From contig JBFWWG010000001.1 in assembly GCA_050246315.1 (NCBI GenBank), forward strand, positions 384,001 through 448,000: a stretch of DNA of 64,000 bases, given 5' to 3'. A program made the translations under genes and the position numbers. Under the pieces are notes generated by a model. That model was given only the letters and a program-made list of their open reading frames with translations. It searched no databases and was not told the DNA's origin. Of the stretch, positions 1 to 64,000 are shown in pieces (position 1 is the stretch's first letter; every line of letters starts with the position of its first letter). Source of the DNA: Nitrospiraceae bacterium (lineage in GTDB: Bacteria > Nitrospirota > Nitrospiria > Nitrospirales > Nitrospiraceae).

Positions 1-85
1 TTCGGCTTGGAATGATGGACTTACCCCCGCCACGGCCAGGGATGATGGGCGTTCCCACTCTCGTGACGCGAAGTGAACCGCTCGA

Positions 86-757
86 TCAGATCTGCCGGAT
101 CGGCGACAGCCGCTCCGGTCGCTCCGCGATACCCTGTCCCGCCTCCGCAACCGGGAGGTACTGGCCGGCCTGGTCGTCGAACGCCACGACATTGCCGCTC
201 TCGATCTCGTAGACCCAAGCATGGAGCCGCAGCGTGCCCCGACTCATCGCCGCCAAGACCGACGGGTGCGTTCTGAGATTCTCGATCTGCACGAGCACGT
301 TCTCTTGGATGCAGGCTTCGAGCTTCTCCTCTTTCGGCAGGTCCTTGTAATGCGTCGCCATCACCCGTCGTGTAGCCTCGGCGTAGGTCAGCCAGCCCTT
401 CGTGGCCGGCAAGCTGTCCAGCGAGGATGGATCCAAGACCGCCTGCATCGCGCCGCAATAGGTGTGGCCGCAGATAATGATGTATTTCACCGCCAGCGCC
501 TCGATGGCATATTCGATCGCAGCGGCTTCCGCTCCGTGCAACGGGCCGTAGGGCGGGATGATGTTGCCGGCGTTGCGCAGGATGAAGAGGTCGCCCGGGA
601 CGGTCTGGGTCAGTAGGGTAGGGCTCACTCGGCTGTCCGAGCAGGTCACAAAGAGCGCGTTCGGCTCTTGCCCCTTGCTCAGACGCTCGAACAGCTCCTT
701 TTTTCTGCCGAACACGCCGGACTGAAACCGGTGAATGCCGTCGATCAGCCTTCTCAT
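86..757 (-). CDS. can: Beta-class carbonic anhydrase
   Basis: Zn-ligand motifs CSDSRV and CGHTYCGA; typical LRNAGN and LHAWVYEI segments. Confidence 0.93.
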   Translation of the reverse strand: MRRLIDGIHRFQSGVFGRKKELFERLSKGQEPNALFVTCSDSRVSPTLLTQTVPGDLFILRNAGNIIPPYGPLHGAEAAAIEYAIEALAVKYIIICGHTYCGAMQAVLDPSSLDSLPATKGWLTYAEATRRVMATHYKDLPKEEKLEACIQENVLVQIENLRTHPSVLAAMSRGTLRLHAWVYEIESGNVVAFDDQAGQYLPVAEAGQGIAERPERLSPIRQI

Positions 758-780
758 TCTTTCTCGTATCCTTTCGTCTG

Positions 781-830
781 CCCCCTCACCTTTATCCTTT
801 CCCCCACCGGGGGAGAGGCGGGTAGAGGAG
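781..830. repeat. Short palindromic REP-like element (CCCCTCACC...CCCCC-ACC-GGGGGAGAGG type)
   Basis: Intergenic GC-rich hairpin with purine/pyrimidine-asymmetric arms; single copy in window. Confidence 0.35.
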
Positions 831-832
831 GC

Positions 833-1474
833 TCAGTACCCCACCGTAAACCGCTGCCGGATATGCGCCGGGCGTTCGACCTCGTCGATCATGGCCATCG
901 CGTAGTCTTCGACCGAGATCCGGCTCTGTCCATGTTCATCCGTCAACATTTGATCTGCGCCGAGCCGGAACTTGCCCGTCCGTTGGCCCGGAGCCAAGTC
1001 GGCGGACGGGGAGAGGAACGACCAGTCGAGGCCGGTCTCCCGGCGCAGCAGGTTCAGGGCTTCGCGCGTCGCCAGCGCGCCCTGCTTATACTCGGCGGGG
1101 AACCCTGGCAGGTCCAAAGCCTGCACACCCGGCTTGACCTCCAAACTGCCGGCCCCGCCGACGAACAGTAGCCGCTTCATCTTGGCCTTCTTCACCCCGG
1201 CGATAATCGCTTGCGTCCCCTTGACCTGAAGGTTGTAAATGTCCGGATTGCCCCAGCCAGGATTGAAGGCGCTGATGACGGCCTCATGTCCTGCGACCAG
1301 CCGAGCCACCTCGTCTTCGTTGTAGACGTCCCCCTTCTGAGGATGGAGTTTTGGATGTGGCGGTAGTTTCTCCGGATCGCGCACGATGGCCGTGACTTCA
1401 TGGCTCCGCTGCAAGGCTTCCTTCAAAATCGCCGAACCGACGAACCCGGTGGCGCCGATGACTGCGATCTTCAT
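833..1474 (-). CDS. NAD(P)H-binding oxidoreductase (atypical SDR, flavin-reductase/YwnB-like)
   Basis: Starts MKIAVIGATGFVG (Rossmann fold); VGGAGSL and SRISVEDYA motifs; start set at ATG 1474 after GGAGG. Confidence 0.88.
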   Translation of the reverse strand: MKIAVIGATGFVGSAILKEALQRSHEVTAIVRDPEKLPPHPKLHPQKGDVYNEDEVARLVAGHEAVISAFNPGWGNPDIYNLQVKGTQAIIAGVKKAKMKRLLFVGGAGSLEVKPGVQALDLPGFPAEYKQGALATREALNLLRRETGLDWSFLSPSADLAPGQRTGKFRLGADQMLTDEHGQSRISVEDYAMAMIDEVERPAHIRQRFTVGY

Positions 1475-1544
1475 CGTAGACCCTCCTGGATGACTCATCT
1501 GATCGAATCGAACGGGATCGTGACTCGCCCGGCCTCCGGCGGTT

Positions 1545-2129
1545 TTACACGTCACGATCCTTGCCGCCGCCACGAGTACGAACCACGCGAGCCGGATTGC
1601 CGACCACGACGCAGGCCGGCGGCACATCCCGAACCACGACGCTGCCCGCGCCGACCACGCTCCCGTCTCCAATGGTCACCCCTGCAAGGATGATCGCGCC
1701 GCCTCCGATCCAGACATCCTTGCCGACGCTGATCGGACGAGCATATTCCAACCCGGCTCGCCGGATGTCCGCGTCAAGCGGATGCTCGGCGGTGTACAGT
1801 TGCACGGCCGGTCCCATCTGCACATCGTCGCCGATTTCGATGGGCGCGCAGTCGAGGAAGACACAGTGGTAGTTGATGAACACATTGCGCCCGATCCGGA
1901 TGTTATAGCCGTAGTCGCAGGCAAAGACCGGTTTGATCACGGCGCCGTCGCCGCAAGCGCCCAAGAGTTCGCGCAGGAGCGCCGTCCGTTCGCCCGGCGC
2001 TTCATCCGAGGTCGCGTTGTACCGTGTCAACAGACGTTGTGCCCGCCGAATGTCCGCGACCAGTTCGGGATCAGCGGAGCGATAGAGTTCACCCGCCAGC
2101 ATCTTCGCCTTTTCCGTCTTGACGCCCAT
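1545..2129 (-). CDS. maa: Maltose/sugar O-acetyltransferase (hexapeptide repeat)
   Basis: EKAKMLAGELY N-terminus, CDYGYNI, hexapeptide repeats, GNPARV C-terminus. Confidence 0.9.
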   Translation of the reverse strand: MGVKTEKAKMLAGELYRSADPELVADIRRAQRLLTRYNATSDEAPGERTALLRELLGACGDGAVIKPVFACDYGYNIRIGRNVFINYHCVFLDCAPIEIGDDVQMGPAVQLYTAEHPLDADIRRAGLEYARPISVGKDVWIGGGAIILAGVTIGDGSVVGAGSVVVRDVPPACVVVGNPARVVRTRGGGKDRDV

Positions 2130-2178
2130 TGCATCCCTTCGCCTGAGCGGATCGCACCCGCCACCTCGGACTTTGAGC

Positions 2179-4245
2179 TTACTTCAATGTAGACTCACCG
2201 GACACGTGCGAGATCAGGTGGCGGAGCATCCGCTCCGAGCGGATGACGCCGACCAAACGCCGCGAGTCCCTGTCCTCGACGACCGGCAGCCAGTCGAGAT
2301 CGTGCTTGTTCATCACATCGCCGCCCATCAGGCTCGTGTCCTCCGGCGTGACCATGACGGGATCGACCTTCATGAAATCCCGGACGTTCGCCGTCGCGGT
2401 CTTCCCCTGGGCAAAGGCTTCGAACAACTCGTTCCTCGTGATGACCCCCTGCAAGCGTCCGTCCTGATCCAGCACGCAGAGGAATTCGAGCCCGTGCTCA
2501 TCAAACAGGCGGACGGCATCCTCAAACGTGTCGTCGGGCGAGAGGCGGTGCTCGGGGGCCATGTCCATGAAGGCGGACAGAGGCTGGCGTTCGAGAACGG
2601 CCCAGGCTTGGGTGAGCCGTGGATTCAGGCGAGGACGCCGCCATCGGAGCGTTTGGGCCATCAGATTGCGAAAGGGAGCGAGCGTGCCGGAAATTTGCGA
2701 GAAGACTTCTTTGCCCATGACGAGCACCTCGACCGCCGTGCGCGCTCGGACGCTCGCGCTGCGCACCGTTCCGTCGAGAAGCGCCATCTCGCCGAAAAAT
2801 TCTCCCGGGCCCAACCGACCGATGATCTTCGGCTGTCCCCTCGAGTCACGCCGTATGGCTTCGACCTCGCCCTGTTCGATCACATAAAAATTTATCGCCG
2901 GCTCGCCCTCGACAAAGATGATGTCGCCGGGGCGATAGTGCGCCCGCGCGATCCGTTCGGTCTGATTGGTCCTAGGGTGGGCCAGATCGCGAGGAAACAA
3001 CAGTTCCCAAGTCCAATCGAACGCGATCTTGATTCGGCGTGACCAGGAAGGGGATTTCAACAGATACACGGTCCGCCACAGCCACCAGGCCGGAAACCCC
3101 GAGAGGCGGACGCCCAGAATCTCGGCCACCGCGTTCCGCTCCCCGATGCCGCAGAGTTGGCCCAACGGCTTGAAGAAAAACGGCCTGGTGGGTTCACGCC
3201 GGAGTACCCGGACGATGTTCTCCGCCGCTTGACGCCCTTGTCGTTCGGCAAACTGACCGGTTGTTGGAGAGACCTGTTTGTCGTAGGCATTGATAATGCC
3301 GGCGCAGTCGCCGATCGCCCATAGGTTCCGCGTCCCCTGCACGCGCATGTCCGGATCCGTCAGCAACCGGCCGCCTTCCTTAGGTGCCTCAAGCCGTTGC
3401 ACCAGGAGCGGCATGGTGGTCCCGATCGTGCAGACGACTGTGGCGCCCCGGATCATCCGACCGTCCTGAAGTTCGACCCCCTCGGCCGTGGCCAACCGGG
3501 CGCGCGCGCTCAACACCATCCGGATTCCGGCCTGCTCCATCTTCGTTCGTGCAAACTCGCGCAACGTCGAGCTCACTTCCGGAAGAATCTGATCCTTGGC
3601 ATGCACCAGCGTGACGCTGACTTCGCGGGCCGTGAAATTACCGTAGAACCGCAGGCTGGCTCGCACCAGGTCATTGATCTCGCCGGCCGCCTCCACTCCG
3701 GTAAAGCCGCCGCCGACTACCACGAATGACAGATACCAACGGCGCCGGTCCGGATCATCGCAGACCTCCGCCCTTTCCAGTTGCTCCATCACGTGAAATC
3801 GCAGCGCCATGGCATCGCCGACCGACTTCAACGGAAACGCGTGGTCGGCCATGCCTGGCACGAGGCTGAGATTGACCGCGGTTCCACAGGCCAGCACCGC
3901 ATGGTCGAACGCCATACGATTCTGGCGTCCATCGTACCCCTCGTATTCCACCTCGGAGGCAGCCAGGTCGATCTGTCTGACTTCTTCCGTCCGGCACTGT
4001 ACGCGAGGCAACATCTGGCGCAACGGGACCGTGACCGCCCCGGGGTTGATCGCCGCCCCCGCCACTTCCGCCAGCAACGGGTAAAAGACCATGTTGTTCT
4101 CTTGGCTGAACAGCACAATCTCGCAAGACTGCTGAGGCAATCGCTGACGCAGGGTTCTCGCGCATTTCACGCCGGCAAATCCGCCGCCCACTATGATGAT
4201 CCGTGTCATACCCATGACTTTGATGGTCAGCCCGTCCAGACCCAT
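2179..4245 (-). CDS. ndh: Type II NADH dehydrogenase-like flavoprotein fused to a cNMP-binding domain and a CBS pair
   Basis: IIIVGGGFAG, VVVGGGFTGVE, WAIGDCA; then GEFFGEMALLDGTVRSASVRA (cNMP) and two CBS repeats. Start may be 4215 or 4209. Confidence 0.85.
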   Translation of the reverse strand: MGLDGLTIKVMGMTRIIIVGGGFAGVKCARTLRQRLPQQSCEIVLFSQENNMVFYPLLAEVAGAAINPGAVTVPLRQMLPRVQCRTEEVRQIDLAASEVEYEGYDGRQNRMAFDHAVLACGTAVNLSLVPGMADHAFPLKSVGDAMALRFHVMEQLERAEVCDDPDRRRWYLSFVVVGGGFTGVEAAGEINDLVRASLRFYGNFTAREVSVTLVHAKDQILPEVSSTLREFARTKMEQAGIRMVLSARARLATAEGVELQDGRMIRGATVVCTIGTTMPLLVQRLEAPKEGGRLLTDPDMRVQGTRNLWAIGDCAGIINAYDKQVSPTTGQFAERQGRQAAENIVRVLRREPTRPFFFKPLGQLCGIGERNAVAEILGVRLSGFPAWWLWRTVYLLKSPSWSRRIKIAFDWTWELLFPRDLAHPRTNQTERIARAHYRPGDIIFVEGEPAINFYVIEQGEVEAIRRDSRGQPKIIGRLGPGEFFGEMALLDGTVRSASVRARTAVEVLVMGKEVFSQISGTLAPFRNLMAQTLRWRRPRLNPRLTQAWAVLERQPLSAFMDMAPEHRLSPDDTFEDAVRLFDEHGLEFLCVLDQDGRLQGVITRNELFEAFAQGKTATANVRDFMKVDPVMVTPEDTSLMGGDVMNKHDLDWLPVVEDRDSRRLVGVIRSERMLRHLISHVSGESTLK
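3951..4176. repeat. 226-bp direct repeat, copy 1 (5' part of ndh)
   Basis: Identical to 5829..6054 except one base (4128 vs 6006). Confidence 0.95.
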
Positions 4246-4297
4246 TACCCTCGGTCGATGACGAAGATCCGTACGCAGGTCGCCGAACGCTTACCGG

Positions 4298-5341
4298 TTA
4301 TCGGTCGCCGAACTCAAAAATGTCGTGTGAATCGGTCATCACATGCATGCCGGTGATGCCGGCAGATTGGATATCTCCACTCGCGAGGTGCAGTCGATCA
4401 CCCACGACGGCACCGGCCAAGCCGTGCCGGGGCATCGGCATCATGGGGAGTTCCGACCAGCTGTTCGTCGCCGGATCGTACGCTTCCAACGCGCGAAACG
4501 CCGCCATCAGATGCCCGTCCTGGTGCTCTCCGCCGGCCACGTAGATTCGTCCTTTGTAGACAGCCCAAGCTCCCCCGCTTCGCTCGGTCGGCATGCGGGC
4601 TTTCACCAGACCCCACTGGTCCGTAGCAGGATCGTATTCTTCCACCACGTTCGTGTTGCTGGCGGTGAATATGAACGCGCTACCCAGCCGGCCGCCGATC
4701 ACGTAGACCTTGCTGTTCACTACGCCGACGGCGGCATGGTTTCGTGCGGTCGGCATCGAGGAACGCTCGGACCAGGTGTTCGTCTTCGGATCGTATTCCT
4801 CGACGGTCCCGACCGACCGGTGGGGCCGTGCCGGATACAGGGCGATCTCGTTTGACCCAGGGTGGAGTGCCGCGCCACCGATCACGTAAATCTTCCCATT
4901 CACCGTGGCGGCGACGGCTGAGCCGCGCTTCGACGGCATTGCGGCCAATGCTTTCCAGCGATCTGCCTCCGGGTCGTACTCCCAGGCGTTGTTGATCGGC
5001 ACCCAGGCAGGCGGCCCCGACTCCGGGGGAACGAAACCACCGAATGCATAGAACTTTCCATTGAGCTCTGTGAAGGCGACATGGTGCGCCGGCAAAGCCA
5101 TCGGTTTTTTCTTTGTCCACATGTTCGTCGCCGGATCGTACTCGTACACAAGACCCTGAGGTGTCCAACCCGGCCCGAGTCCGCCGAAGACGTAAAACTT
5201 GCCGCCACTCGAACCACCGACCAGTTCCTCGGACGGCTCTGGAAACGGCGCGCCCTTGATCCACTTACCGGGATATTGCGCTACAGCGGGAGCAACGAGC
5301 ATGAGCATGCTCATCATTGCGATCAACACAAACGCTTGCAT
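4298..5341 (-). CDS. Secreted Kelch-repeat beta-propeller protein
   Basis: Signal peptide MQAFVLIAMM...AVA; repeated YVxGG...YDPxxxxW units; start at ATG 5341 after GAGGAGGG. Confidence 0.9.
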   Translation of the reverse strand: MQAFVLIAMMSMLMLVAPAVAQYPGKWIKGAPFPEPSEELVGGSSGGKFYVFGGLGPGWTPQGLVYEYDPATNMWTKKKPMALPAHHVAFTELNGKFYAFGGFVPPESGPPAWVPINNAWEYDPEADRWKALAAMPSKRGSAVAATVNGKIYVIGGAALHPGSNEIALYPARPHRSVGTVEEYDPKTNTWSERSSMPTARNHAAVGVVNSKVYVIGGRLGSAFIFTASNTNVVEEYDPATDQWGLVKARMPTERSGGAWAVYKGRIYVAGGEHQDGHLMAAFRALEAYDPATNSWSELPMMPMPRHGLAGAVVGDRLHLASGDIQSAGITGMHVMTDSHDIFEFGDR

Positions 5342-5433
5342 ACACCCTCCTCGTCGATAGGGAAAAGATCGAACGCCATGACCATTATCAGCATTCGGAA
5401 TCGCCCTACTCAGATATCGCCGGGACATGAAGG

Positions 5434-5822
5434 CTAACCTCTTCCACGCGCCGCGTCCACGCTCCAGGTACAGGACCCCTGTGAAGAGGTGTACAGGAAC
5501 GTGAAACAATACAGAACCGCGAGTTCCTCCTTGTTCTGAATAGGCAACGGCGCCTGCGTGCCGTGTGCCGTCCAATAGGCGGCGGCCATCAAACCGCTTC
5601 AGAGAAACGTCGCCCACCCGGCATAAGGACCGATCATCACGAGCGCGCCACCGATCAATTCCATCGAACCGGCCAGGTATGCGATAAAAGAGGAACTGGG
5701 TGCGGCGTTCCGGGAAGTCCGAACAACTTCTGTGTACCGTGCCAGAGAAACAGGAACCCGGTGACGATGCGCAACAATGCATAGGCTTGAGCGGTACAGG
5801 CATGGATGAATGACGGGATGAT
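5434..5822 (-). pseudogene. DoxX-family pseudogene
   Basis: Collinear with intact DoxX at 13896..14282 (QAYALLRIVTGFLFLWHGTQKLFG ... ELAVLYCFTFLY...WSVDAAR) but has no ATG, one frameshift and an in-frame TGA at 5599..5601. Confidence 0.85.
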
Positions 5823-5828
5823 TCTCTC

Positions 5829-6093
5829 CCTCGGAGGCAGCCAGGTCGATCTGTCTGACTTCTTCCGTCCGGCACTGTACGCGAGGCAACATCTGGCGCA
5901 ACGGGACCGTGACCGCCCCGGGGTTGATCGCCGCCCCCGCCACTTCCGCCAGCAACGGGTAAAAGACCATGTTGTTCTCTTGGCTGAACAGCACAATCTC
6001 GCAAGCCTGCTGAGGCAATCGCTGACGCAGGGTTCTCGCGCATTTCACGCCGGCGAAGCCCCCGCCGATGATGATGATTCTCGTAGGGTGCAT
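5829..6093 (-). pseudogene. Truncated 5' duplicate of the NDH-2 gene (includes repeat copy 2, 5829..6054)
   Basis: MHPTRIIIIGGGFAGVKCART...IDLAASE, then homology stops and runs into the doxX remnant. Confidence 0.9.
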
Positions 6094-6141
6094 CTCAGTC
6101 GAGGATTCGGGACGAACGATTGTCCATCAGGCTCCCGTCGG

Positions 6142-6549
6142 TCAGAAATTGGAAATAGTCAGGGCTTGACTGGCCGGGTAGTTCCCGTCTGGAAAGACTT
6201 CCTTGCGCACCTTGAAAAACTTGTCTCCGTAACGGGGGTCATTCATGGTCACGGTCATCAGAACGAGGTTCTTTTGAAGCGTGCCGCCGAGTTTACGGAG
6301 AGTCTGGTCCATCAACTTGAAGATCTGTCTCGCCTGCGCTTCGACATCCTCGGCGATCGAGTTACCCTGGTCATCCTTCAGAGCGAACTGCCCACCCATC
6401 CAGACGATGGTTCCGCCCTTGGTTAGCACCGCTGGCGAATAGTCGAACTGTTGACCGGTCTCGTCCTTGAGGTATTCCAGCGCCTGCACCGATGTCACGT
6501 GGCAGGTGGTCCACAAGAACCCGATGATGATGCCGCTCCATTTCTTCAT
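6142..6549 (-). CDS. RidA/YjgF-family protein with signal peptide, probably C-terminally truncated
   Basis: YSPAV, GGTIVWMGGQ, EAQARQIF, RKEVFPDGNYPAS; ends before the usual terminal xEI strand. Confidence 0.7.
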   Translation of the reverse strand: MKKWSGIIIGFLWTTCHVTSVQALEYLKDETGQQFDYSPAVLTKGGTIVWMGGQFALKDDQGNSIAEDVEAQARQIFKLMDQTLRKLGGTLQKNLVLMTVTMNDPRYGDKFFKVRKEVFPDGNYPASQALTISNF

Positions 6550-6596
6550 CTGTATTGTTCTCCCTCCTCAACGGTCGTCGCGGCCGGCGACGACTC

Positions 6597-7367
6597 TTAC
6601 TGCACCGTTTGACCGCCATCGACGACCAAGGCGTGACCCACGGTGAAGGCGGCCAAGTCCGAGCACAGCCAGATGACGGCGGCGGCGATCTCCTCCGGCT
6701 TGCCCATGCGTCCGACCGGCTCCTCCGCGATCACCTTCGCCCGTCCTTCGGGCGTGTCCCCGGTGTAGCGCCCCATCATCGGGGTGTCGATGTAACCGGG
6801 GCAGACGGCGTTGACACGGAGGTTCCGCGCAGCGTAGTCGAGGGCCGCCGCCCGGGTGAGGCCGATCACGCCATGCTTCGCGGCGGTGTACGCGGGGCTG
6901 CCCTTGATCCCGACGACCCCGGCGCCCGAGGAGGTGTTCACAATCGCGCCGCCGCCCTGCTTGAGCATCAACGGAATCTCGTGCTTCATGCACAAGAACA
7001 CACCGCGAAGGTTGATGTCGATGATCTGATTCCACTCCTCCTCGTCGTAGTCCGCGGTCGGAGCCGGCTTCCTCGGCTCGATGCCCGCGTTGTTGAAGGC
7101 GAAGTCGAGCCGCCCGAACGCCTCGATCGTCTTGTCCAGAGTCGCCTTCACGTCCTCGGCTCGCGTCACGTCGCATGTGGCGGCAAGCGCCCGTCCGCCC
7201 TGTTCTTGGATCAGGCGAGCTGTCTCTTGGTTGCCCTGCTCGGACACGTCGGCAACCGCCACGCTGGCGCCCTCGCGGGCGAACGCCAGCGCAGCCGCGC
7301 GGCCGATGCCGCTCGCGGCGCCGGTCACGAACGCGACCTTTCCTGTGAAGCTCCCGTTCGCCGTCAT
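6597..7367 (-). CDS. Classical SDR oxidoreductase
   Basis: TGAASGIG, NNAG, YTAAKHG, VDGG motifs; start at ATG 7367 after AAGGAG. Confidence 0.92.
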   Translation of the reverse strand: MTANGSFTGKVAFVTGAASGIGRAAALAFAREGASVAVADVSEQGNQETARLIQEQGGRALAATCDVTRAEDVKATLDKTIEAFGRLDFAFNNAGIEPRKPAPTADYDEEEWNQIIDINLRGVFLCMKHEIPLMLKQGGGAIVNTSSGAGVVGIKGSPAYTAAKHGVIGLTRAAALDYAARNLRVNAVCPGYIDTPMMGRYTGDTPEGRAKVIAEEPVGRMGKPEEIAAAVIWLCSDLAAFTVGHALVVDGGQTVQ

Positions 7368-7398
7368 TTCTTGCTCCTTTTCATGTTGCCCGTCCATT

Positions 7399-7686
7399 GC
7401 CCACATTATTCATGATGGTTTGTGACGAAACCGCCAAGACGCCAGGCATTGGACCCGTTGCATGGCGCAACCCGCAACGGGTCCCCCGGCAACGGGTGCC
7501 GCCACGCGGAGCGCCGAGGGACCGAAGCATACTCGAAACCGTATGTTGAAGCCACGAGGGGCGAGCCTGTCCGCTTGGAAGCCGAGAACTCGCTGCCAGG
7601 CTCGTCGCAGCCGGGATACCTGTTGCTCCTAGTCAGCAACGAGTCGCACGGCGGTTGCAGGAGAAGCCATCATGAATAATGTGGGC
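7399..7686 (+). mobile_element. Structured non-coding repeat / MITE-like element, copy 1
   Basis: Perfect 20-bp TIR GCCCACATTATTCATGATGG; internal similarity to copies at 21070, 23874, 46638, 47706, 50859. Confidence 0.85.
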
Positions 7687-7716
7687 GAAACCATCTGGAC
7701 CCGCTTTCTGTCCCGC

Positions 7717-9834
7717 TCACCGATTCCCCACTCTCGGTGCGTGGGCCCCCGCACGGGCCACCTGAGCCTTGGCGGCAGCCATGATCTCTTCGGGCGTAAA
7801 TCCGAATTTGCGCTGCAATTCCTTCAACGGCGCCGAGGCGCCGAAGGTTCTCATGCCGATGACGGCGCCCTCGCGTCCCGTATACTGCGTCCAGCCGAAC
7901 GTCGAGGCCTGTTCCACGGCGACACGCGCCGTGACATTCGGCGGGAGCACACTATCGCGGTACTCTTGGCTTTGTCGCTCGAACAGCTCCCAGGACGGCA
8001 TGCTCACCACGCGGGCCTTGACCCCGTCGGTGTTTAATCGGTCGGCGGCCACGAGACACAGCGAGACCTCGCTCCCGCTGGCCAACAGCAACACATCCGG
8101 AGTTCCCCCAGTATCGGCAAGCACATAGGCCCCCTTGGCCAGGCCCGAGGCTGGGGCGTATTTCGCGCGATCCAACGTCGGCAAGGCCTGTCGCGACAGG
8201 ACCAACAGCGCCGGCTCATGTCGCAATTGCATGATGAGCCGCCAGGCTTCCACCACTTCGTTCGCATCCGCCGGTCGGAGCACGATGAGGTTGGGCACGG
8301 CCCGAAGCGACGCGAGCTGTTCGACCGGTTGATGGGTCGGACCGTCTTCGCCGAGCCCGATCGAATCATGGGTAAAGATGTAAATGACCGGAATCTCCAT
8401 GAGGGCGGAGAGGCGGATCGCAGGCCTGGCGTAATCGCTGAAGATCAGGAAGCTGGACCCGTACGGTCGCACCTTGGACAGCGAGAGTCCGTTGAGCACA
8501 GCGCTCATGGCATGCTCGCGAATGCCGAAATGGAAATTCCGGCCTTGGTAGGACTCCGCCTTGAAATCCCCGGCCCCGTCGAGTGTCAGCCTGGTTTTGG
8601 TCGAGGGAGCCAGATCCGCCGAACCGCCGATCAACCAGGGCACATGCTTGCCGATGACGTTCAGCACCTTGCCTGAGGAATCGCGCGAGGCCATGCCCTT
8701 CGCATCCGCGGGAAACACCGGCAAGGCCTTATCCCATCCGTCCGGCAGACGACGATGCTGCATCCGATCGAGCTGATCGGCAAGATCCGGATACGCGCGC
8801 TTGTAGCCGACAAACAGCGCCATCCAGGCTTCGCGCGCCTCATGCCCGCGCTGTCCCATCACCGCCTGAAAATGCTCGCGGACTCCTTCCGGCACCAGAA
8901 ACTTGGCGTCCTCCGGCCAGCCATAGTTGCGCTTGGTCAGCTTGATCTCTTCTTCTCCCAACGGCTCGCCGTGCGCCGCATGCGTGTCCTGCTTATTGGG
9001 CGAGCCGTAGGCAATGTGGCTGTCCACGATGATCAGCGTCGGCCGGTCGCCGGTGCTCTGGAACGTGTGGAACGCACGTTCCAGCATCTCCAGATCGTTC
9101 GCGTCGCCAACCCGCGTGACGTTCCACCCATACCCAATGAAGCGCGTGGCGACATCCTCGCTGAAGGCCCAGTCGGTGTGGCCTTCGATCGTGATCTTAT
9201 TGTTGTCGTAGATCCAACAAAGGTTGGCAAGCTTCAGATGGCAGGCCAACGAGGCGGCTTCTCCCGACACGCCTTCCATCAAGCAGCCGTCGCCGCAGAG
9301 GGCGTACACGTCGTACCCGAACATGGGGAAGTCCGGACGGTTGAAATACTCCGCCATCCACCGGCTCGCGATCGCCATCCCGACGCTGGTCGCGACACCT
9401 TGACCCAACGGCCCTGTCGTGGTCTCCACGCCGGAGGTCCAGCGGTACTCAGGATGGCCGGCGCACTTGCTGTCGAGCTGACGAAATTGTTTGATGTCGT
9501 CGAGCGTGACCGAGAGCCGCCCGAGCGTTTCGTACTGGGGGTTGACCGCTTTGACGCCGCAGAGATGCAACAATGAGTAGAGCAACATCGAAGCATGGCC
9601 GTTGGAGAGCACGAACCGGTCGCGGTTGGGCCAGATCGGATCGCCCGGGTCGAACCGCAAAAACTTTTGCCACAGACAGTAGGCCACCGGCGCCAGCGCC
9701 ATCGGCGTGCCGGGGTGGCCGGAGTTGGCGGCCTGCACGGCATCCATCGAAAGGGTGCGGATGGTATTGATGCAGACCATATCCAGGGACTGTGCGGGCT
9801 GCGACTGGGTCGTGACTGGCTTGTCCTGTTGCAT
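7717..9834 (-). CDS. tkt: Transketolase
   Basis: SGHPG, DRFVLSNGH, GDGCLMEG, GEDGPTHQP; ATG 9834 after GGAGG. Confidence 0.97.
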   Translation of the reverse strand: MQQDKPVTTQSQPAQSLDMVCINTIRTLSMDAVQAANSGHPGTPMALAPVAYCLWQKFLRFDPGDPIWPNRDRFVLSNGHASMLLYSLLHLCGVKAVNPQYETLGRLSVTLDDIKQFRQLDSKCAGHPEYRWTSGVETTTGPLGQGVATSVGMAIASRWMAEYFNRPDFPMFGYDVYALCGDGCLMEGVSGEAASLACHLKLANLCWIYDNNKITIEGHTDWAFSEDVATRFIGYGWNVTRVGDANDLEMLERAFHTFQSTGDRPTLIIVDSHIAYGSPNKQDTHAAHGEPLGEEEIKLTKRNYGWPEDAKFLVPEGVREHFQAVMGQRGHEAREAWMALFVGYKRAYPDLADQLDRMQHRRLPDGWDKALPVFPADAKGMASRDSSGKVLNVIGKHVPWLIGGSADLAPSTKTRLTLDGAGDFKAESYQGRNFHFGIREHAMSAVLNGLSLSKVRPYGSSFLIFSDYARPAIRLSALMEIPVIYIFTHDSIGLGEDGPTHQPVEQLASLRAVPNLIVLRPADANEVVEAWRLIMQLRHEPALLVLSRQALPTLDRAKYAPASGLAKGAYVLADTGGTPDVLLLASGSEVSLCLVAADRLNTDGVKARVVSMPSWELFERQSQEYRDSVLPPNVTARVAVEQASTFGWTQYTGREGAVIGMRTFGASAPLKELQRKFGFTPEEIMAAAKAQVARAGAHAPRVGNR

Positions 9835-9902
9835 TGCGGCCTCCAATGATACCTTCGTCCATTCTCACTCCGAACGCCCGATCCGATCTGATGGATGCGC
9901 GT

Positions 9903-10652
9903 TCACCCTCTCCGCTCCACCCCCGTCTCGGTTCGCTGTACCACGCAGGAAGGGCGCTCGTCTCCCCAAGCTTCTTCCCACAGGCGAAACCCGCCGGTGA
10001 ACGCATGTGCGTTGTCGCCCAATCGCGCCCATTCAGGCAACTTCGTGAGCCGTTTCGCGTTGCCGCCGCCGAGCACGACATAGTCGGCTTGAAGGGCCTC
10101 GTGAAGCGCCGCCACCACATCGTCGACATACCGGCGCCATTTCTTCTTCCCGTACCGCTTGAGTCCGCGCAGGCCGACGTAGTCCTCATAGGTGCGGCCT
10201 TTCCGATACCGGAGATGCGCCAGCTCCATCGGGACCAGCACGCCGTGGGTGATCAGCGCAGACCCGAGGCCGGTGCCCAAACCTAAGAACAGCATGCGTC
10301 CGCCTTCGTAGCTCCCCAGCGCCTGCATCGCCGCGTCATTGATCACCTTGACCGGACAACCGAACGCCTTCTGGAAATCAAATCCCACCCATCCCGCGGC
10401 AAGGTTCTTGGGGTCCACAGCCGGACGACCGTTCGAGACGGCCCCGGGATAGCCGAGCGAAACAACATCATAAGGCCAGTCGGCGGCGAGGCGCTTGACC
10501 GTCGCCACCATGGTCTTGGCGGTCATGGCTCGACCGGACGGGATCTTCCGCAGCTCTCGTTTGCCGGTCGCGAGGATCTTGACGTTGGTGCCGCCTACAT
10601 CGATCACGAGCACCTTGAGGCGGTCAGGTGAACGGCCGCTGCCTTGTTTCAT
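9903..10652 (-). CDS. ROK-family sugar kinase (polyphosphate glucokinase-like)
   Basis: IDVGGTNVK, NDAAMQALG, LGLGTGLGS, ELAH. Confidence 0.85.
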   Translation of the reverse strand: MKQGSGRSPDRLKVLVIDVGGTNVKILATGKRELRKIPSGRAMTAKTMVATVKRLAADWPYDVVSLGYPGAVSNGRPAVDPKNLAAGWVGFDFQKAFGCPVKVINDAAMQALGSYEGGRMLFLGLGTGLGSALITHGVLVPMELAHLRYRKGRTYEDYVGLRGLKRYGKKKWRRYVDDVVAALHEALQADYVVLGGGNAKRLTKLPEWARLGDNAHAFTGGFRLWEEAWGDERPSCVVQRTETGVERRG

Positions 10653-10728
10653 GCCATGTGCCTCCATCCTCGACGATTGAACGGGCGGAGAGGGCAGGCT
10701 CCGCGATCGACCGATGACGTTCGCCGCA

Positions 10729-12870
10729 CTATCCAGCCTGTCTCGTTTCCACCTGCAACTCCCCCTTCAAGGCGAGCACCTCATAGCGGGTGGCGGTCTC
10801 TTCCCGCCAAAAGCGAAGATCGATCGTCGCATGGCCGACCCGGAGCTGGCGGACCGTGAGATCCGGAAGCCAGGGCGGCAACAGGGGATCGACGTACAGT
10901 GTGTGCTTGTGCGCCTCGGCATCTAATCCCAAAATAGCACGCAGAAAGTGAAACACGCTGCCCGCCGCCCAGGCCTGCGGCACATTGGCCCCCAGATATT
11001 GCACCGGGAACGTCCCCGGCCCCCGTTCGATTCCGGCATAGAGCTCCGGCAGGCGGTTGAATAGAAAGTACCGTCCGGCCTCGCTGATATCGCGGGCGAT
11101 CAGGGCTGCGACGTCCGCAAACCCATAGCGCTTGCATCCCATCGCGATGATGCCGTTGTCGTGCGGCCAGACAGACCCGTTTTGGTAGGAAAAGGGATTG
11201 TAGGCGAGGTTGTTCTCGGACAACGTCCTGATGCCCCAACCGCTCCACATGTCCGGTTCCCGCAACCGCCGCACGACCCGTTCGGCGCGGTCCGGACTGA
11301 TGATGCGGCTCCACAGGAGATGGCCGGCATTGGAGGCGATCGTCTTGACCGGCTGCTTGTCCCCATCCAAGGCATAGGCATAGTAGCCGAGATCCTCGCA
11401 CCAAAACCGTTCTTCGAAGCGCTGTTGTAGGTCCGCCGCTTCTTGCCGGAGTCGCGCCGCCCACGCGCGATCGCCGAAATGCTCCGCCACCTCCGCAGCC
11501 CGACGCTTCGCGTCGAAGACGTACCCTTGCAGTTCGCAGAGCGCCTTCGGCCCCTTCACGAGCGAGCCATCCGGGTAGACGACCGCCTCGCCCGCGTCCT
11601 TCCATCCCATATTCTCGTAGCCCTTCTCGGAGCGAGTCTGGTACTCCTGAAAGCCGTCTCCGTCACGATCGCCGTATTGGTCGATCCACCGTAGGCATCG
11701 TTTGACGACCGGCTCGTAACGAGCGAAGAGCGCCTCGTCGCCCAACCATTTCCAGGCTTCGTGCCAGGCGATAATATAGAGGATGGTCGCATCGGCGGTT
11801 CCGTAGTAGGGAGTATGGGGAATGCGTTTGAAATGCGCCAACTCGCCGACCCGCAGCTCGTGGGGTATCTTGCCCGGTTCCGCATCCCGGTCGGCGTCCA
11901 GCTCGGTCGCTTGAAGCTCGGCCAATCGCTTGAGTGTCCCGCGCGCAAAATCCGGATAGACCGTCATGTTCTGCAAGCTGACGATCAGGCTGTCGCGCCC
12001 GAAGACACTGACAAACCAGGGGACCCCGGCGGCCGCCAGCAGCTCATCCGGGTGCTCCTCGTTGGCGGGAAGACGGAGGGCCGCCATGTCTTCAACCGAT
12101 TGCCGGTAGAGCCGATAAAATTCCTCGTTCGAGGTGGTGACCTGCGTGGTGACCTGCTTCCAGCCCGTCAAGATATGGGCGGCGCTGGAGTCTTCATGGG
12201 CCTGGACACATTCACCGGGGGCCCGCCGGAGGAGATCGCCTTCCTGAAGGTCGTATTTACAGCACAGATGCCAGGTCGCCCCCGGCTCAAGATCGACCGA
12301 CAGGTTGATCCGGCCGTTGCCGTACAGTGCGGTTGAATCGCACTGCTCCAACGACACCACCAGCGCCCTCCGAAAGTCCTCGTGAACATACCGGCTGATC
12401 AATCGTTGGGCGTCGCCCTCCCACTCGGTTTGAATCTGGCCTCTGCGCGTCAGCGCTTTGGCTCTGACTTCAAAGATGTCGGCGAAGTCGTTACGAATCA
12501 AGAGCGCCAGATTGAAGCGGGCTCGTTTGGCACTATAGTTTCGGATGTCGATATCCTCATGCAGCGCCTCTCCGATCGTGCGGCCCAGCACGAGTCCCAA
12601 GGTTCCGGCCGCAATGGTCCCCTCTTCCGTGAGGACCTGGGGGTTCACCAGGTAGGTGCGCGAGGCGTAATAGGCGACGGCCCCCGAATTCAACAGGGTC
12701 CAAGGCTCACCCTCGATAAAGAGCTGGTAGCGGCTGAGGAATCGCGTGTCCCGAGCATAGAGGCCCTGGTCGGACTTGTCCGTGATGGAGCCGTCAAATT
12801 CGGACACGAGAAAGGTGTGTCCATGGTTGATGGTCGTGACGGGAGGACCGACCGTGACTTTCACAGCCAC
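10729..12870 (-). CDS. Amylo-alpha-1,6-glucosidase / glycogen debranching enzyme family
   Basis: AGVPWFVSVFGRDS, EPGKIPHE, YYGTADAT, GWKD, YQNGSVWPHD, PQAWAAG; start GTG 12870 inferred (ORF open to 12921). Confidence 0.88.
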   Translation of the reverse strand: MAVKVTVGPPVTTINHGHTFLVSEFDGSITDKSDQGLYARDTRFLSRYQLFIEGEPWTLLNSGAVAYYASRTYLVNPQVLTEEGTIAAGTLGLVLGRTIGEALHEDIDIRNYSAKRARFNLALLIRNDFADIFEVRAKALTRRGQIQTEWEGDAQRLISRYVHEDFRRALVVSLEQCDSTALYGNGRINLSVDLEPGATWHLCCKYDLQEGDLLRRAPGECVQAHEDSSAAHILTGWKQVTTQVTTSNEEFYRLYRQSVEDMAALRLPANEEHPDELLAAAGVPWFVSVFGRDSLIVSLQNMTVYPDFARGTLKRLAELQATELDADRDAEPGKIPHELRVGELAHFKRIPHTPYYGTADATILYIIAWHEAWKWLGDEALFARYEPVVKRCLRWIDQYGDRDGDGFQEYQTRSEKGYENMGWKDAGEAVVYPDGSLVKGPKALCELQGYVFDAKRRAAEVAEHFGDRAWAARLRQEAADLQQRFEERFWCEDLGYYAYALDGDKQPVKTIASNAGHLLWSRIISPDRAERVVRRLREPDMWSGWGIRTLSENNLAYNPFSYQNGSVWPHDNGIIAMGCKRYGFADVAALIARDISEAGRYFLFNRLPELYAGIERGPGTFPVQYLGANVPQAWAAGSVFHFLRAILGLDAEAHKHTLYVDPLLPPWLPDLTVRQLRVGHATIDLRFWREETATRYEVLALKGELQVETRQAG

Positions 12871-12979
12871 TCGCCCCACCTCTCCTTTTCCGTGGCCTGC
12901 TTCTCGTTCCATCAGCGACACTGTTATCTCGCAAGCCGGCCGACGGTTGAAACGCGCCCTCCTCGTGCGCGCCGGTGAC

Positions 12980-13552
12980 TCACCTTACATCGGGACGTGG
13001 GTCCGGAATGAAGCCGTTCCGGTTCGGCATGCGGATCTCCGGGAGCGTGCGCGCGTCGATCACCATCTCCTCGGCAATGATGCCGTTCTGATGGAGAAGC
13101 CAGGCGACCACCGAGTACACCTCGTCCGCAGAGAGAGACTGGGGCGCGTTAAACGGCATGGCCCGTCTGATGTAATCGTACAGGGTCGTCGCGTAGGGCC
13201 AGTAGCTCCCGATGGTCTTGACCGGATTAGCGGAGGCGAGCGTCTCGCGCCCTCCGACCAACCGATCCTGCGGACCTTCCTTGCCGGTCGCACCATGGCA
13301 GGCGGCGCACTTGGCCGCGTAGACCAACGCCCCCTGCTTCACCGTGCCCTGTCCCGGTGGTAAACCTGCGCCGGTGGGATCGACATCGATGTCTCGGGCT
13401 TGGATCTCTCTTTCCGACGCCGATTGCCCAAACCCAAAGGCTCCTCTCGGCTCTTCGGCGGACAAGCTCGACAGGATGCTCCCGAAGGCTGCGACGACCA
13501 GGAGGAAACCCGACGCCAGACGCCTACACGTGAGCGTTCGGGACCTTCCCAT
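12980..13552 (-). CDS. Periplasmic monoheme cytochrome c (SoxD/SorB-like)
   Basis: CAACHG; DIDVDPTGAGLPPGQG, KTIGSYWPYATTLYDYIRRAMP, MPNRNGF. Confidence 0.85.
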   Translation of the reverse strand: MGRSRTLTCRRLASGFLLVVAAFGSILSSLSAEEPRGAFGFGQSASEREIQARDIDVDPTGAGLPPGQGTVKQGALVYAAKCAACHGATGKEGPQDRLVGGRETLASANPVKTIGSYWPYATTLYDYIRRAMPFNAPQSLSADEVYSVVAWLLHQNGIIAEEMVIDARTLPEIRMPNRNGFIPDPRPDVR

Positions 13553-13643
13553 GCCGTTCGACTTTCCACTTGTGAACGGCCTTGTTGTGATAGATCGAAC
13601 GGGTGTCACGTCCATGGATGAGGTCCTCCCACGACGGCTGGAC
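13524..13643 (-). pseudogene. C-terminal remnant of a SoxC/SorA-like molybdo-sulfite dehydrogenase
   Basis: Manual translation VQPSWEDLIHGRDTRSIYHNKAVHKWKVERHGKVPNAHV*, resembling SoxC C-termini and overlapping the cytochrome start. Confidence 0.6.
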
Positions 13644-13895
13644 AGACTCGGCTCGTCATGACATCGGTCCCGGAGAAGGGTCTCCCGTCCCTCCCAGCGC
13701 CGGCAGAACCGAAATCTGGCGTGACATGTCTGCAGGACCGACTCCTGAAGCCTTGCGTTCTGTCACGTTCGGCCGCCATCCACACCCGGCTCGACCGTCG
13801 TCACACGTCCTTGTCCGCTCCAGGCCAATCTGCGGATCTCGCGAAAACCGGGGTGCATCCGCTGCCACCGGAGAAGGACGCTTCATGCAGCGACC

Positions 13896-14282
13896 TTACA
13901 CCTTTTGGCGGGCGGCATCCACACTCCAGATCCCGGAGCCTTGCGCCGAGATGTAGAGAAAGACAAAGCAGTAGAGTGCCGCGAGTTCGCCTCCATTTTC
14001 AATCGGAAACAGGCTGTGCGTACCATGGACCATCCAGTAGGCGAAGGCCATGAGCCCGCTGCACAGAAATGCGGCCCATCCGGCGAAGAATCCCACCATG
14101 ACCAGCAACCCGCCCACCAACTCAATCGGCCCGGCAATAGCGATGACGAACGGGGGCACGTTGGGCGCCACGCCGGGAAAGCCGAACAGCTTCTGGGTAC
14201 CGTGCCAGAGGAACATCAGGCCGGCCATGATGCGCAGCAACGCGTAGGCCTGCGGCTGAAATGATCGCATGAATGTCGGCAT
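13896..14282 (-). CDS. DoxX-family membrane protein
   Basis: LLRIMAGLMFLWHGTQKLFG, ELVGG, NGGELAALY. Confidence 0.9.
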   Translation of the reverse strand: MPTFMRSFQPQAYALLRIMAGLMFLWHGTQKLFGFPGVAPNVPPFVIAIAGPIELVGGLLVMVGFFAGWAAFLCSGLMAFAYWMVHGTHSLFPIENGGELAALYCFVFLYISAQGSGIWSVDAARQKV

Positions 14283-14411
14283 GTCTCACCTCCGAATGTC
14301 AGTGGGGTGTGCTGGGAGGGTGACGCAGGTCGAGATCACCCGTTGTTCTTGACGGCCCGTGATTGAGGATCATCAACTGAAGCAGGACGATCCTCAAGGG
14401 GCAATCCTGAA

Positions 14412-14708
14412 TCAGTATTCAAACGCGACGCGATAGAGAGCCGGCGTCATTTCAACGCCCAACTGCCCTAACTTCGCCTTCATGGGTGTCACGCTCTTTT
14501 CGTACGCTTTCCAGTAGACATCCTCATTTTCCCAGATTGCGACGTTGATATAGTTGAACCTGGTGTCGGGCTTGATGCTTCTGTGAAACTTTCCGCTGAT
14601 AAACCCCGGCTGCCTGGTGATATTCTCTTTGACATCTTCCCACCACTTCACAAACTCATCTTCCTTGTCCTTCGGAACCGAGAACACGTTGATGAGGGTA
14701 ACGGGCAT
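14412..14708 (-). CDS. Antibiotic-biosynthesis monooxygenase (ABM) domain protein
   Basis: VTLINVF, QPGFISGKFHRS, YINVAIWE. Confidence 0.82.
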   Translation of the reverse strand: MPVTLINVFSVPKDKEDEFVKWWEDVKENITRQPGFISGKFHRSIKPDTRFNYINVAIWENEDVYWKAYEKSVTPMKAKLGQLGVEMTPALYRVAFEY

Positions 14709-14741
14709 GTCGGTGCTTCCTTACTCCGTTTTTCAGAATGG

Positions 14742-14769
14742 CGGCGGGAAGGCCGAGGCCTTCCCGCCG
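14742..14769. terminator. GC-rich hairpin, possible terminator or mRNA stabiliser
   Basis: CGGCGGGAAGGCC-GA-GGCCTTCCCGCCG perfect 13-bp stem; only a weak U-tract. Confidence 0.45.
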
Positions 14770-14778
14770 TTGTCGCCG

Positions 14779-15120
14779 TCACTGAACTTCGACCGTGATG
14801 CTATCGCTTGGTGCAAGATGGTCGTGGTCATGGGTCGCGGCCTGCACTTTGATTTCGTGCTTGCCCTTGCTCAGTCCCTTGAAGGTGCCGGGGAATTTCT
14901 TTTGGGGTTGGCCGTCGAGATAGACATGCGCATGCTCCGCTTTGGAGCCCTTGACGAGTTCATATTTCAGCTCAAACGTGTCACCAACCTTCGCCCCATC
15001 CTTTGGCGACGTGATTTGAATCTTCGACCCATCGTCTTCGTCGGCAAAGGCGGGCCCGGTTGAGATGCCCACGAACAGGGTGAATAGAGCAAGACCCGCC
15101 AGCAAAACTCCTCGCATCAT
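14779..15120 (-). CDS. Small exported Ig-like protein of unknown function
   Basis: Signal peptide ending AFA; ITSPKDGA, HAHVYLDG, GKHEIKV; His-rich. Confidence 0.75.
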   Translation of the reverse strand: MMRGVLLAGLALFTLFVGISTGPAFADEDDGSKIQITSPKDGAKVGDTFELKYELVKGSKAEHAHVYLDGQPQKKFPGTFKGLSKGKHEIKVQAATHDHDHLAPSDSITVEVQ

Positions 15121-15203
15121 GATGACCTCCCTAGGTGACAGCCTGGAACAGCATGAACCAGACTTGTTGGTGAACTCTCCGACACTCTTCTGTTTGCCTC
15201 ATC

Positions 15204-15218
15204 GCATGAATCGTTCCA
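15204..15218 (-). promoter_or_regulatory. Possible sigma54 promoter
   Basis: TGGAAC-GATTC-ATGC with GG-N10-GC spacing, upstream of the 15120 start. Confidence 0.35.
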
Positions 15219-15455
15219 GTTGATCGCCACTGAAAAATCGCGGAGGTGCCCGTGAATCCAACCGTCCTTCCGACAGCGCCCGATCAGTGACGATTGGAGA
15301 TGCCGATATAGCGGCACACTGACGAAAAGCCGGCACGATGAGAGGAAGGGCCCTTGGCCTCTCGTAAAAGACTCCGATTCTTACGGTATAGAACGAAGCT
15401 CCGATGGATCAATGGCGAATTCCTTCTCAGGCTCGCCTGCCCGGTCAAGGTCGTG

Positions 15456-15902
15456 CTACAGACGCAAGGGCTTGATCGGCGAGACGACGGCCTCGGGATT
15501 ATTTTTCCAGATCGCTTCGTCTGCATCGACATAGAGCTCCACTTCGTTGCCGTCCGGGTCGCGCAGGTAGAGGCTCTGACTGACGGTATGGTCGCTCATG
15601 CCCTCGATGGAAATACCGGCTGCCTCCAACTCGCGCTTGGCCGAACGCAGCTCATCCAAACTGTCGCCGACCTTGATGCCGATATGGTAGAGGCCTCGGC
15701 GCCGGCCGGATGGCGGCCCCGGGGCGTCGCCGACCTGAATCAACAACAGCTCATGGTGCGTCCGTCCTGAAGTGAGCGCGGCGGCCTGCCCGTGAAAAAT
15801 AGTTCCCACTTCCTTGAAGCCAAGCAGATCTCGATAGAACCACAGCGACCGCTGGAGATCCTTGACATAGAAGACCACATGACCGAGGTAACGAGCTTTC
15901 AT
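15456..15902 (-). CDS. VOC/glyoxalase-family protein
   Basis: LGHVVFYV, FYRDLLG, GLYHIG, SLYLRDPDGNEVEL. Confidence 0.9.
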   Translation of the reverse strand: MKARYLGHVVFYVKDLQRSLWFYRDLLGFKEVGTIFHGQAAALTSGRTHHELLLIQVGDAPGPPSGRRRGLYHIGIKVGDSLDELRSAKRELEAAGISIEGMSDHTVSQSLYLRDPDGNEVELYVDADEAIWKNNPEAVVSPIKPLRL

Positions 15903-15931
15903 GCTGTTGCTCCTTCCGACACCCTGCACGA

Positions 15932-16606
15932 CTACCCGACCGGAATCAACGCCCCATTGATCTGGCCTGCTTCTTCAGAAGACAAGAAGACGAGCAGCCG
16001 GGCGATTGATTCCGGCTTCACCCACTGGGCCGGGTCGGCCTCCGGCATGGCGGTACGATTGGCCGGCGTGTCGATCGTGCTCGGCAGGATTCCGTTGACG
16101 GTGACGCCTGAGCCGGCCTGCTCCAAGGCCAGGGTCCGGATCAAGGCAGCCAGCCCCGCCTTTGACACGATATAGGCTGCCGCACCGGGGAAAGGTTCCG
16201 CGGCCGCTCGCGCGGCCATGTGGAGGATCCGTCCGGTCCCCCGCTCGACCATTTGCGGGATGACGGCCTTCGAGAGCAGAAAGGCCGCTGTCAGGTTCGT
16301 CGTCAACATTCGCTGCCAGAGGGCGACCTCCGTGTCGTCCGCACGTCCCGGAGCAAATCCACCCACAAGGTTGACCAGTACGTCGATGCGACCGACCTTC
16401 CGGATGACCTCGTCCACAAGGCGGCGGACATCGGCCTCATCCGTGACATTGACGCTCAGAGCCAGACGTCCGTCCGCATGTTTGGTAGACGGACTCCGGT
16501 CGCCGGTGACGACGCGGGCTCCCGCCGCCAGGAACGCCGGCACCACGCTCTGCCCCAACGCCCCGGACCCTCCGGCAATCAACACGACTTTCCCTTCCAC
16601 GCTCAT
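15932..16606 (-). CDS. SDR-family oxidoreductase
   Basis: IAGGSGALG, YIVSKAG, PSTIDTPANR. Confidence 0.88.
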   Translation of the reverse strand: MSVEGKVVLIAGGSGALGQSVVPAFLAAGARVVTGDRSPSTKHADGRLALSVNVTDEADVRRLVDEVIRKVGRIDVLVNLVGGFAPGRADDTEVALWQRMLTTNLTAAFLLSKAVIPQMVERGTGRILHMAARAAAEPFPGAAAYIVSKAGLAALIRTLALEQAGSGVTVNGILPSTIDTPANRTAMPEADPAQWVKPESIARLLVFLSSEEAGQINGALIPVG

Positions 16607-16641
16607 CCGGCTCCTCCAAGGTACGCGAGGGTCAGAACCCC

Positions 16642-17013
16642 TCAACCCTTTTTCCCAGTATCGTAGTAGAACCGCTCATGGACGATCTTGCCGTTGTTCC
16701 ACTTCGCCACGGCCACCTGTTCCATGTGGACCGGCTGGCCGTTCGTGGCGATGAAGTCCATCGTGCTTTCGTAGAACGTCACGTTGTCACCTGCCGCGCT
16801 GGCCTTGACGGAAAACCCCTTCCATTCCTTGACTCCGTTCAGAAACTGTTTCTCCCGCTCGATGTTAGCCGCCAGTCCTTTCGTCGGAGGGTTGGCATTG
16901 TCCTGCATCACCGTATCCTTGTCGTAGAACTCGTTCATCGCCTCAATGATCTTGCCGTTGCGGATGTGGTCGAGCAAGTCCTGGAGTCGTTGCTGAAGAT
17001 GGGTTGTGCTCAT
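16642..17013 (-). CDS. SnoaL/NTF2-like protein
   Basis: AMNEFY...MEQVAVAKWNNGKIVHERFYY. Confidence 0.85.
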   Translation of the reverse strand: MSTTHLQQRLQDLLDHIRNGKIIEAMNEFYDKDTVMQDNANPPTKGLAANIEREKQFLNGVKEWKGFSVKASAAGDNVTFYESTMDFIATNGQPVHMEQVAVAKWNNGKIVHERFYYDTGKKG

Positions 17014-17450
17014 CGCGTCTTCTCCTTTCGTGCTGTGTGGTTTGACATGAACCTAATGCCCAGCTCCTGCACCTCTCGATAGGGGAGGAGCCAGACCAAG
17101 GACTCGTCGCTCAGATCGCCGACCTGGATGCGATTGCCCCATGGATCCCGGAAGTCGCAACGAAAGTCAGGATGGAGTTTTAACTTGTACTTCTTCGTCA
17201 GCTTCTTGCGCACTTCCTGAATCTGTTTCGCATCCCGCACCATGAGCCCGAAGTGCTTGACGCGATCCGGCTGTAGCTTCTCAACTTCGAAGATGGCGAG
17301 GAACTGATGCTCCCCCAATTTGCACCACGCCGCACCCTCGCCGCCCTGGAGCATCTTCAGGCCGAACACATCGGAATAGAACTTCACCGCCTTTTTAGCA
17401 TCCGTGACTTCGATCACGACGTGGTTGCATCCGTAGACCTCAACTGCCAT
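17010..17450 (-). CDS. VOC/glyoxalase-family protein
   Basis: NHVVIEV, FYSDVFG, HFGL, FRDPWGNRIQ; ATG 17450 after AAGGAG. Confidence 0.85.
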   Translation of the reverse strand: MAVEVYGCNHVVIEVTDAKKAVKFYSDVFGLKMLQGGEGAAWCKLGEHQFLAIFEVEKLQPDRVKHFGLMVRDAKQIQEVRKKLTKKYKLKLHPDFRCDFRDPWGNRIQVGDLSDESLVWLLPYREVQELGIRFMSNHTARKEKTR

Positions 17451-17476
17451 AGCCGGTTTCTCCTTCCTGGACGCAC

Positions 17477-18139
17477 CTATGACGCGGCGCGCGTGGCGAG
17501 GACCTCGCTCATCCAGGCGGCCAATTTCGGTGGCGGGTGGGCGCCGGACAGTCCCGGCCCGTCGCCGATGATAAAGTAGGGCACGGCGCGAATCCCCAGT
17601 CGCAGGCCACGCTGCTCCTCCTCCCGCACCGCCGCGCCGCTCTCCTCGCTCTCCAGGCAACGTTCGCTCTGTTCGCGATCGAGGCCGGCCCGCACGACCA
17701 GCTCCACCAGCACCGCCCGCTCGCTCAGGTCCGTTCCTTCTTCGAAATAGCCCTTGAACAGGGATTCCACGACTGCATCCTGCAGACCCTGTCCTCCGGC
17801 AGCCCAGACCAAGCGGTGCGCATCGAAGGTGTTGGGGGTGCGCGGAATGCGGTCGAATGCGAAGGCGATACCGGATTGCCGTCCCGCCTCCCGCACATGC
17901 TCCAGCATGGACTCCACCGCCTGATGGCTTCCGAACTTGGTCTCCATATAAGTCTTCCGATCCATCCCCCGGCTCGGCATCGTCGGGTTAAGCTCGAAGG
18001 GACGCCACCGCACTTCGACGGTGCCGCGAAGGCCGGCCAGTTCCAGCGCAGCCTCCAGGCGCCGCTTTCCGACATAGCACCAAGGGCAGATGACGTCCGA
18101 GTAGATCTCGATAAGAGGTGTGTCTGTCTGCTGCTCCAC
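17477..18139 (-). CDS. DsbA-family (FrnE-like) oxidoreductase
   Basis: SDVICPWCYVG, PFELNP, PNTFDAHRL, VPYF. Confidence 0.92.
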   Translation of the reverse strand: MEQQTDTPLIEIYSDVICPWCYVGKRRLEAALELAGLRGTVEVRWRPFELNPTMPSRGMDRKTYMETKFGSHQAVESMLEHVREAGRQSGIAFAFDRIPRTPNTFDAHRLVWAAGGQGLQDAVVESLFKGYFEEGTDLSERAVLVELVVRAGLDREQSERCLESEESGAAVREEEQRGLRLGIRAVPYFIIGDGPGLSGAHPPPKLAAWMSEVLATRAAS

Positions 18140-18175
18140 GTGAGAATCCCCTTTCAGGTCCGGCGGAGTTTGGGA

Positions 18176-19057
18176 TTAGGACAAGTGTCCCATCTTGCCC
18201 GCTCGATAATCGTTCATGGCCTGGACCAGCTCCGCCTGTGTATTCATGACGAACGGCCCATAGCGCGCGATCGGCTCATCGATCGGCTCTCCGCTCAGCA
18301 CCAAGATGGTCGCGTCCGATTTCGCCTCGAGCGTCACCCGCTCTCCATCCTGGCCGAACAGGACAATCTCGACTTCTCGCACGGATTGCGACCCGTTCAC
18401 CCGCACTTCTCCGTGCAGCACGAAAACCGCCGAGTTGAACCCTTCGGGCAGCGGCAGCTCGACCTGATGCCCTGCCGCAAGCCGCAGATCGTACAGGTGG
18501 ACCGGGCTGAACGTCTTGGCCGGTCCCGTGACGGCGCGGAATTCCCCGGCGATCACGCGCAACTGTCCGGCTTCTCCGCCGAGGTCCACCGAAGGAATGT
18601 CGTCGCTCATCAGCGTCTGATACCCCGGCTTCGACATCTTGAATGCCTTCGGCAGGTTCACCCAGAGCTGGATGCCCTCCAGCAGTCCGCCGCGCGTGGC
18701 AAACTCCTTGTCGTGCAATTCCTCATGCACGATGCCGGAGGCGGCGGTCATCCACTGCACGTCGCCCGGGCCGATAACACCCCCGCTTCCGGTCGAGTCA
18801 CGGTGCGCGACCTTCCCGTGATACATGATCGTGACCGTTTCGAAACCCCGGTGCGGATGTTCGCCCACGCCGAGCTGCCGGTCAGTCGGCGGAAAATGAT
18901 GCGGACCCATATAGTCCAACAGCAAAAATGGGGACAGTTGCTCCTCCACGCCGGCGCCCGGAATCATGTTGCGCACCGGGAAACCGTCCCCGACCATATG
19001 TCGGGACCCCGGTTGATAGACTCCCAGAATGTTCTTCTCCGCCGTCTTGATCGTCAT
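18176..19057 (-). CDS. Pirin-family protein
   Basis: PFLLLD, HPHRGFETVT, QWMTAASGIVHEE, GPFVMNT. Confidence 0.95.
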   Translation of the reverse strand: MTIKTAEKNILGVYQPGSRHMVGDGFPVRNMIPGAGVEEQLSPFLLLDYMGPHHFPPTDRQLGVGEHPHRGFETVTIMYHGKVAHRDSTGSGGVIGPGDVQWMTAASGIVHEELHDKEFATRGGLLEGIQLWVNLPKAFKMSKPGYQTLMSDDIPSVDLGGEAGQLRVIAGEFRAVTGPAKTFSPVHLYDLRLAAGHQVELPLPEGFNSAVFVLHGEVRVNGSQSVREVEIVLFGQDGERVTLEAKSDATILVLSGEPIDEPIARYGPFVMNTQAELVQAMNDYRAGKMGHLS

Positions 19058-19452
19058 GATGGCACCTCCGAAATCGACGCCTGCGCCGTTCGACTGAGGT
19101 CTACTGTTCGCTCGATCCGCTCCTTCATCCTTGCCTTCGGTAGGGCGCCCACAAACCGGTCCTTGATCTGTCCCTGATCGAACAGGATCAGGGTCGGAAT
19201 CGATTGAACGCCGAACTGCTGCGCCAGCTCAGGATTCTCGTCCACGTTCACCTTTGCCACCCTGACGGCGCCGTTCCATTCACGAGCCAGTTCGTCCAGA
19301 ATCGGCGCCACCATCCGGCAGGGTCCACACCAGACGGCCCAAAAATCCACCAACACGGGCACGGGCGAGCGGAGAACCTCCTGCTCAAACGTCGCACCGG
19401 TGACGGCTGTCGTTGCTGATGTCTCCATCCCTTTTCCCTGGTTCGCCCGCAT
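19054..19452 (-). CDS. trxA: Thioredoxin
   Basis: VDFWAVWCGPC, SIPTL; start uncertain (19452, 19428 or 19479). Confidence 0.92.
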   Translation of the reverse strand: MRANQGKGMETSATTAVTGATFEQEVLRSPVPVLVDFWAVWCGPCRMVAPILDELAREWNGAVRVAKVNVDENPELAQQFGVQSIPTLILFDQGQIKDRFVGALPKARMKERIERTVDLSRTAQASISEVPS

Positions 19453-19536
19453 GGGCACCTCCTCCATCCGCTCGTTCATCCTCCTGCTTCGGCGAGCCTC
19501 ACCTTGCTCCCGATTCTGACGATCGACGGGGGCCGA

Positions 19537-20397
19537 TTACGCCGTCATCTTCGAAAGTGCCTGCGAGAGCGTGACGACTCCGCGCACGACCGACTCGGGG
19601 TATTCATATCCGATTGATCCGTTTACGAACCCTCGATACAGTTCCTCAAAGAGCGCCGCGGCTTCGTCCGAGAACCCGAAGGACTTGAACGTCGGCACGA
19701 CTTCACTTAAAGGCGCGAGTTGGGTCGTCACCGGTCGTTTGAAGAGTTGACTTAACGCCGCCGCCACCTGTTCCGGGCTGTAAGCCTCAGGCCCGGACAA
19801 CTCCAGGACCTCACGACCGCGCGGACCGGCCATGAGCCGCTCTGCGGCGATGCGGCCGATGTCCTGAGTCGAGATCATCGGAATCTTCATGTCCGGCGGA
19901 ATGAACGTCGGCAGCAGACCCTGTGTCTTGGCGACATCGAGAACCGGCTCCCAGTTCTCGAAAAAATACGCCGGCCGCAGGAACGTGATGTTCTTCGCGA
20001 CCGCCCCGAGCTTCGCTTCCGCGTCTCGCTCCGCAAGGATCGGCCCCGTGCCTTCCGGCAACTGGGCTCCCTCCGAGGAGAGAAACACCACATGCGCGAT
20101 CCCACTCTCCTTCACGGCCTGCGCTACCAGGTCGAGGATGCGCCGCTGCTCCTCCAACCATGACACCGCGGCATAGTTTGGGGGCGCCAGCAGGTAGACA
20201 CCCTGGGCTCCCGCCAACGCCTTCATCATCGCGATGCGGTCCTGATACGAGGCGACCGCCACCTCCGCGCCCCTGGCTTTCCAGGAGGCGCCCTTTTCTG
20301 GAGCACGCACCACCACCCGGACCGACTGGCCTTGACTGAGCAGCGTCTCCGCTACCGTGGAGCCTGTATGCCCCGTTGGACCCAGGACCACGTACAT
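19537..20397 (-). CDS. NmrA-family NAD(P)H-binding protein
   Basis: VLGPTGHTG, VFLSS, LRPAYFFEN, ISTQDIG. Confidence 0.88.
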   Translation of the reverse strand: MYVVLGPTGHTGSTVAETLLSQGQSVRVVVRAPEKGASWKARGAEVAVASYQDRIAMMKALAGAQGVYLLAPPNYAAVSWLEEQRRILDLVAQAVKESGIAHVVFLSSEGAQLPEGTGPILAERDAEAKLGAVAKNITFLRPAYFFENWEPVLDVAKTQGLLPTFIPPDMKIPMISTQDIGRIAAERLMAGPRGREVLELSGPEAYSPEQVAAALSQLFKRPVTTQLAPLSEVVPTFKSFGFSDEAAALFEELYRGFVNGSIGYEYPESVVRGVVTLSQALSKMTA

Positions 20398-20510
20398 GAT
20401 GCGGCCTCCTTTTCGATGGCGCATTCCATGAGCCCGTCCATGGCGTTCAGCCTGACGGAGAACGCTCTCGCAATCAAGAGGCGATCCGAGGATGTGCTCA
20501 TGACCCCAGT

Positions 20511-20538
20511 ATAATAGTTCTAGTTAGAACAGAGTCAA
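20511..20538 (-). promoter_or_regulatory. Sigma70 promoter with a palindromic operator in the spacer
   Basis: TTGACT-N16-TATTAT; spacer holds GTTCTA-N2-TAGAAC (20517..20530). Confidence 0.65.
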
Positions 20539-20770
20539 GTGGGTCTGCCCGAGTATCGAGGATATTGATGAAGCGGAAAGATCGTCGGGTCGCACATGCC
20601 GGACTGTCTCGGGCCGCTGCGCCAATTCGACCAACTGATCTGAAGTGGCTATTCCTCCCCTCAGTCGTTCCGTCGGCCGATCGCGCGCTTGCGCAGGCGG
20701 CAAGCCTCCCCTACGATGCCGCCCCGGAAGCGCTCACGAAACTTTTGATTCTGACTCGGAGGATTGCCAG

Positions 20771-21407
20771 GTGACGTTGCGGAGAACGTGGGTGTGGTTG
20801 CTGCTCAGCGGAACGATCGGCTGCACCACGATGGCAACTGTGACGAACGTGCGCGACCAGCCTTGCCGGCAGTATTTCGCTGCGGACTTGTCCGAAATTC
20901 TGGTCGAGGAGGGAGAGGAGCCGGAGCGGGCTCAAACAATCGTCGATCATGCCGAGAAGATCGGCTCGGTCTTCGACTATGGACCTCGGCCTTTTTCGGT
21001 CAGCTCCCAGTCGGGGACCGACTATTCATTCTTCGTGGAGAAACCAGGCGAGGAGTGCCTCTTGCGACTCTAGCCCACATGATTCATGACGGTTCGTGAC
21101 GAAACCGACAAGACGCCACGCGTCGGACTCATTGCATGGAGAAGCGCAATGGGTACCCCCACGTGGAGCCCCGAGGGGGCGAAGCATACGTGAAACAGTA
21201 TGTTGAGACCATGAGGGGCGAGCCTGCCCGCCAGCATGCGTTCCAAACCGCATGCTGGCTCGTCGCAGCGGCGTATCGGCGGTTGCAGTAGAAGCGTTCA
21301 TGAATCATGTGGGCTAGGGAAGGCAGAAGGGCTTCACGCGCTATACGAACAACCTGACCTACATCCGCACGAAGAAACTCGCCGGCTGCCAATGCCGCAT
21401 AGAGTAG
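20771..21407 (+). pseudogene. Lipoprotein gene split by repeat element copy 2
   Basis: Lipobox-like ...SGTIGC; ORF ends at the element's left CTAG; joining the flanks gives an in-frame 29-codon continuation (21318..21407). Confidence 0.7.
21070..21317 (+). mobile_element. Structured non-coding repeat / MITE-like element, copy 2 (best preserved)
   Basis: Perfect 20-bp inverted ends CTAGCCCACATGATTCATGA / TCATGAATCATGTGGGCTAG. Confidence 0.9.
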
Positions 21408-21442
21408 ACCATGCGGGAAGGCCTTGGAATGAATCCAATTAT

Positions 21443-21471
21443 TTGACGAGTCGCTTCAGCAAGGTTAGACT
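21443..21471 (+). promoter_or_regulatory. Sigma70 promoter of the endonuclease gene
   Basis: TTGACG-N17-TAGACT, 32 bp upstream of ATG 21504. Confidence 0.55.
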
Positions 21472-21503
21472 GCTGCCCCGCGCGACCGCGAATTCGATCT
21501 CCC

Positions 21504-22112
21504 ATGCCTATCACCAGAAATCACGTAGATTCAGCACGGTTCAATCCAAAAGCCACATTACCGTTCGAACTCCGCCTCAAAGACTTTGAGATGGCCATGC
21601 AGGATGTGTACGACTTCTCTTACGACATCAATTGTGGCCTGGTGGACCGGGGCTTCTTGCGACTCGACGACCTGTTGCGTCCGGCAATCATGTCCGGACT
21701 CTTGTCCGACATGCTGACCGCCAGTCTCGGCAAACACTCACGAACTCTGACCACGAATCTCTATCATCATGGACATCCCGACTTGATCGTCAATGGCATC
21801 TATCCGGATAACAAGGTAAAGGCGGGAAGAGAAGGCGTCGAGGTGAAGACGACTCGGAAGTCGGGGGGCGCCGTTGATACACATGGAGCACGAGCTCAAT
21901 GGATGTGCGTCTATGTGTATGAAACGGACGGGATGACGCAGGCCGCCAGAGACCGCAAGCCGATGACGTTCACGGAGATCTATCGCGGAAAAGTTGACCT
22001 GAAGGATTTCAGGAAGAACCCCCGTGGCGAACTTGGAACCCGCACCGCAACCTTACATAGGCATGGAATTGAAAAACTGCGGAAGAACTGGGTTTACAAA
22101 TTGAGGGAATAG
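21504..22112 (+). CDS. Putative Type II restriction endonuclease (PD-(D/E)xK)
   Basis: HPDLI...GVEVK motif; convergent with and overlapping a DNA MTase. Confidence 0.72.
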   Translation: MPITRNHVDSARFNPKATLPFELRLKDFEMAMQDVYDFSYDINCGLVDRGFLRLDDLLRPAIMSGLLSDMLTASLGKHSRTLTTNLYHHGHPDLIVNGIYPDNKVKAGREGVEVKTTRKSGGAVDTHGARAQWMCVYVYETDGMTQAARDRKPMTFTEIYRGKVDLKDFRKNPRGELGTRTATLHRHGIEKLRKNWVYKLRE

Positions 22113-23263
22113 TGTGTTCCGTTCTTGAATCCCGCGAGCTTGGGCAAGGCCCGCCGTGCCATCTCAAAGTAATGAGGGTCTTTCTCGATTCCGATGCTCG
22201 GATAACCCACGGCTTCTGCAGCCGCTAGGGTTGATCCAGCTCCACAAAATGGATCGAGTACTGTTCCCTCTCCAAGCGGGAGTACGCCACGAACCACGAT
22301 CCGCAGAAACTGCTGGGGTTTGAGGCTGGGGTGCGGCGCCAGCATCCGTTCGGATTTATGGGTCGGCGCCGACGGGATCACGTCTCCAAACGGCCTGTCC
22401 TGGGAAGGTCTCCGAAATCCTCCTGTTCCCCACTTGCGAAGATTATCCTGCACACGACCTTCGAGCGGCCTTCGGAATAACAACCATGGTTCCCACATCG
22501 ATCGAGGCATGACGCTGACTCCTGAAAATTCCTCATGTGCCGCCTTCGGCCTGTCGCCACCGCGCATGGTCATCACAAGACGCACAATCTCCCCGCGCCT
22601 TTCGAGGCCGGCCTTCGCGAGCGCACCTGAAACTACATAGGAGAGCAGGGGATTTGAGGCGACTACCACATTGGCTCCCGGTACCAGCACCGGCATCAGC
22701 AATCGCGCCCATTCGTAAAAGAATCCTTCCAGCGCCAGAAGGTCTTGGTTAGACAGTACCGTAAAGCGTGGAAGCGGGGAACGGCGCGTTCCGTCAAATG
22801 AAGGAGGAATGCGCCAGACTCCTCCTTTTCCGCGCCGCAGCTTTTCCTGCTGCTCCGACGAATACTCACATAGGCCGTATGGAGGGTCAGTGACGACAGC
22901 ATGGACGCTATTCGGTGCTTGCGTCCGAAGCCAGGCTAGACAATCAGCTTCGAGCAGGTGGGCGCCCCCGTAAAAAAAACTGCGCCAATAGTCTGGCCGA
23001 GTCTCGGCAATCCGTTCTGTAGTCCTCTCATCTACAGTCGTCCGTAACCCATAGTGCCCCCTCGATGTACGGACAAACAAGGACGGTGTGTTGAGTCGCA
23101 AGTAGGAGCGGATACTGGAGGAGGCTGCGCTTCCAATCAAATCGGTGACTTGTCGTTCGATCTGATGAACAGAGGCGCCGTGGGTTGTCGCTGAAAGAAC
23201 CGAAATAATGGCGTCTCTGACTTCTCCCGGCCGTCGTTTCGCATTCGTCACCGACATAGACAT
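22094..23263 (-). CDS. Beta-class N4/N6 DNA methyltransferase with N-terminal winged-HTH
   Basis: VTDPPY precedes HPSLKP and LDPFCGAGST; ~75-aa N-terminal extension with a wHTH pattern (DAIISVL...SIRSYL...RGHYGL). Confidence 0.9.
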   Translation of the reverse strand: MSMSVTNAKRRPGEVRDAIISVLSATTHGASVHQIERQVTDLIGSAASSSIRSYLRLNTPSLFVRTSRGHYGLRTTVDERTTERIAETRPDYWRSFFYGGAHLLEADCLAWLRTQAPNSVHAVVTDPPYGLCEYSSEQQEKLRRGKGGVWRIPPSFDGTRRSPLPRFTVLSNQDLLALEGFFYEWARLLMPVLVPGANVVVASNPLLSYVVSGALAKAGLERRGEIVRLVMTMRGGDRPKAAHEEFSGVSVMPRSMWEPWLLFRRPLEGRVQDNLRKWGTGGFRRPSQDRPFGDVIPSAPTHKSERMLAPHPSLKPQQFLRIVVRGVLPLGEGTVLDPFCGAGSTLAAAEAVGYPSIGIEKDPHYFEMARRALPKLAGFKNGTHYSLNL

Positions 23264-23280
23264 GATAGGGTGCGACGAAG

Positions 23281-23308
23281 ACCATGACGTCTAGACGTCT
23301 TCTGTCAA
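23281..23308 (-). promoter_or_regulatory. MTase promoter containing the palindrome GACGTCTAGACGTC
   Basis: TTGACA (23308..23303)-N16-CATGGT; perfect 14-bp palindrome at 23286..23299. Confidence 0.55.
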
Positions 23309-23348
23309 AGTCAGCAAACGAGAAAAGTTTTGGTAGATCCCCCGCTGT

Positions 23349-23834
23349 TCACCGCCGCTCTTTCATCGCCCGTGCCACTTCGCGCCCGGCCTCGCGCGAC
23401 TTGATCGACTCCCGCCGGTCGTAATGTTTCTTCCCTTTGGCGAGGGCGATCTCCACCTTCGCCTGCCCGCGCTTGCTGAAATAGATCTTGAGCGGCACGA
23501 TGGTGAGGCCCTTCTGCTGGGTTCGGCCCATGAGCTTGTTGATTTCCTTCCGATGCAGCAACAACTTGCGGGAACGCGTCGGGTCATGGTTCATGATGTT
23601 GCCGTGGCTGTAGGGGCTGATGTGGCAGTTGTGCAGGAAGACTTCGCCGTCCTTGATCGCGGCGAAACTGTCTTGAAGATTCACCCGCCCTTCCCGGATC
23701 GATTTCACCTCCGTGCCGCGGAGCACGATGCCGGCCTCGAAAGTCTCTTCGACGGCGTAATCGTGATAGGCCTTGCGGTTGGTGGCGGCGATCTTGTATC
23801 GCTCGCTGTCCTTCTCTTTATCGCTCTTGGTCAT
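23349..23834 (-). CDS. smpB: SsrA-binding protein
   Basis: [36 protein letters not shown]. Confidence 0.98.
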
Positions 23835-23873
23835 AGGAGCCGCACTCTACCATGCCCGGTCCGGGGTCGAAAG

Positions 23874-24152
23874 CTAGCCCATATTATTCATGACCGCTTC
23901 TACTGGAACCGCCGATACGCCGCTGCAACAAGGCTCCATGCGGCTTCTAGCGCATGGAGGCGCAGGCTCGCCGCTCGGCCCCGGGAAAGGGCGCATGCTG
24001 ATGCGCCGGGGCTGGGTGGGTGCGATCGAGGACATACTGTTTGGGGGACAGGCTCCGCGTGGGGGTACCCATTGCTCTTCTCCATGCAATGGGTCCGACG
24101 CGTGGCGTCTTGTCGGTTTCGTCACGAACCGTCATAAAAAATGTGGGGCAAG
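23874..24152 (-). mobile_element. Structured non-coding repeat / MITE-like element, copy 3 (inverted)
   Basis: CTAGCCCATATTATTCATGA at one end, degenerate other end; reverse complement closely matches copy 2 except for a replaced central block. Confidence 0.85.
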
Positions 24153-24191
24153 GTTGACCCGCCTACGGAGGCTGATTAAGATGCCCCCACG

Positions 24192-24689
24192 ATGGCACCT
24201 CCGAAGGGGTTTGATTCCTTCAGCACAATCCTCGACGCCGTGGCGGAACGCCTCGGCATCAGGGCGAAGCTTCTCGAACAGCGGCTCCGGCGCGATTGGG
24301 TGGAGATTGTCGGGGAGCAGGTGGCGGCCCATACGAGGCCTGAGCAGATCCGGTATCGGAAGCTGTCCGTCCTGGTCGACCATTCGGTCTGGATGCAGCA
24401 GCTCGCGTTCTTGAAGCCGGACCTCTTGCGGCAGATCCGGGTGTCGGTCGGAGAGGACCTCGTGCAGGACCTGCTCTTTCGCATCGGCGACCTCTCGCGC
24501 ATTCCATTGCTGGAGCCCGCTTCGACGTCGTCCCGCATCGACCCGGCCCCCGAGCCCTCTACGCAGCTCGTGCAGGAAGTCGCCAGCCGCACCGGCCGGA
24601 TCATGGACCCCGAGCTACGTGCCAGATTTACAGCGGTGATAGCGAAGGCGCTCGTGACGGCTCAGCCGACGCGGGAAGGGGATCGGTGA
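24192..24689 (+). CDS. dciA: DUF721 / DciA-family replicative helicase loader
   Basis: DWVEIVGEQVAAHTRP, VDHSVWMQQLAFLK; near the gyr/dna cluster. Confidence 0.8.
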   Translation: MAPPKGFDSFSTILDAVAERLGIRAKLLEQRLRRDWVEIVGEQVAAHTRPEQIRYRKLSVLVDHSVWMQQLAFLKPDLLRQIRVSVGEDLVQDLLFRIGDLSRIPLLEPASTSSRIDPAPEPSTQLVQEVASRTGRIMDPELRARFTAVIAKALVTAQPTREGDR

Positions 24690-25278
24690 CAGCCCCCTTG
24701 AACAGTTCGCGCGAGTAGGCTGCCGTCGCGGCATTGCCGCCGTCCTTCACCAGCGGGCCGATGCGGCCCTCTTCCTGATCTCCCCGCAGCGAGTAGTATC
24801 CCCGCATCGCATTCTCAAACGACTTGCGAAAGTCCAGTTCCGCCGGCTCCGTGGAATCCGCCGCGGCCAAATAGCGGTGGAGCATCTGCGGCTCCGCCCA
24901 GGCATCATGTGGAAAGATGTACAGCGTGATGGCCTGATAACGGCCCTTGGGATCATTCGGCGTCGTCGGCTGGATCTTCATGGCGCCGAAGTTCTTGGTC
25001 TCGTGCGCGACCTTGCGAAACCGCCGGATCAAGGTTTCGATTTCCGGATCACTCGTCCAGGGCGGTACATGCACAGCCACCGCCGCCCCTTCCTGGGAGC
25101 CGATGCTGTAAGGCGGGATACTCCGGTCGGGCCGGCTCAGGTACATGCCGCCCCAGATCAGGAGGAATGACCCGACGAAGACGCTCAGGCCCAGCTTCAC
25201 GACCGTGTCGAGCCGGGACCACCACCCGAACGGCCAGGTCGATGGAGAAACATGGCGACGGGGAGCCGGCTGGGTCAT
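24628..25278 (-). CDS. Membrane-anchored hypothetical protein
   Basis: One N-terminal hydrophobic helix, then a globular region; follows gyrA; start uncertain (ORF open to 25305). Confidence 0.65.
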   Translation of the reverse strand: MTQPAPRRHVSPSTWPFGWWSRLDTVVKLGLSVFVGSFLLIWGGMYLSRPDRSIPPYSIGSQEGAAVAVHVPPWTSDPEIETLIRRFRKVAHETKNFGAMKIQPTTPNDPKGRYQAITLYIFPHDAWAEPQMLHRYLAAADSTEPAELDFRKSFENAMRGYYSLRGDQEEGRIGPLVKDGGNAATAAYSRELFKGAVTDPLPASAEPSRAPSLSPL

Positions 25279-25324
25279 TGGGATGGACCGAGACTGGTGG
25301 GGCAATCTGTCTCAATGGAGCGGA

Positions 25325-27799
25325 TCAGGCGTTGCCGCCGGCATCCTCGCTCTCTTCCTCGCGATCGACGACCTCGGCCAGCCGCGCGACGCTGGCGACG
25401 CGGTCATCACTCCCTTCCAAATCCAGGAGGCGCACGCCCTGCGTGTTCCGGCCGATTTCTCGAATGTCGTCCACCTTGCAGCGCAGGACCTTTCCATGCG
25501 CCGTCATCACCATCACCTCGTCGCCGTCTCGCACCTGGAGAAAGCCGACGGCTAAGCCGTTGCGCTCGGTCGTTTTGATACTGATGATGCCCTTGCCACC
25601 GCGGCCTTGGATGCGATACTCCGTCACCGGCGTCCGCTTCCCATACCCGCCTTCCGTGACGGTCATGATCGCGGTGGTGGAATCCGGCGTGATCGTCTCC
25701 ATGCCGATCACTTCGTCGCCTTCCTCCAGCGTGATGCCCTTGACCCCGTAGGCCGTGCGGCCCATCGGGCGGGCCTCCTCTTCCTTGAATCGAATCGTGA
25801 TGCCCCGGCGCGTGCCGATCAGGATCTCGCGCTGCCCATCGGTGATGTCCACCGCGATCAGCCGATCGCCCTTCTCCAACCCCAGCGCGATGATACCGCC
25901 TTGGCGCGGGTTGCTGAAGGCCGACAGCTCCGTCTTTTTGACGATACCTTGCTTGGTGGCCATCACGACGAACCGGTCATCCCGGAAGTCCTTCACGGCC
26001 ACCGTCGCCGTCACCTTCTCGTCGGAGGCGAGCGCAAGCAGGTTGACCAGTGCCTTGCCCTTGGCGGCCCGGCTGGCTTCCGGGACCTCGTGCACCTTGA
26101 GCCAATAGACCTTGCCCGCGTCCGTGAAGAACAGGAGGTATTCGTGGGTCGAGGCGGTGAACAATGTTTCGACGAAGTCCTCTTCCTTCACCCCCATCCC
26201 GATCTTGCCTTTGCCGCCGCGACGCTGCGCTCGATAGAGCGAGACCGCGTTGCGTTTGATGTAGCCGGCGTGCGTAATCGTCACGGCCACTTCCTCTTCC
26301 GCGATCAAGTCCTCGACATTGATTTCGGCGGCCTCCGCCACGATCTGCGTGCGCCGCTGATCCTGATATTCCTCTTTGAGCTCGGTCAATTCGTCCTTGA
26401 TGATCTTCCGGACCAGCGCCTCGCTGGCCAACACGGATTTCAGGTACTCGATACGCTTGAGCGTCTCGGTGTACTCTTCGATGAGCTTGTCCCGCTCCAA
26501 CTGCGTGAGCCGCTGCAGGCGCATCTCCAGGATCGCCGTGGCTTGGATCTCCGAGAGGCTGAAGCTCCGCATCAATCCCCCGCGGGCCTCGTCCGGCGAG
26601 GCGGCCCGGCGGATCAACGTGATGACCGCATCCAGATGGTCCAACGCGATTTTGAGCCCTTCCAGAATGTGCGCCCGCTCCTCCGCCTTCCGCAACTCGT
26701 AGGTCGTGCGCCGCACGACGACTTCGCGCCGATGTTCGACGAAGTGTTCGAGGATCTGCTTGAGATTGAGAACCTCGGGACGATTCCGCACCAGCGCGAG
26801 CATGATCACGCCGAACGTGGTCTGCATCTGCGTGTGTTTATAGAGGTTGTTCAGCACGACCAGCGGGATCTCGTTGCGCTTCAGTTCGATCACGATCCGA
26901 TAGCCATCGCGGTCCGATTCGTCGCGCAGGTCCGAAATGCCCTCGATCCGCTTCTCCTGGATCAGCTCCGCGATCTTTTCGATGAGCTTGGCCTTGTTGA
27001 CCTGAAAAGGAATTTCCGTGACGATGATGCGCTCCCGTTCGGTCCGTTCGTCCGTCTCGATGACGGCCTTGGCCCGCAAGGTCAGCAGGCCGCGGCCCGT
27101 GTGGTAGGCGTCCTTGATTCCCTGCTTGCCGTAAATGAAGCCGGCGGTGGGGAAATCCGGCCCGGGGATTTTCTTCATCAACTGGTCGATGGTGATCGTG
27201 GGGTCCTCCAGCAGCACCAGCAGGCCGTCGATGACCTCCCTCAGATTGTGCGTCGGGATATTCGTCGCGTAGCCGACTGCGATGCCGCCCGCGCCGTTGA
27301 TAAGTAGGTTCGGCATCTTCGCCGGCAGAACCTTCGGCTCCACGCGCGATTCATCGTAGTTGGGACTGAAATCGACCGTTTCCTTGTCGATATCGACCAG
27401 CATCTCCTCGGCCAGCTTCGTGAGGCGCGCCTCTGTGTACCGCATGGCAGCCGGCGGATCGCCGTCCACCGAGCCGTAGTTGCCCTGCCCGTCCACCAGC
27501 GTGTAGCGCATGTTGAAATCCTGCGCCATCCGGACGAGCGTGTCGTAAATCGCCGCGTCGCCGTGCGGGTGATAGTTCCCCATGATCTCGCCGACGATCT
27601 TGGCGGATTTTCGGTAGGGCCGATTGTGCGCGAGCCCCATCTCGTTCATGCCGAACAGGATGCGGCGGTGCACCGGCTTGAGGCCGTCCCGGACATCGGG
27701 CAGGGCGCGGCCGACGATCACGCTCATGGCGTAATCGAGATAGGACGAGCGCATCTCGTCTTCGATGTTGATCTGGCCTAGGCGCTCATCAATCGGCAT
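25325..27799 (-). CDS. gyrA: DNA gyrase subunit A
   Basis: [13 protein letters not shown], GyrA-box QRRGGKG. Confidence 0.99.
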
Positions 27800-27813
27800 T
27801 CCGACTCCTCGCT

Positions 27814-27895
27814 AGACGTCAATCGTCATCCGTCAACCGTGAAACCTTTCCGGTTCCGTGCCCGTTTGACGAATGACTGTTGACGACTGACGTCT
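27814..27895. repeat. Inverted array of 7-bp tandem repeats (CGTCAWY / TGACG)
   Basis: cgtcaat cgtcatc cgtcaac cgtgaaa ... tttgacg aatgact gttgacg actgacg. Confidence 0.8.
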
Positions 27896-27897
27896 TC

Positions 27898-30482
<2,585 letters not shown>

Positions 30483-31607
30483 TCATATCTTGATCGGCAT
30501 CACCACGCATTTGAACCCTGGGCTCTCGCGTTCCTGAATAAGGCAGGGGCTCAGCGGATTATCCATCTGAAGCGAGATCTGCTGTCCGTCCATGACCCCG
30601 AACGCATCAAGCAGATACCGGGCGTTGAACCCGGTGGATAAGGTCTCGCCCTTGTACTCGGCCGGTAATTCCTCGGTGGCCTCTCCGTAGTCGGGATTGT
30701 TGGCAAAGAGCGTGAGCGTGCCGCGCTCAAACGTCACTTTCACGGCGTTGGCCTTGTCGCGCGCCAGCACCGCCACCCTGCGACAGGCCCCTTCGAGCTC
30801 AACCCGGTCGACAAGAATTCGCTTGTCGCTCTCCTTAGGAATAACCTGCTGATAATTCGGATAGTTGCCCTCCATCAGGCTTGATGTGAGCAAGAGGCCG
30901 CTCTTCCGAAAGATCATCAGCTTCTTTGTGAAGCCGATCAGCGGCTCGCCATCTCCGTCTTCCTCCAACAGCCGGCGGATTTCGTGTGCGGCCTTCTTGG
31001 GAATGATCACCTTGATTTCCCGCGGCGCCTCTTTTGATCCTGCGGCAACTTCCTGCTCTGCCACAGCCAACCGATGCCCGTCGGTGCCGACGAGCCGCAA
31101 TGTGGTCTTCTTATCGCCGGTGACTAAGGTGACCAGGAGGCCGTTCAGGATATAGCGGGCATCGTTGTCGCCCGCGGCGAAGAGAGTCTTCCGAATAAGT
31201 TCTAGGAGATTCGAGCTGGTGAGCGGCGTCAGCCCTTCCTTGTCGATGGCTGGCAGGGCTGGATAGTCGCCCGCAGGGAGGCTGACGATCTTGAACTGGC
31301 TTTTACCCGCCTGGATCGTCAGCCAGTTGTTCTCCGCAGTGGCCAACTCGATTTCACCGTCCCGCAATTCCTTGATGATCTCAAACAGTTTGCGGGCCGA
31401 CACCGTGAGCGTCCCGGCTTCGGACACCGTGGCCTTGTAAACCGCCCGCATGCCGATTTCCAGATCTGTTGCGCTGACTTCGATGCCGTCCTGCTTAGCC
31501 TCCAGGAGAATGTTGGAGAGAATCGGCATGGTGTTCCTCTTTTCCACCACACCCTGGACACGTTGCAGGGCAACCAGCAATTCGTCTCGTGAAATCTTGA
31601 CTTTCAT
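30483..31607 (-). CDS. dnaN: DNA polymerase III beta sliding clamp
   Basis: PILSNILL, ATDLE, GTDGHRL, GNYPNY, VVMPI. Confidence 0.99.
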   Translation of the reverse strand: MKVKISRDELLVALQRVQGVVEKRNTMPILSNILLEAKQDGIEVSATDLEIGMRAVYKATVSEAGTLTVSARKLFEIIKELRDGEIELATAENNWLTIQAGKSQFKIVSLPAGDYPALPAIDKEGLTPLTSSNLLELIRKTLFAAGDNDARYILNGLLVTLVTGDKKTTLRLVGTDGHRLAVAEQEVAAGSKEAPREIKVIIPKKAAHEIRRLLEEDGDGEPLIGFTKKLMIFRKSGLLLTSSLMEGNYPNYQQVIPKESDKRILVDRVELEGACRRVAVLARDKANAVKVTFERGTLTLFANNPDYGEATEELPAEYKGETLSTGFNARYLLDAFGVMDGQQISLQMDNPLSPCLIQERESPGFKCVVMPIKI

Positions 31608-31627
31608 CTCTCACTCCCCGCACGCGG

Positions 31628-32974
31628 CTACCCGCGTGTAATTTGCTCCTTCAGCGTTTCCAGCGTCGCCCGCAGGGTCGTGTCGGTCTCCAGCGCTTTC
31701 GCGACCTGTTTGCAGGCATGCATGATTGTCGTGTGGTCCTTGCCGCCGAAGTGGCGCCCGATCTCCGGAAACGACGCATCGGTAAGTTCCCGGCAGAGAT
31801 ACATGGCGATCTGCCTCGGTTGGACGAGCGTCTTGCTCCGTCGGCGCGACTTGAGGTCGGCGATCTTTAGATGGAATCGCCCACTCACAGCCTCCTGGAT
31901 GTCGTCAAGCGCGATGATCTTCTTCTTGTCGCCGATTACGTCGCGCAGCACGGTCTTGGCCATTTCCAACGTGATCGGCTGGGCGGTTAACGAGGAATAG
32001 GCTCCCAAACGGACCAGCGATCCCTCCAACTCACGGATGTTGCTCTTCATGTTGTTGGCCAGGAACTGTACGACTTCTTCGGGTAACATCACCCCTTCGT
32101 CCTCCGACTTCTTCCGCAAGATCGCGATCCGCGTCTCGACATCGGGCGCCTGGAGATCGGCGATTAAGCCCCATTCAAATCTCGACCGCAGCCGTTCTTC
32201 GATGTCCGGCATCTCCTTCGGAAAACGGTCGCTGGTCACGACAATCTGCTTGTGGGCTTCATAGAGGGCGTTGAAGGTGTGAAAGAACTCCTCCTGTGTC
32301 CGCTCCTTTCCGGCGAGAAATTGAATGTCGTCGATCAGCAGCATGTCCACATTCCGGTATCGCCGCCGGAGGTCGATCATCTTGTCATAGCGGATAGAGT
32401 TGATCACCTCATTCGTGAACTGCTCGGTCGTGACATAGGCGATCCGGAGATCCGTCCGCTCCGCGACATGGTTTCCGATGGCGTTCAGCAGGTGGGTTTT
32501 ACCCAGCCCGACTCCTCCGTAAATGAAGAGGGGGTTGTAGGCTCGTGCCGGCTGTTCAGCCACCGCCATACAGGCCGCATGAGCGAATTGATTACTGCCT
32601 CCCACGACAAAGGTTCCAAACGTATACTTTGGATTCAGGTGGGCATGCTTCCGACTTCTCGGCCCGGTCGTTCCCTTCGGGGCCATTCCCATGCCTTCAC
32701 TACTCTGATCCCGTTCCTCCATCGTGGACTTCTGGATACTAAAACTGACATCGACCTTCGGCCCTCCTCTCACTGTACCGATCGCCTCACCGAGAAGATC
32801 TCCATAGTGCTCGCCCAACCAATCGCCAAAGAACTTGTTCGGAACGACAATCCGTGCCCCGCTGTCCTCCAAGGCTTCGAGGCGGATTGGTGCAAACCAT
32901 GTTTCAAATACCTGCCTCGGTACGCGCTCGCGCACGTAGGCCAATGTGTCATCCCATAACGTTGTAAGGGTCAT
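31628..32974 (-). CDS. dnaA: Chromosomal replication initiator
   Basis: GGVGLGKTHL, LLIDDIQF, RLRSRF, GGKDHTTIMHA; start ATG 32974 (ORF open to 33013). Confidence 0.99.
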   Translation of the reverse strand: MTLTTLWDDTLAYVRERVPRQVFETWFAPIRLEALEDSGARIVVPNKFFGDWLGEHYGDLLGEAIGTVRGGPKVDVSFSIQKSTMEERDQSSEGMGMAPKGTTGPRSRKHAHLNPKYTFGTFVVGGSNQFAHAACMAVAEQPARAYNPLFIYGGVGLGKTHLLNAIGNHVAERTDLRIAYVTTEQFTNEVINSIRYDKMIDLRRRYRNVDMLLIDDIQFLAGKERTQEEFFHTFNALYEAHKQIVVTSDRFPKEMPDIEERLRSRFEWGLIADLQAPDVETRIAILRKKSEDEGVMLPEEVVQFLANNMKSNIRELEGSLVRLGAYSSLTAQPITLEMAKTVLRDVIGDKKKIIALDDIQEAVSGRFHLKIADLKSRRRSKTLVQPRQIAMYLCRELTDASFPEIGRHFGGKDHTTIMHACKQVAKALETDTTLRATLETLKEQITRG

Positions 32975-32993
32975 AGGTATCGGGCTTTCCGTA

Positions 32994-33353
32994 CTATACA
33001 CAGAATTATTCACACCTGTGGATATCTGCCCCAGTTCGTCAATCCTGTGTATAGCCTGTAGATAAACACCACCGATCTGTTCACCGTGATGACAGCGGAG
33101 ATTTCCGACGCTATTACCTTGCTTACCATCCCCAAGTTGTCCCGTGACCGTCCACGAGCAGCCCTGATTCCATCCAGATCCTCACCCACAGATGACTGAA
33201 TTCGTAACAGACTGTTTTATTGTGATCGTTTCTCTTTTCACATGATCCACAGGACTTATCTCTACTCCGACTACGACGACTATTTTTTCTTCTTTCTTCA
33301 TAACAAACCGTCAGAGTGTGATTACCGAATCGGAAGCAAAAATTTTTTCCACA
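32994..33353. other. Replication origin oriC
   Basis: DnaA-box-like 9-mers at 32994, 33006, 33017, 33046, 33057, 33243, 33345; the box at 33243 is followed by a TAC/GAC trinucleotide run and a T-rich tract; gene orientation mostly diverges around this region. Confidence 0.85.
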
Positions 33354-33580
33354 AGATCCTCGTACTCGATCGTCCTTCCCGGAAAGATGACCTGACGCTT
33401 GCTGAGATCTTCCTTGAGAGCCGACACCGGTATTGAGGTCAGCTGACTGTCGAGAGAGATACGAACCGCCTCCTCCAGGAGCACGATCTCCTGCTGAAGA
33501 TCCGGCTCCACCTGCGGTGAAAAGAGAGGATCCTGGGAGAGGTTTGTGTTTCTAGTGACGAGATACAGCACCTTGTGCAT
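33311..33580 (-). CDS. DsrH/TusB-like protein
   Basis: VLLEEAV, LKEDLSKR, IEYEDLVEKIFASDSVIT. Confidence 0.72.
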   Translation of the reverse strand: MHKVLYLVTRNTNLSQDPLFSPQVEPDLQQEIVLLEEAVRISLDSQLTSIPVSALKEDLSKRQVIFPGRTIEYEDLVEKIFASDSVITL

Positions 33581-33584
33581 GGTT

Positions 33585-33929
33585 TCAAAAGACCAACACG
33601 CGTCGAGAGGTCGTTACATGCCGGTGTAGTTCCACCGGCGCTGCTTCCTTGACACGGAAGCCCGGTTCGATCGAAAAGCTTTGGATGGCTCCGGGAACGA
33701 CGAGGAATTCCGTTTCCAGGTGTCGGAACGATGGGAGATACTTTTCAAGGATGTCGAGATCCATCACATCGTCACGGTCTTCGGAAAGGAGTTTCGGGGC
33801 ATTGTCCAACAGAACGACCTTGAGTGGCCGATCACCGGCTCCAAGCCCCAAGGCGATACGCAATGCCTCGACAGCGCGGCCGGACGTGAGAGGATTTTCG
33901 CGTATGACCACGGTCGTCGTGTCGGACAT
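33585..33929 (-). CDS. DsrF/TusC-like protein
   Basis: VVIRENP...RAVEALRIALGL, C-terminal VLVF; in operon with DsrE and DsrH-like genes. Confidence 0.72.
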   Translation of the reverse strand: MSDTTTVVIRENPLTSGRAVEALRIALGLGAGDRPLKVVLLDNAPKLLSEDRDDVMDLDILEKYLPSFRHLETEFLVVPGAIQSFSIEPGFRVKEAAPVELHRHVTTSRRVLVF

Positions 33930-33955
33930 GGAGAAAATTACGGGAAGTGCGCGGC

Positions 33956-34276
33956 TTAATTGAAGGATACGAACTGATCACATGCGTCGACCATATTGGA
34001 CAGAATGACCAATCCACAGAGAGTGATGCGCGGGTCGAGAGACTCTGTTGAAACACCATGGTGCTGGCATCCGTATGCGCAGACAAAGTACTTCATCCCA
34101 AGGCTGGATAACCCGAGAATGCGAGCGTCTCCGAGGTTCTTGACGCCCTCATCGATCAGGTACAGATAGACATCAACACCCTTCCGTGTTGCGGCTTCTG
34201 AAAGAGCAATAGCCGTCTCTACATGGGGGTGGCCAGGGGGTGTGGATAACAAGATACCAAGCTTGCGCTTTTCCAC
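33956..34276 (-). CDS. DsrE/TusD-like sulfur-relay protein
   Basis: LLSTPP, YLIDEGV, conserved Cys in VCAYGC, CDQFVSF. Confidence 0.8.
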   Translation of the reverse strand: MEKRKLGILLSTPPGHPHVETAIALSEAATRKGVDVYLYLIDEGVKNLGDARILGLSSLGMKYFVCAYGCQHHGVSTESLDPRITLCGLVILSNMVDACDQFVSFN

Positions 34277-34316
34277 AAAGATTAATGCTGATTAGTATAG
34301 ACTTATCAATAAGTTA
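34241..34316. promoter_or_regulatory. Second DnaA-box pair plus IHF consensus site
   Basis: TGTGGATAA 34241..34249, TTTTCCACA 34269..34277, TATCAATAAGTTA 34304..34316 (WATCAANNNNTTR). Confidence 0.55.
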
Positions 34317-34382
34317 CATTGTTCATACTTGCGCAAGACTATGCTCTTTCGGATACAAAGTCAATAAGGACTTTTCTAGCAA

Positions 34383-35639
34383 TCAGTCTTTCAATAGACG
34401 AACGGACAGATCGTGAACCACGGAAGAAAGAGGGATCTCTTCCTGAGCTTTCGAGACCATGTTTCGGAGGATCGCCGCTCCTTTCGCGACCTCGTCATCA
34501 CCAATGATCAAGGTGTGGGAGCAATGGAGACGGTCGGACTGGCGAAGATGCGCCTTGAGGGTGGTGGATCTGTAGTCACAGGTGGCCTCAATGCCGGCCT
34601 GGCGGATCGAGTCAAGCAGCGGGTGAGCGGTTGCGATTCCATCTCGGCCGAACCCTGCAACGTACAAGAATAGCGACGGGGGAGGGACGAGGTCATCCTG
34701 CAGCAAGAGGGCGATGCGTTCAAGACCGACGGCAAACCCGATCGCAGGCGTTGGCGCGCCCCCAAGTACCTCAACCAACCCATCGTAACGGCCGCCTGCG
34801 CCGACCGCGTTCTGCGCTCCTAGGTGCGTGCACGTCACTTCGAACGTGGTCAACGTATAATAGTCAAGCCCACGTACAAGTCGAGGGTTGAGCGTAACCG
34901 GGACGGCGATCGCCGACAGTCCTGCCCGCACCGCCTCAAAATGATCCCGTGCTCGTGATGAAATATGATCGACGATCGAGGGGGCTCCGGAAGTCGCCTC
35001 ACGACACCCTGGCACCTTGCAATCGAGGACCCGGAGGGGATTCGTGTCCAGACGACGCTGGCAGTTTGCGCAAAGGGCGGCCTGTTTGGGTTCCAGAAAT
35101 TCGCGAAGGACCTTTTTATACCGCGGCCTGTCTTCTGTTTCCCCAAGAGTATTGAGTTCCAACGTAAGGCCCGGCAGCCGCAATGCGTTGAAGTATCGCC
35201 ACAGAAGGGACACCACCTCCACATCCGCTTCAGGTTCCGCCACCCCTAACAGTTCGACCCCGAATTGATGAAACTGCCGCAGGCGTCCCGCTTGAGGCCG
35301 TTCATGGCGAAACATTGGGCCGAGATAAAACAGCTTTTGCGGCAGGGGCGAAGCACCCAAGTTATGCTCGATATAGGATCGCACGGCGCCGGCGGTCCCC
35401 TCGGGCCGTAAGGTCAGGGAGGACCCGTCGCGGTCCGTGAACGTGTACATCTCCTTTTCCACAATGTCCGTCGTGGCGCCAATCGAGCGGGCGAAGAGTT
35501 CGGTCACCTCGAAGATCGGCAGCCGGATCTCGCGAAATCCGTAGAGCCTCGCATACCGGCGAGCGCTGTTCTCGATGAGAAGCCATCGGTCTATCTGATC
35601 CGGAAGGAGATCCTTGACGCCTTTAATACCCTTGATCAT
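34383..35639 (-). CDS. hisS: Histidine-tRNA ligase
   Basis: LRPEGTA, RHERPQAGRLRQFHQ, LVRGLDYY, GGRYD. Confidence 0.98.
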   Translation of the reverse strand: MIKGIKGVKDLLPDQIDRWLLIENSARRYARLYGFREIRLPIFEVTELFARSIGATTDIVEKEMYTFTDRDGSSLTLRPEGTAGAVRSYIEHNLGASPLPQKLFYLGPMFRHERPQAGRLRQFHQFGVELLGVAEPEADVEVVSLLWRYFNALRLPGLTLELNTLGETEDRPRYKKVLREFLEPKQAALCANCQRRLDTNPLRVLDCKVPGCREATSGAPSIVDHISSRARDHFEAVRAGLSAIAVPVTLNPRLVRGLDYYTLTTFEVTCTHLGAQNAVGAGGRYDGLVEVLGGAPTPAIGFAVGLERIALLLQDDLVPPPSLFLYVAGFGRDGIATAHPLLDSIRQAGIEATCDYRSTTLKAHLRQSDRLHCSHTLIIGDDEVAKGAAILRNMVSKAQEEIPLSSVVHDLSVRLLKD

Positions 35640-35947
35640 GGTGCGCGTTTGCTCGTTAAACCCGTGTCTCTCGTGGTCGATCCTCGGCCCGCGGCATCAT
35701 AGCGCGACGAGGGAGGGACAAGTCAACGCAACCGAGGCGACTCTATGGCGGGCGACCATGGTTAGCGAACGAGGGTCGTCGTATTGACAAGCGTGACGGC
35801 GGTTCTGCATGCTGCGCGGCAGATCGCACAACTCGGCTCTCTGCGCATGAATCGCAACCCAACTGCAACGAGATCGATCGCACGGTGGTCAAGGCACAGG
35901 GCAAACCTGGCCTTCGGGCCGGAGCTGCATGACGGCTGGAGGGCTTC

Positions 35948-37444
35948 ATGATGACCGATGGTCCCGGTAGGCGCGTGGTCGCCGTGGCACCGATGCCCCC
36001 TGAGAAGGCGGCCTATGCGCTCGCGCGGTACAGCCGCTCCCCGGATTCTATCGAGGACAGCATCCGCTGGGTGCACGGCCATTCGTCGGAGAAATTCTGG
36101 GATCAGTATTACTTCGCCTACGGGCACGCTTCCATCGCCGACCTGGGCCATGCCATCGTCTGCTTCGAGCACATCTCCGAGCTCGCCGCTATCCGGATCG
36201 AGGACGAGCCGCTCTGGGACGGCCAAGCGAAATCGAGCCGCTACCAAAATTTCGGTCCCGGCGGGTGCTATACCCCCGACGCCATTCGGGGATCAGAAGT
36301 CGAGGGACTCTATCAGGGTATCCTCGGCAGTTTGGCCAATGCCTACCGCCTCCTTCATGACCCGGTCAAGCGGTTTCTCTCCGAGCGAACTCCGCGTCCG
36401 GCCGAAATGAAAGAAGCGGACTATGACCGGACGATGGCGGCGCGCGCGTTCGATGTGACCCGGTACCTGTTACCGCTCGCGGCCAGGACCAATGTCGGGC
36501 AGGTTGTCAGCGTGCGGACATTGGAGAAGCAGATCACCCGGTTTCTCTCTGCTGCCTTGCCGGAGCTCCAGATGGTCGGGGACGATCTGAGAGACGCTTG
36601 CCTCCGACCACCGGTGAATGTCTGGGGGGAACTGTGTGGTCAGGTGGCGGGCCTCGGCGAGCCGCTGGCCCCAACATTGGCGAGGCATGCCAAGGCTAGC
36701 CCCTATCAGAGCCAGGTCTATCAAGAGATGGGCCGGTACGTGCGGGAGATCCTCAAGCGGGCCGGGCTGGAGGAGCGTTCTTCCTGGGGCGATCCGGAGC
36801 AGGCTTCTTCCGTGGATCTGATCGAGCCGCATGATCCACTGGATGAACTGGCCGCCACCTGGTTGTACCGGGGAGGGCAGGCTCCCTATCGAAAGATTCT
36901 GGAACTGGTCCGAAGCTGGACCGAAAAACAAAAGCAGGAAGTCATCGACCTCGCACTGGCCAAGCGAGGCCCGCATGATGAATTGCCCAAGGAGTTTCGG
37001 AGCGGTTACAGCTTTATCTTCGACATCCTCATGGATATCGGTGCCTGGCGGGACCTGCATCGCCACCGCCGCTGCCAGCAGATCCAACAGAACTTTACGA
37101 CCGCCCACGGCTATGACGTGCCGCCGCTGTTAACCGAAGCCAGACTCGATCACGACTACCGAGATGCGATGGACGCCGTCAAACGGGACATCGAGACCAT
37201 CCGCAAGAACAGCCAGGAAGCGGCCCTCTACGCCATTCCGTTCGGCTTCAAGGTCCGTTGCCTATTCAAGATGGATTATGCGGAAGCGGAATACATCTCC
37301 CGCTTACGGTCCGGCCTCAAGGGCCATTGGTCGTACCGGACTGTCGCCTGGCAAATGCAGCAGGCCATGGCCCAGCGCTATCCGTTCCTTGCCGGCCACA
37401 TTCATGCAACACCTCCCACTGTCGAGGACCGTCTCACCCGCTGA
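35948..37444 (+). CDS. thyX: Flavin-dependent thymidylate synthase with tandem ThyX domains
   Basis: ARYSRS, YGHASIADL, KSSRYQ, FDVTRYLLP in domain 1; RDLHRHR and GHWSYR in domain 2. Confidence 0.85.
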   Translation: MMTDGPGRRVVAVAPMPPEKAAYALARYSRSPDSIEDSIRWVHGHSSEKFWDQYYFAYGHASIADLGHAIVCFEHISELAAIRIEDEPLWDGQAKSSRYQNFGPGGCYTPDAIRGSEVEGLYQGILGSLANAYRLLHDPVKRFLSERTPRPAEMKEADYDRTMAARAFDVTRYLLPLAARTNVGQVVSVRTLEKQITRFLSAALPELQMVGDDLRDACLRPPVNVWGELCGQVAGLGEPLAPTLARHAKASPYQSQVYQEMGRYVREILKRAGLEERSSWGDPEQASSVDLIEPHDPLDELAATWLYRGGQAPYRKILELVRSWTEKQKQEVIDLALAKRGPHDELPKEFRSGYSFIFDILMDIGAWRDLHRHRRCQQIQQNFTTAHGYDVPPLLTEARLDHDYRDAMDAVKRDIETIRKNSQEAALYAIPFGFKVRCLFKMDYAEAEYISRLRSGLKGHWSYRTVAWQMQQAMAQRYPFLAGHIHATPPTVEDRLTR

Positions 37445-37451
37445 GCTGCCC

Positions 37452-38495
37452 GTGACCATCGAGGATTTTGCGGCAGAGATCGAAGAGGCCCTGGTTGCGG
37501 GAGACTGGTCCGCGGTCGAGCGTGCGGCGACCACGTGGCGACAGGGCTCGGGAGAGCCGAACGGTGATCCGAGGCCCGTCTTCGCGCTGAACGTTGTCCA
37601 CCTGCTGCGCGGCGAGATGGCGCAGGCCTGGGCGCTCCATGCTGAGTCGTTGGCCGAGGCGGAGGATATTGAACGGGTGCGGGAGTGGCTGGAGGAGGTT
37701 CGGGCCCGCCGGGGTGAGAACGGCTCGCTTCACTTGGTGATGGGCCTGTTCCTGTCCCAATCGGGACAATCGGAGGAATCGGTCGCCAGTTTCAAACAGG
37801 CCATGACGCTCCTGCCGACGTCGCCCCTCCCACATTTTTTCTACGGGCAGATCATGGAACGGGCCGGTCGGTCGGACATGGCCATCAAAGCGTATCGTGA
37901 AGCGGTGCGGCTCGGGCCTGAGTTTACGGCCGCGCGCACAGGTTTGGGCGTGCTCTATCAACAGCAGGGGCAGCTGGAGCAGGCGCTCCCGCAGTTCCGT
38001 GAAGTGGTGAAACAGCGCCCGACGGACGCGGTGGCCAGGGCCGCATTGGCTTGTGCGCTGGCCGCGCAGGGCAAATTCGAGCCGGCGCTCACGGAGTACA
38101 AGGAAGCCGTGCGGTTGGACCCGACCAACGCCGAATTGCACTGCGGACTGGGCAGGTTCTATGAAGATCGAGGCCGAAACGAACTGGCCATGCAGGAGTA
38201 CCGGGCGGCGGTCCAAGAGGACCCTGATTTCGCGCCCGGCCATGTCGCGATCGGTTGGCTCTTGCTCAACAAGCGGAAGATGAACGACGCCATGGAATCC
38301 TTCAATCGGGCTCTGCGGGCCGACCCGGATCAAGGCAAGGCTTATCTCGGAATCGGAAAAATCTATGCCGCTCACGGGAAGACGGAAGTGGCTGTGGAGA
38401 ACTATTCCAAGGCGCTTAGACTCGAGAAGGACCCCGATGCCAAGAACCGGATCTTGAACGAACTCTACATGGAAGGCACCACGTGGGACACATAG
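37452..38495 (+). CDS. TPR-repeat protein
   Basis: About 7 tandem 34-aa TPR units; start GTG 37452 inferred. Confidence 0.88.
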   Translation: MTIEDFAAEIEEALVAGDWSAVERAATTWRQGSGEPNGDPRPVFALNVVHLLRGEMAQAWALHAESLAEAEDIERVREWLEEVRARRGENGSLHLVMGLFLSQSGQSEESVASFKQAMTLLPTSPLPHFFYGQIMERAGRSDMAIKAYREAVRLGPEFTAARTGLGVLYQQQGQLEQALPQFREVVKQRPTDAVARAALACALAAQGKFEPALTEYKEAVRLDPTNAELHCGLGRFYEDRGRNELAMQEYRAAVQEDPDFAPGHVAIGWLLLNKRKMNDAMESFNRALRADPDQGKAYLGIGKIYAAHGKTEVAVENYSKALRLEKDPDAKNRILNELYMEGTTWDT

Positions 38496-38929
38496 GGGCG
38501 CGCCGGAGCAGGGTTGCTCTCTCTCGACCGTCAGAAAGCGTCACGCGGCCCTGATCGGAAAATCGCGGCGACGGACGGGCGTCGGCTTCAGACACCCTGG
38601 AATGCACTGATGGTCCGGCAGCCTTTGGCGGTGTACTTTTTAGCCGCCTCTGCCTCTGAGGCCGCGGCCGTTGGCCGCGATGTCGGCACAGGCGGCATCC
38701 GATATGCCTCTCAAAGACAGACACCCACTCCAGGGCCCGCTTCAGCCGTCTGCCCGTCCCGCCGTGCAGTGGGATCGCGGGATGATTATTTGTTGATCAT
38801 GCCTGGGGCTTTGGGGCGTGCCTTTACTTCTCTACCGCCGGAAATGGGGGGAGCCCGGTTCAATGGGAGGTATACATGGGTCTGCGGGAAAATGATGTAC
38901 TGACTAACAGGAAGGTCGGATGGAACAAT

Positions 38930-39314
38930 AGCCTCTTTCCAGATCTTTGGCCAAGGACGCGAGTCTCACGCGCTAGGATTTCGAGGGGAATGTCCAACTC
39001 CGATTAATTCGGCGGATCATTTCAAGATATAATCCGCACCTCCTCTATAAGACTTCGGAGACCAGGGCGCGCCCGCCGAGCAGCGCTTCGAGATCCTTTT
39101 GCGTCATGCCGAGTTGTTCCATCCGAAATCTGATTGCATCCACGGGATCGGAGGGGCTCACGGCATGGTGCTTGGCCTCATAGGCTTCGACCAGCGTCGT
39201 AAGGATATCCAGTTCATCTCCGGCCTTGGTACCCGGCCTCGCGTCCATCAAGTGCTCGATGCGAAGCAACGCGCGCTCATAGTCCCGCTTCGTCTTGATG
39301 AGGAAGACGTTCAT
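38930..39314 (-). pseudogene. higA: HigA-type antitoxin (HTH) pseudogene
   Basis: IKTKRDYERAL...LVEAYE...DPVDAIRFRMEQLG...VSEVL then TAG; homology continues (LEMIRRI, frameshift, ELDIPLEIL); 3' boundary approximate. Confidence 0.78.
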
Positions 39315-39453
39315 GGCTTTTCTGGCGCGTACTTAGGTGTCAGCAGATCTTAGGACCCGATCAAGATTTTCTTCAATAAGGCCGCAGGGAGTCTGAGCTC
39401 GAGGAAGGCAACCTGGTCGATGGGCGCACGGGGATCGTGGCGAGGCGTCGCCG

Positions 39454-39481
39454 CTTGACGAATGACGAACGACCGATGACG
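39454..39481. repeat. Single arm of the 7-bp repeat array
   Basis: cttgacg aatgacg aacgacc gatgacg. Confidence 0.6.
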
Positions 39482-39484
39482 CGC

Positions 39485-39754
39485 TTATAACTCGCGCAAG
39501 GCGCCTTGCAGCACCGTGAGCTGCGTGATCGGATCGCCGGCGGTCTTGAGTTCGCCTTGGATCTGGTCGCGGAGATAAGAGGAATAGCCGACCTTGTCGA
39601 GGAGAACGTGAAGGAATCGTTCAGGCGGCAGCAGGCTCTGGGCCTTCAACTCGTCGATCGTCTCGTCGCTGACCGGCACATAGGTGCTCCCGATGTGGAA
39701 CACCACGTTGTAGTGCTGGTCCTTCCTGATGCGTTCGAATCGTAGCCCCTTCAC
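39485..39754 (-). CDS. Small hypothetical protein
   Basis: GTG start with GGAGG RBS; protein-like 89-aa ORF. Confidence 0.7.
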   Translation of the reverse strand: MKGLRFERIRKDQHYNVVFHIGSTYVPVSDETIDELKAQSLLPPERFLHVLLDKVGYSSYLRDQIQGELKTAGDPITQLTVLQGALREL

Positions 39755-39850
39755 CCGACCTCCCTCCGATTCACGGGGAGAGGCGATTGTAGTCAAACGC
39801 GCTCCGGAAGACAAGGTGGGAAAGGCGAGGTAGGGGACCTCCTCCCTGAG

Positions 39851-40192
39851 TCAAGAATGTGCTGATTTCTTCCCGAAATACTCCCGCCGGCTCACGGCCA
39901 CATCTGTCACGAACATCACGCCCGAATGCCGTTCAAACAGAGGCCGTAGCCCAGCCAGGATGGGCTCGACTTTTTCTGCCGGTACGACCGTCATGATCAT
40001 GACCAGGCTTTCCTGCTCGCTGAACATGAAGTGGGCTTCCCGGACCCCATGATGTCCCTTACCGGAAACATTGCCGATGATCGTGTACCCCGAGGCCTGA
40101 ACCTTGTCGAGCAGCTCGGTCACAAATGGACGGTTGTCACCCGAGACAATCACGCGTATCTCCTTCATCGGGTGCAGGGTCAGTGCGCTCAT
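39851..40192 (-). CDS. PII-superfamily (SbtB-like) regulator
   Basis: MKEIRVIV, GYTII, VSGKGHHG, SGVMFVTDVAV; last gene of the DAB operon. Confidence 0.85.
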   Translation of the reverse strand: MSALTLHPMKEIRVIVSGDNRPFVTELLDKVQASGYTIIGNVSGKGHHGVREAHFMFSEQESLVMIMTVVPAEKVEPILAGLRPLFERHSGVMFVTDVAVSRREYFGKKSAHS

Positions 40193-40195
40193 GTC

Positions 40196-43100
40196 TCAAC
40201 TCCTTTCGATTCCGGCAGATAGATGCTCCGGCTGAGCACGCTCGACTTTCCGCCACTCCTTCGAGGGCAGATAGCGGTAGCACAGCCCGTCGGCGGGCTC
40301 GATCGCGACCAAGTGAACCCACTCGTTATGATAAAAATGCTGCAACACTTCATGACGGGCGATCAGCTTCTCCAGTTTGGCCAGCGGCGCCTCGACGACC
40401 GTGAGAAGACGCATCGGCTCATGATAGGGGATCTGCCCATTCATCACGGTCTGCCAAGCCAACCCGAGACGAAGATCGGACCAGGGGCCGGACATGATGC
40501 CGAGGCGTCCGACCACGTTATGATAGATCTTACTCCCTCCGCCATACACCTCGTTGTCCACAGTCGAGAAATAGTGCTCCATGTTGATCCACTGGGCCAC
40601 CAATTGCGGCCCCGTCAACAAGATTTCGAGCAAACGGGCTGTCGGATCTTCTCGATAGTCGTAGGAATGGAGGAACACGCGACCACCGAGGTGAAGCCCT
40701 TTCGTCAACGTTCGCCGCCCGATGATGAAGGCCGTATTTCCCGAGAGGCCCCATTCCGGTCGAACCTGGCTCCAATCGGCGCTTCGTTCGCGCACATGGG
40801 CCGCCGCCTCCTCGGCCGGGAGCACGGGGTTGCCATCCGGGAGGCGCGAACACCGTTCCTGGCTGGTCAGGCGTGCAGCTTCGCGGAAATCGGCGACCAG
40901 CCGCGCGATATCTTTGCGGTGGGTCGGCGGCACGTCTTCGAGGTCGAATAGCGTGACCTCATCCGTCGTCGTGTCCATCTGGCCGGCCAGAAAATGGGTG
41001 TCCGGCGGAATTTCGATGCCGCGTTTGGCCAGGCGTTCTCGGACCGGCGGTTTGTTCGCCATCGCAGCCAAGACGCGGGCGTTGGGGTTGCCTTCGTTTC
41101 CTCCACAGGCCCCGCAGTCCAAGGCGGACTCGAAGGGGTTGTTGTCTGACGTGCTGCCGTGCGCACAGAAGACGATCAAGCGGGCGAAATTTCTGGTCAA
41201 CCCCATCATCCGAAGCGTCGTTTCCACGGTCACCACTTGCTCGTCGAGCGTGAACCCGGTGCGGGTGATACGCTCCTTTTGCCGCGAGGCGGCCCGGGGG
41301 TTGATACGATAGTCCCGCCGAAGCTCCTCGACAAATCCGGCCAACTGCTCTCTGGAGAGATCCACCGCCCGGGCGGCCTCGCTGAGAAAGGGCTCGACCG
41401 GCGCGTCCGGGTCCAATGCGCGTCTACGCAGGGCTTCGACGAACTCATGATCCATGCGGGAACCGTGGAGGCCGAATCGATCGCGCAACGCTTTCCAGAT
41501 AAGCGCCCGCTGCTCCGCCACGATCATTTCTTCAGTTTCGGACGGAGGCAATTTGTCCACGGTGACGCTCGTGGCAATCGGTGGGACCAAGAGATGCCGT
41601 AACCATCCGGTCGCGCGCTTGTACAACGCTGGGAGCAGTGTCTTGCCGATGAGTGGAAAGCTGTAGAACCAGCCGAGTGATTCGACCATGACATAGGGGG
41701 TCACGACGTTTTCTTTGAGATCGTGCAAGAGCGTGTGACCCGCGTGGATCAGTTTGGCCCGCGATTCGTGCTTGGAGACGAAATGTTCGAAATAACTACG
41801 AGGAATTTCCCGCACTTCATTCTTCGCCCGCATGATGACCGGGAATTGCTCGGTCTCGTGCTCCTTCCCCCATGCTCGATATTTCATGAACACCGCGAAG
41901 AACCCGGCGAAGCCGTAGGTTTCATTCGCCCCGGTCGATTCCAAATGTCGGCGGAACGGCTCCGACCGCACATCGAGGCAATACACGGATTGAGAGTGCG
42001 GCCGCACGGACGGGCCCGAATCGTGGACCGCCCGGTCCTGATTGGCCGCCGCGCGCAGCAACATGCCGAGCAACTGGTCCTGGTAGGAGGCTTCAAATGA
42101 TCTGAGCCAGACCGGTCCATGGAGAGATTCGGGAAAGGCCTCCATCCAGTCCACGAGCTGACGGAGTTCCGCCGGGGCCGCTTCCAGTAGGACGGTCGGG
42201 ACCATCTCCAGGGCCTGTGCAAGCGTGAGCAACCGTCTAGCCATCGACCGCCTTGCGGCTCGGTCATGAAGAGGCCCGACCTCGGCCTGGTAGCGGTTGG
42301 CCAATTCATGCCACGCCTGTTCGGTTTCGCCGATCTCGACCAGTCGATCCACCTGCGCCGCATAGAATGGGAGAAGCCGGCCGCCAACCCGTTCTTTCCG
42401 CAAGAAATACTCATAGGGCCGTTGTCGCATGTAATCGGATATCACGTCGTAGTTGCCAGCGACTCCGAGGTGGTCCCGGCAGGTTTGTTGGACGAGTTCC
42501 CGTACGTACCAGAGGCGGACGGCGAGGAACTTGACCAACCCGACCTCGTAGGCTTCCTGCCAGGCATAGCCGGTGGTTTCAGCTCGCCATTTGATGAAGC
42601 CGGCCCAGCCTGGGAGGGCCGCGAGCTGCAAGGAGAGGTAGTCGAGCCGAAGGGATTCGGGAATCCCAAGTGCTTCCAAGCTGTCGAGCACGGCGTCTTC
42701 CGGATGATCGGGCAGCGCCGAAATTTTTATCCGGCTGTCCACGATTCCGCAGGGCGACCATTCCCTGGCCGCGAGCGCCTTCCATGCCGCGTAAAAGCCC
42801 GCCTCCCGTCCCGGCATTGGCCAGGTGGCGTGGCCTTCGTCCAGGAAGGCCTCGCACCACTTGATCAGCTCTGCGTTGATCTGCGCCCCGATCTGCGTGC
42901 CGAGGGTCTGATCGCACCAGCCTGACAACGTCCGGTAGCGCCCCAAGACCGCTAGGTCTTTCTGGATGTCTCCCGTCATACGATCCTGGAAAGTCGGGGC
43001 GGTCCAGAGAGCCAGATACTCGGCGATGGCCTCGACCTGTTCTTCGCCCGGTCCCTGATCGAGCAGGGCATCGAGCGGCTCATTGGTCGACGCCGACAGT

Positions 43101-43459
43101 CCATGGGTGAGACAGGCGCGCAGTACCTCGTGGTGCGAGATGCGGCAGGGGCCCAGGGTGAGGGACTGGCGCGACGCCAGGGGGTTCAGAGCCTTATCTA
43201 AGTGGTGGAGCTGGATTCGGCCCGAACGGAGGTAGTCGCGATATTGCTCCCCGGAGAGATAGCCCGTGCCTCCCAGATACTGCCGTCCCCGTTGGACCGT
43301 TTCATCGAAGGGCAAATATTCAAGGCTATGCAGCGGGTTGTGGTGGACGAATGTCCGCATCGGCCAATATTGCCCGATGACTTCGCTGGCCAGGCGAATG
43401 GTCCCGCGCAATTCCATGCGACGGATCTCACGATCCGGAGCCGTATTCAGCGGTTCCAT
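40196..43459 (-). CDS. dabA: DUF2309 DIC-pump catalytic subunit (DabA/MpsB)
   Basis: FVHHNPL, LPGWAG, CLDVRSE, GFAGFF, AHGS, LDCGACGG, DWSQVRPEWGL, FLHSYD, HEPMRL. Confidence 0.95.
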   Translation of the reverse strand: MEPLNTAPDREIRRMELRGTIRLASEVIGQYWPMRTFVHHNPLHSLEYLPFDETVQRGRQYLGGTGYLSGEQYRDYLRSGRIQLHHLDKALNPLASRQSLTLGPCRISHHEVLRACLTHGLSASTNEPLDALLDQGPGEEQVEAIAEYLALWTAPTFQDRMTGDIQKDLAVLGRYRTLSGWCDQTLGTQIGAQINAELIKWCEAFLDEGHATWPMPGREAGFYAAWKALAAREWSPCGIVDSRIKISALPDHPEDAVLDSLEALGIPESLRLDYLSLQLAALPGWAGFIKWRAETTGYAWQEAYEVGLVKFLAVRLWYVRELVQQTCRDHLGVAGNYDVISDYMRQRPYEYFLRKERVGGRLLPFYAAQVDRLVEIGETEQAWHELANRYQAEVGPLHDRAARRSMARRLLTLAQALEMVPTVLLEAAPAELRQLVDWMEAFPESLHGPVWLRSFEASYQDQLLGMLLRAAANQDRAVHDSGPSVRPHSQSVYCLDVRSEPFRRHLESTGANETYGFAGFFAVFMKYRAWGKEHETEQFPVIMRAKNEVREIPRSYFEHFVSKHESRAKLIHAGHTLLHDLKENVVTPYVMVESLGWFYSFPLIGKTLLPALYKRATGWLRHLLVPPIATSVTVDKLPPSETEEMIVAEQRALIWKALRDRFGLHGSRMDHEFVEALRRRALDPDAPVEPFLSEAARAVDLSREQLAGFVEELRRDYRINPRAASRQKERITRTGFTLDEQVVTVETTLRMMGLTRNFARLIVFCAHGSTSDNNPFESALDCGACGGNEGNPNARVLAAMANKPPVRERLAKRGIEIPPDTHFLAGQMDTTTDEVTLFDLEDVPPTHRKDIARLVADFREAARLTSQERCSRLPDGNPVLPAEEAAAHVRERSADWSQVRPEWGLSGNTAFIIGRRTLTKGLHLGGRVFLHSYDYREDPTARLLEILLTGPQLVAQWINMEHYFSTVDNEVYGGGSKIYHNVVGRLGIMSGPWSDLRLGLAWQTVMNGQIPYHEPMRLLTVVEAPLAKLEKLIARHEVLQHFYHNEWVHLVAIEPADGLCYRYLPSKEWRKVERAQPEHLSAGIERS

Positions 43460-44751
43460 GCCGATGACTCCAACGAAGAGGAGAACCGATCCGGTGCGGT
43501 ACCCGTGTCGAACCACCTGGACGGCATCACGCCTAAGACGGCCAACAGGACAAGCACCAGGACCAGGGACGCCGCTTCTGTCTCCCGGACGTCCTCGTAG
43601 TGAAGATCGGAGCGAGGCCGACCGAAGAGCAGGCGCTGCATGAGGTCGAGGTAGTACCACGAAGCGGCCAGCCAGACGAGTGCGACGACGACAAACGAAC
43701 CCGGAAGTGTCAGATCCGGATGCAGCATCATGCCCATGAATCCGGAGAACACCCCGAAGGGCGGAAACCCCAACGCGGCCAGGGCCAACAGGGAAAACAG
43801 ACTTGCGAAGCGCGGCATCGGTTGAACCAATCCTCCTAGGGCGCGGAGATCGAGATCACCGTACCGGACTCTAATCACATGCCACCCGAGATGGAGTCCG
43901 CCGGTAGTCAGACCCACGGCTGAAACGAAGAGCGCCGCTTGAGACGGGAGGGAGTCCCCGATGGTTACGTACCACCAAAAAATCGAAAAGAACGCCAGGC
44001 TGGCATGGGCGAGGAGGTGCACCGGTCGAGACTGAGTCAGCGACCGCACCGTGCCGTAGAGCATGCCCGCCAGCGCCAACCAACCGATGCTGTCGCGGGC
44101 CGGCTCCGGGAGAGAGGGAAGCACGGTGAGCAGTTCCGGTAATCCGGCAACGGGTAGCGCCAACGAAAGGTAGGCGGACAGATTGCCCGGCAATCTGGTC
44201 AGGCAGGCCACGTAGCCCGCTTGTAACGGAAACAACGGAATGAGGACCAGGGAGACGAACAAAGCGGCCGGCAGCGAAACCGACTCCGGCGCGATCGCGC
44301 TCACCATCGCGGCAACGGCACCGGCTCCATAGGTCGCCATGCCCCAGGTGGGAGAGGGGGCCGAGTCGGTTCGGATCCTGGCAAGCAGCGCCACGATGAG
44401 CGTCAGCAACAGGCCCAGCAGGAACGACTTTACTGGGTTGGAGGCATTCGCGGTCGCCAGCCCGATCCCCATCAGCACGACCGTCATCAGCCAAGCCGGA
44501 CGGTTATCCCGATGGAGCGGCTGCCCCAGCAGCGAGGCGAACGCTGCCACCGGCAGCAGGCAGAGGAGCGGCATGTTCGAAGGCGGTGAGCTCCTCGCCG
44601 CGGCCGCTCCAATGACGGTCAGCAGGCTGGCGGCTATCGTGAGGAGGAGCCCGGTCTTGAACCCTCGGGGCTTCGACCATGCCAGCGTGCTCAAGAGGGC
44701 CCCGGCCGAGGGGACTGCGAGCAGCAGCCACGGCGTCATCCAAGCATCCAT
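43447..44751 (-). CDS. Second proton-conducting membrane subunit (NuoM/MrpD-like) of the DIC pump
   Basis: Polytopic; PLFPLQ, LGGLVQPMPRFA, LGFPPFGVF; overlaps the dabA start. Confidence 0.8.
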   Translation of the reverse strand: MDAWMTPWLLLAVPSAGALLSTLAWSKPRGFKTGLLLTIAASLLTVIGAAAARSSPPSNMPLLCLLPVAAFASLLGQPLHRDNRPAWLMTVVLMGIGLATANASNPVKSFLLGLLLTLIVALLARIRTDSAPSPTWGMATYGAGAVAAMVSAIAPESVSLPAALFVSLVLIPLFPLQAGYVACLTRLPGNLSAYLSLALPVAGLPELLTVLPSLPEPARDSIGWLALAGMLYGTVRSLTQSRPVHLLAHASLAFFSIFWWYVTIGDSLPSQAALFVSAVGLTTGGLHLGWHVIRVRYGDLDLRALGGLVQPMPRFASLFSLLALAALGFPPFGVFSGFMGMMLHPDLTLPGSFVVVALVWLAASWYYLDLMQRLLFGRPRSDLHYEDVRETEAASLVLVLVLLAVLGVMPSRWFDTGTAPDRFSSSLESSAWNR

Positions 44752-44768
44752 GACAATCTCAATTCTAG

Positions 44769-44866
44769 GGAAGGTCTGATCAATTCAAAATCCTAGGCCG
44801 CGATCCGCCAGATTTCCCGTCTTTTGTACACCTACCAATCGAAATTGGGAATTATTCAGACCTTCC
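44769..44866. mobile_element. 98-bp IS5-type MITE, copy A, with CTAG target duplication
   Basis: Ends GGAAGGTCTGA...TCAGACCTTCC, CTAG on both sides (44765, 44867); identical copy at 63275..63372. Confidence 0.92.
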
Positions 44867-46567
44867 CTAGCCTCGCCGCCCGGCGGCGAGCCGCTCAAAG
44901 CGGGACGCCGCACGCATGATGGCCTGTCCCAGTTTCATATAGACCAGATCCACATACAGTCGGTTCATGAATATCACGTAGAGCGTCGCGAGGAGGCTTT
45001 CCACCCAGGTCGGCATTCGGATCGTGCGGCCGTGCGCCCGCGCATAGAGATAGCCCCAGCCGGAAATCGTCAGCAGGATCATGCCGACCACCATGAGATC
45101 GAAGAGGCGACCCGGCAGCGCCGCCGCCCTAAAGTAGCCGGCGACCTCGTCCGGGTTCGGATAGAGGAAGTGGGTGAAGCTTTCCGCCGCGAATAGATAG
45201 GTGAAGATGACCAGCACCAGGGTCATCAGCATGGCCAGCGACACCTTCCAAGACGCGACCTCATGAATGCGGGTCAGCGAAAGAATAGCCTGCGACGAGG
45301 TCACCCAGATGAAAAACAGAAAAATGACGGTGCCTTGAGATTCGAGGAGGGGAATGCGCAGGATTCCGTGGGTGCCCAGGAGGATCACCAGGGGGAGGAA
45401 CAATGTCGTGAAGAACCCGGTGGACCAGGTCAAGGTCGAGAACGGCCGGTTCTCTTCCTCCTGAGCGGGGTGAGGGAACGAGGGTTCTTGCCGAGCCTTG
45501 TGAATCACGTTGCCGCAGTTGAGAAACACCGTCGCCTTGAAAATCCCGTGGGCGATGAGATGGAACACGGCCAACGAAAACGCGCCAAGGCCGCATTCCA
45601 TGATCATGTAGCCCATCTGTCCGATCGTGGAAAATCCGAGCGTCTTCTTGATGTCGTTCTGCGTCAGCATCATGGTGGCGCCCAGGATCGCCGTGAGCGT
45701 ACCGATGGCGAAGGCCACGTGCAGCGCCGTCGGACTCAGCCCGTACAGCGGCGCCAGCCGATTCATGAGAAAGCCGCCCGCATTGATGATCCCCGCATGG
45801 AGGAGCGCGTGGACCGGGGTGGGCGCATAGAGGGAACTGGGCAGCCACACGTGGATCGGAAACTGCGCCGACTTGCTCATGCCGCCGATGAGGATGAGCA
45901 AAGTCACGGCGGTGGCGCCACCGACTTCCACACCGGGCCAGAACGAGAGCGTGATCGGTGTGGAGGCGGCGCGGGCGAACAGCTCTTGGAATTCGACCGT
46001 CTCGTACAGAGAATAGGCCAGCACAATCCCCACCAGGAACGCCACGTCGCCCACGCGGAGAAACCAAAAGGTCTTGCAGGCGCCGTCGAGCGTGGCGACA
46101 TGCGCATGATTGTGCGCCAACAGAAAGAGCAGCCACGACAGAATCTGCCAAAAGACGAACAGCATGAGGAGATTGGCGCTGGAGACCATGCAGAGCAGCA
46201 CGAAGGTTGCGAAAGCGATCAGACTCATGTATCGACGATAGTGACGATCCTGATACATGTAGCGGCTCGAATAGAGATAGATGATCGTCGAGACCAAACT
46301 GATCAACGTCATCATGACGGCGCTGAGACGGTCGATGAAGAAGCCCAGCGGGAGCGCAATTCCATCGAGGGCAACCGAATCGTACAATCGGACACTCACA
46401 GGCCCCTGCGAGGACACCAGCGCCAACGCCGTGACCGATCCCAGACAGGCCGCCACGATCGGCAGGGCCCCGAGCCTCACGTGCTGCTCTTCCTGCCCGC
46501 GATCGCTGAGCGCGATCAAGATCGCGGACACCAGAGGCAGGAGCGGAACGACAATCAACCACGACAT
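44867..46567 (-). CDS. dabB: NuoL/ND5-like membrane subunit of the DIC pump (DabB/MpsA)
   Basis: IDRLS, KSAQFPIHVWLP, APTPVHALLHAG, STIGQMG, HGIFKA. Confidence 0.93.
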   Translation of the reverse strand: MSWLIVVPLLPLVSAILIALSDRGQEEQHVRLGALPIVAACLGSVTALALVSSQGPVSVRLYDSVALDGIALPLGFFIDRLSAVMMTLISLVSTIIYLYSSRYMYQDRHYRRYMSLIAFATFVLLCMVSSANLLMLFVFWQILSWLLFLLAHNHAHVATLDGACKTFWFLRVGDVAFLVGIVLAYSLYETVEFQELFARAASTPITLSFWPGVEVGGATAVTLLILIGGMSKSAQFPIHVWLPSSLYAPTPVHALLHAGIINAGGFLMNRLAPLYGLSPTALHVAFAIGTLTAILGATMMLTQNDIKKTLGFSTIGQMGYMIMECGLGAFSLAVFHLIAHGIFKATVFLNCGNVIHKARQEPSFPHPAQEEENRPFSTLTWSTGFFTTLFLPLVILLGTHGILRIPLLESQGTVIFLFFIWVTSSQAILSLTRIHEVASWKVSLAMLMTLVLVIFTYLFAAESFTHFLYPNPDEVAGYFRAAALPGRLFDLMVVGMILLTISGWGYLYARAHGRTIRMPTWVESLLATLYVIFMNRLYVDLVYMKLGQAIMRAASRFERLAAGRRG

Positions 46568-46637
46568 CGATGGTCCAAGCTCCCGCTCCGATCGTGCGAC
46601 AGGATTGCGCTATGGCGCGTCATCAGTTCCTAGCCAC

Positions 46638-46885
46638 CTAGCCCGCATTCTGCATGACGGTTTGTCGCGAAAGTGCGCAGTCGCCATTCGTTGGACCGAT
46701 TGCGCGGGAAAGAGCAATGGGTACCCCCGCGCGGAGCCGCCAGGAAGGCAGGCAGACTTGAAACAGTCTGTTGACCCCACCGAGCGGCGAGGCCGCCTGC
46801 CACCATACCGTCGAAGCCGCATGGTGGCTTGTCGCAGCGGCGAAACCGCGATGGCAGTAGAAGCGTTCATGGGTCATGCGGACTC
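46638..46885 (+). mobile_element. Structured non-coding repeat / MITE-like element, copy 4
   Basis: CTAGCCCGCATTCTGCATGACGGTT ... GCAATGGGTACCCCC ... GCAGTAGAAGCGTTCATG shared with copy 2. Confidence 0.85.
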
Positions 46886-46902
46886 CCGAATGCTCGTCCC
46901 GT

Positions 46903-46959
46903 AAAAACACAAAAAGCCAGCTTCCCTCCCCGGTGAAACGGCAGGGCTTGAGCTGGCTT
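46903..46959 (-). terminator. Intrinsic terminator in the dabB leader
   Basis: AAGCCAGCU/AGCUGGCUU stem followed by UUUGUGUUUUU. Confidence 0.8.
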
Positions 46960-47012
46960 GTACTGCGACCGGCCTCTTCAGCGATCAGGAGAGCCGGCTG
47001 CCCTACAACCTC
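46955..47012 (-). ncRNA. Cis-regulatory leader RNA, riboswitch-like (resembles the Na+-I/DUF1646 motif)
   Basis: GGUUGUA-GGGCAGCCGGC...GCCGGUCGCAG-UACAAGCC hairpin whose 3' strand overlaps the terminator; family assignment from recollection only. Confidence 0.6.
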
Positions 47013-47113
47013 ATGGCGATCGGCACGTCGCACGGCTCCTTCCGTCTCGCACCCGATTCCGGAAAGCAGGAGATGGATAGCACCGCCGACCCCATCAATC
47101 GGAAACAGGCACC

Positions 47114-47143
47114 GTTATATTCTTCCATCACTTTCATGGTCAA
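47114..47143 (-). promoter_or_regulatory. Sigma70 promoter of the DAB operon
   Basis: TTGACC-N18-TATAAC, about 100 nt upstream of the leader hairpin. Confidence 0.6.
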
Positions 47144-47289
47144 GAGAGCCCGCCCTTCCTGTGCCCCGACGTGACGGGGTAGTCGCGAGGTAGGGTGGTC
47201 GATCGCCGGGATGCACCATTGTGCTCTCCGGGACGCCTCTGCATAATGCGCGAGATCTCGATTGCCTATGGATTGGAAGGGGATCGGCC

Positions 47290-47673
47290 ATGTCGAATCA
47301 TCAGAAGGGAAGAGGGACGAAAGGCGAGATGGAGGCGGCCGTCAGGAATGCCATTATCAGATTTGAACAGGAATTCATGGGACGGGGACCGGACGATGTT
47401 CGGGCCTTTATCGTTCGAGATATCCTCCTGGTCCGACTGAAGGGGGTGCTCACGCCGGCGGAGCGGCAGCTCGCGAAGACGTCCGACGGGATCAAGATGG
47501 TGAAACAGATGAGACAGAACCTCATCGCCCAGGGGAGGGACCGTTTGTGCGAGCAAGTCGGCGAGATCACTGGCACCAAGACGGTGGCGCTCTTCACGGA
47601 TATCGACACCTTCGTGGGAGAACGGGTCATCGTCTTCACCCTGGACCGTGATCTCGAAACGTCTTTCCAATAG
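47290..47673 (+). CDS. mpsC: DUF2294 / MpsC-family protein
   Basis: TKGEMEAAV, FMGRGP, GVLTPAERQL, LFTDID, GERVIVFTL; divergent from dabB. Confidence 0.9.
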   Translation: MSNHQKGRGTKGEMEAAVRNAIIRFEQEFMGRGPDDVRAFIVRDILLVRLKGVLTPAERQLAKTSDGIKMVKQMRQNLIAQGRDRLCEQVGEITGTKTVALFTDIDTFVGERVIVFTLDRDLETSFQ

Positions 47674-47705
47674 GCCTCGACCGGGATACTAGGCTCAAGA
47701 AGCTC

Positions 47706-47915
47706 CTAGCCCGCGCCCGGATGATTCATGATGATTCGTGACGAAAGGGCGGAGTCGCGTCGCGAGATGGGTGCATGGAGACGTGAAGGTCTGAAGCAGA
47801 CTTGAAATAGTCAGTAGACCGACCGGGCGGCAAGCCCGCCCGGTCGGCTGCCCTTCCGGCGCAGCCAACCGTGTTAATGCGGGTGAGGGCTGCCCGGCCC
47901 GGTTTCGGCAGCGAC
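47706..47915 (+). mobile_element. Divergent copy 5 of the structured repeat (right end unclear)
   Basis: GCCCGGATGATTCATGATGATTCGTGACGAAA, GCATGGAGA, AAGCAGACTTGAAATAGTCAG. Confidence 0.7.
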
Positions 47916-47931
47916 AAAGCGCGAAGGAGCG

Positions 47932-48150
47932 ATGGGAAAACGCATCCGGGCGTATACTATTTCAAATCGAGATTTTTCAGCAGAAGCAGACGCTATTCAA
48001 GAACTGGCTAAGCATCGGCATCTCCGAGCCCTGGTTATCACCTGCTCAGACTCGCGGACCGTTACTGCCAGACTGCGCAAGGCCTTCCTGCATCTGCACG
48101 ACGAGGTCTATTCGATTGCCACGGCGATATCTGGGCCTACGACGCCAAGC
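47932..48150 (+). pseudogene. Beta-carbonic anhydrase pseudogene (frameshifted, internally deleted)
   Basis: AAGGAG RBS then ATG; RALVITCSDSR followed directly by LHLHDEVYSIAT, matching the N- and C-terminal motifs of 86..757. Confidence 0.72.
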
Positions 48151-48377
48151 GCGAGATCTTCGCTTCCTTGGACAAGAAGGTGGCGGGCTGATCGCAGTCG
48201 AGACCCCTTGCACCTGGTTGGATGATGGCGCGGCGTGGTACAACGATCTCGTAGCCGTACTCCTCAAGGGGGAAGACAGGATCGTTGATCATTCCTCCGG
48301 CCGCTTACTCAAGGGCTCGAAGGTTCGTACCAATTTGACACAACGTCGAGCGCAGTCCTGTTTGATCGAACGACACC

Positions 48378-49856
48378 ATGCCGAATTTCCGTACACTCGA
48401 AGCCCTCCGTTTCGACAACACCTATGCGCGGCTGCCGGAGACCTTTTACGCCAAACTTAATCCAACGCCGTTTGCCACGACGCCCCACCTCGTCAGTTTT
48501 AATTCTGCGGCAGCCGCGCTGATCGATCTCGATCCCGAGCAAGCGACCAGACCTGAATTTGCCGGCGTCTTCGGCGGAAGCCTGCTCGTGCCGGGCATGG
48601 AACCGCTCGCGATGTTGTACGCCGGCCATCAGTTCGGGGTATATGTCCCGCAACTCGGCGACGGGCGGGCGATTCTCCTGGGCGAAGCGGTGAGCGACTC
48701 CGGCACGCGGTGGGACTTGCAGCTCAAAGGGGCGGGGTTGACGCCGTTTTCCCGCGACGGGGACGGGCGGGCCGTCCTGCGTTCGACCATCCGCGAGTAC
48801 CTCTGCTGCGAAGCGATGCAGGGACTGGGCATCCCGACCACGCGCGCGCTCTCGATCGTCGGCAGCGACGACCGTGTCTACCGCGAACAGATCGAAACCG
48901 GCGCCATGCTGCTGCGCATGGCCCCGTCCCATGTCCGGTTCGGCACGTTCGAGGTCTTTTACTATCGCCAACAGTATGACCAGCTTAGAATCTTGGTCGA
49001 TTATGTGATCGAGCACTTCTATCCTCATTTGATGTCCCGCTCCGAGAGGTATGCCGAATTCTTCGAGGAGGTCGTCGTTCGGACGGCGGAGCTGATCGCG
49101 CAATGGCAGGCGATCGGGTGGGCGCACGGCGTAATGAACACCGACAATATGTCCATTCTCGGCATCACGCTCGACTACGGTCCCTACGGCTTCATGGACG
49201 ACTATGAGCCGGGATTTATCTGCAACCACTCGGACCACAATGGGCGCTATGCGTTCGACCAGCAGCCATATATCGGCTTGTGGAATCTCAGTTGCCTCGC
49301 GCAGGCGCTGTTGCCGCTCGCGCCGAAGGAGGCTCTGAAGCCGGCACTCGACAGCTATACGCTCGTCTTCGACCGGGCGTGGCTGATGCGCATGCGCCGC
49401 AAGCTGGGTCTGGTACAGGAACGAGCCGACGACGCGGTGCTCGTCTCCGATCTGTTGAGCATGATGGCGGCAAGCCGTACCGACTACACGAGGCTGTTTC
49501 GTTCGCTGTGTGAGTTCTCGTTGAGCGACGACGGCCGCAACGAGACGATACGCGATCAGTTCCTGGATCGGCATGGATTCGACCGCTGGGGAGACCGGTA
49601 CCGGACCCGGTTGCGCGAAGAAGCGAGCCGGGACGAGGATCGCCGCCGCCGGATGCAGCGCGTGAATCCGAAGTACATCCTGCGAAATTATCTGGCGCAG
49701 GCGGCGATCGAGAAAGCGCAACAGAAGGAGTATGCCGAGATCGATCGCCTGCTGGTACTTCTCCATCATCCTTTCGATGACCATTCTGGGATGGAGTCCT
49801 ACGCGCTCCCACCACCCCACTGGGGGAAGCACCTCGTCGTGAGTTGCTCATCCTGA
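48378..49856 (+). CDS. selO: Protein adenylyltransferase SelO/YdiU
   Basis: YAGHQFG, QLGDGRA, GDGRAVLRS, HGVMNTDN, DYGP, C-terminal SCSS. Confidence 0.96.
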   Translation: MPNFRTLEALRFDNTYARLPETFYAKLNPTPFATTPHLVSFNSAAAALIDLDPEQATRPEFAGVFGGSLLVPGMEPLAMLYAGHQFGVYVPQLGDGRAILLGEAVSDSGTRWDLQLKGAGLTPFSRDGDGRAVLRSTIREYLCCEAMQGLGIPTTRALSIVGSDDRVYREQIETGAMLLRMAPSHVRFGTFEVFYYRQQYDQLRILVDYVIEHFYPHLMSRSERYAEFFEEVVVRTAELIAQWQAIGWAHGVMNTDNMSILGITLDYGPYGFMDDYEPGFICNHSDHNGRYAFDQQPYIGLWNLSCLAQALLPLAPKEALKPALDSYTLVFDRAWLMRMRRKLGLVQERADDAVLVSDLLSMMAASRTDYTRLFRSLCEFSLSDDGRNETIRDQFLDRHGFDRWGDRYRTRLREEASRDEDRRRRMQRVNPKYILRNYLAQAAIEKAQQKEYAEIDRLLVLLHHPFDDHSGMESYALPPPHWGKHLVVSCSS

Positions 49857-50039
49857 TCGCCGTGTGCCCTGCACTCGGCCTCAGCATTCGAATACGATGA
49901 CAACCTGTTTTTCCACGACTTCATCTTCGGGCGCGTCCATCGGCTGTTCTTGGGGGGGTGCGGATTTTCGGAAGTCGGTTCGTCCACGGTGACAAGCCTC
50001 ATGGACCGCTGCACCAGTGGAGTGTTAGGCTCAGCACTC

Positions 50040-50759
50040 ATGCGTCACCGACAGATGGCAGGACTGACGATCCGTCTAACCGGCGGTACGGATGGGAAGG
50101 GGGCAGGCAACGGTCCACTGGTGATCCTGCTCCACGGCTTCGGCGCGCCTGGGGACGACCTGGTGTCCTTAGCCGACGCGATGGAGGCGCCGACCGGCAC
50201 CAGATTTCTCTTCCCCGAAGGGCCGCTCTCGTTGAACTTCGGATTTGGCGATGCTCGTGCCTGGTGGATCATCGACATGAACAAGATCGCTCAGGACCGG
50301 GCGGCCGGTCGCCTTCGTGACCCAAGGGTCGAGGTCCCAAAGGGCCTGGCTCCGGCTCGTGAGCAGGTCTTGGCCTTGTTGGAGGAATTGGACCGGAGGT
50401 TTGAAGTCGATCCGGCCCAGACGGTGATCGGCGGCTTCTCCCAAGGAGCGATGCTGGCCTGCGACACGGTGTTACGGACGCGCCGGCCCTTCGCGGGGCT
50501 GGTCATGTTGTCTGGCACGCTCCTGTGCCGGCAAGATTGGGAGCCGCTCATGCCGGCGCGCCGTGGGCTACCTGTGTTTCAGAGCCACGGCCTGCACGAC
50601 GATCTATTGGCCCATCCATTCGCCGAAGAGCTGCGCGACGGCCTTACGGTGGCCGGCCTCCCCGTGGAGTGGATCTCATTCCGCGGCGGGCATGAGATCC
50701 CGGAGCCGGTCGTGAGACGAATCGGGACCTATCTACACCGGATATTCCTGAATCGATGA
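50040..50759 (+). CDS. Phospholipase/carboxylesterase (alpha/beta hydrolase)
   Basis: LLHGFG, GFSQG, HGLHDD, GGHEI. Confidence 0.9.
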   Translation: MRHRQMAGLTIRLTGGTDGKGAGNGPLVILLHGFGAPGDDLVSLADAMEAPTGTRFLFPEGPLSLNFGFGDARAWWIIDMNKIAQDRAAGRLRDPRVEVPKGLAPAREQVLALLEELDRRFEVDPAQTVIGGFSQGAMLACDTVLRTRRPFAGLVMLSGTLLCRQDWEPLMPARRGLPVFQSHGLHDDLLAHPFAEELRDGLTVAGLPVEWISFRGGHEIPEPVVRRIGTYLHRIFLNR

Positions 50760-50858
50760 AGCGATTGACTTGATCGCGCCGGCTTTCAACATGATGGGTG
50801 AGCGCGCCAACACCATCACCTCCGAACGACGAGAGTGGTCGCAATCGACCGGCTGGAC

Positions 50859-50980
50859 GGGCTCACCCCTCACGGCCTCAACGTACTGGTTCCAGTACGC
50901 CTCAGCCGCTCGGGTCTCCGCACGCCCGTCTCGCAGTCGACTTGGCGGTTTGCCCACGAACCGTCATGAACGATGCGGGG
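50859..50980 (-). mobile_element. Partial copy 6 of the structured repeat (inverted)
   Basis: Reverse complement CCCGCATCGTTCATGACGGTTCGTG...AAACCGCCAAG...GCGTACTGGAACCAGTACGTTGAGGCC...GAGGGG.GAGCC matches copies 1 and 2. Confidence 0.75.
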
Positions 50981-51056
50981 TGGGACGACGCATCCGTTGC
51001 ACAAGGATTGGCCGCTCTCCTGGAAATGGGTTGAGGAGAGCAACCGGTGTTGAGCG

Positions 51057-51242
51057 GAGACGTTCGCAAAGCTCCAGCGGGTCAAGACCACGATCCTCCA
51101 CGGACTGCAAGACACGGTCATCCCGCCGGCCGGCAGTTGGCGTTTCGCCGAAGAGGTCTTGCGACGAGATCCGAAATTTCCGATTGAGCTGCTGCTCAGG
51201 TTTCCCGCTTCAGTTGTCTGGAGGAAATTACCGACGAATTGA
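51057..51242 (+). pseudogene. Fragment of an alpha/beta hydrolase gene
   Basis: Start-less frame KTTILHGLQDTVIPPAGSWRFAE...PIELLL. Confidence 0.5.
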
Positions 51243-51388
51243 AAGTTAGATTAGTCGAGGAGCTCGGGATCTGATTCTCACCGCCAAGTCGATACGGTTC
51301 TTCCTTCCCGGCTTGTTGTGAAACATCCGAAGCTTTTGTTATCGTGAGAGCTTCCTCCTTTTCCCATTGCTGCCACAACTGAGGAACC

Positions 51389-53071
51389 ATGGGCACAAAC
51401 GATAAACAGGTGATCTTCTCTTTGGTCGGAGTCGGCAAGGTCTATCCGCCGAAAAAACAGGTCCTGCGGGATATCTATCTGGGCTTTTATTACGGCGCGA
51501 AGATCGGTGTACTGGGATTGAACGGTGCCGGCAAGAGCAGTCTGCTTAAGATCATTGCGGGGGTGGATCAGAACTACACTGGCGAAGTGACCCGGTCGAA
51601 GGGATATACGGTCGGGCTGCTCGAACAGGAACCGCAGCTCGATCACAAGAAAACGGTCAAGGAAGTGGTTGAGGAGGGCAAGGCCGAATTGGTGGCGCTG
51701 CTCCATGAATATGAGGCGATCAGCAACAAGATGGGAGACGCCTCGCCGGACGAGATGGAAAAGCTGCTCGATAAGCAAGCTCAGTTGCAGGAGAAGATCG
51801 AAGCGGCCAACGGCTGGGAATTAGAAAACGAGCTGGAGGTCGCGATGGACGCACTCCGCTGTCCGCCGGCGGATCAGAAGGTCGGCGAGCTGTCGGGTGG
51901 TGAGAAGCGTCGGGTGGCGCTCTGTCGCCTGCTCATCCAGGAACCGGACATTCTGTTGCTGGATGAGCCGACCAACCATTTGGACGCGGAATCTGTGCAG
52001 TGGCTTGAACAGCACCTCCAGCAATACAAGGGCACAGTTATCGCCGTGACGCACGATCGCTACTTCCTTGATAATGTCGCGGGCTGGATTCTCGAACTGG
52101 ACCGTGGCCACGGCATTCCGTTCCAAGGTAACTATACGTCCTGGCTTGAACAGAAGCAGGAACGGCTGGAGAAGGAAGAGAAGGCCGAGTCCAAACGCCG
52201 CAAGACTCTGGAGCACGAATTGGAATGGATTCGGATGTCGCCGAAGGCGCGACAATCGAAGGGCAAGGCCCGCCTGAACCGCTACGAGGAACTCGTCAAT
52301 CAGAAGCAGGACGAGCGGACGGAGGATCTGGAAATCTACATTCCGCCCGGCCCGAGACTCGGCGACGTCGTTGTCGAGGCCACGGGTATCAGCAAGGCCT
52401 ACGGGGACAGGCTGCTCTATGAGAATGTGAACTTCAGCCTTCCCAAAGGCGGGATTGTCGGCGTAGTCGGTCCGAACGGGGCAGGCAAGACCACGATGTT
52501 CCGCATGATCATCGGCAAAGAGAAGCCGGACACAGGGACGATCAAGATCGGTGACACGGTCAAGCTCGGCTACGTGGACCAAGATCGGAGCCTCGACGGA
52601 GCCAAGACCGTGTACGAAGTCATTTCCGACGGACAAGAGACGATCAAACTGGGCAAGGTCGAGGTCAATGCGCGGGCCTATTGCGCCCGCTTCAACTTCG
52701 CCGGGACGGACCAGCAAAAGAAGGTCAAGGACCTCTCGGGCGGCGAACGCAACCGGGTGCATCTGGCCCGTATGCTGAAAGAAGGCGCCAACCTTATCAT
52801 TCTCGACGAACCGACCAACGATCTCGATGTGAACACGCTGCGCGCGTTGGAAGAGGGATTGGAAAGTTTCGCGGGCTGCGCCGTGATCAGCAGCCACGAC
52901 CGGTGGTTCCTGGATCGCCTCGCCACCCATATCCTGGCGTTTGAAGGAGAGAGCCGGGTCGTCTGGTTCGAGGGGAACTACAGCGACTACGAAGCGGACC
53001 GAAAGAAGCGCCTTGGCAAGGAAGCCGATCAACCCCATCGGATTCGATACCGCAAGCTGACCCGAGGCTAG
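51389..53071 (+). CDS. ettA: Energy-dependent translational throttle ABC-F protein
   Basis: Two ABC domains; [39 protein letters not shown]. Confidence 0.97.
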
Positions 53072-53243
53072 ACATCTCTAATGCCGGTGTAGTAGAGGAT
53101 CGCACATTTTCTGAGGCGATGATCTCCCCTGCCCATTGAGGTCGGCCCGGACGGTAGAGACCGTAAAGACGGTGGAAACGACCGACCAGGGTGCGGTGAC
53201 GCCACGGGAACGCGGAAAAATCAGACAATCAGGAGGTAGGGTC

Positions 53244-54098
53244 ATGTTGGCAGCGCTTGCAAAACTACCGATCCCGTCGTGGCTCAACCGGATATCCATG
53301 GAGCCTCCCTTTCGCTACCTGACCAAGGTACTGCTCAAGAAGGTACCCGTCTCAGTCAGGACGAGGGAACTCTGGGGCATTTCGTCTCGGCCCGGTTATC
53401 TCTTAGGGCTGCTCAACGGGGCGGTGCTGGCTCGGTACTAACAGGTTCCCGAAATCTGCGCGCTGGAATTCGGGGTTGCAGGGGGACAGGGTCTCCTTGC
53501 TCTTCAGTCCGAGGCCGAAGCCATAGAGAAGGAAACCGGCGTTGGGATCAAGGTCTACGGATTCGACCGCGGGAGCGGGCTACCCAACATGATCAACGAT
53601 TATCGGGACCATCCGGACTATTGGAAGCCGGGAGATTTTCCGATGGATGTGAGTCGCCTCCGTCCTCAGCTACAGGCCAGGACCCAGTTGATTTTGGGTG
53701 ATGTAGGGGAGACGGCGCGAGAATTTGTCGAGAGCATTCAGACTTGCCCCATTGGGTTTATCTCGTTCGATCTCGACCTCTATTCTTCCACTACCCATGC
53801 CCTCACAGTTCTTACTCACCCTCAGAAGCGGATGCTCAGGCAGGTTCCACTCTATTTCGACGATGTCATCGAGAGCTTCGTCAGTCACCGATTCGCCGGA
53901 GAGCTTTTGGCCATCGATGAGTTTAATGAGGGGAGTGAGGCCGTCAAGATTGATCAGTGGCGAGGTGTGAAGTGCGGGCGTCCCTTTCCCGGAGAAGCGT
54001 ATCTCGACAAGATGTATATCGCCTATGATCTCGACGCGATCAGCGTGGCGAAATTAGAAAGAGAGGTCCGTCGGCTGCCGCTCGAAGGCATCGTGTGA
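53244..54098 (+). pseudogene. TylF/MycF-like SAM-dependent methyltransferase with one internal stop
   Basis: Single frame with TAA at 53439..53441; LEFGVAGG, YGFD..GLP, FDLDLYSST, YFDD. Confidence 0.78.
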
Positions 54099-54409
54099 CC
54101 GAATCACGGTAGTCCGCTGACGCAGACGCGTCCTCTGAGCAGGCTCGCCGGAGCGGACCGATCAGTCATTCCCCACATTCGGTGATTCTCACCGGTTCGA
54201 CCCAGATATTCGCGGGTCAGGTCAGGCCTCCAATCCTGCGCGCCTGCGAGAAGAGATGAGAGGAGCTTTCCTTGCTAAGAGGGCAGGGTTTCTCAGAGTG
54301 TTGTCTCTCTATTGCAGGTCAGACATCGTCACGGTAAATCAGCGGGCAGAGGTGGTGGTGAGGCGTACCACGATGACGGCGAAGCGAGACTAAAATACAG
54401 GAGACTTGC

Positions 54410-54901
54410 GTGAGAGGATTGATGGATAGACGAGGCAGATCCCGACTCTGGATCCTGGGCGCGGTGCTGTCGTTGATCGGCGCCGCGATCGATGGATGTT
54501 CACAGATGCCGCAACAGACGATGCCGCCCCCGGCCGCTTCCGTCACGGACGGGGAGGGGGCGTTCACCGCTCTTGCAGGCTCATGGGAATATGAGGAAGG
54601 AACGGCCGTCGTTCCCCTGGAAATCGACCGTAGTGGGATCGGGACCTATCCGTACAAGGGTGGGCGATTGATCACTGACAGGTTGGATGATCATCAGTGG
54701 CGAGGGCGATGGTATCAAGAGGAGAACGACCGGGAAGGAGGATTTGAGGTCATTCTCACACCGGATTTGTCGGAAGGGGAGGGACGTTGGTGGTATACCC
54801 GAATCGGTCGCGACCAATCCCCGACCGAGAAGGGCGGCACCTTTCACCTCATGCGATCCGAAACATCCTCCGGCCCGCCGGTGGCGATGCCCGCCCGGTA
54901 A
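54410..54901 (+). CDS. Putative lipoprotein of unknown function
   Basis: Hydrophobic signal ending ...IDGC; beta-rich domain (GRWYQEENDREGGFEV, GRWWY). Confidence 0.7.
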   Translation: MRGLMDRRGRSRLWILGAVLSLIGAAIDGCSQMPQQTMPPPAASVTDGEGAFTALAGSWEYEEGTAVVPLEIDRSGIGTYPYKGGRLITDRLDDHQWRGRWYQEENDREGGFEVILTPDLSEGEGRWWYTRIGRDQSPTEKGGTFHLMRSETSSGPPVAMPAR

Positions 54902-55048
54902 GTGTTTTCTCCTCCCCACCATTCCGGTATCATCGTGCTGTTCGCCGATCCGCTGGACGATGACAGCCGTTCGGGTTGCTCTTCATCAACAATGCCGACA
55001 GGCGAGACCGCAAATAAGACGACCGGGGAGTGGAGCCAAGGCTGGTTC

Positions 55049-55960
55049 ATGGGCATCACATCATACAACCGTGCCCCCACTGTGGTGGTGACGGGGGCCG
55101 GCGGCCTGATCGGGAGCTACCTGGTTGGAAGTGCGGTCCGATGGATGCCGGACTGGGAGGTCGTCGGTCTCACCAGATACGACCTGGATCTCACGGATCG
55201 GTCCGCCGTGAAGGAGATGTGGCAACGGCTCCAGCCAGGAGCAATCGTCCATTGCGGCGCCATCAGCAAGGCCCTCGCTTGTGACCATGATCCAGAACTG
55301 GCCAGACGGGTGAACGTCGAGGCCACCGGCCACCTGTCGGATCTGGCGTCCGCCGCTGGCGCCCGCTTGGTATTCTTGTCGACCGATCATGTGTTCGACG
55401 GACACCAGGGGTTCTATCGGGAAACCGATCCGGTGAGCCCTCTGACGGTCTATGGAGAAACCAAAGTCGCCGCAGAGCGGGTGGTCCTCGCGCATAAGCA
55501 GCACCTCGTTCTACGTACCTCTCTCAATGCCGGATTGTCGCCGACCGGTGATCGAAGCTTTGTGGAGGAACTGATCCTGGCCTGGCGGGCGCGACGGTCA
55601 CTCACACTGTTTACGGATGAATATCGTTGCCCCATTCCCGCCACCGTGACCGCGCGGGCTATCTGGGAGCTGATCCGCACGGCTCCTGGGGGGCTGTATC
55701 ACCTGGCTGGCCGGGAACGATTGTCGCGATGGGAGCTTGGTCAGTTCATCGCATCGCTCTACCCGGAACTTGAGGCCTCGCTCATGCCCGGTACGCTTCG
55801 CGACTATGTCGGGCCTCGGCGCTCTCCGGACCTCTCGTTGAATTGTGACAAGGTCCAGCGCTGCCTGTCGTTCGAGCTCCCTAGGTTTCAAGCCTGGCTG
55901 CAGAGACAACGGGGGATCCCGACCAAGGATCTCTGGCGTCCCGACAATGAGGCGAACTGA
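55049..55960 (+). CDS. dTDP-4-dehydrorhamnose reductase-like extended SDR
   Basis: VTGAGGLIG, STDHVFDG, YGETK, DEYRCP. Confidence 0.85.
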   Translation: MGITSYNRAPTVVVTGAGGLIGSYLVGSAVRWMPDWEVVGLTRYDLDLTDRSAVKEMWQRLQPGAIVHCGAISKALACDHDPELARRVNVEATGHLSDLASAAGARLVFLSTDHVFDGHQGFYRETDPVSPLTVYGETKVAAERVVLAHKQHLVLRTSLNAGLSPTGDRSFVEELILAWRARRSLTLFTDEYRCPIPATVTARAIWELIRTAPGGLYHLAGRERLSRWELGQFIASLYPELEASLMPGTLRDYVGPRRSPDLSLNCDKVQRCLSFELPRFQAWLQRQRGIPTKDLWRPDNEAN

Positions 55961-56754
55961 TGCCCACGGATCCGCTGGCCCTCATCCTTTGGGCCTACGT
56001 GGTCTCCGTCATCGTCATGACGCTGCTCTGGTGGATGCAACGGATCGTGCGGAATGCGTCGATCGCGGATGTGGGGTGGTGCGTGACGCTATCCGGCGTC
56101 GTCCTGTGGTATGCGGTGCATGTGTCGGGAGCACCGGAGCGCAGGCTGTTACTGGCGCTCTTCGCCGCTGGCTACGGGCTGCGCCTGGGACTGGCCATCC
56201 TGGTCACGCGGGTGCTGGGGCAGCCAGAAGATCCGCGGTACGTACGGTTGAGACAGCAATGGGGAGCCGATAGTGAACGGAACATGTTTCTCTATTTTCA
56301 ATTCCAAGCCGCGGCCGTGCCATGGTTCTCGCTTCCATTCCTTGTGGTCATGCAGAATCCTCAGCCGACCTTCAGCCTGTGGGAGTATGCTGGTGTCGGC
56401 CTATGGCTGGCTGGGGTGATCGGAGAAACCGTCGCGGACGCGCAGTTGGCCAATTTCAAGCGGCAACCGTGGAATCGATCGCACGTTTGCCGGATAGGCC
56501 TGTGGTACTATTCGAGGCATCCCAACTACTTTTTTGATTGGGTGCACTGGTGGAGCTATGTGGTCATGGCCATCGACCTCCCCAATGGATGGCTGACCTG
56601 GGCCGGACCTGCCGCCATGGGATGGGCCTTGCTCAAGGTGACCGGAGTGCCTCATGCGGAGGCGCAGGCGCTGCGCTCGCGGGGCAACGAGTATCGACAC
56701 TATCAGCTCACCACCAATGCCTTCATTCCCTGGTTTCCACGGCGCAACGAATGA
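55960..56754 (+). CDS. DUF1295 (steroid 5-alpha-reductase-like) membrane protein
   Basis: NASIADVGW, EDPRY, ADAQL, GLWYYSRHPNYF, AFIPW. Confidence 0.9.
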   Translation: MPTDPLALILWAYVVSVIVMTLLWWMQRIVRNASIADVGWCVTLSGVVLWYAVHVSGAPERRLLLALFAAGYGLRLGLAILVTRVLGQPEDPRYVRLRQQWGADSERNMFLYFQFQAAAVPWFSLPFLVVMQNPQPTFSLWEYAGVGLWLAGVIGETVADAQLANFKRQPWNRSHVCRIGLWYYSRHPNYFFDWVHWWSYVVMAIDLPNGWLTWAGPAAMGWALLKVTGVPHAEAQALRSRGNEYRHYQLTTNAFIPWFPRRNE

Positions 56755-56788
56755 GATGAGCTGGATGAGAGTGTAATTGGAGCGGTGT

Positions 56789-58252
56789 ATGGGGCAGCCG
56801 AATTGGGATGAATTGGCCGAGTTGGCGCTTGCACGTGTTCGAGCCGCCGGGGCCGAGTACGGGGACATTCGCATCGTGGAGAGTCGGACGGAGACAGTCC
56901 GGGGCGAAGATCGACGGCTTGCCGAGGTTCGCGATAGCCGCGACGGCGGCTTCGGCGTTCGGGTGCTCTATCAGGGTGCTTGGGGGTTCGCCGCGAGTGC
57001 CATCCGTTCGCTCGAAGAGGTTCCACGGGTAGCGGAACTTGCGATCGAGATTGCCAAGGGGTCGGCCAGCTTGACGAGGGAGCCTGCGAAATTGGCGGAG
57101 GAACCGATTCATCGTGATGCCATCGTGACAGCACGTACCATCGATCCGTTTTCGGTTTCACTTGAGCAGAAGGCGGCGACGCTGATGGAGGTGATGGAGT
57201 CGCTGCACCGACAACCCGGGATTGTGAGATGTCGCACGCAGTTGTGGGTGCGTCAGGACATGAAGTTGTTCGTCTCGACGGAAGGCTCACGGATTCACTT
57301 TGATTTATTGGCCGTGCAGGGAGAGTTGGAGGCGACCGCTATCCATGACGGCCGATTCGCTTCCCGGAGCTACAGTACGCCCCATCTTCGGACCGGCTAC
57401 GAATTGATCAACCAGGCCGATCTCGTCGCCGAAGCCCCGCGGGTGGCTGCCGAGGCTGTCGAAAAGGTAAAGGCTCCGACGGTCCAAGCGGGCACGTATG
57501 ACCTGGTGCTCGATCCTGAACATCTGTCGTTGACCATTCACGAATCCTGCGGTCATCCCAGCGAATTGGACCGGGCGCTCGGCTACGAGGCCAATTATGC
57601 GGGCACAAGCTTCTTGACCACCGACAAGCTGGGAACCTTTCGCTACGGATCCCGGCACGTCACGCTCGTGGCGGACAATACCGAGCCGGAAACGCTGGCG
57701 GCGACTGGTTACGACGATGATGGGGTCGCCTGTCAACGGTGGGACATCGTGCGGGATGGTCTGTTCGTGGGCTATTGCACCAACCGTGAGGTTGCGCCGA
57801 AGATCGGGGACCGCCGATCTCGTGGCTCGAACCGGGCTGATAGCTGGGCCAGCGTCCCGATTGTGCGGATTGCCAATGTCGGGCTGCTTCCCGGCCGTGC
57901 CTCGCTCGACGATTTGCTGTCGGACGTCCGGCGTGGCATCTACATCGAAGGCCATGGCTCCTACAGCATCGACCAGCGCCGCTACAATTTCCAGTTCGGC
58001 GGGGATGCATTTTGGCTGATCGAAAATGGGAAGCGAACCCATATGCTGCGCGATGTGGTGTATCACGACATCACCCCTGAATTTTGGCATCGTTGCGACG
58101 GTGTGGCCGATGAGCACTTCCGCCGACGGTACGGGTTCATCACCTGCGGCAAGGGCCAGCCGGGGCAATCCGGATGGATGACGCATGCTGCCTCGCCCGC
58201 TCGGTTTCGGAGAGTAAGCGTGATCCGTGGGGCTGGAGACAAGACGTCATGA
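56789..58252 (+). CDS. tldD: TldD metalloprotease subunit
   Basis: HESCGHPSELDR, YDDDG, CGKGQP. Confidence 0.92.
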   Translation: MGQPNWDELAELALARVRAAGAEYGDIRIVESRTETVRGEDRRLAEVRDSRDGGFGVRVLYQGAWGFAASAIRSLEEVPRVAELAIEIAKGSASLTREPAKLAEEPIHRDAIVTARTIDPFSVSLEQKAATLMEVMESLHRQPGIVRCRTQLWVRQDMKLFVSTEGSRIHFDLLAVQGELEATAIHDGRFASRSYSTPHLRTGYELINQADLVAEAPRVAAEAVEKVKAPTVQAGTYDLVLDPEHLSLTIHESCGHPSELDRALGYEANYAGTSFLTTDKLGTFRYGSRHVTLVADNTEPETLAATGYDDDGVACQRWDIVRDGLFVGYCTNREVAPKIGDRRSRGSNRADSWASVPIVRIANVGLLPGRASLDDLLSDVRRGIYIEGHGSYSIDQRRYNFQFGGDAFWLIENGKRTHMLRDVVYHDITPEFWHRCDGVADEHFRRRYGFITCGKGQPGQSGWMTHAASPARFRRVSVIRGAGDKTS

Positions 58253-59559
58253 GTTCGGGCCTCACGAGTCGGCAGGAGTTTGAGTTTCTCACCGACCTGG
58301 TGCTGAAGCATTCGTCGGGAGACGATACAGTGGTGTCCCTCTGGGATTCGATCGGCGGGACGACCCGCTTTGCCAACAATCAGGTCATTCAGAATGTCAA
58401 TGCACGGCGAGTCACTTTGACGGTCACGGTGGCGTTCGGCCGCCGGCGGGGAACGGCGAGCACGACCGAGCTCACCGCGGGCGCGGTCCAAGATGCCCTC
58501 AAACGGGCGGAACGCATCGCCAGGGTGTCCCTGGAGGATCCCGAATATCTTCCGTCGCTTCCTCAGCAAACCTATCTGGCGGTGCCGAGCTGGCGGGCGG
58601 AAACTTCTTCCGCTGGACCGGCGCGTCGTCTGGCAGACGCGCGAAGGATAATCGAGATGTGCCAAGGAGAAGGTCTGAACGCCGCGGGTATCGTGGCAAC
58701 CAGTGATGGAATTGCGGCTCTCTCGACGAGCCAGGGGTTACGTGCGTACGAGCCGCGGACGGAGGCCCGTTTCAGCGTTACCGTCATGGACGACGATGCC
58801 AGCGCCTGGGCGTCTAATGCTCATCGATCCTGTGACCAGCTTGCCATCGAAGAACGGACGCGCCTCGCCGTCAGAAGAGTCAAATGTGCCGGAAGTCCCA
58901 GGGCGCTCGCCCCCGGCCGATATACCGTCGTGCTGGAGCCTGCGGCCGTAGCCGGCTTGCTGAGTTGGATGATTTGGCTGCTGGATGCCAAGTCATATGA
59001 GAAAGGCACCAGCCCATTCAGCGGAAAGCTGGGATACCCGCTGATCGACCCTCGATTGAATCTGCACAATTTGCCACTGCATCCGGACTTGTTGGGGATG
59101 AGCTTTGACTCGGATGCGGTGCCAAGTCGCGAGTTGCTGTGGATTCAAGACGGCATGCTGAGGCAGCTCGGCTACGATCGGTTCACAGCCCACACAAAAG
59201 CCGTACCCCCAATCAGTTTACCGGAGGCGCCCTGTCTCTCAGGCGACGGAATCGGTGACGATCTGATTGCGACAACCGAACGGGGTATCTTGGTCAGTAA
59301 CCTCTGGTACCTCCGCGTCGTCAACCTCACGGACCTCACCTTGACGGGCATGACTCGGGACGGGACATTCTTGATCGAAAATGGACAGATTGCAGGTGCG
59401 ATTCACAACTTCCGCTTCCACGACAGTCCCGTACGGGCGTTCTCAAATCTCGAGGAGTGTACTCACCCTGCGGAAGCCGTCACAGCAGAGACAGGAAAAA
59501 TGCTCGTGCCCGCCATGCGGATCCGTGATTTTCATTTTTCCAGTACGACCATTTTCTGA
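58249..59559 (+). CDS. TldE/PmbA-family partner subunit
   Basis: TRFANN, PGRYTVVLEPAAV, TGMTRDG, NFRF; no HExxH; 4-bp overlap with tldD. Confidence 0.88.
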   Translation: MSSGLTSRQEFEFLTDLVLKHSSGDDTVVSLWDSIGGTTRFANNQVIQNVNARRVTLTVTVAFGRRRGTASTTELTAGAVQDALKRAERIARVSLEDPEYLPSLPQQTYLAVPSWRAETSSAGPARRLADARRIIEMCQGEGLNAAGIVATSDGIAALSTSQGLRAYEPRTEARFSVTVMDDDASAWASNAHRSCDQLAIEERTRLAVRRVKCAGSPRALAPGRYTVVLEPAAVAGLLSWMIWLLDAKSYEKGTSPFSGKLGYPLIDPRLNLHNLPLHPDLLGMSFDSDAVPSRELLWIQDGMLRQLGYDRFTAHTKAVPPISLPEAPCLSGDGIGDDLIATTERGILVSNLWYLRVVNLTDLTLTGMTRDGTFLIENGQIAGAIHNFRFHDSPVRAFSNLEECTHPAEAVTAETGKMLVPAMRIRDFHFSSTTIF

Positions 59560-59720
59560 CACGTCCGGGTGGCATGTCCAACGAGGTGCAGAGCAGATTG
59601 TTGCAAGGGATCAACGACAGGAGCATGTCAGGGTCTGGTCGCTGACGGAAGCATCATACTCGAAATGATCGATTCCGAGGAAGTTGCGGAGGAGCGCAGG
59701 AGATCATGGCGAGAGAGCGT

Positions 59721-60596
59721 TCATTCCTCTGGACGCGTCAACAGTGTGGAAAGGTTCCGATTCATGGTCTCGCTGGCCTCGTAGAGTGCGTCCTTGAGTG
59801 CGTCGTGAGTTGTCGTCAGGTATTCACGCCCGGAATCCGACTCCAGGAATTCGGCATAGCGCTCCATCTCCGCGTCGGTCAGGGTTTGATAGGTCAGAAG
59901 GAACGTCGCGACGGTGATCCGTTGTGATTGCGACCGAAGCTTCGGGCGGGCTTGATCAATTTGCACACGAAGGCGATCGATCCCCAACCGTTGGTCGACC
60001 GGCCGAGAGGCGTCCAAAACCGTTGCGACTCCAAAGGCCGAAGCCTCAGACAGATCGACCAGCGTCTCCGTCGCGTTGGTCGAATAGTCGAGACGACGGA
60101 CCAGTTTGAGGCGAGCCGCCTGGGGCGAATTCCTCTCCAGTTTGTCGAGGTCGATCTTTTCAAGCTGTGCCACAACCTGTTCAATCTGCTTTACCGACGA
60201 GACCCATCCCCGCTCCTCAAGCGCGCTGATCTTTCTCCCAAGGTCTGTCTGGAGCCACGCTACTATTTTGCCCGCCGTTTCTTTGGATAGATCCTTCGAC
60301 ACCTTGGCTGTCACGCGGCGCTCGATCTGATTGGCATCGAAGGCCTGCACCAGCGCCCGCCGCACGACGGCCTGACGTTTCGTGGCCAAGTTCCTGCTGC
60401 TGCTTCGGTCAAATCCGGCTAGCACATAATTAGGGATGGCATGGATCTGCTGTTGAACTCCCGTAAAACGTAGGACTTTGCTTGCCCGGACGGCACTTCC
60501 CTCAAAAACCTCCGCCGAGCTTGTATAGCCTGAGGTGATCCAAACGGCAGAGAGAGCACTGATTATGGCCACATGCCAGATTCTCATAACTCCCAC
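59721..60596 (-). CDS. Exported helical protein (DUF2059-like repeats)
   Basis: Signal peptide; WLQTDLGRKI and YQTLTDAEMERYAEFLESDSG segments. Confidence 0.65.
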   Translation of the reverse strand: MGVMRIWHVAIISALSAVWITSGYTSSAEVFEGSAVRASKVLRFTGVQQQIHAIPNYVLAGFDRSSSRNLATKRQAVVRRALVQAFDANQIERRVTAKVSKDLSKETAGKIVAWLQTDLGRKISALEERGWVSSVKQIEQVVAQLEKIDLDKLERNSPQAARLKLVRRLDYSTNATETLVDLSEASAFGVATVLDASRPVDQRLGIDRLRVQIDQARPKLRSQSQRITVATFLLTYQTLTDAEMERYAEFLESDSGREYLTTTHDALKDALYEASETMNRNLSTLLTRPEE

Positions 60597-60912
60597 CTCA
60601 GACTCGTAGCTGACGGCTGATTAGCACAGCCACCTGTGGACTAGTTCCAGCCGGTTCATACAATTATAGCCTGCCTTGAGGAGGCGGCAAGCTGCCCGTC
60701 ATCGGCTTCCAGTTCACGGTGTCGACTGAAGTGGGCGATTGATCTCGAAGGCATGGTTATGTCATTTGCTACACTTTCCAGGTTGACCGATTATGCAATC
60801 ACCAGTGGACAATTTATCTGAGGATGACAGGTTGCCATTAGACTCGAACAGAGGCGCGGGTGTCACGATCGACACAGACTGATGGGCGAACACTCACATG
60901 AGGGAGGAGAAC

Positions 60913-61281
60913 ATGCCGCGAAAAGCCACGGCTCAGGCCTCACAGCAGAACATCATTTCGATTGGAGCGGAGAAACGTCGCAATCTTCGGTATCCGGTTC
61001 AGTATCGGCTCCGGTACACCGGCAAGATTGGGAGCAGACATGTACGTGGCGAAGGGGTGTTGGTCGATGTGTCTCTCGAAGGATGCGGAATACAAGGAAG
61101 CTGCCCAGTTGAACAAGGACATCTGTTGACCCTTCAGATTGACCTTCCCCAGAAGAATCTTGTCATGACCTTGGAGCATGCTATTGTCCGATGGGCAAGC
61201 GGAGGCCGTTTTGGGATCGAATCCCCCGAATGTAGTCGACTTGCAGCGCAACTGGGGCTTGTACCCGCGGTGAACGACTGA
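60913..61281 (+). CDS. PilZ-domain protein
   Basis: EKRRNLR (RxxxR) and DVSLEG (DxSxxG), VRW, FGI. Confidence 0.88.
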   Translation: MPRKATAQASQQNIISIGAEKRRNLRYPVQYRLRYTGKIGSRHVRGEGVLVDVSLEGCGIQGSCPVEQGHLLTLQIDLPQKNLVMTLEHAIVRWASGGRFGIESPECSRLAAQLGLVPAVND

Positions 61282-61571
61282 TTAGCATGCTTCGCCGCCA
61301 GGTCACTCAACGGAGGGTCATCGGTTACGGAGGTTGTCGGCTCCAGACGAGACCCATTTCCCCTGCTAGAGGCTACCAGCTTTGCTTGTTGAGACACATC
61401 TCTCAGGCCTACCCGCTCCGATAGAGACCAGTTCCTCCTCGGATACTCCCACTAAATAGAGGAGCTTCCTGCTCCTTATGGAGGGTAGCGCTTTTCTGCT
61501 GGTCACATAAGCTTTACTGAGCGTTGGAGAGCGGGACCAGCGAGTGGCGGAGAAGGACAAGGAGGAGGACA

Positions 61572-62009
61572 ATGACGAAGCCAGAATGCTCGCAACAGTC
61601 GGAAGTTGACGCTTGCCAGGTTCAAGCCCTGCCCGAACAGCGTCGCGGTCAGCGTGTCGCTGATCCTTGTTATCTCACCTATTCAGGTGTGTCCGAGGAA
61701 CGAGTCGTTGTCGGGGAGGGAGCCGTAATCGATCTGTCCACCGAGGGATTCGGAGTTGAGGGAAGCCGAGAGGTTCAACCCGGCGCATTGCTGACGCTTT
61801 GCATTTGCCTCCCGGATGGAGAAATGCCGATCCTCATCGAGGAAGTTCGGGTGGCATGGGTGAGCGGGAAGCGATTCGGTGTGCAGTCTCTGGCGATCGG
61901 TCATGAGGAACGAAAGCGACTGATAGGGTTTGTCTGGAAGTACCTCGCACAGGGCGGGAGGAATATGCCGATGAGTATCTCCCTACCATGGGTGGCTGCG
62001 GCTGTGTAG
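61572..62009 (+). CDS. PilZ-domain protein
   Basis: EQRRGQR and DLSTEG, VAW, FGV. Confidence 0.88.
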   Translation: MTKPECSQQSEVDACQVQALPEQRRGQRVADPCYLTYSGVSEERVVVGEGAVIDLSTEGFGVEGSREVQPGALLTLCICLPDGEMPILIEEVRVAWVSGKRFGVQSLAIGHEERKRLIGFVWKYLAQGGRNMPMSISLPWVAAAV

Positions 62010-62512
62010 ACTTTTTCGGTCCGGTTCGCCACCGCAATTGGTTGGTTGCGATCGAGTGATTGCAGCCAACCCTTGGGTATACTACTCTTCGTCTACACGC
62101 AAACCATGGCCGAATCGGACCCAAGAGCTATTCCATCCGTGACACAGAGTCTAGCCTGGACTGCGGCTCTCTGAGGAGCGATCCCTCACATCCACTTTAG
62201 GGTCGGTGCAAGTCTGTCTTACAACCTCGCTCCGGAATTGGTTCATATTGCGCCTTCTGCGGAAGAGGCGGTTCAGATGATCAAAGATCTACTCTGGCGT
62301 CCAATTTTCCGGTCTTCAAAGTGGACGAAGAAGGCGCATTTGATCGGCTAGCTCGATCCTCTCAACAATCGCTGCAAGCAACCAGCTCGGCCCGGTCCGA
62401 AACCACATATCCGCCACAGGCTATCTCGTTGACCTCCGCGGCCTCGTGGACCTAATGCACGAAACATCGTTGTACTCGATAGTGACGCAAGGAGCCTCCG
62501 TTCGTCAGCGGT

Positions 62513-62840
62513 CTAGTAGGTTATTGAAATCGTGCTTCTTAGGACGCGGACCTCATCATGATCAGGATCTGACTCATGGATTCACGCACATGGGTGCGTC
62601 GCCCGACCCGCTTGGATCTTGCGTGCCGAGCTCTTGCAGTGGCGGCTATCGTCCTCTCATGCCGATGTCGGCCACGGCCTCAGGCGAGTCAGGCGCACCA
62701 GATTGTAGGCCGCGCCGACGAGGTAGGCGACATGCTGTGTGCGCACGACGCTGGCGAATGCCGTCAGCGGCCATTCGAAGATCCCGTCCACCCATTTGCA
62801 GATCCGTTGACTGAGTAGGATGCTGCAGGTGTTGGAGTGA
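62513..62840 (-). mobile_element. Degenerate IS5/IS1182-like remnant (3' end of transposase plus terminus)
   Basis: Manual translation SQRICKWVDGIFEW...RTQHVAYLVGAAYNLVRL (stop 62657..62659); end TTTCAATAACCTA-CTAG. Confidence 0.65.
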
Positions 62841-63262
62841 CGGTCGGGTCAGGGACCAGTCTTGTCGAAGGCGGAGAGGTGGAGCGTTTGCGGAGGGTAC
62901 ATTCCATGCCGGCAGCAATAGCCGGGATTAACCTGTGGATTTACGAATTGTCTTGTAGCAAGCCCGCTCGCTGTCCTTTCCAGCAACCTCAGAGGTCATC
63001 GTTGATGCTCATCACAACCGATGAGACGCTGTTCGATCGAGCATGGCCTGGTCGAAACCATGCGGAGCGCAGTAGGACCATATCGCCGACTTCAATATTA
63101 CGGATCACGATGGGACACGATGGCGCATTCTCTTCATGCCGGGGGTTAAACTATGTATGATCGTCGATCGCGGGAAGCCCCAAGAGGGTCAGTAATCCGA
63201 ACGTGTTCCAGGAGATCATGACCTGTGGGTTATGTGAGTTGAAGGTATACGTAATCATGCCG

Positions 63263-63597
63263 TGTATATGCTAGGGAAGGTCTGATCAATTCAAAATCCT
63301 AGGCCGCGATCCGCCAGATTTCCCGTCTTTTGTACACCTACCAATCGAAATTGGGAATTATTCAGACCTTCCCTAGAACTTAATCTGACAGTCCGGTAGC
63401 GTCCTCCCTTCATCGAAAGGAGTGAGGGCATGACGACTGAGCAGAAGATCATCAAGGCCAAAGTGGGCGTGTTGGAATTGGCGAAACAACTCGGCAATGT
63501 CTCGAAGGCCTGTCAGCTGATGGGCTATAGCCGGGACAGTTTCTATCGCTTCAAGGACCTGTATGAGACGGGAGGTGAGGCGGCCCTGGAGGTATAA
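63263..63597 (+). mobile_element. IS481-family element, left end and truncated transposase (63430..63597)
   Basis: TGT-starting end (TGTATATGCTAG|AACTTAATCTGACA once the MITE is removed); [42 protein letters not shown]. Confidence 0.85.
63275..63372. mobile_element. 98-bp IS5-type MITE, copy B, with CTAG target duplication
   Basis: Identical to 44769..44866; CTAG at 63271 and 63373. Confidence 0.92.
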
Positions 63598-64000
63598 AAA
63601 GAAGGCGTGGAAATAGGAAAAGGGCGGTGGCAACCTTCCGGGTGACCAAACCCACCGGGCTGATGCCCGGCCATGAAAGGAGGCACCGCCGTGAAGGAGC
63701 AGAGCACAGCAACGGGAGTTGAGTCAAGGAATCTCTGGGACCAGTTGGAGGAGTTTGCACGTGCCCACATCCAACGATTCATCCAGACTCTCTTGGAAGA
63801 AGAAGTCACCATGGGGTTGGGCCGGGGTAAGTCGGTGCGGCGCGAGGCTGCCGATGCACCGGAGGGATATCGCAACGGGTACGGGAAGCCCCGGAAGCTC
63901 GCGCTCACGTGTGGAACGATCACCGTGCGGCGGCCACGGGTCCGCGGCCTGGGGGAGCGATTCGTCAGCCGGCTCCTTCCCCTGTTTAAGCGGCGCACGA
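63588..64000 (+). mobile_element. IS256-family element (transposase from GTG 63691, cut by window edge)
   Basis: LLEEEVT...GYRNGYGKPRKL...GTITVRRPRVR...FVSRLLPLFKRRT; AGGAGG RBS; left end approximate. Confidence 0.88.

Follow-up and report, generated by a model that had tools for sequence, protein, structure and literature searches.

A foldback MITE family of Nitrospiraceae with covarying stems and ends shared with IS1380-family insertion sequences

Nezha, Chunjie, Correia/nemis and ERIC are short non-coding bacterial MITEs with terminal inverted repeats (TIRs) common to an insertion sequence (IS), a target duplication, sites occupied in one relative and empty in another, and predicted folds of very high stability, as outlined in PMC3184786. 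The bcr1 repeat of the Bacillus cereus group is a mobile intergenic repeat of ~155 bp with short direct repeats. Its cruciform-like fold is maintained through compensatory changes, copies appear to lose structural stability with time, and the repeat is reported as transcribed (Delihas 2011, PMC3184786). IS1247, of the IS1380 family, is 1672 bp long, has inverted repeats matching at 13/16 positions and a direct repeat of 5 bp (PMC3281130). The IS1380 transposases are described as the prokaryotic outgroup of piggyBac, which targets TTAA, rarely TTAG, CTAA or TCAA, and has TIRs that start CCC (PMC10813416).

We identified a repeat in a 64,000-nucleotide stretch of a Nitrospira genome (the window; window coordinates are contig coordinates minus 384000) that represents a non-autonomous foldback MITE family of Nitrospiraceae. 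An earlier examination of the letters (the sequence-only reading) had listed six copies and argued that such a number implies a large family, mobilised in trans. An nhmmer profile built from four window copies and run over the 4.39-Mb genome (30 contigs) recovered all six and gave 180 matches. The 169 that do not overlap, 63 of them near full length, span 26,053 bp, or 0.59% of the genome. The family is thus large and dispersed, and it is short and multicopy as MITEs are: among 154 complete copies measured, most are 188-385 nt long and 12 are shorter. Grouping the list of copy lengths yields size classes of 188, 209, 240 and 270 nt, which are set apart by indel modules of ~21 and ~31 nt. Overall, the repeat is a small non-coding mobile element of Nitrospira, very probably moved in trans by a transposase encoded elsewhere.

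The element is present in 18 of 41 related genomes surveyed, including 16 of the 24 others of the same family and one of 16 from other families of the order. A 24-nt terminal pattern matches at least 119 stretches, nearly all in Nitrospira or Nitrospiraceae records, with N. moscoviensis NSP M-1 among the carriers. In 28 of these loci no right end lies within reach; the 20 that were read are truncated, carry other insertions or are cut at the locus edge, and no IS is found among them. Rfam 15 gave no match at the gathering score over the whole window and none at E up to 1 on three copies. In the portions of the literature covered by our searches, we found no description of the repeat content of Nitrospira and, under IS1380 with MITE or Nitrospira with IS1380, none of a MITE derived from the IS1380 family.

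The ends of the element are CCCRCATTATTCATGAC…GTCATGAATAATGYGGG. Terminal inverted repeats are present, with CCCRCATTATTCATGA pairing with TCATGAATAATGYGGG, and the terminal helices are 95–98% paired across 42 aligned copies. The target site is a duplicated 4-bp YTAR (CTAG, TTAG, CTAA), so that the CTAG previously noted at copy ends is the target-site duplication. Flanking 4-mers are identical in 25 of the 63 near-full copies. On the left and right sides of these copies, CTAG occurs 22 and 21 times, TTAG 14 and 11 times, and CTAA 4 and 8 times. The first flank base covaries across the two sides (C/C 35 and T/T 17, compared with 5 for C/T or T/C; 52 to 5). Four copies in the genome, copy 2 among them, are 96–100% alike and hence the youngest, and all four have perfect duplications. 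Two other target models were rejected. A TA duplication within a CTAG target, in the style of IS630, is ruled out by the covariation of the outer 4-mer base across the two sides, and a 6-bp NCTAGN duplication, in the style of IS481, needs G before the left CTAG, where C was observed 31 times, G 14, T 14 and A 4.

Sites of the family are filled or empty between close relatives. Copy 2 (element at 21074-21313, plus strand, 240 nt) carries CTAG at 21070-21073 and 21314-21317. The close relative G002 provides a clean empty site for it, with one CTAT in the place of CTAG-MITE-CTAG. Copy 3 (element at 23878-24147, or 23874..24151 with flanks; minus strand, 270 nt) is missing at its site in all three congeners compared (G001, G002 and G003). 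It is a recent gain, yet its flanks are not a clean duplication: the 4-mers are irregular (CTAG and GCAA on the plus strand), and the empty sites have TTGA or ATGA. Copy 4 (element at 46642-46882, from 46638 with the left CTAG; plus strand, 241 nt) has CTAG on the left only and an orthologous copy in G002. The locus measures 79 nt in G001 and G003, compared with 321 nt here including the copy, and shows no match to the copy there; the spacer in these two genomes is too diverged for placing the junction. The reverse case also occurs, with a MITE in L089 and an empty site at the corresponding place in this genome.

The remaining copies in the window are less regular. Copy 1 (7400-7685, plus strand, 286 nt) consists of the core and two extra hairpin modules, with an SDR-like gene on its left (minus strand) and a 709-aa ORF on the other side. 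Its flanking 4-mers, ATTG and CGAA, form no recognisable duplication, and synteny at the site is broken in G001, G002 and G003. Copy 5 (47716-47853, plus strand) is a divergent partial copy covering profile positions 2-170. Copy 6 (50855-50979, minus strand) is half an element, covering profile positions 2-158. The coding region in which it lies changes reading frame across the copy; in G001 this region has no interruption.

Related genomes contain IS1380-family ISs of 1.68–1.70 kb that are bounded by the same 17-bp ends CCCRCATTATTCATGAC and by YTAR flanks (CTAG, TTAG or CTAA). Those with CCCGCATTATTCAYGAC-type ends lie in L130 (1700 bp), L133 (1696 bp) and L141 (1676 bp; from the unpublished genome G009), and one such IS end was found in each of L129 and L131. 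The partner transposase belongs to the IS1380 family, with 379 bits on the NCBIfam model NF033539 (IS1380; cut-off 180) and 419 bits on PF13701 (cut-off 34.7). Members of the IS1380 family have direct repeats of 4–5 bp and ends starting CC. The present family shows the same traits in its 4-bp duplication and CCC...GGG ends, and a second IS1380-type IS, in G001, likewise starts (G)CCC. The size of the partner IS is near that given for IS1247 (1672 bp; PMC3281130). In comparison with IS1380, IS1247 and ISEcp1, the window has only a non-coding derivative. The Nitrospira elements resemble piggyBac, as it is described in PMC10813416, in their CCC...GGG ends and in a duplicated 4-bp target with central TA; however, their target is YTAR and not TTAA.

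The overlap between MITE and IS is limited to the terminal 17–18 bp. Because only these are common to both, we infer mobilisation by the IS1380 transposase from the ends. A transposase of this lineage, itself a relative of eukaryotic piggyBac, is very probably what mobilises the element in trans. No partner IS was detected in this genome, where PF13701 has no matches and blastn and tblastn found no copy or fragment at 1e-3. This absence is weak evidence, since an assembly of 30 contigs may lack multicopy ISs. The same genome still has four copies that are 96–100% alike.

The sequence-only reading named DDE, Y1/RAYT, IS110 and TnpB genes as candidates to look for between the same ends. The idea of a family mobilised in trans holds as regards a large, dispersed, non-autonomous element, but a RAYT, IS110 or TnpB partner does not: the ISs with the same 17-bp ends and YTAR flanks encode a DDE transposase of the IS1380 family. 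An IS5 partner, which the 4-bp YTAR duplication first suggested, was also rejected, as the one IS5-group element of the genome (contig C2, about 517081-518061, with a TTAG duplication) has unrelated ends GGAAGGTCTGATTAATTC. Nine pairs of ends lie 400–6000 bp apart in this genome, and seven were examined. Two are MITEs into which an IS110 has inserted; the other five enclose ordinary genes or have no convincing second end. Both IS110-family elements, which lie elsewhere in the genome, inserted immediately 5' of the central hairpin, and the MITE family acts as a landing site for IS110 elements.

In REPIN/RAYT systems, REP hairpins flank or accompany the gene for the Y1 (RAYT) transposase. One could picture the element as a REPIN-like substrate that a Y1 transposase (RAYT or IS200-type) mobilises as single-stranded DNA at the replication fork. 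The genome has eight PF01797 (Y1 transposase) matches, four of them with open frames of 307–328 aa, and a recurrent hairpin motif, CCCRTTGC-loop-GCAAYGGG, is found in the elements and in other repeats of the genome. However, none of the eight Y1 genes has the motif or a MITE match within 1.5 kb, and the element has TIRs and a 4-bp target duplication, neither of which REPIN/RAYT repeats are known to have. Orientation is also unassociated with local GC skew (odds ratio 1.03), which gives no replication-strand bias, or with gene-strand bias. This reading is largely refuted, and we regard it as extremely improbable.

Between its termini the element is an imperfect palindrome of 190–300 nt. In the predicted fold, the terminal part forms a long rod and the centre a long hairpin, whose loop TTGAAACA is conserved; side hairpins are optional. 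Stems quoted in the sequence-only reading are found in this fold. The terminal stem can be read directly as CATTATT/AATAATG in one copy and CATGATT/AATCATG in another, and the 5-bp stem around a GAA-containing loop is the central hairpin. It can be read as GCATAC-TTGAAACA-GTATG in copies 1, 2 and 4 (7527-7545, 21184-21202 and 46752-46770; in copy 2, plus strand, GCATAC-GTGAAACA-GTATG) and sits at the apex of the long central stem.

We examined covariation in an alignment of 42 copies of the 208–211-nt size class, 18 from this genome and 24 from other Nitrospira genomes. Compensatory change is found in 33 of the 65 consensus pairs. The proportion of paired cells is 96.0%, compared with 87.3±0.4% in 500 shuffles, none of which reaches the observed value, and with 28–40% when the partners are slid. 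In a tree-based count, both partners change on 61 branches, whereas control columns matched by number of changes give 12.8±3.2 (maximum 23 in 1000). The covariation is real and far beyond chance, and pairing has been kept through many independent compensatory changes. The internal compensatory change first noted between window copies is therefore genuine; it neither disappears once phylogeny is modelled nor belongs to a catalogued Rfam family.

Variants private to single copies show a different pattern from shared ones. Singletons strike paired and unpaired columns at equal rates (0.56 vs 0.57 per column in the 209-nt class and 0.42 vs 0.40 in the 188-nt class), although they may include variants inherited from subfamilies outside the sample. 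At paired positions, 46 of 73 and 34 of 50 singletons disrupt the pair. Where an allele is common to at least three copies, on the other hand, 579 of 636 and 170 of 196 cells are paired. The orthologous copy 4 decays faster than its own flanks: between this genome (G000) and G002, 27 of 241 columns differ, while the flanks are 94–97% identical. Paired bases account for 17 of the differences, and 15 of the 17 disrupt pairing, in a comparison whose structure comes from the G000 copy and which is thus biased towards pairs broken in G002. Because private mutations mostly break pairs and the orthologous copy decays, the fold is kept in propagating lineages and not in resident copies. Pairing probably either plays a part in the spread of the element or comes about as it spreads, and serves no host function at each locus.

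The covariation could also be a by-product of palindrome correction at the DNA level, through template switching or arm-to-arm conversion in replication or repair, in which case the fold would have no role. The entire element is one long imperfect palindrome, and both MITE ends match the IS end downstream of the transposase gene at 14–17 of 17 positions but the other IS end at only 11–13 of 17; this resemblance of both ends to the same IS end suggests an origin as an inverted duplication. Hairpin modules in the family appear, grow and even nest within each other, and the 188-nt and 209-nt classes differ by one additional perfect hairpin. Among the frequent pair swaps, around half turn G-C into C-G or A-U into U-A; such flips lack a wobble intermediate and are as compatible with templated correction of a palindrome as with selection. 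In local hairpins with a single mismatch, G·T is not in excess (59 v 52, 19 v 33 and 6 v 14), and there is thus no strand bias. However, resident copies are uncorrected, as private mutations mostly leave their pairs broken, and since the G002 copy lost 15 of its 17 affected pairs, correction would have to be coupled to the act of spreading. In addition, among alleles common to at least three copies G·T pairs outnumber A·C pairs by 13 to 1 and 13 to 6, and this persistence of shared G·T wobbles beside rare shared A·C is not predicted by correction to perfect pairs. We consider such correction a rather unlikely explanation.

A further explanation is that the element serves the host as a structured RNA, either through a rod in read-through transcripts that would stabilise, terminate or process the adjacent mRNA, a role suggested for ERIC, Correia and bcr1 repeats, or by yielding a separate small RNA. 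The fold predicted for the RNA is very stable (copy 2, -125.6 kcal/mol, z = -8.0), the top strand is more stably folded than the bottom strand in 127 of 154 copies, and shared G·U pairs are tolerated. By a crude gene caller, 61 of the 63 near-full copies are intergenic; 18 of the 63 directly follow a stop codon, which lies within the target duplication, and orientation is biased against tandem flanking genes (26 opposite, 12 same). The published account of bcr1 as transcribed and carrying compensatory changes provides a precedent (PMC3184786). However, purifying selection on pairing is not seen in resident copies, a scan of copies 2 and 4 found no sigma-70-like promoter or intrinsic terminator inside them, and Rfam has no match even at E up to 1. 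Moreover, 14 of the 18 elements that abut a stop codon are oriented so that read-through RNA carries the less stable bottom strand. A host RNA function at these loci is quite unlikely.

Returning to a role of pairing in propagation, we tentatively suggest that pairing within a strand, in the form of a hairpin or of an extruded cruciform, brings the ends of the element together for the transposase. It would place both ends of a short element side by side, and because pairing would hold them together in this way, only well-paired variants would go on transposing. We regard this mechanism as possible. The cruciform version treats both strands alike, and the excess of shared G·T over A·C and the greater stability of the top strand speak against it; against any single-strand version stands the absence of a G·T excess in the one-mismatch local hairpins. 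The evidence for one particular folded strand is therefore mixed, and it is very doubtful that propagation requires the G-rich top strand, whether as RNA or as single-stranded DNA, to adopt the conserved Y-shaped rod. If it did, a bacterial DDE transposase of piggyBac type (IS1380) would rely on a structured single-stranded nucleic acid as substrate or cofactor.

The family is a structured MITE comparable to bcr1, which, as presented in PMC3184786, is likewise small, mobile and intergenic, with a fold that shows compensatory changes. Unlike bcr1, it belongs to an unrelated sequence family and a different host phylum, and a partner IS family has been identified for it, whereas none is named for bcr1 in the portion of PMC3184786 on which we draw. 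In comparison with Nezha, Chunjie, Correia/nemis and ERIC, for which homology was compared through the Rfam scan only, the fold of the Nitrospira MITE has the support of a quantitative covariation test that includes a tree-based control, the constraint can be assigned to propagating lineages, and the ~21- and ~31-nt hairpins are modular and optional.

Nitrospira are key nitrite oxidisers and complete ammonia oxidisers. In this genome the family makes up about 0.6% of the sequence and is situated at stop codons, between genes and, in one case, within a coding region that it interrupts. It may break assemblies, given that a G002 contig match ends where copy 5 starts, and knowledge of its ends and target helps annotation and strain comparisons. 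Its ends and central-TA duplication offer a bacterial parallel to eukaryotic piggyBac. The family is also large and diverse enough to address the old question of why MITEs fold so well. With the constraint placed in propagating lineages and not in resident copies, this question becomes open to direct experiment.

The six copies that the sequence-only reading reported in the window were recovered, with their inverted relations, by exact-seed repeat finding, and an alignment of the six stretches reveals common ends and a common core. They belong to a large family, as had been anticipated. Four window copies were used to build an nhmmer profile, which identified 180 matches at E<1e-3 in the genome under study, an assembly of 30 contigs and 4,385,457 bp in which the window is C1:384001–448000; the 169 non-overlapping matches occupy 26,053 bp, or 0.59% of the genome. 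The profile is matched end to end 65 times, which leaves 63 near-full copies once overlaps are removed. Copies 5 and 6 cover only part of the profile, positions 2–170 and 2–158, respectively. The 154 complete copies measured (63 from this genome and 91 from others) fall into length classes near 188, 209, 240 and 270 nt, which are set apart by optional hairpins of approximately 21 and 31 nt found at several positions. Many of these hairpins are of the type CCCRTTGC-loop-GCAAYGGG, and one is at times nested in another. The same hairpin is not confined to the family; this genome also has it in three or more further recurring contexts (examples are at C2:272985, C3:272110 and C4:304279, and at C1:649101, C2:622847, C3:111084 and C6:198675, C denoting contigs). 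A loose pattern for it fits 148 places, 65 of them in or near family matches, compared with 46 in a reversed-genome control.

Near-full copies all begin CCCRCATTATTCATGAC and all finish GTCATGAATAATGYGGG, and the four bases flanking these ends are a target duplication. Among the 63 near-full copies CTAG stands on the left of 22 and the right of 21, TTAG on the left of 14 and the right of 11, and CTAA on the left of 4 and the right of 8; the same 4-mer is found on both sides in 25. A TA duplication within a fixed G...C terminus is excluded because the left and right 4-mers covary at their first base (C/C in 35 copies and T/T in 17, versus C/T or T/C in 5). A 6-bp duplication is ruled out since it would need a G before the left 4-mer, where the base is mostly C. 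At L095, a locus from another Nitrospira genome, there is a 40-bp mini derivative containing little beyond the two ends, CTAG-CCCGCATTATTCATGACGGTTCGTCACGAATAATGCGGG-CTAG.

The YTAR duplication first suggested IS5 as the partner. However, the single IS5-group insertion sequence of this genome (C2: ~516930–518135; 327-aa transposase, duplication TTAG) has unrelated ends, GGAAGGTCTGATTAATTC. We took up IS1380 as a candidate because the element combines CC-type ends with a 4-bp duplication, as ISfinder describes for that family. PF13701 was matched in 29 of the 81 Nitrospiraceae genomes searched and had no match in the genome under study, where blastn and tblastn also found no trace of the partner IS. 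Among 20 loci examined in relatives, three insertion sequences with CCCGCATTATTCAYGAC-type ends, L130 (1700 bp), L133 (1696 bp) and L141 (1676 bp), have flanks from the set CTAG, TTAG and CTAA; L141 is from an unpublished genome (G009), and no claim depends on it alone. For L129 and L131 one such end came from the pattern search and the second from visual inspection, and L128 and L132, two of the six best-scoring loci, gave no convincing end, the contig of L128 being only 2.3 kb. With 379 bits, the 554-aa transposase of L130 is well above the cut-off of 180 for NCBIfam NF033539, 'IS1380 family transposase', and it reaches 419 bits on PF13701. Only the terminal 17–18 bp are common to the MITE and the IS, and both MITE ends are closer to the IS end downstream of the transposase gene (14–17 of 17 positions match) than to the other (only 11–13 of 17). 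Judged from these sequence likenesses, the element is very probably a foldback MITE that an IS1380-family transposase mobilises in trans. Its YTAR duplication and CCC...GGG ends also fit the piggyBac pattern: according to PMC10813416, piggyBac duplicates TTAA, rarely TTAG, CTAA or TCAA, its TIRs begin CCC, and IS1380 transposases are prokaryotic relatives that serve as the piggyBac outgroup.

The sequence-only reading had considered a REPIN-like substrate. The Y1 transposase family PF01797 is matched eight times in this genome (C20:16382–16708, C4:264748–265071, C4:302449–302772, C1:569545–569868 and four weaker places), four of them with open frames of 307–328 aa, and none adjoins the MITE. 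Given this failed adjacency test, a REPIN/RAYT system is very improbable.

Comparison with congeners provides both filled and empty sites. The site of copy 2 (window 21074–21313, + strand) is cleanly empty in the close relative G002, which reads ...GCGACT-CTAT-GGCAGG... against ...GCGACT-CTAG-(240 nt)-CTAG-GGAAGG... here, with flanks 93% and 88% identical. Copy 3 (23874–24151, - strand) is absent at the same place in all three congeners G001, G002 and G003 and is a gain specific to the genome under study; the CTAG and GCAA on either side of it do not make a clean duplication, and the three empty sites have TTGA or ATGA. Copy 4 (46642–46882, + strand) is present in G002 with 27 differences in 241 columns and flanks 94–97% identical, and G001 and G003 have 79 nt at that place versus 321 nt here. 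A MITE in L089, a locus from a relative, corresponds to an empty site in the genome under study. The youngest copies in this genome are four that are 96–100% alike, each with a perfect duplication.

In G002 the left end of copy 4 is directly adjoined by ~165 nt of a different repeat with hairpins (L177, G002:C17:43700–44260), which has no counterpart at that position in the genome under study. Copies 2 and 3 are inverted relative to each other, with 94% complementarity over their outer 97 nt, and between them lie a 202-aa ORF without a family match (21504–22112), an adjoining DNA methylase gene (22094–23263, minus strand, PF01555) and smpB (23349–23834). In place of the methylase region G002 has other genes, 2388 nt unmatched, with ORFs of 445 and 211 aa. 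The window also contains two direct repeats unrelated to the MITE, 3951–4200 with 5829–6078 (250 nt, 97% identity) and 44762–44870 with 63268–63376 (109 nt, 99% identity).

With copy 2 as query, the element is present in 18 of 41 related genomes; it occurs in 16 of the 24 further genomes from its own family and in 1 of 16 from the three other families of the order. In a scan of one genome per species, a 24-nt terminal pattern matched at least 119 stretches. Among the 80 matches listed, which include N. moscoviensis NSP M-1, all but four are titled Nitrospira, Nitrospiraceae, Nitrospirae or Nitrospirota, the exceptions being one Acidobacteriota MAG, one Candidatus Deferrimicrobium MAG, an 'uncultured bacterium' and an 'uncultured Nitrosospira sp. 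isolate NOB2'. Literature searches on Nitrospira MITEs, REPs or IS1380 and on IS1380 MITEs, mostly outside subscription journals, gave no description of the family, and Nitrospira is not mentioned in the main text of Nadal-Molero 2024 (PMC11602168).

According to a crude home-made gene caller (3529 genes, 80% of the genome covered), 61 of the 63 near-full copies are intergenic. Eighteen of the 63 abut a stop codon; the stop sits in the duplicated YTAR, and the duplication therefore restores it. Copies between tandem genes are opposite to the genes in 26 cases and in the same direction in 12, and 14 of the 18 at stop codons are opposite to the gene. This orientation bias may come simply from a preference for TTAG over CTAA. 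Copy 6 (50855–50979, - strand), a half element, sits within a coding sequence that G001 has unbroken; here the reading frame changes from one side of the insert to the other, and the gene is probably broken or shortened. Outside the window, two distinct IS110-family elements sharing 67% identity (C10:117957–119096 and C10:34250–35379) have each inserted into a MITE copy. The insertion point is identical in the two copies, between ...GAG and the central hairpin GCAKAC..., and both elements face the same way with respect to the MITE. At C3:336174–336450 there is a 277-nt fragment 98% similar to the first element. The conserved centre of the MITE seems to be a specific target of both elements.

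The RNA fold of copy 2 has an energy of -125.6 kcal/mol (z = -8.0), and its complement -120.0 kcal/mol (z = -7.5). An Rfam scan returned no match. For 42 copies of 208–211 nt (18 from this genome and 24 from others), RNAalifold predicts a consensus of 65 pairs, consisting of a terminal rod (columns 1–54 with 161–216), a long central hairpin with the conserved loop TTGAAACA at its apex, and a side hairpin (columns 128–158) that is missing in the 188-nt class. Compensatory change is found in 33 of the 65 pairs, several in near-equal proportions (for example U-A 20 versus A-U 19, C-G 24 versus G-C 16, and a three-state pair with C-G 15, A-U 15 and G-C 5). Paired cells make up 96.0%, compared with 87.3±0.4% in 500 shuffles, none of which reaches the observed value, and 28–40% with slid partners. 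The 33 pairs changed on both sides compare with 19.8±2.1 in the shuffles and 9–20 with slid partners, and the 260 cells so changed with 95±9 and 16–46. Because the copies are related, we also ran a tree-based control, placing changes on a FastTree tree by Fitch parsimony and counting branches where both partners change, with 1000 controls whose partner columns were matched by number of changes. The 209-nt class has 61 such branches versus 12.8±3.2 (maximum 23 of 1000) and the 188-nt class 16 versus 3.9±1.8 (maximum 11 of 1000); pairs with at least two independent co-change branches number 17 in the 209-nt class versus a control mean of 2.0 (maximum 6). The internal covariation noticed from the sequence alone thus exceeds this control in both classes.

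Singletons, mutations seen in a single copy, best approximate post-insertion change, and alleles common to at least three copies were inherited from source elements. Singletons per column are 0.56 in paired and 0.57 in unpaired columns of the 209-nt class, and 0.42 and 0.40 in the 188-nt class. Those in paired columns leave the pair broken in 46 of 73 and 34 of 50 cases, respectively, while shared-allele cells are paired in 579 of 636 and 170 of 196. In copy 4, the sole orthologue compared, 15 of 17 differences at paired bases break the pair in G002, a count biased by taking the structure from the genome under study. From these counts and this comparison, it is the spreading lineages that maintain pairing, and resident copies decay. 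A function of the folded RNA for the host is quite unlikely given this decay. The main rival holds that templated correction of palindromes maintains the pairing without any function; the palindromic origin of the element, the way its hairpins grow and nest, and numerous G-C to C-G flips speak for it. However, resident copies show no correction and shared wobble pairs persist, and we consider this explanation rather unlikely.

Evidence for one specific folded strand is mixed. In favour of the top strand, its fold is more stable than that of the bottom strand in 127 of 154 copies as RNA (means of -109.0 versus -100.3 kcal/mol) and in 133 of 154 with DNA parameters. Also in its favour, when pairs are chosen neutrally with respect to strand, singletons divide equally between G·T and A·C (25 versus 23 and 14 versus 14), and G·T pair types exceed A·C among alleles common to at least three copies (13 versus 1 and 13 versus 6). 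Against a specific strand, there is no G·T excess in local hairpins with exactly one mismatch (59 versus 52, 19 versus 33, 6 versus 14), and pairs predicted on both strands show similar numbers of G·T and A·C (31 versus 26, 36 versus 23). As copies have common ancestry, none of these counts consists of independent events. Element orientation in this genome is not associated with GC skew (odds ratio 1.03) or gene-strand bias, and neither a sigma-70-like promoter nor an intrinsic terminator was found inside copies 2 or 4.

Mobile repeats that preserve their fold through compensatory change are an already known kind. The bcr1 repeats of Bacillus are of this type (Delihas 2011, PMC3184786), and the Nitrospira element resembles them in being mobile and keeping its fold in this way. 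We put at roughly 65% the probability that the fold of the Nitrospira element is required for, or generated during, its propagation. The mechanism we favour, though tentatively, is that intrastrand pairing would hold the two ends of the ~200-bp element together for the transposase.
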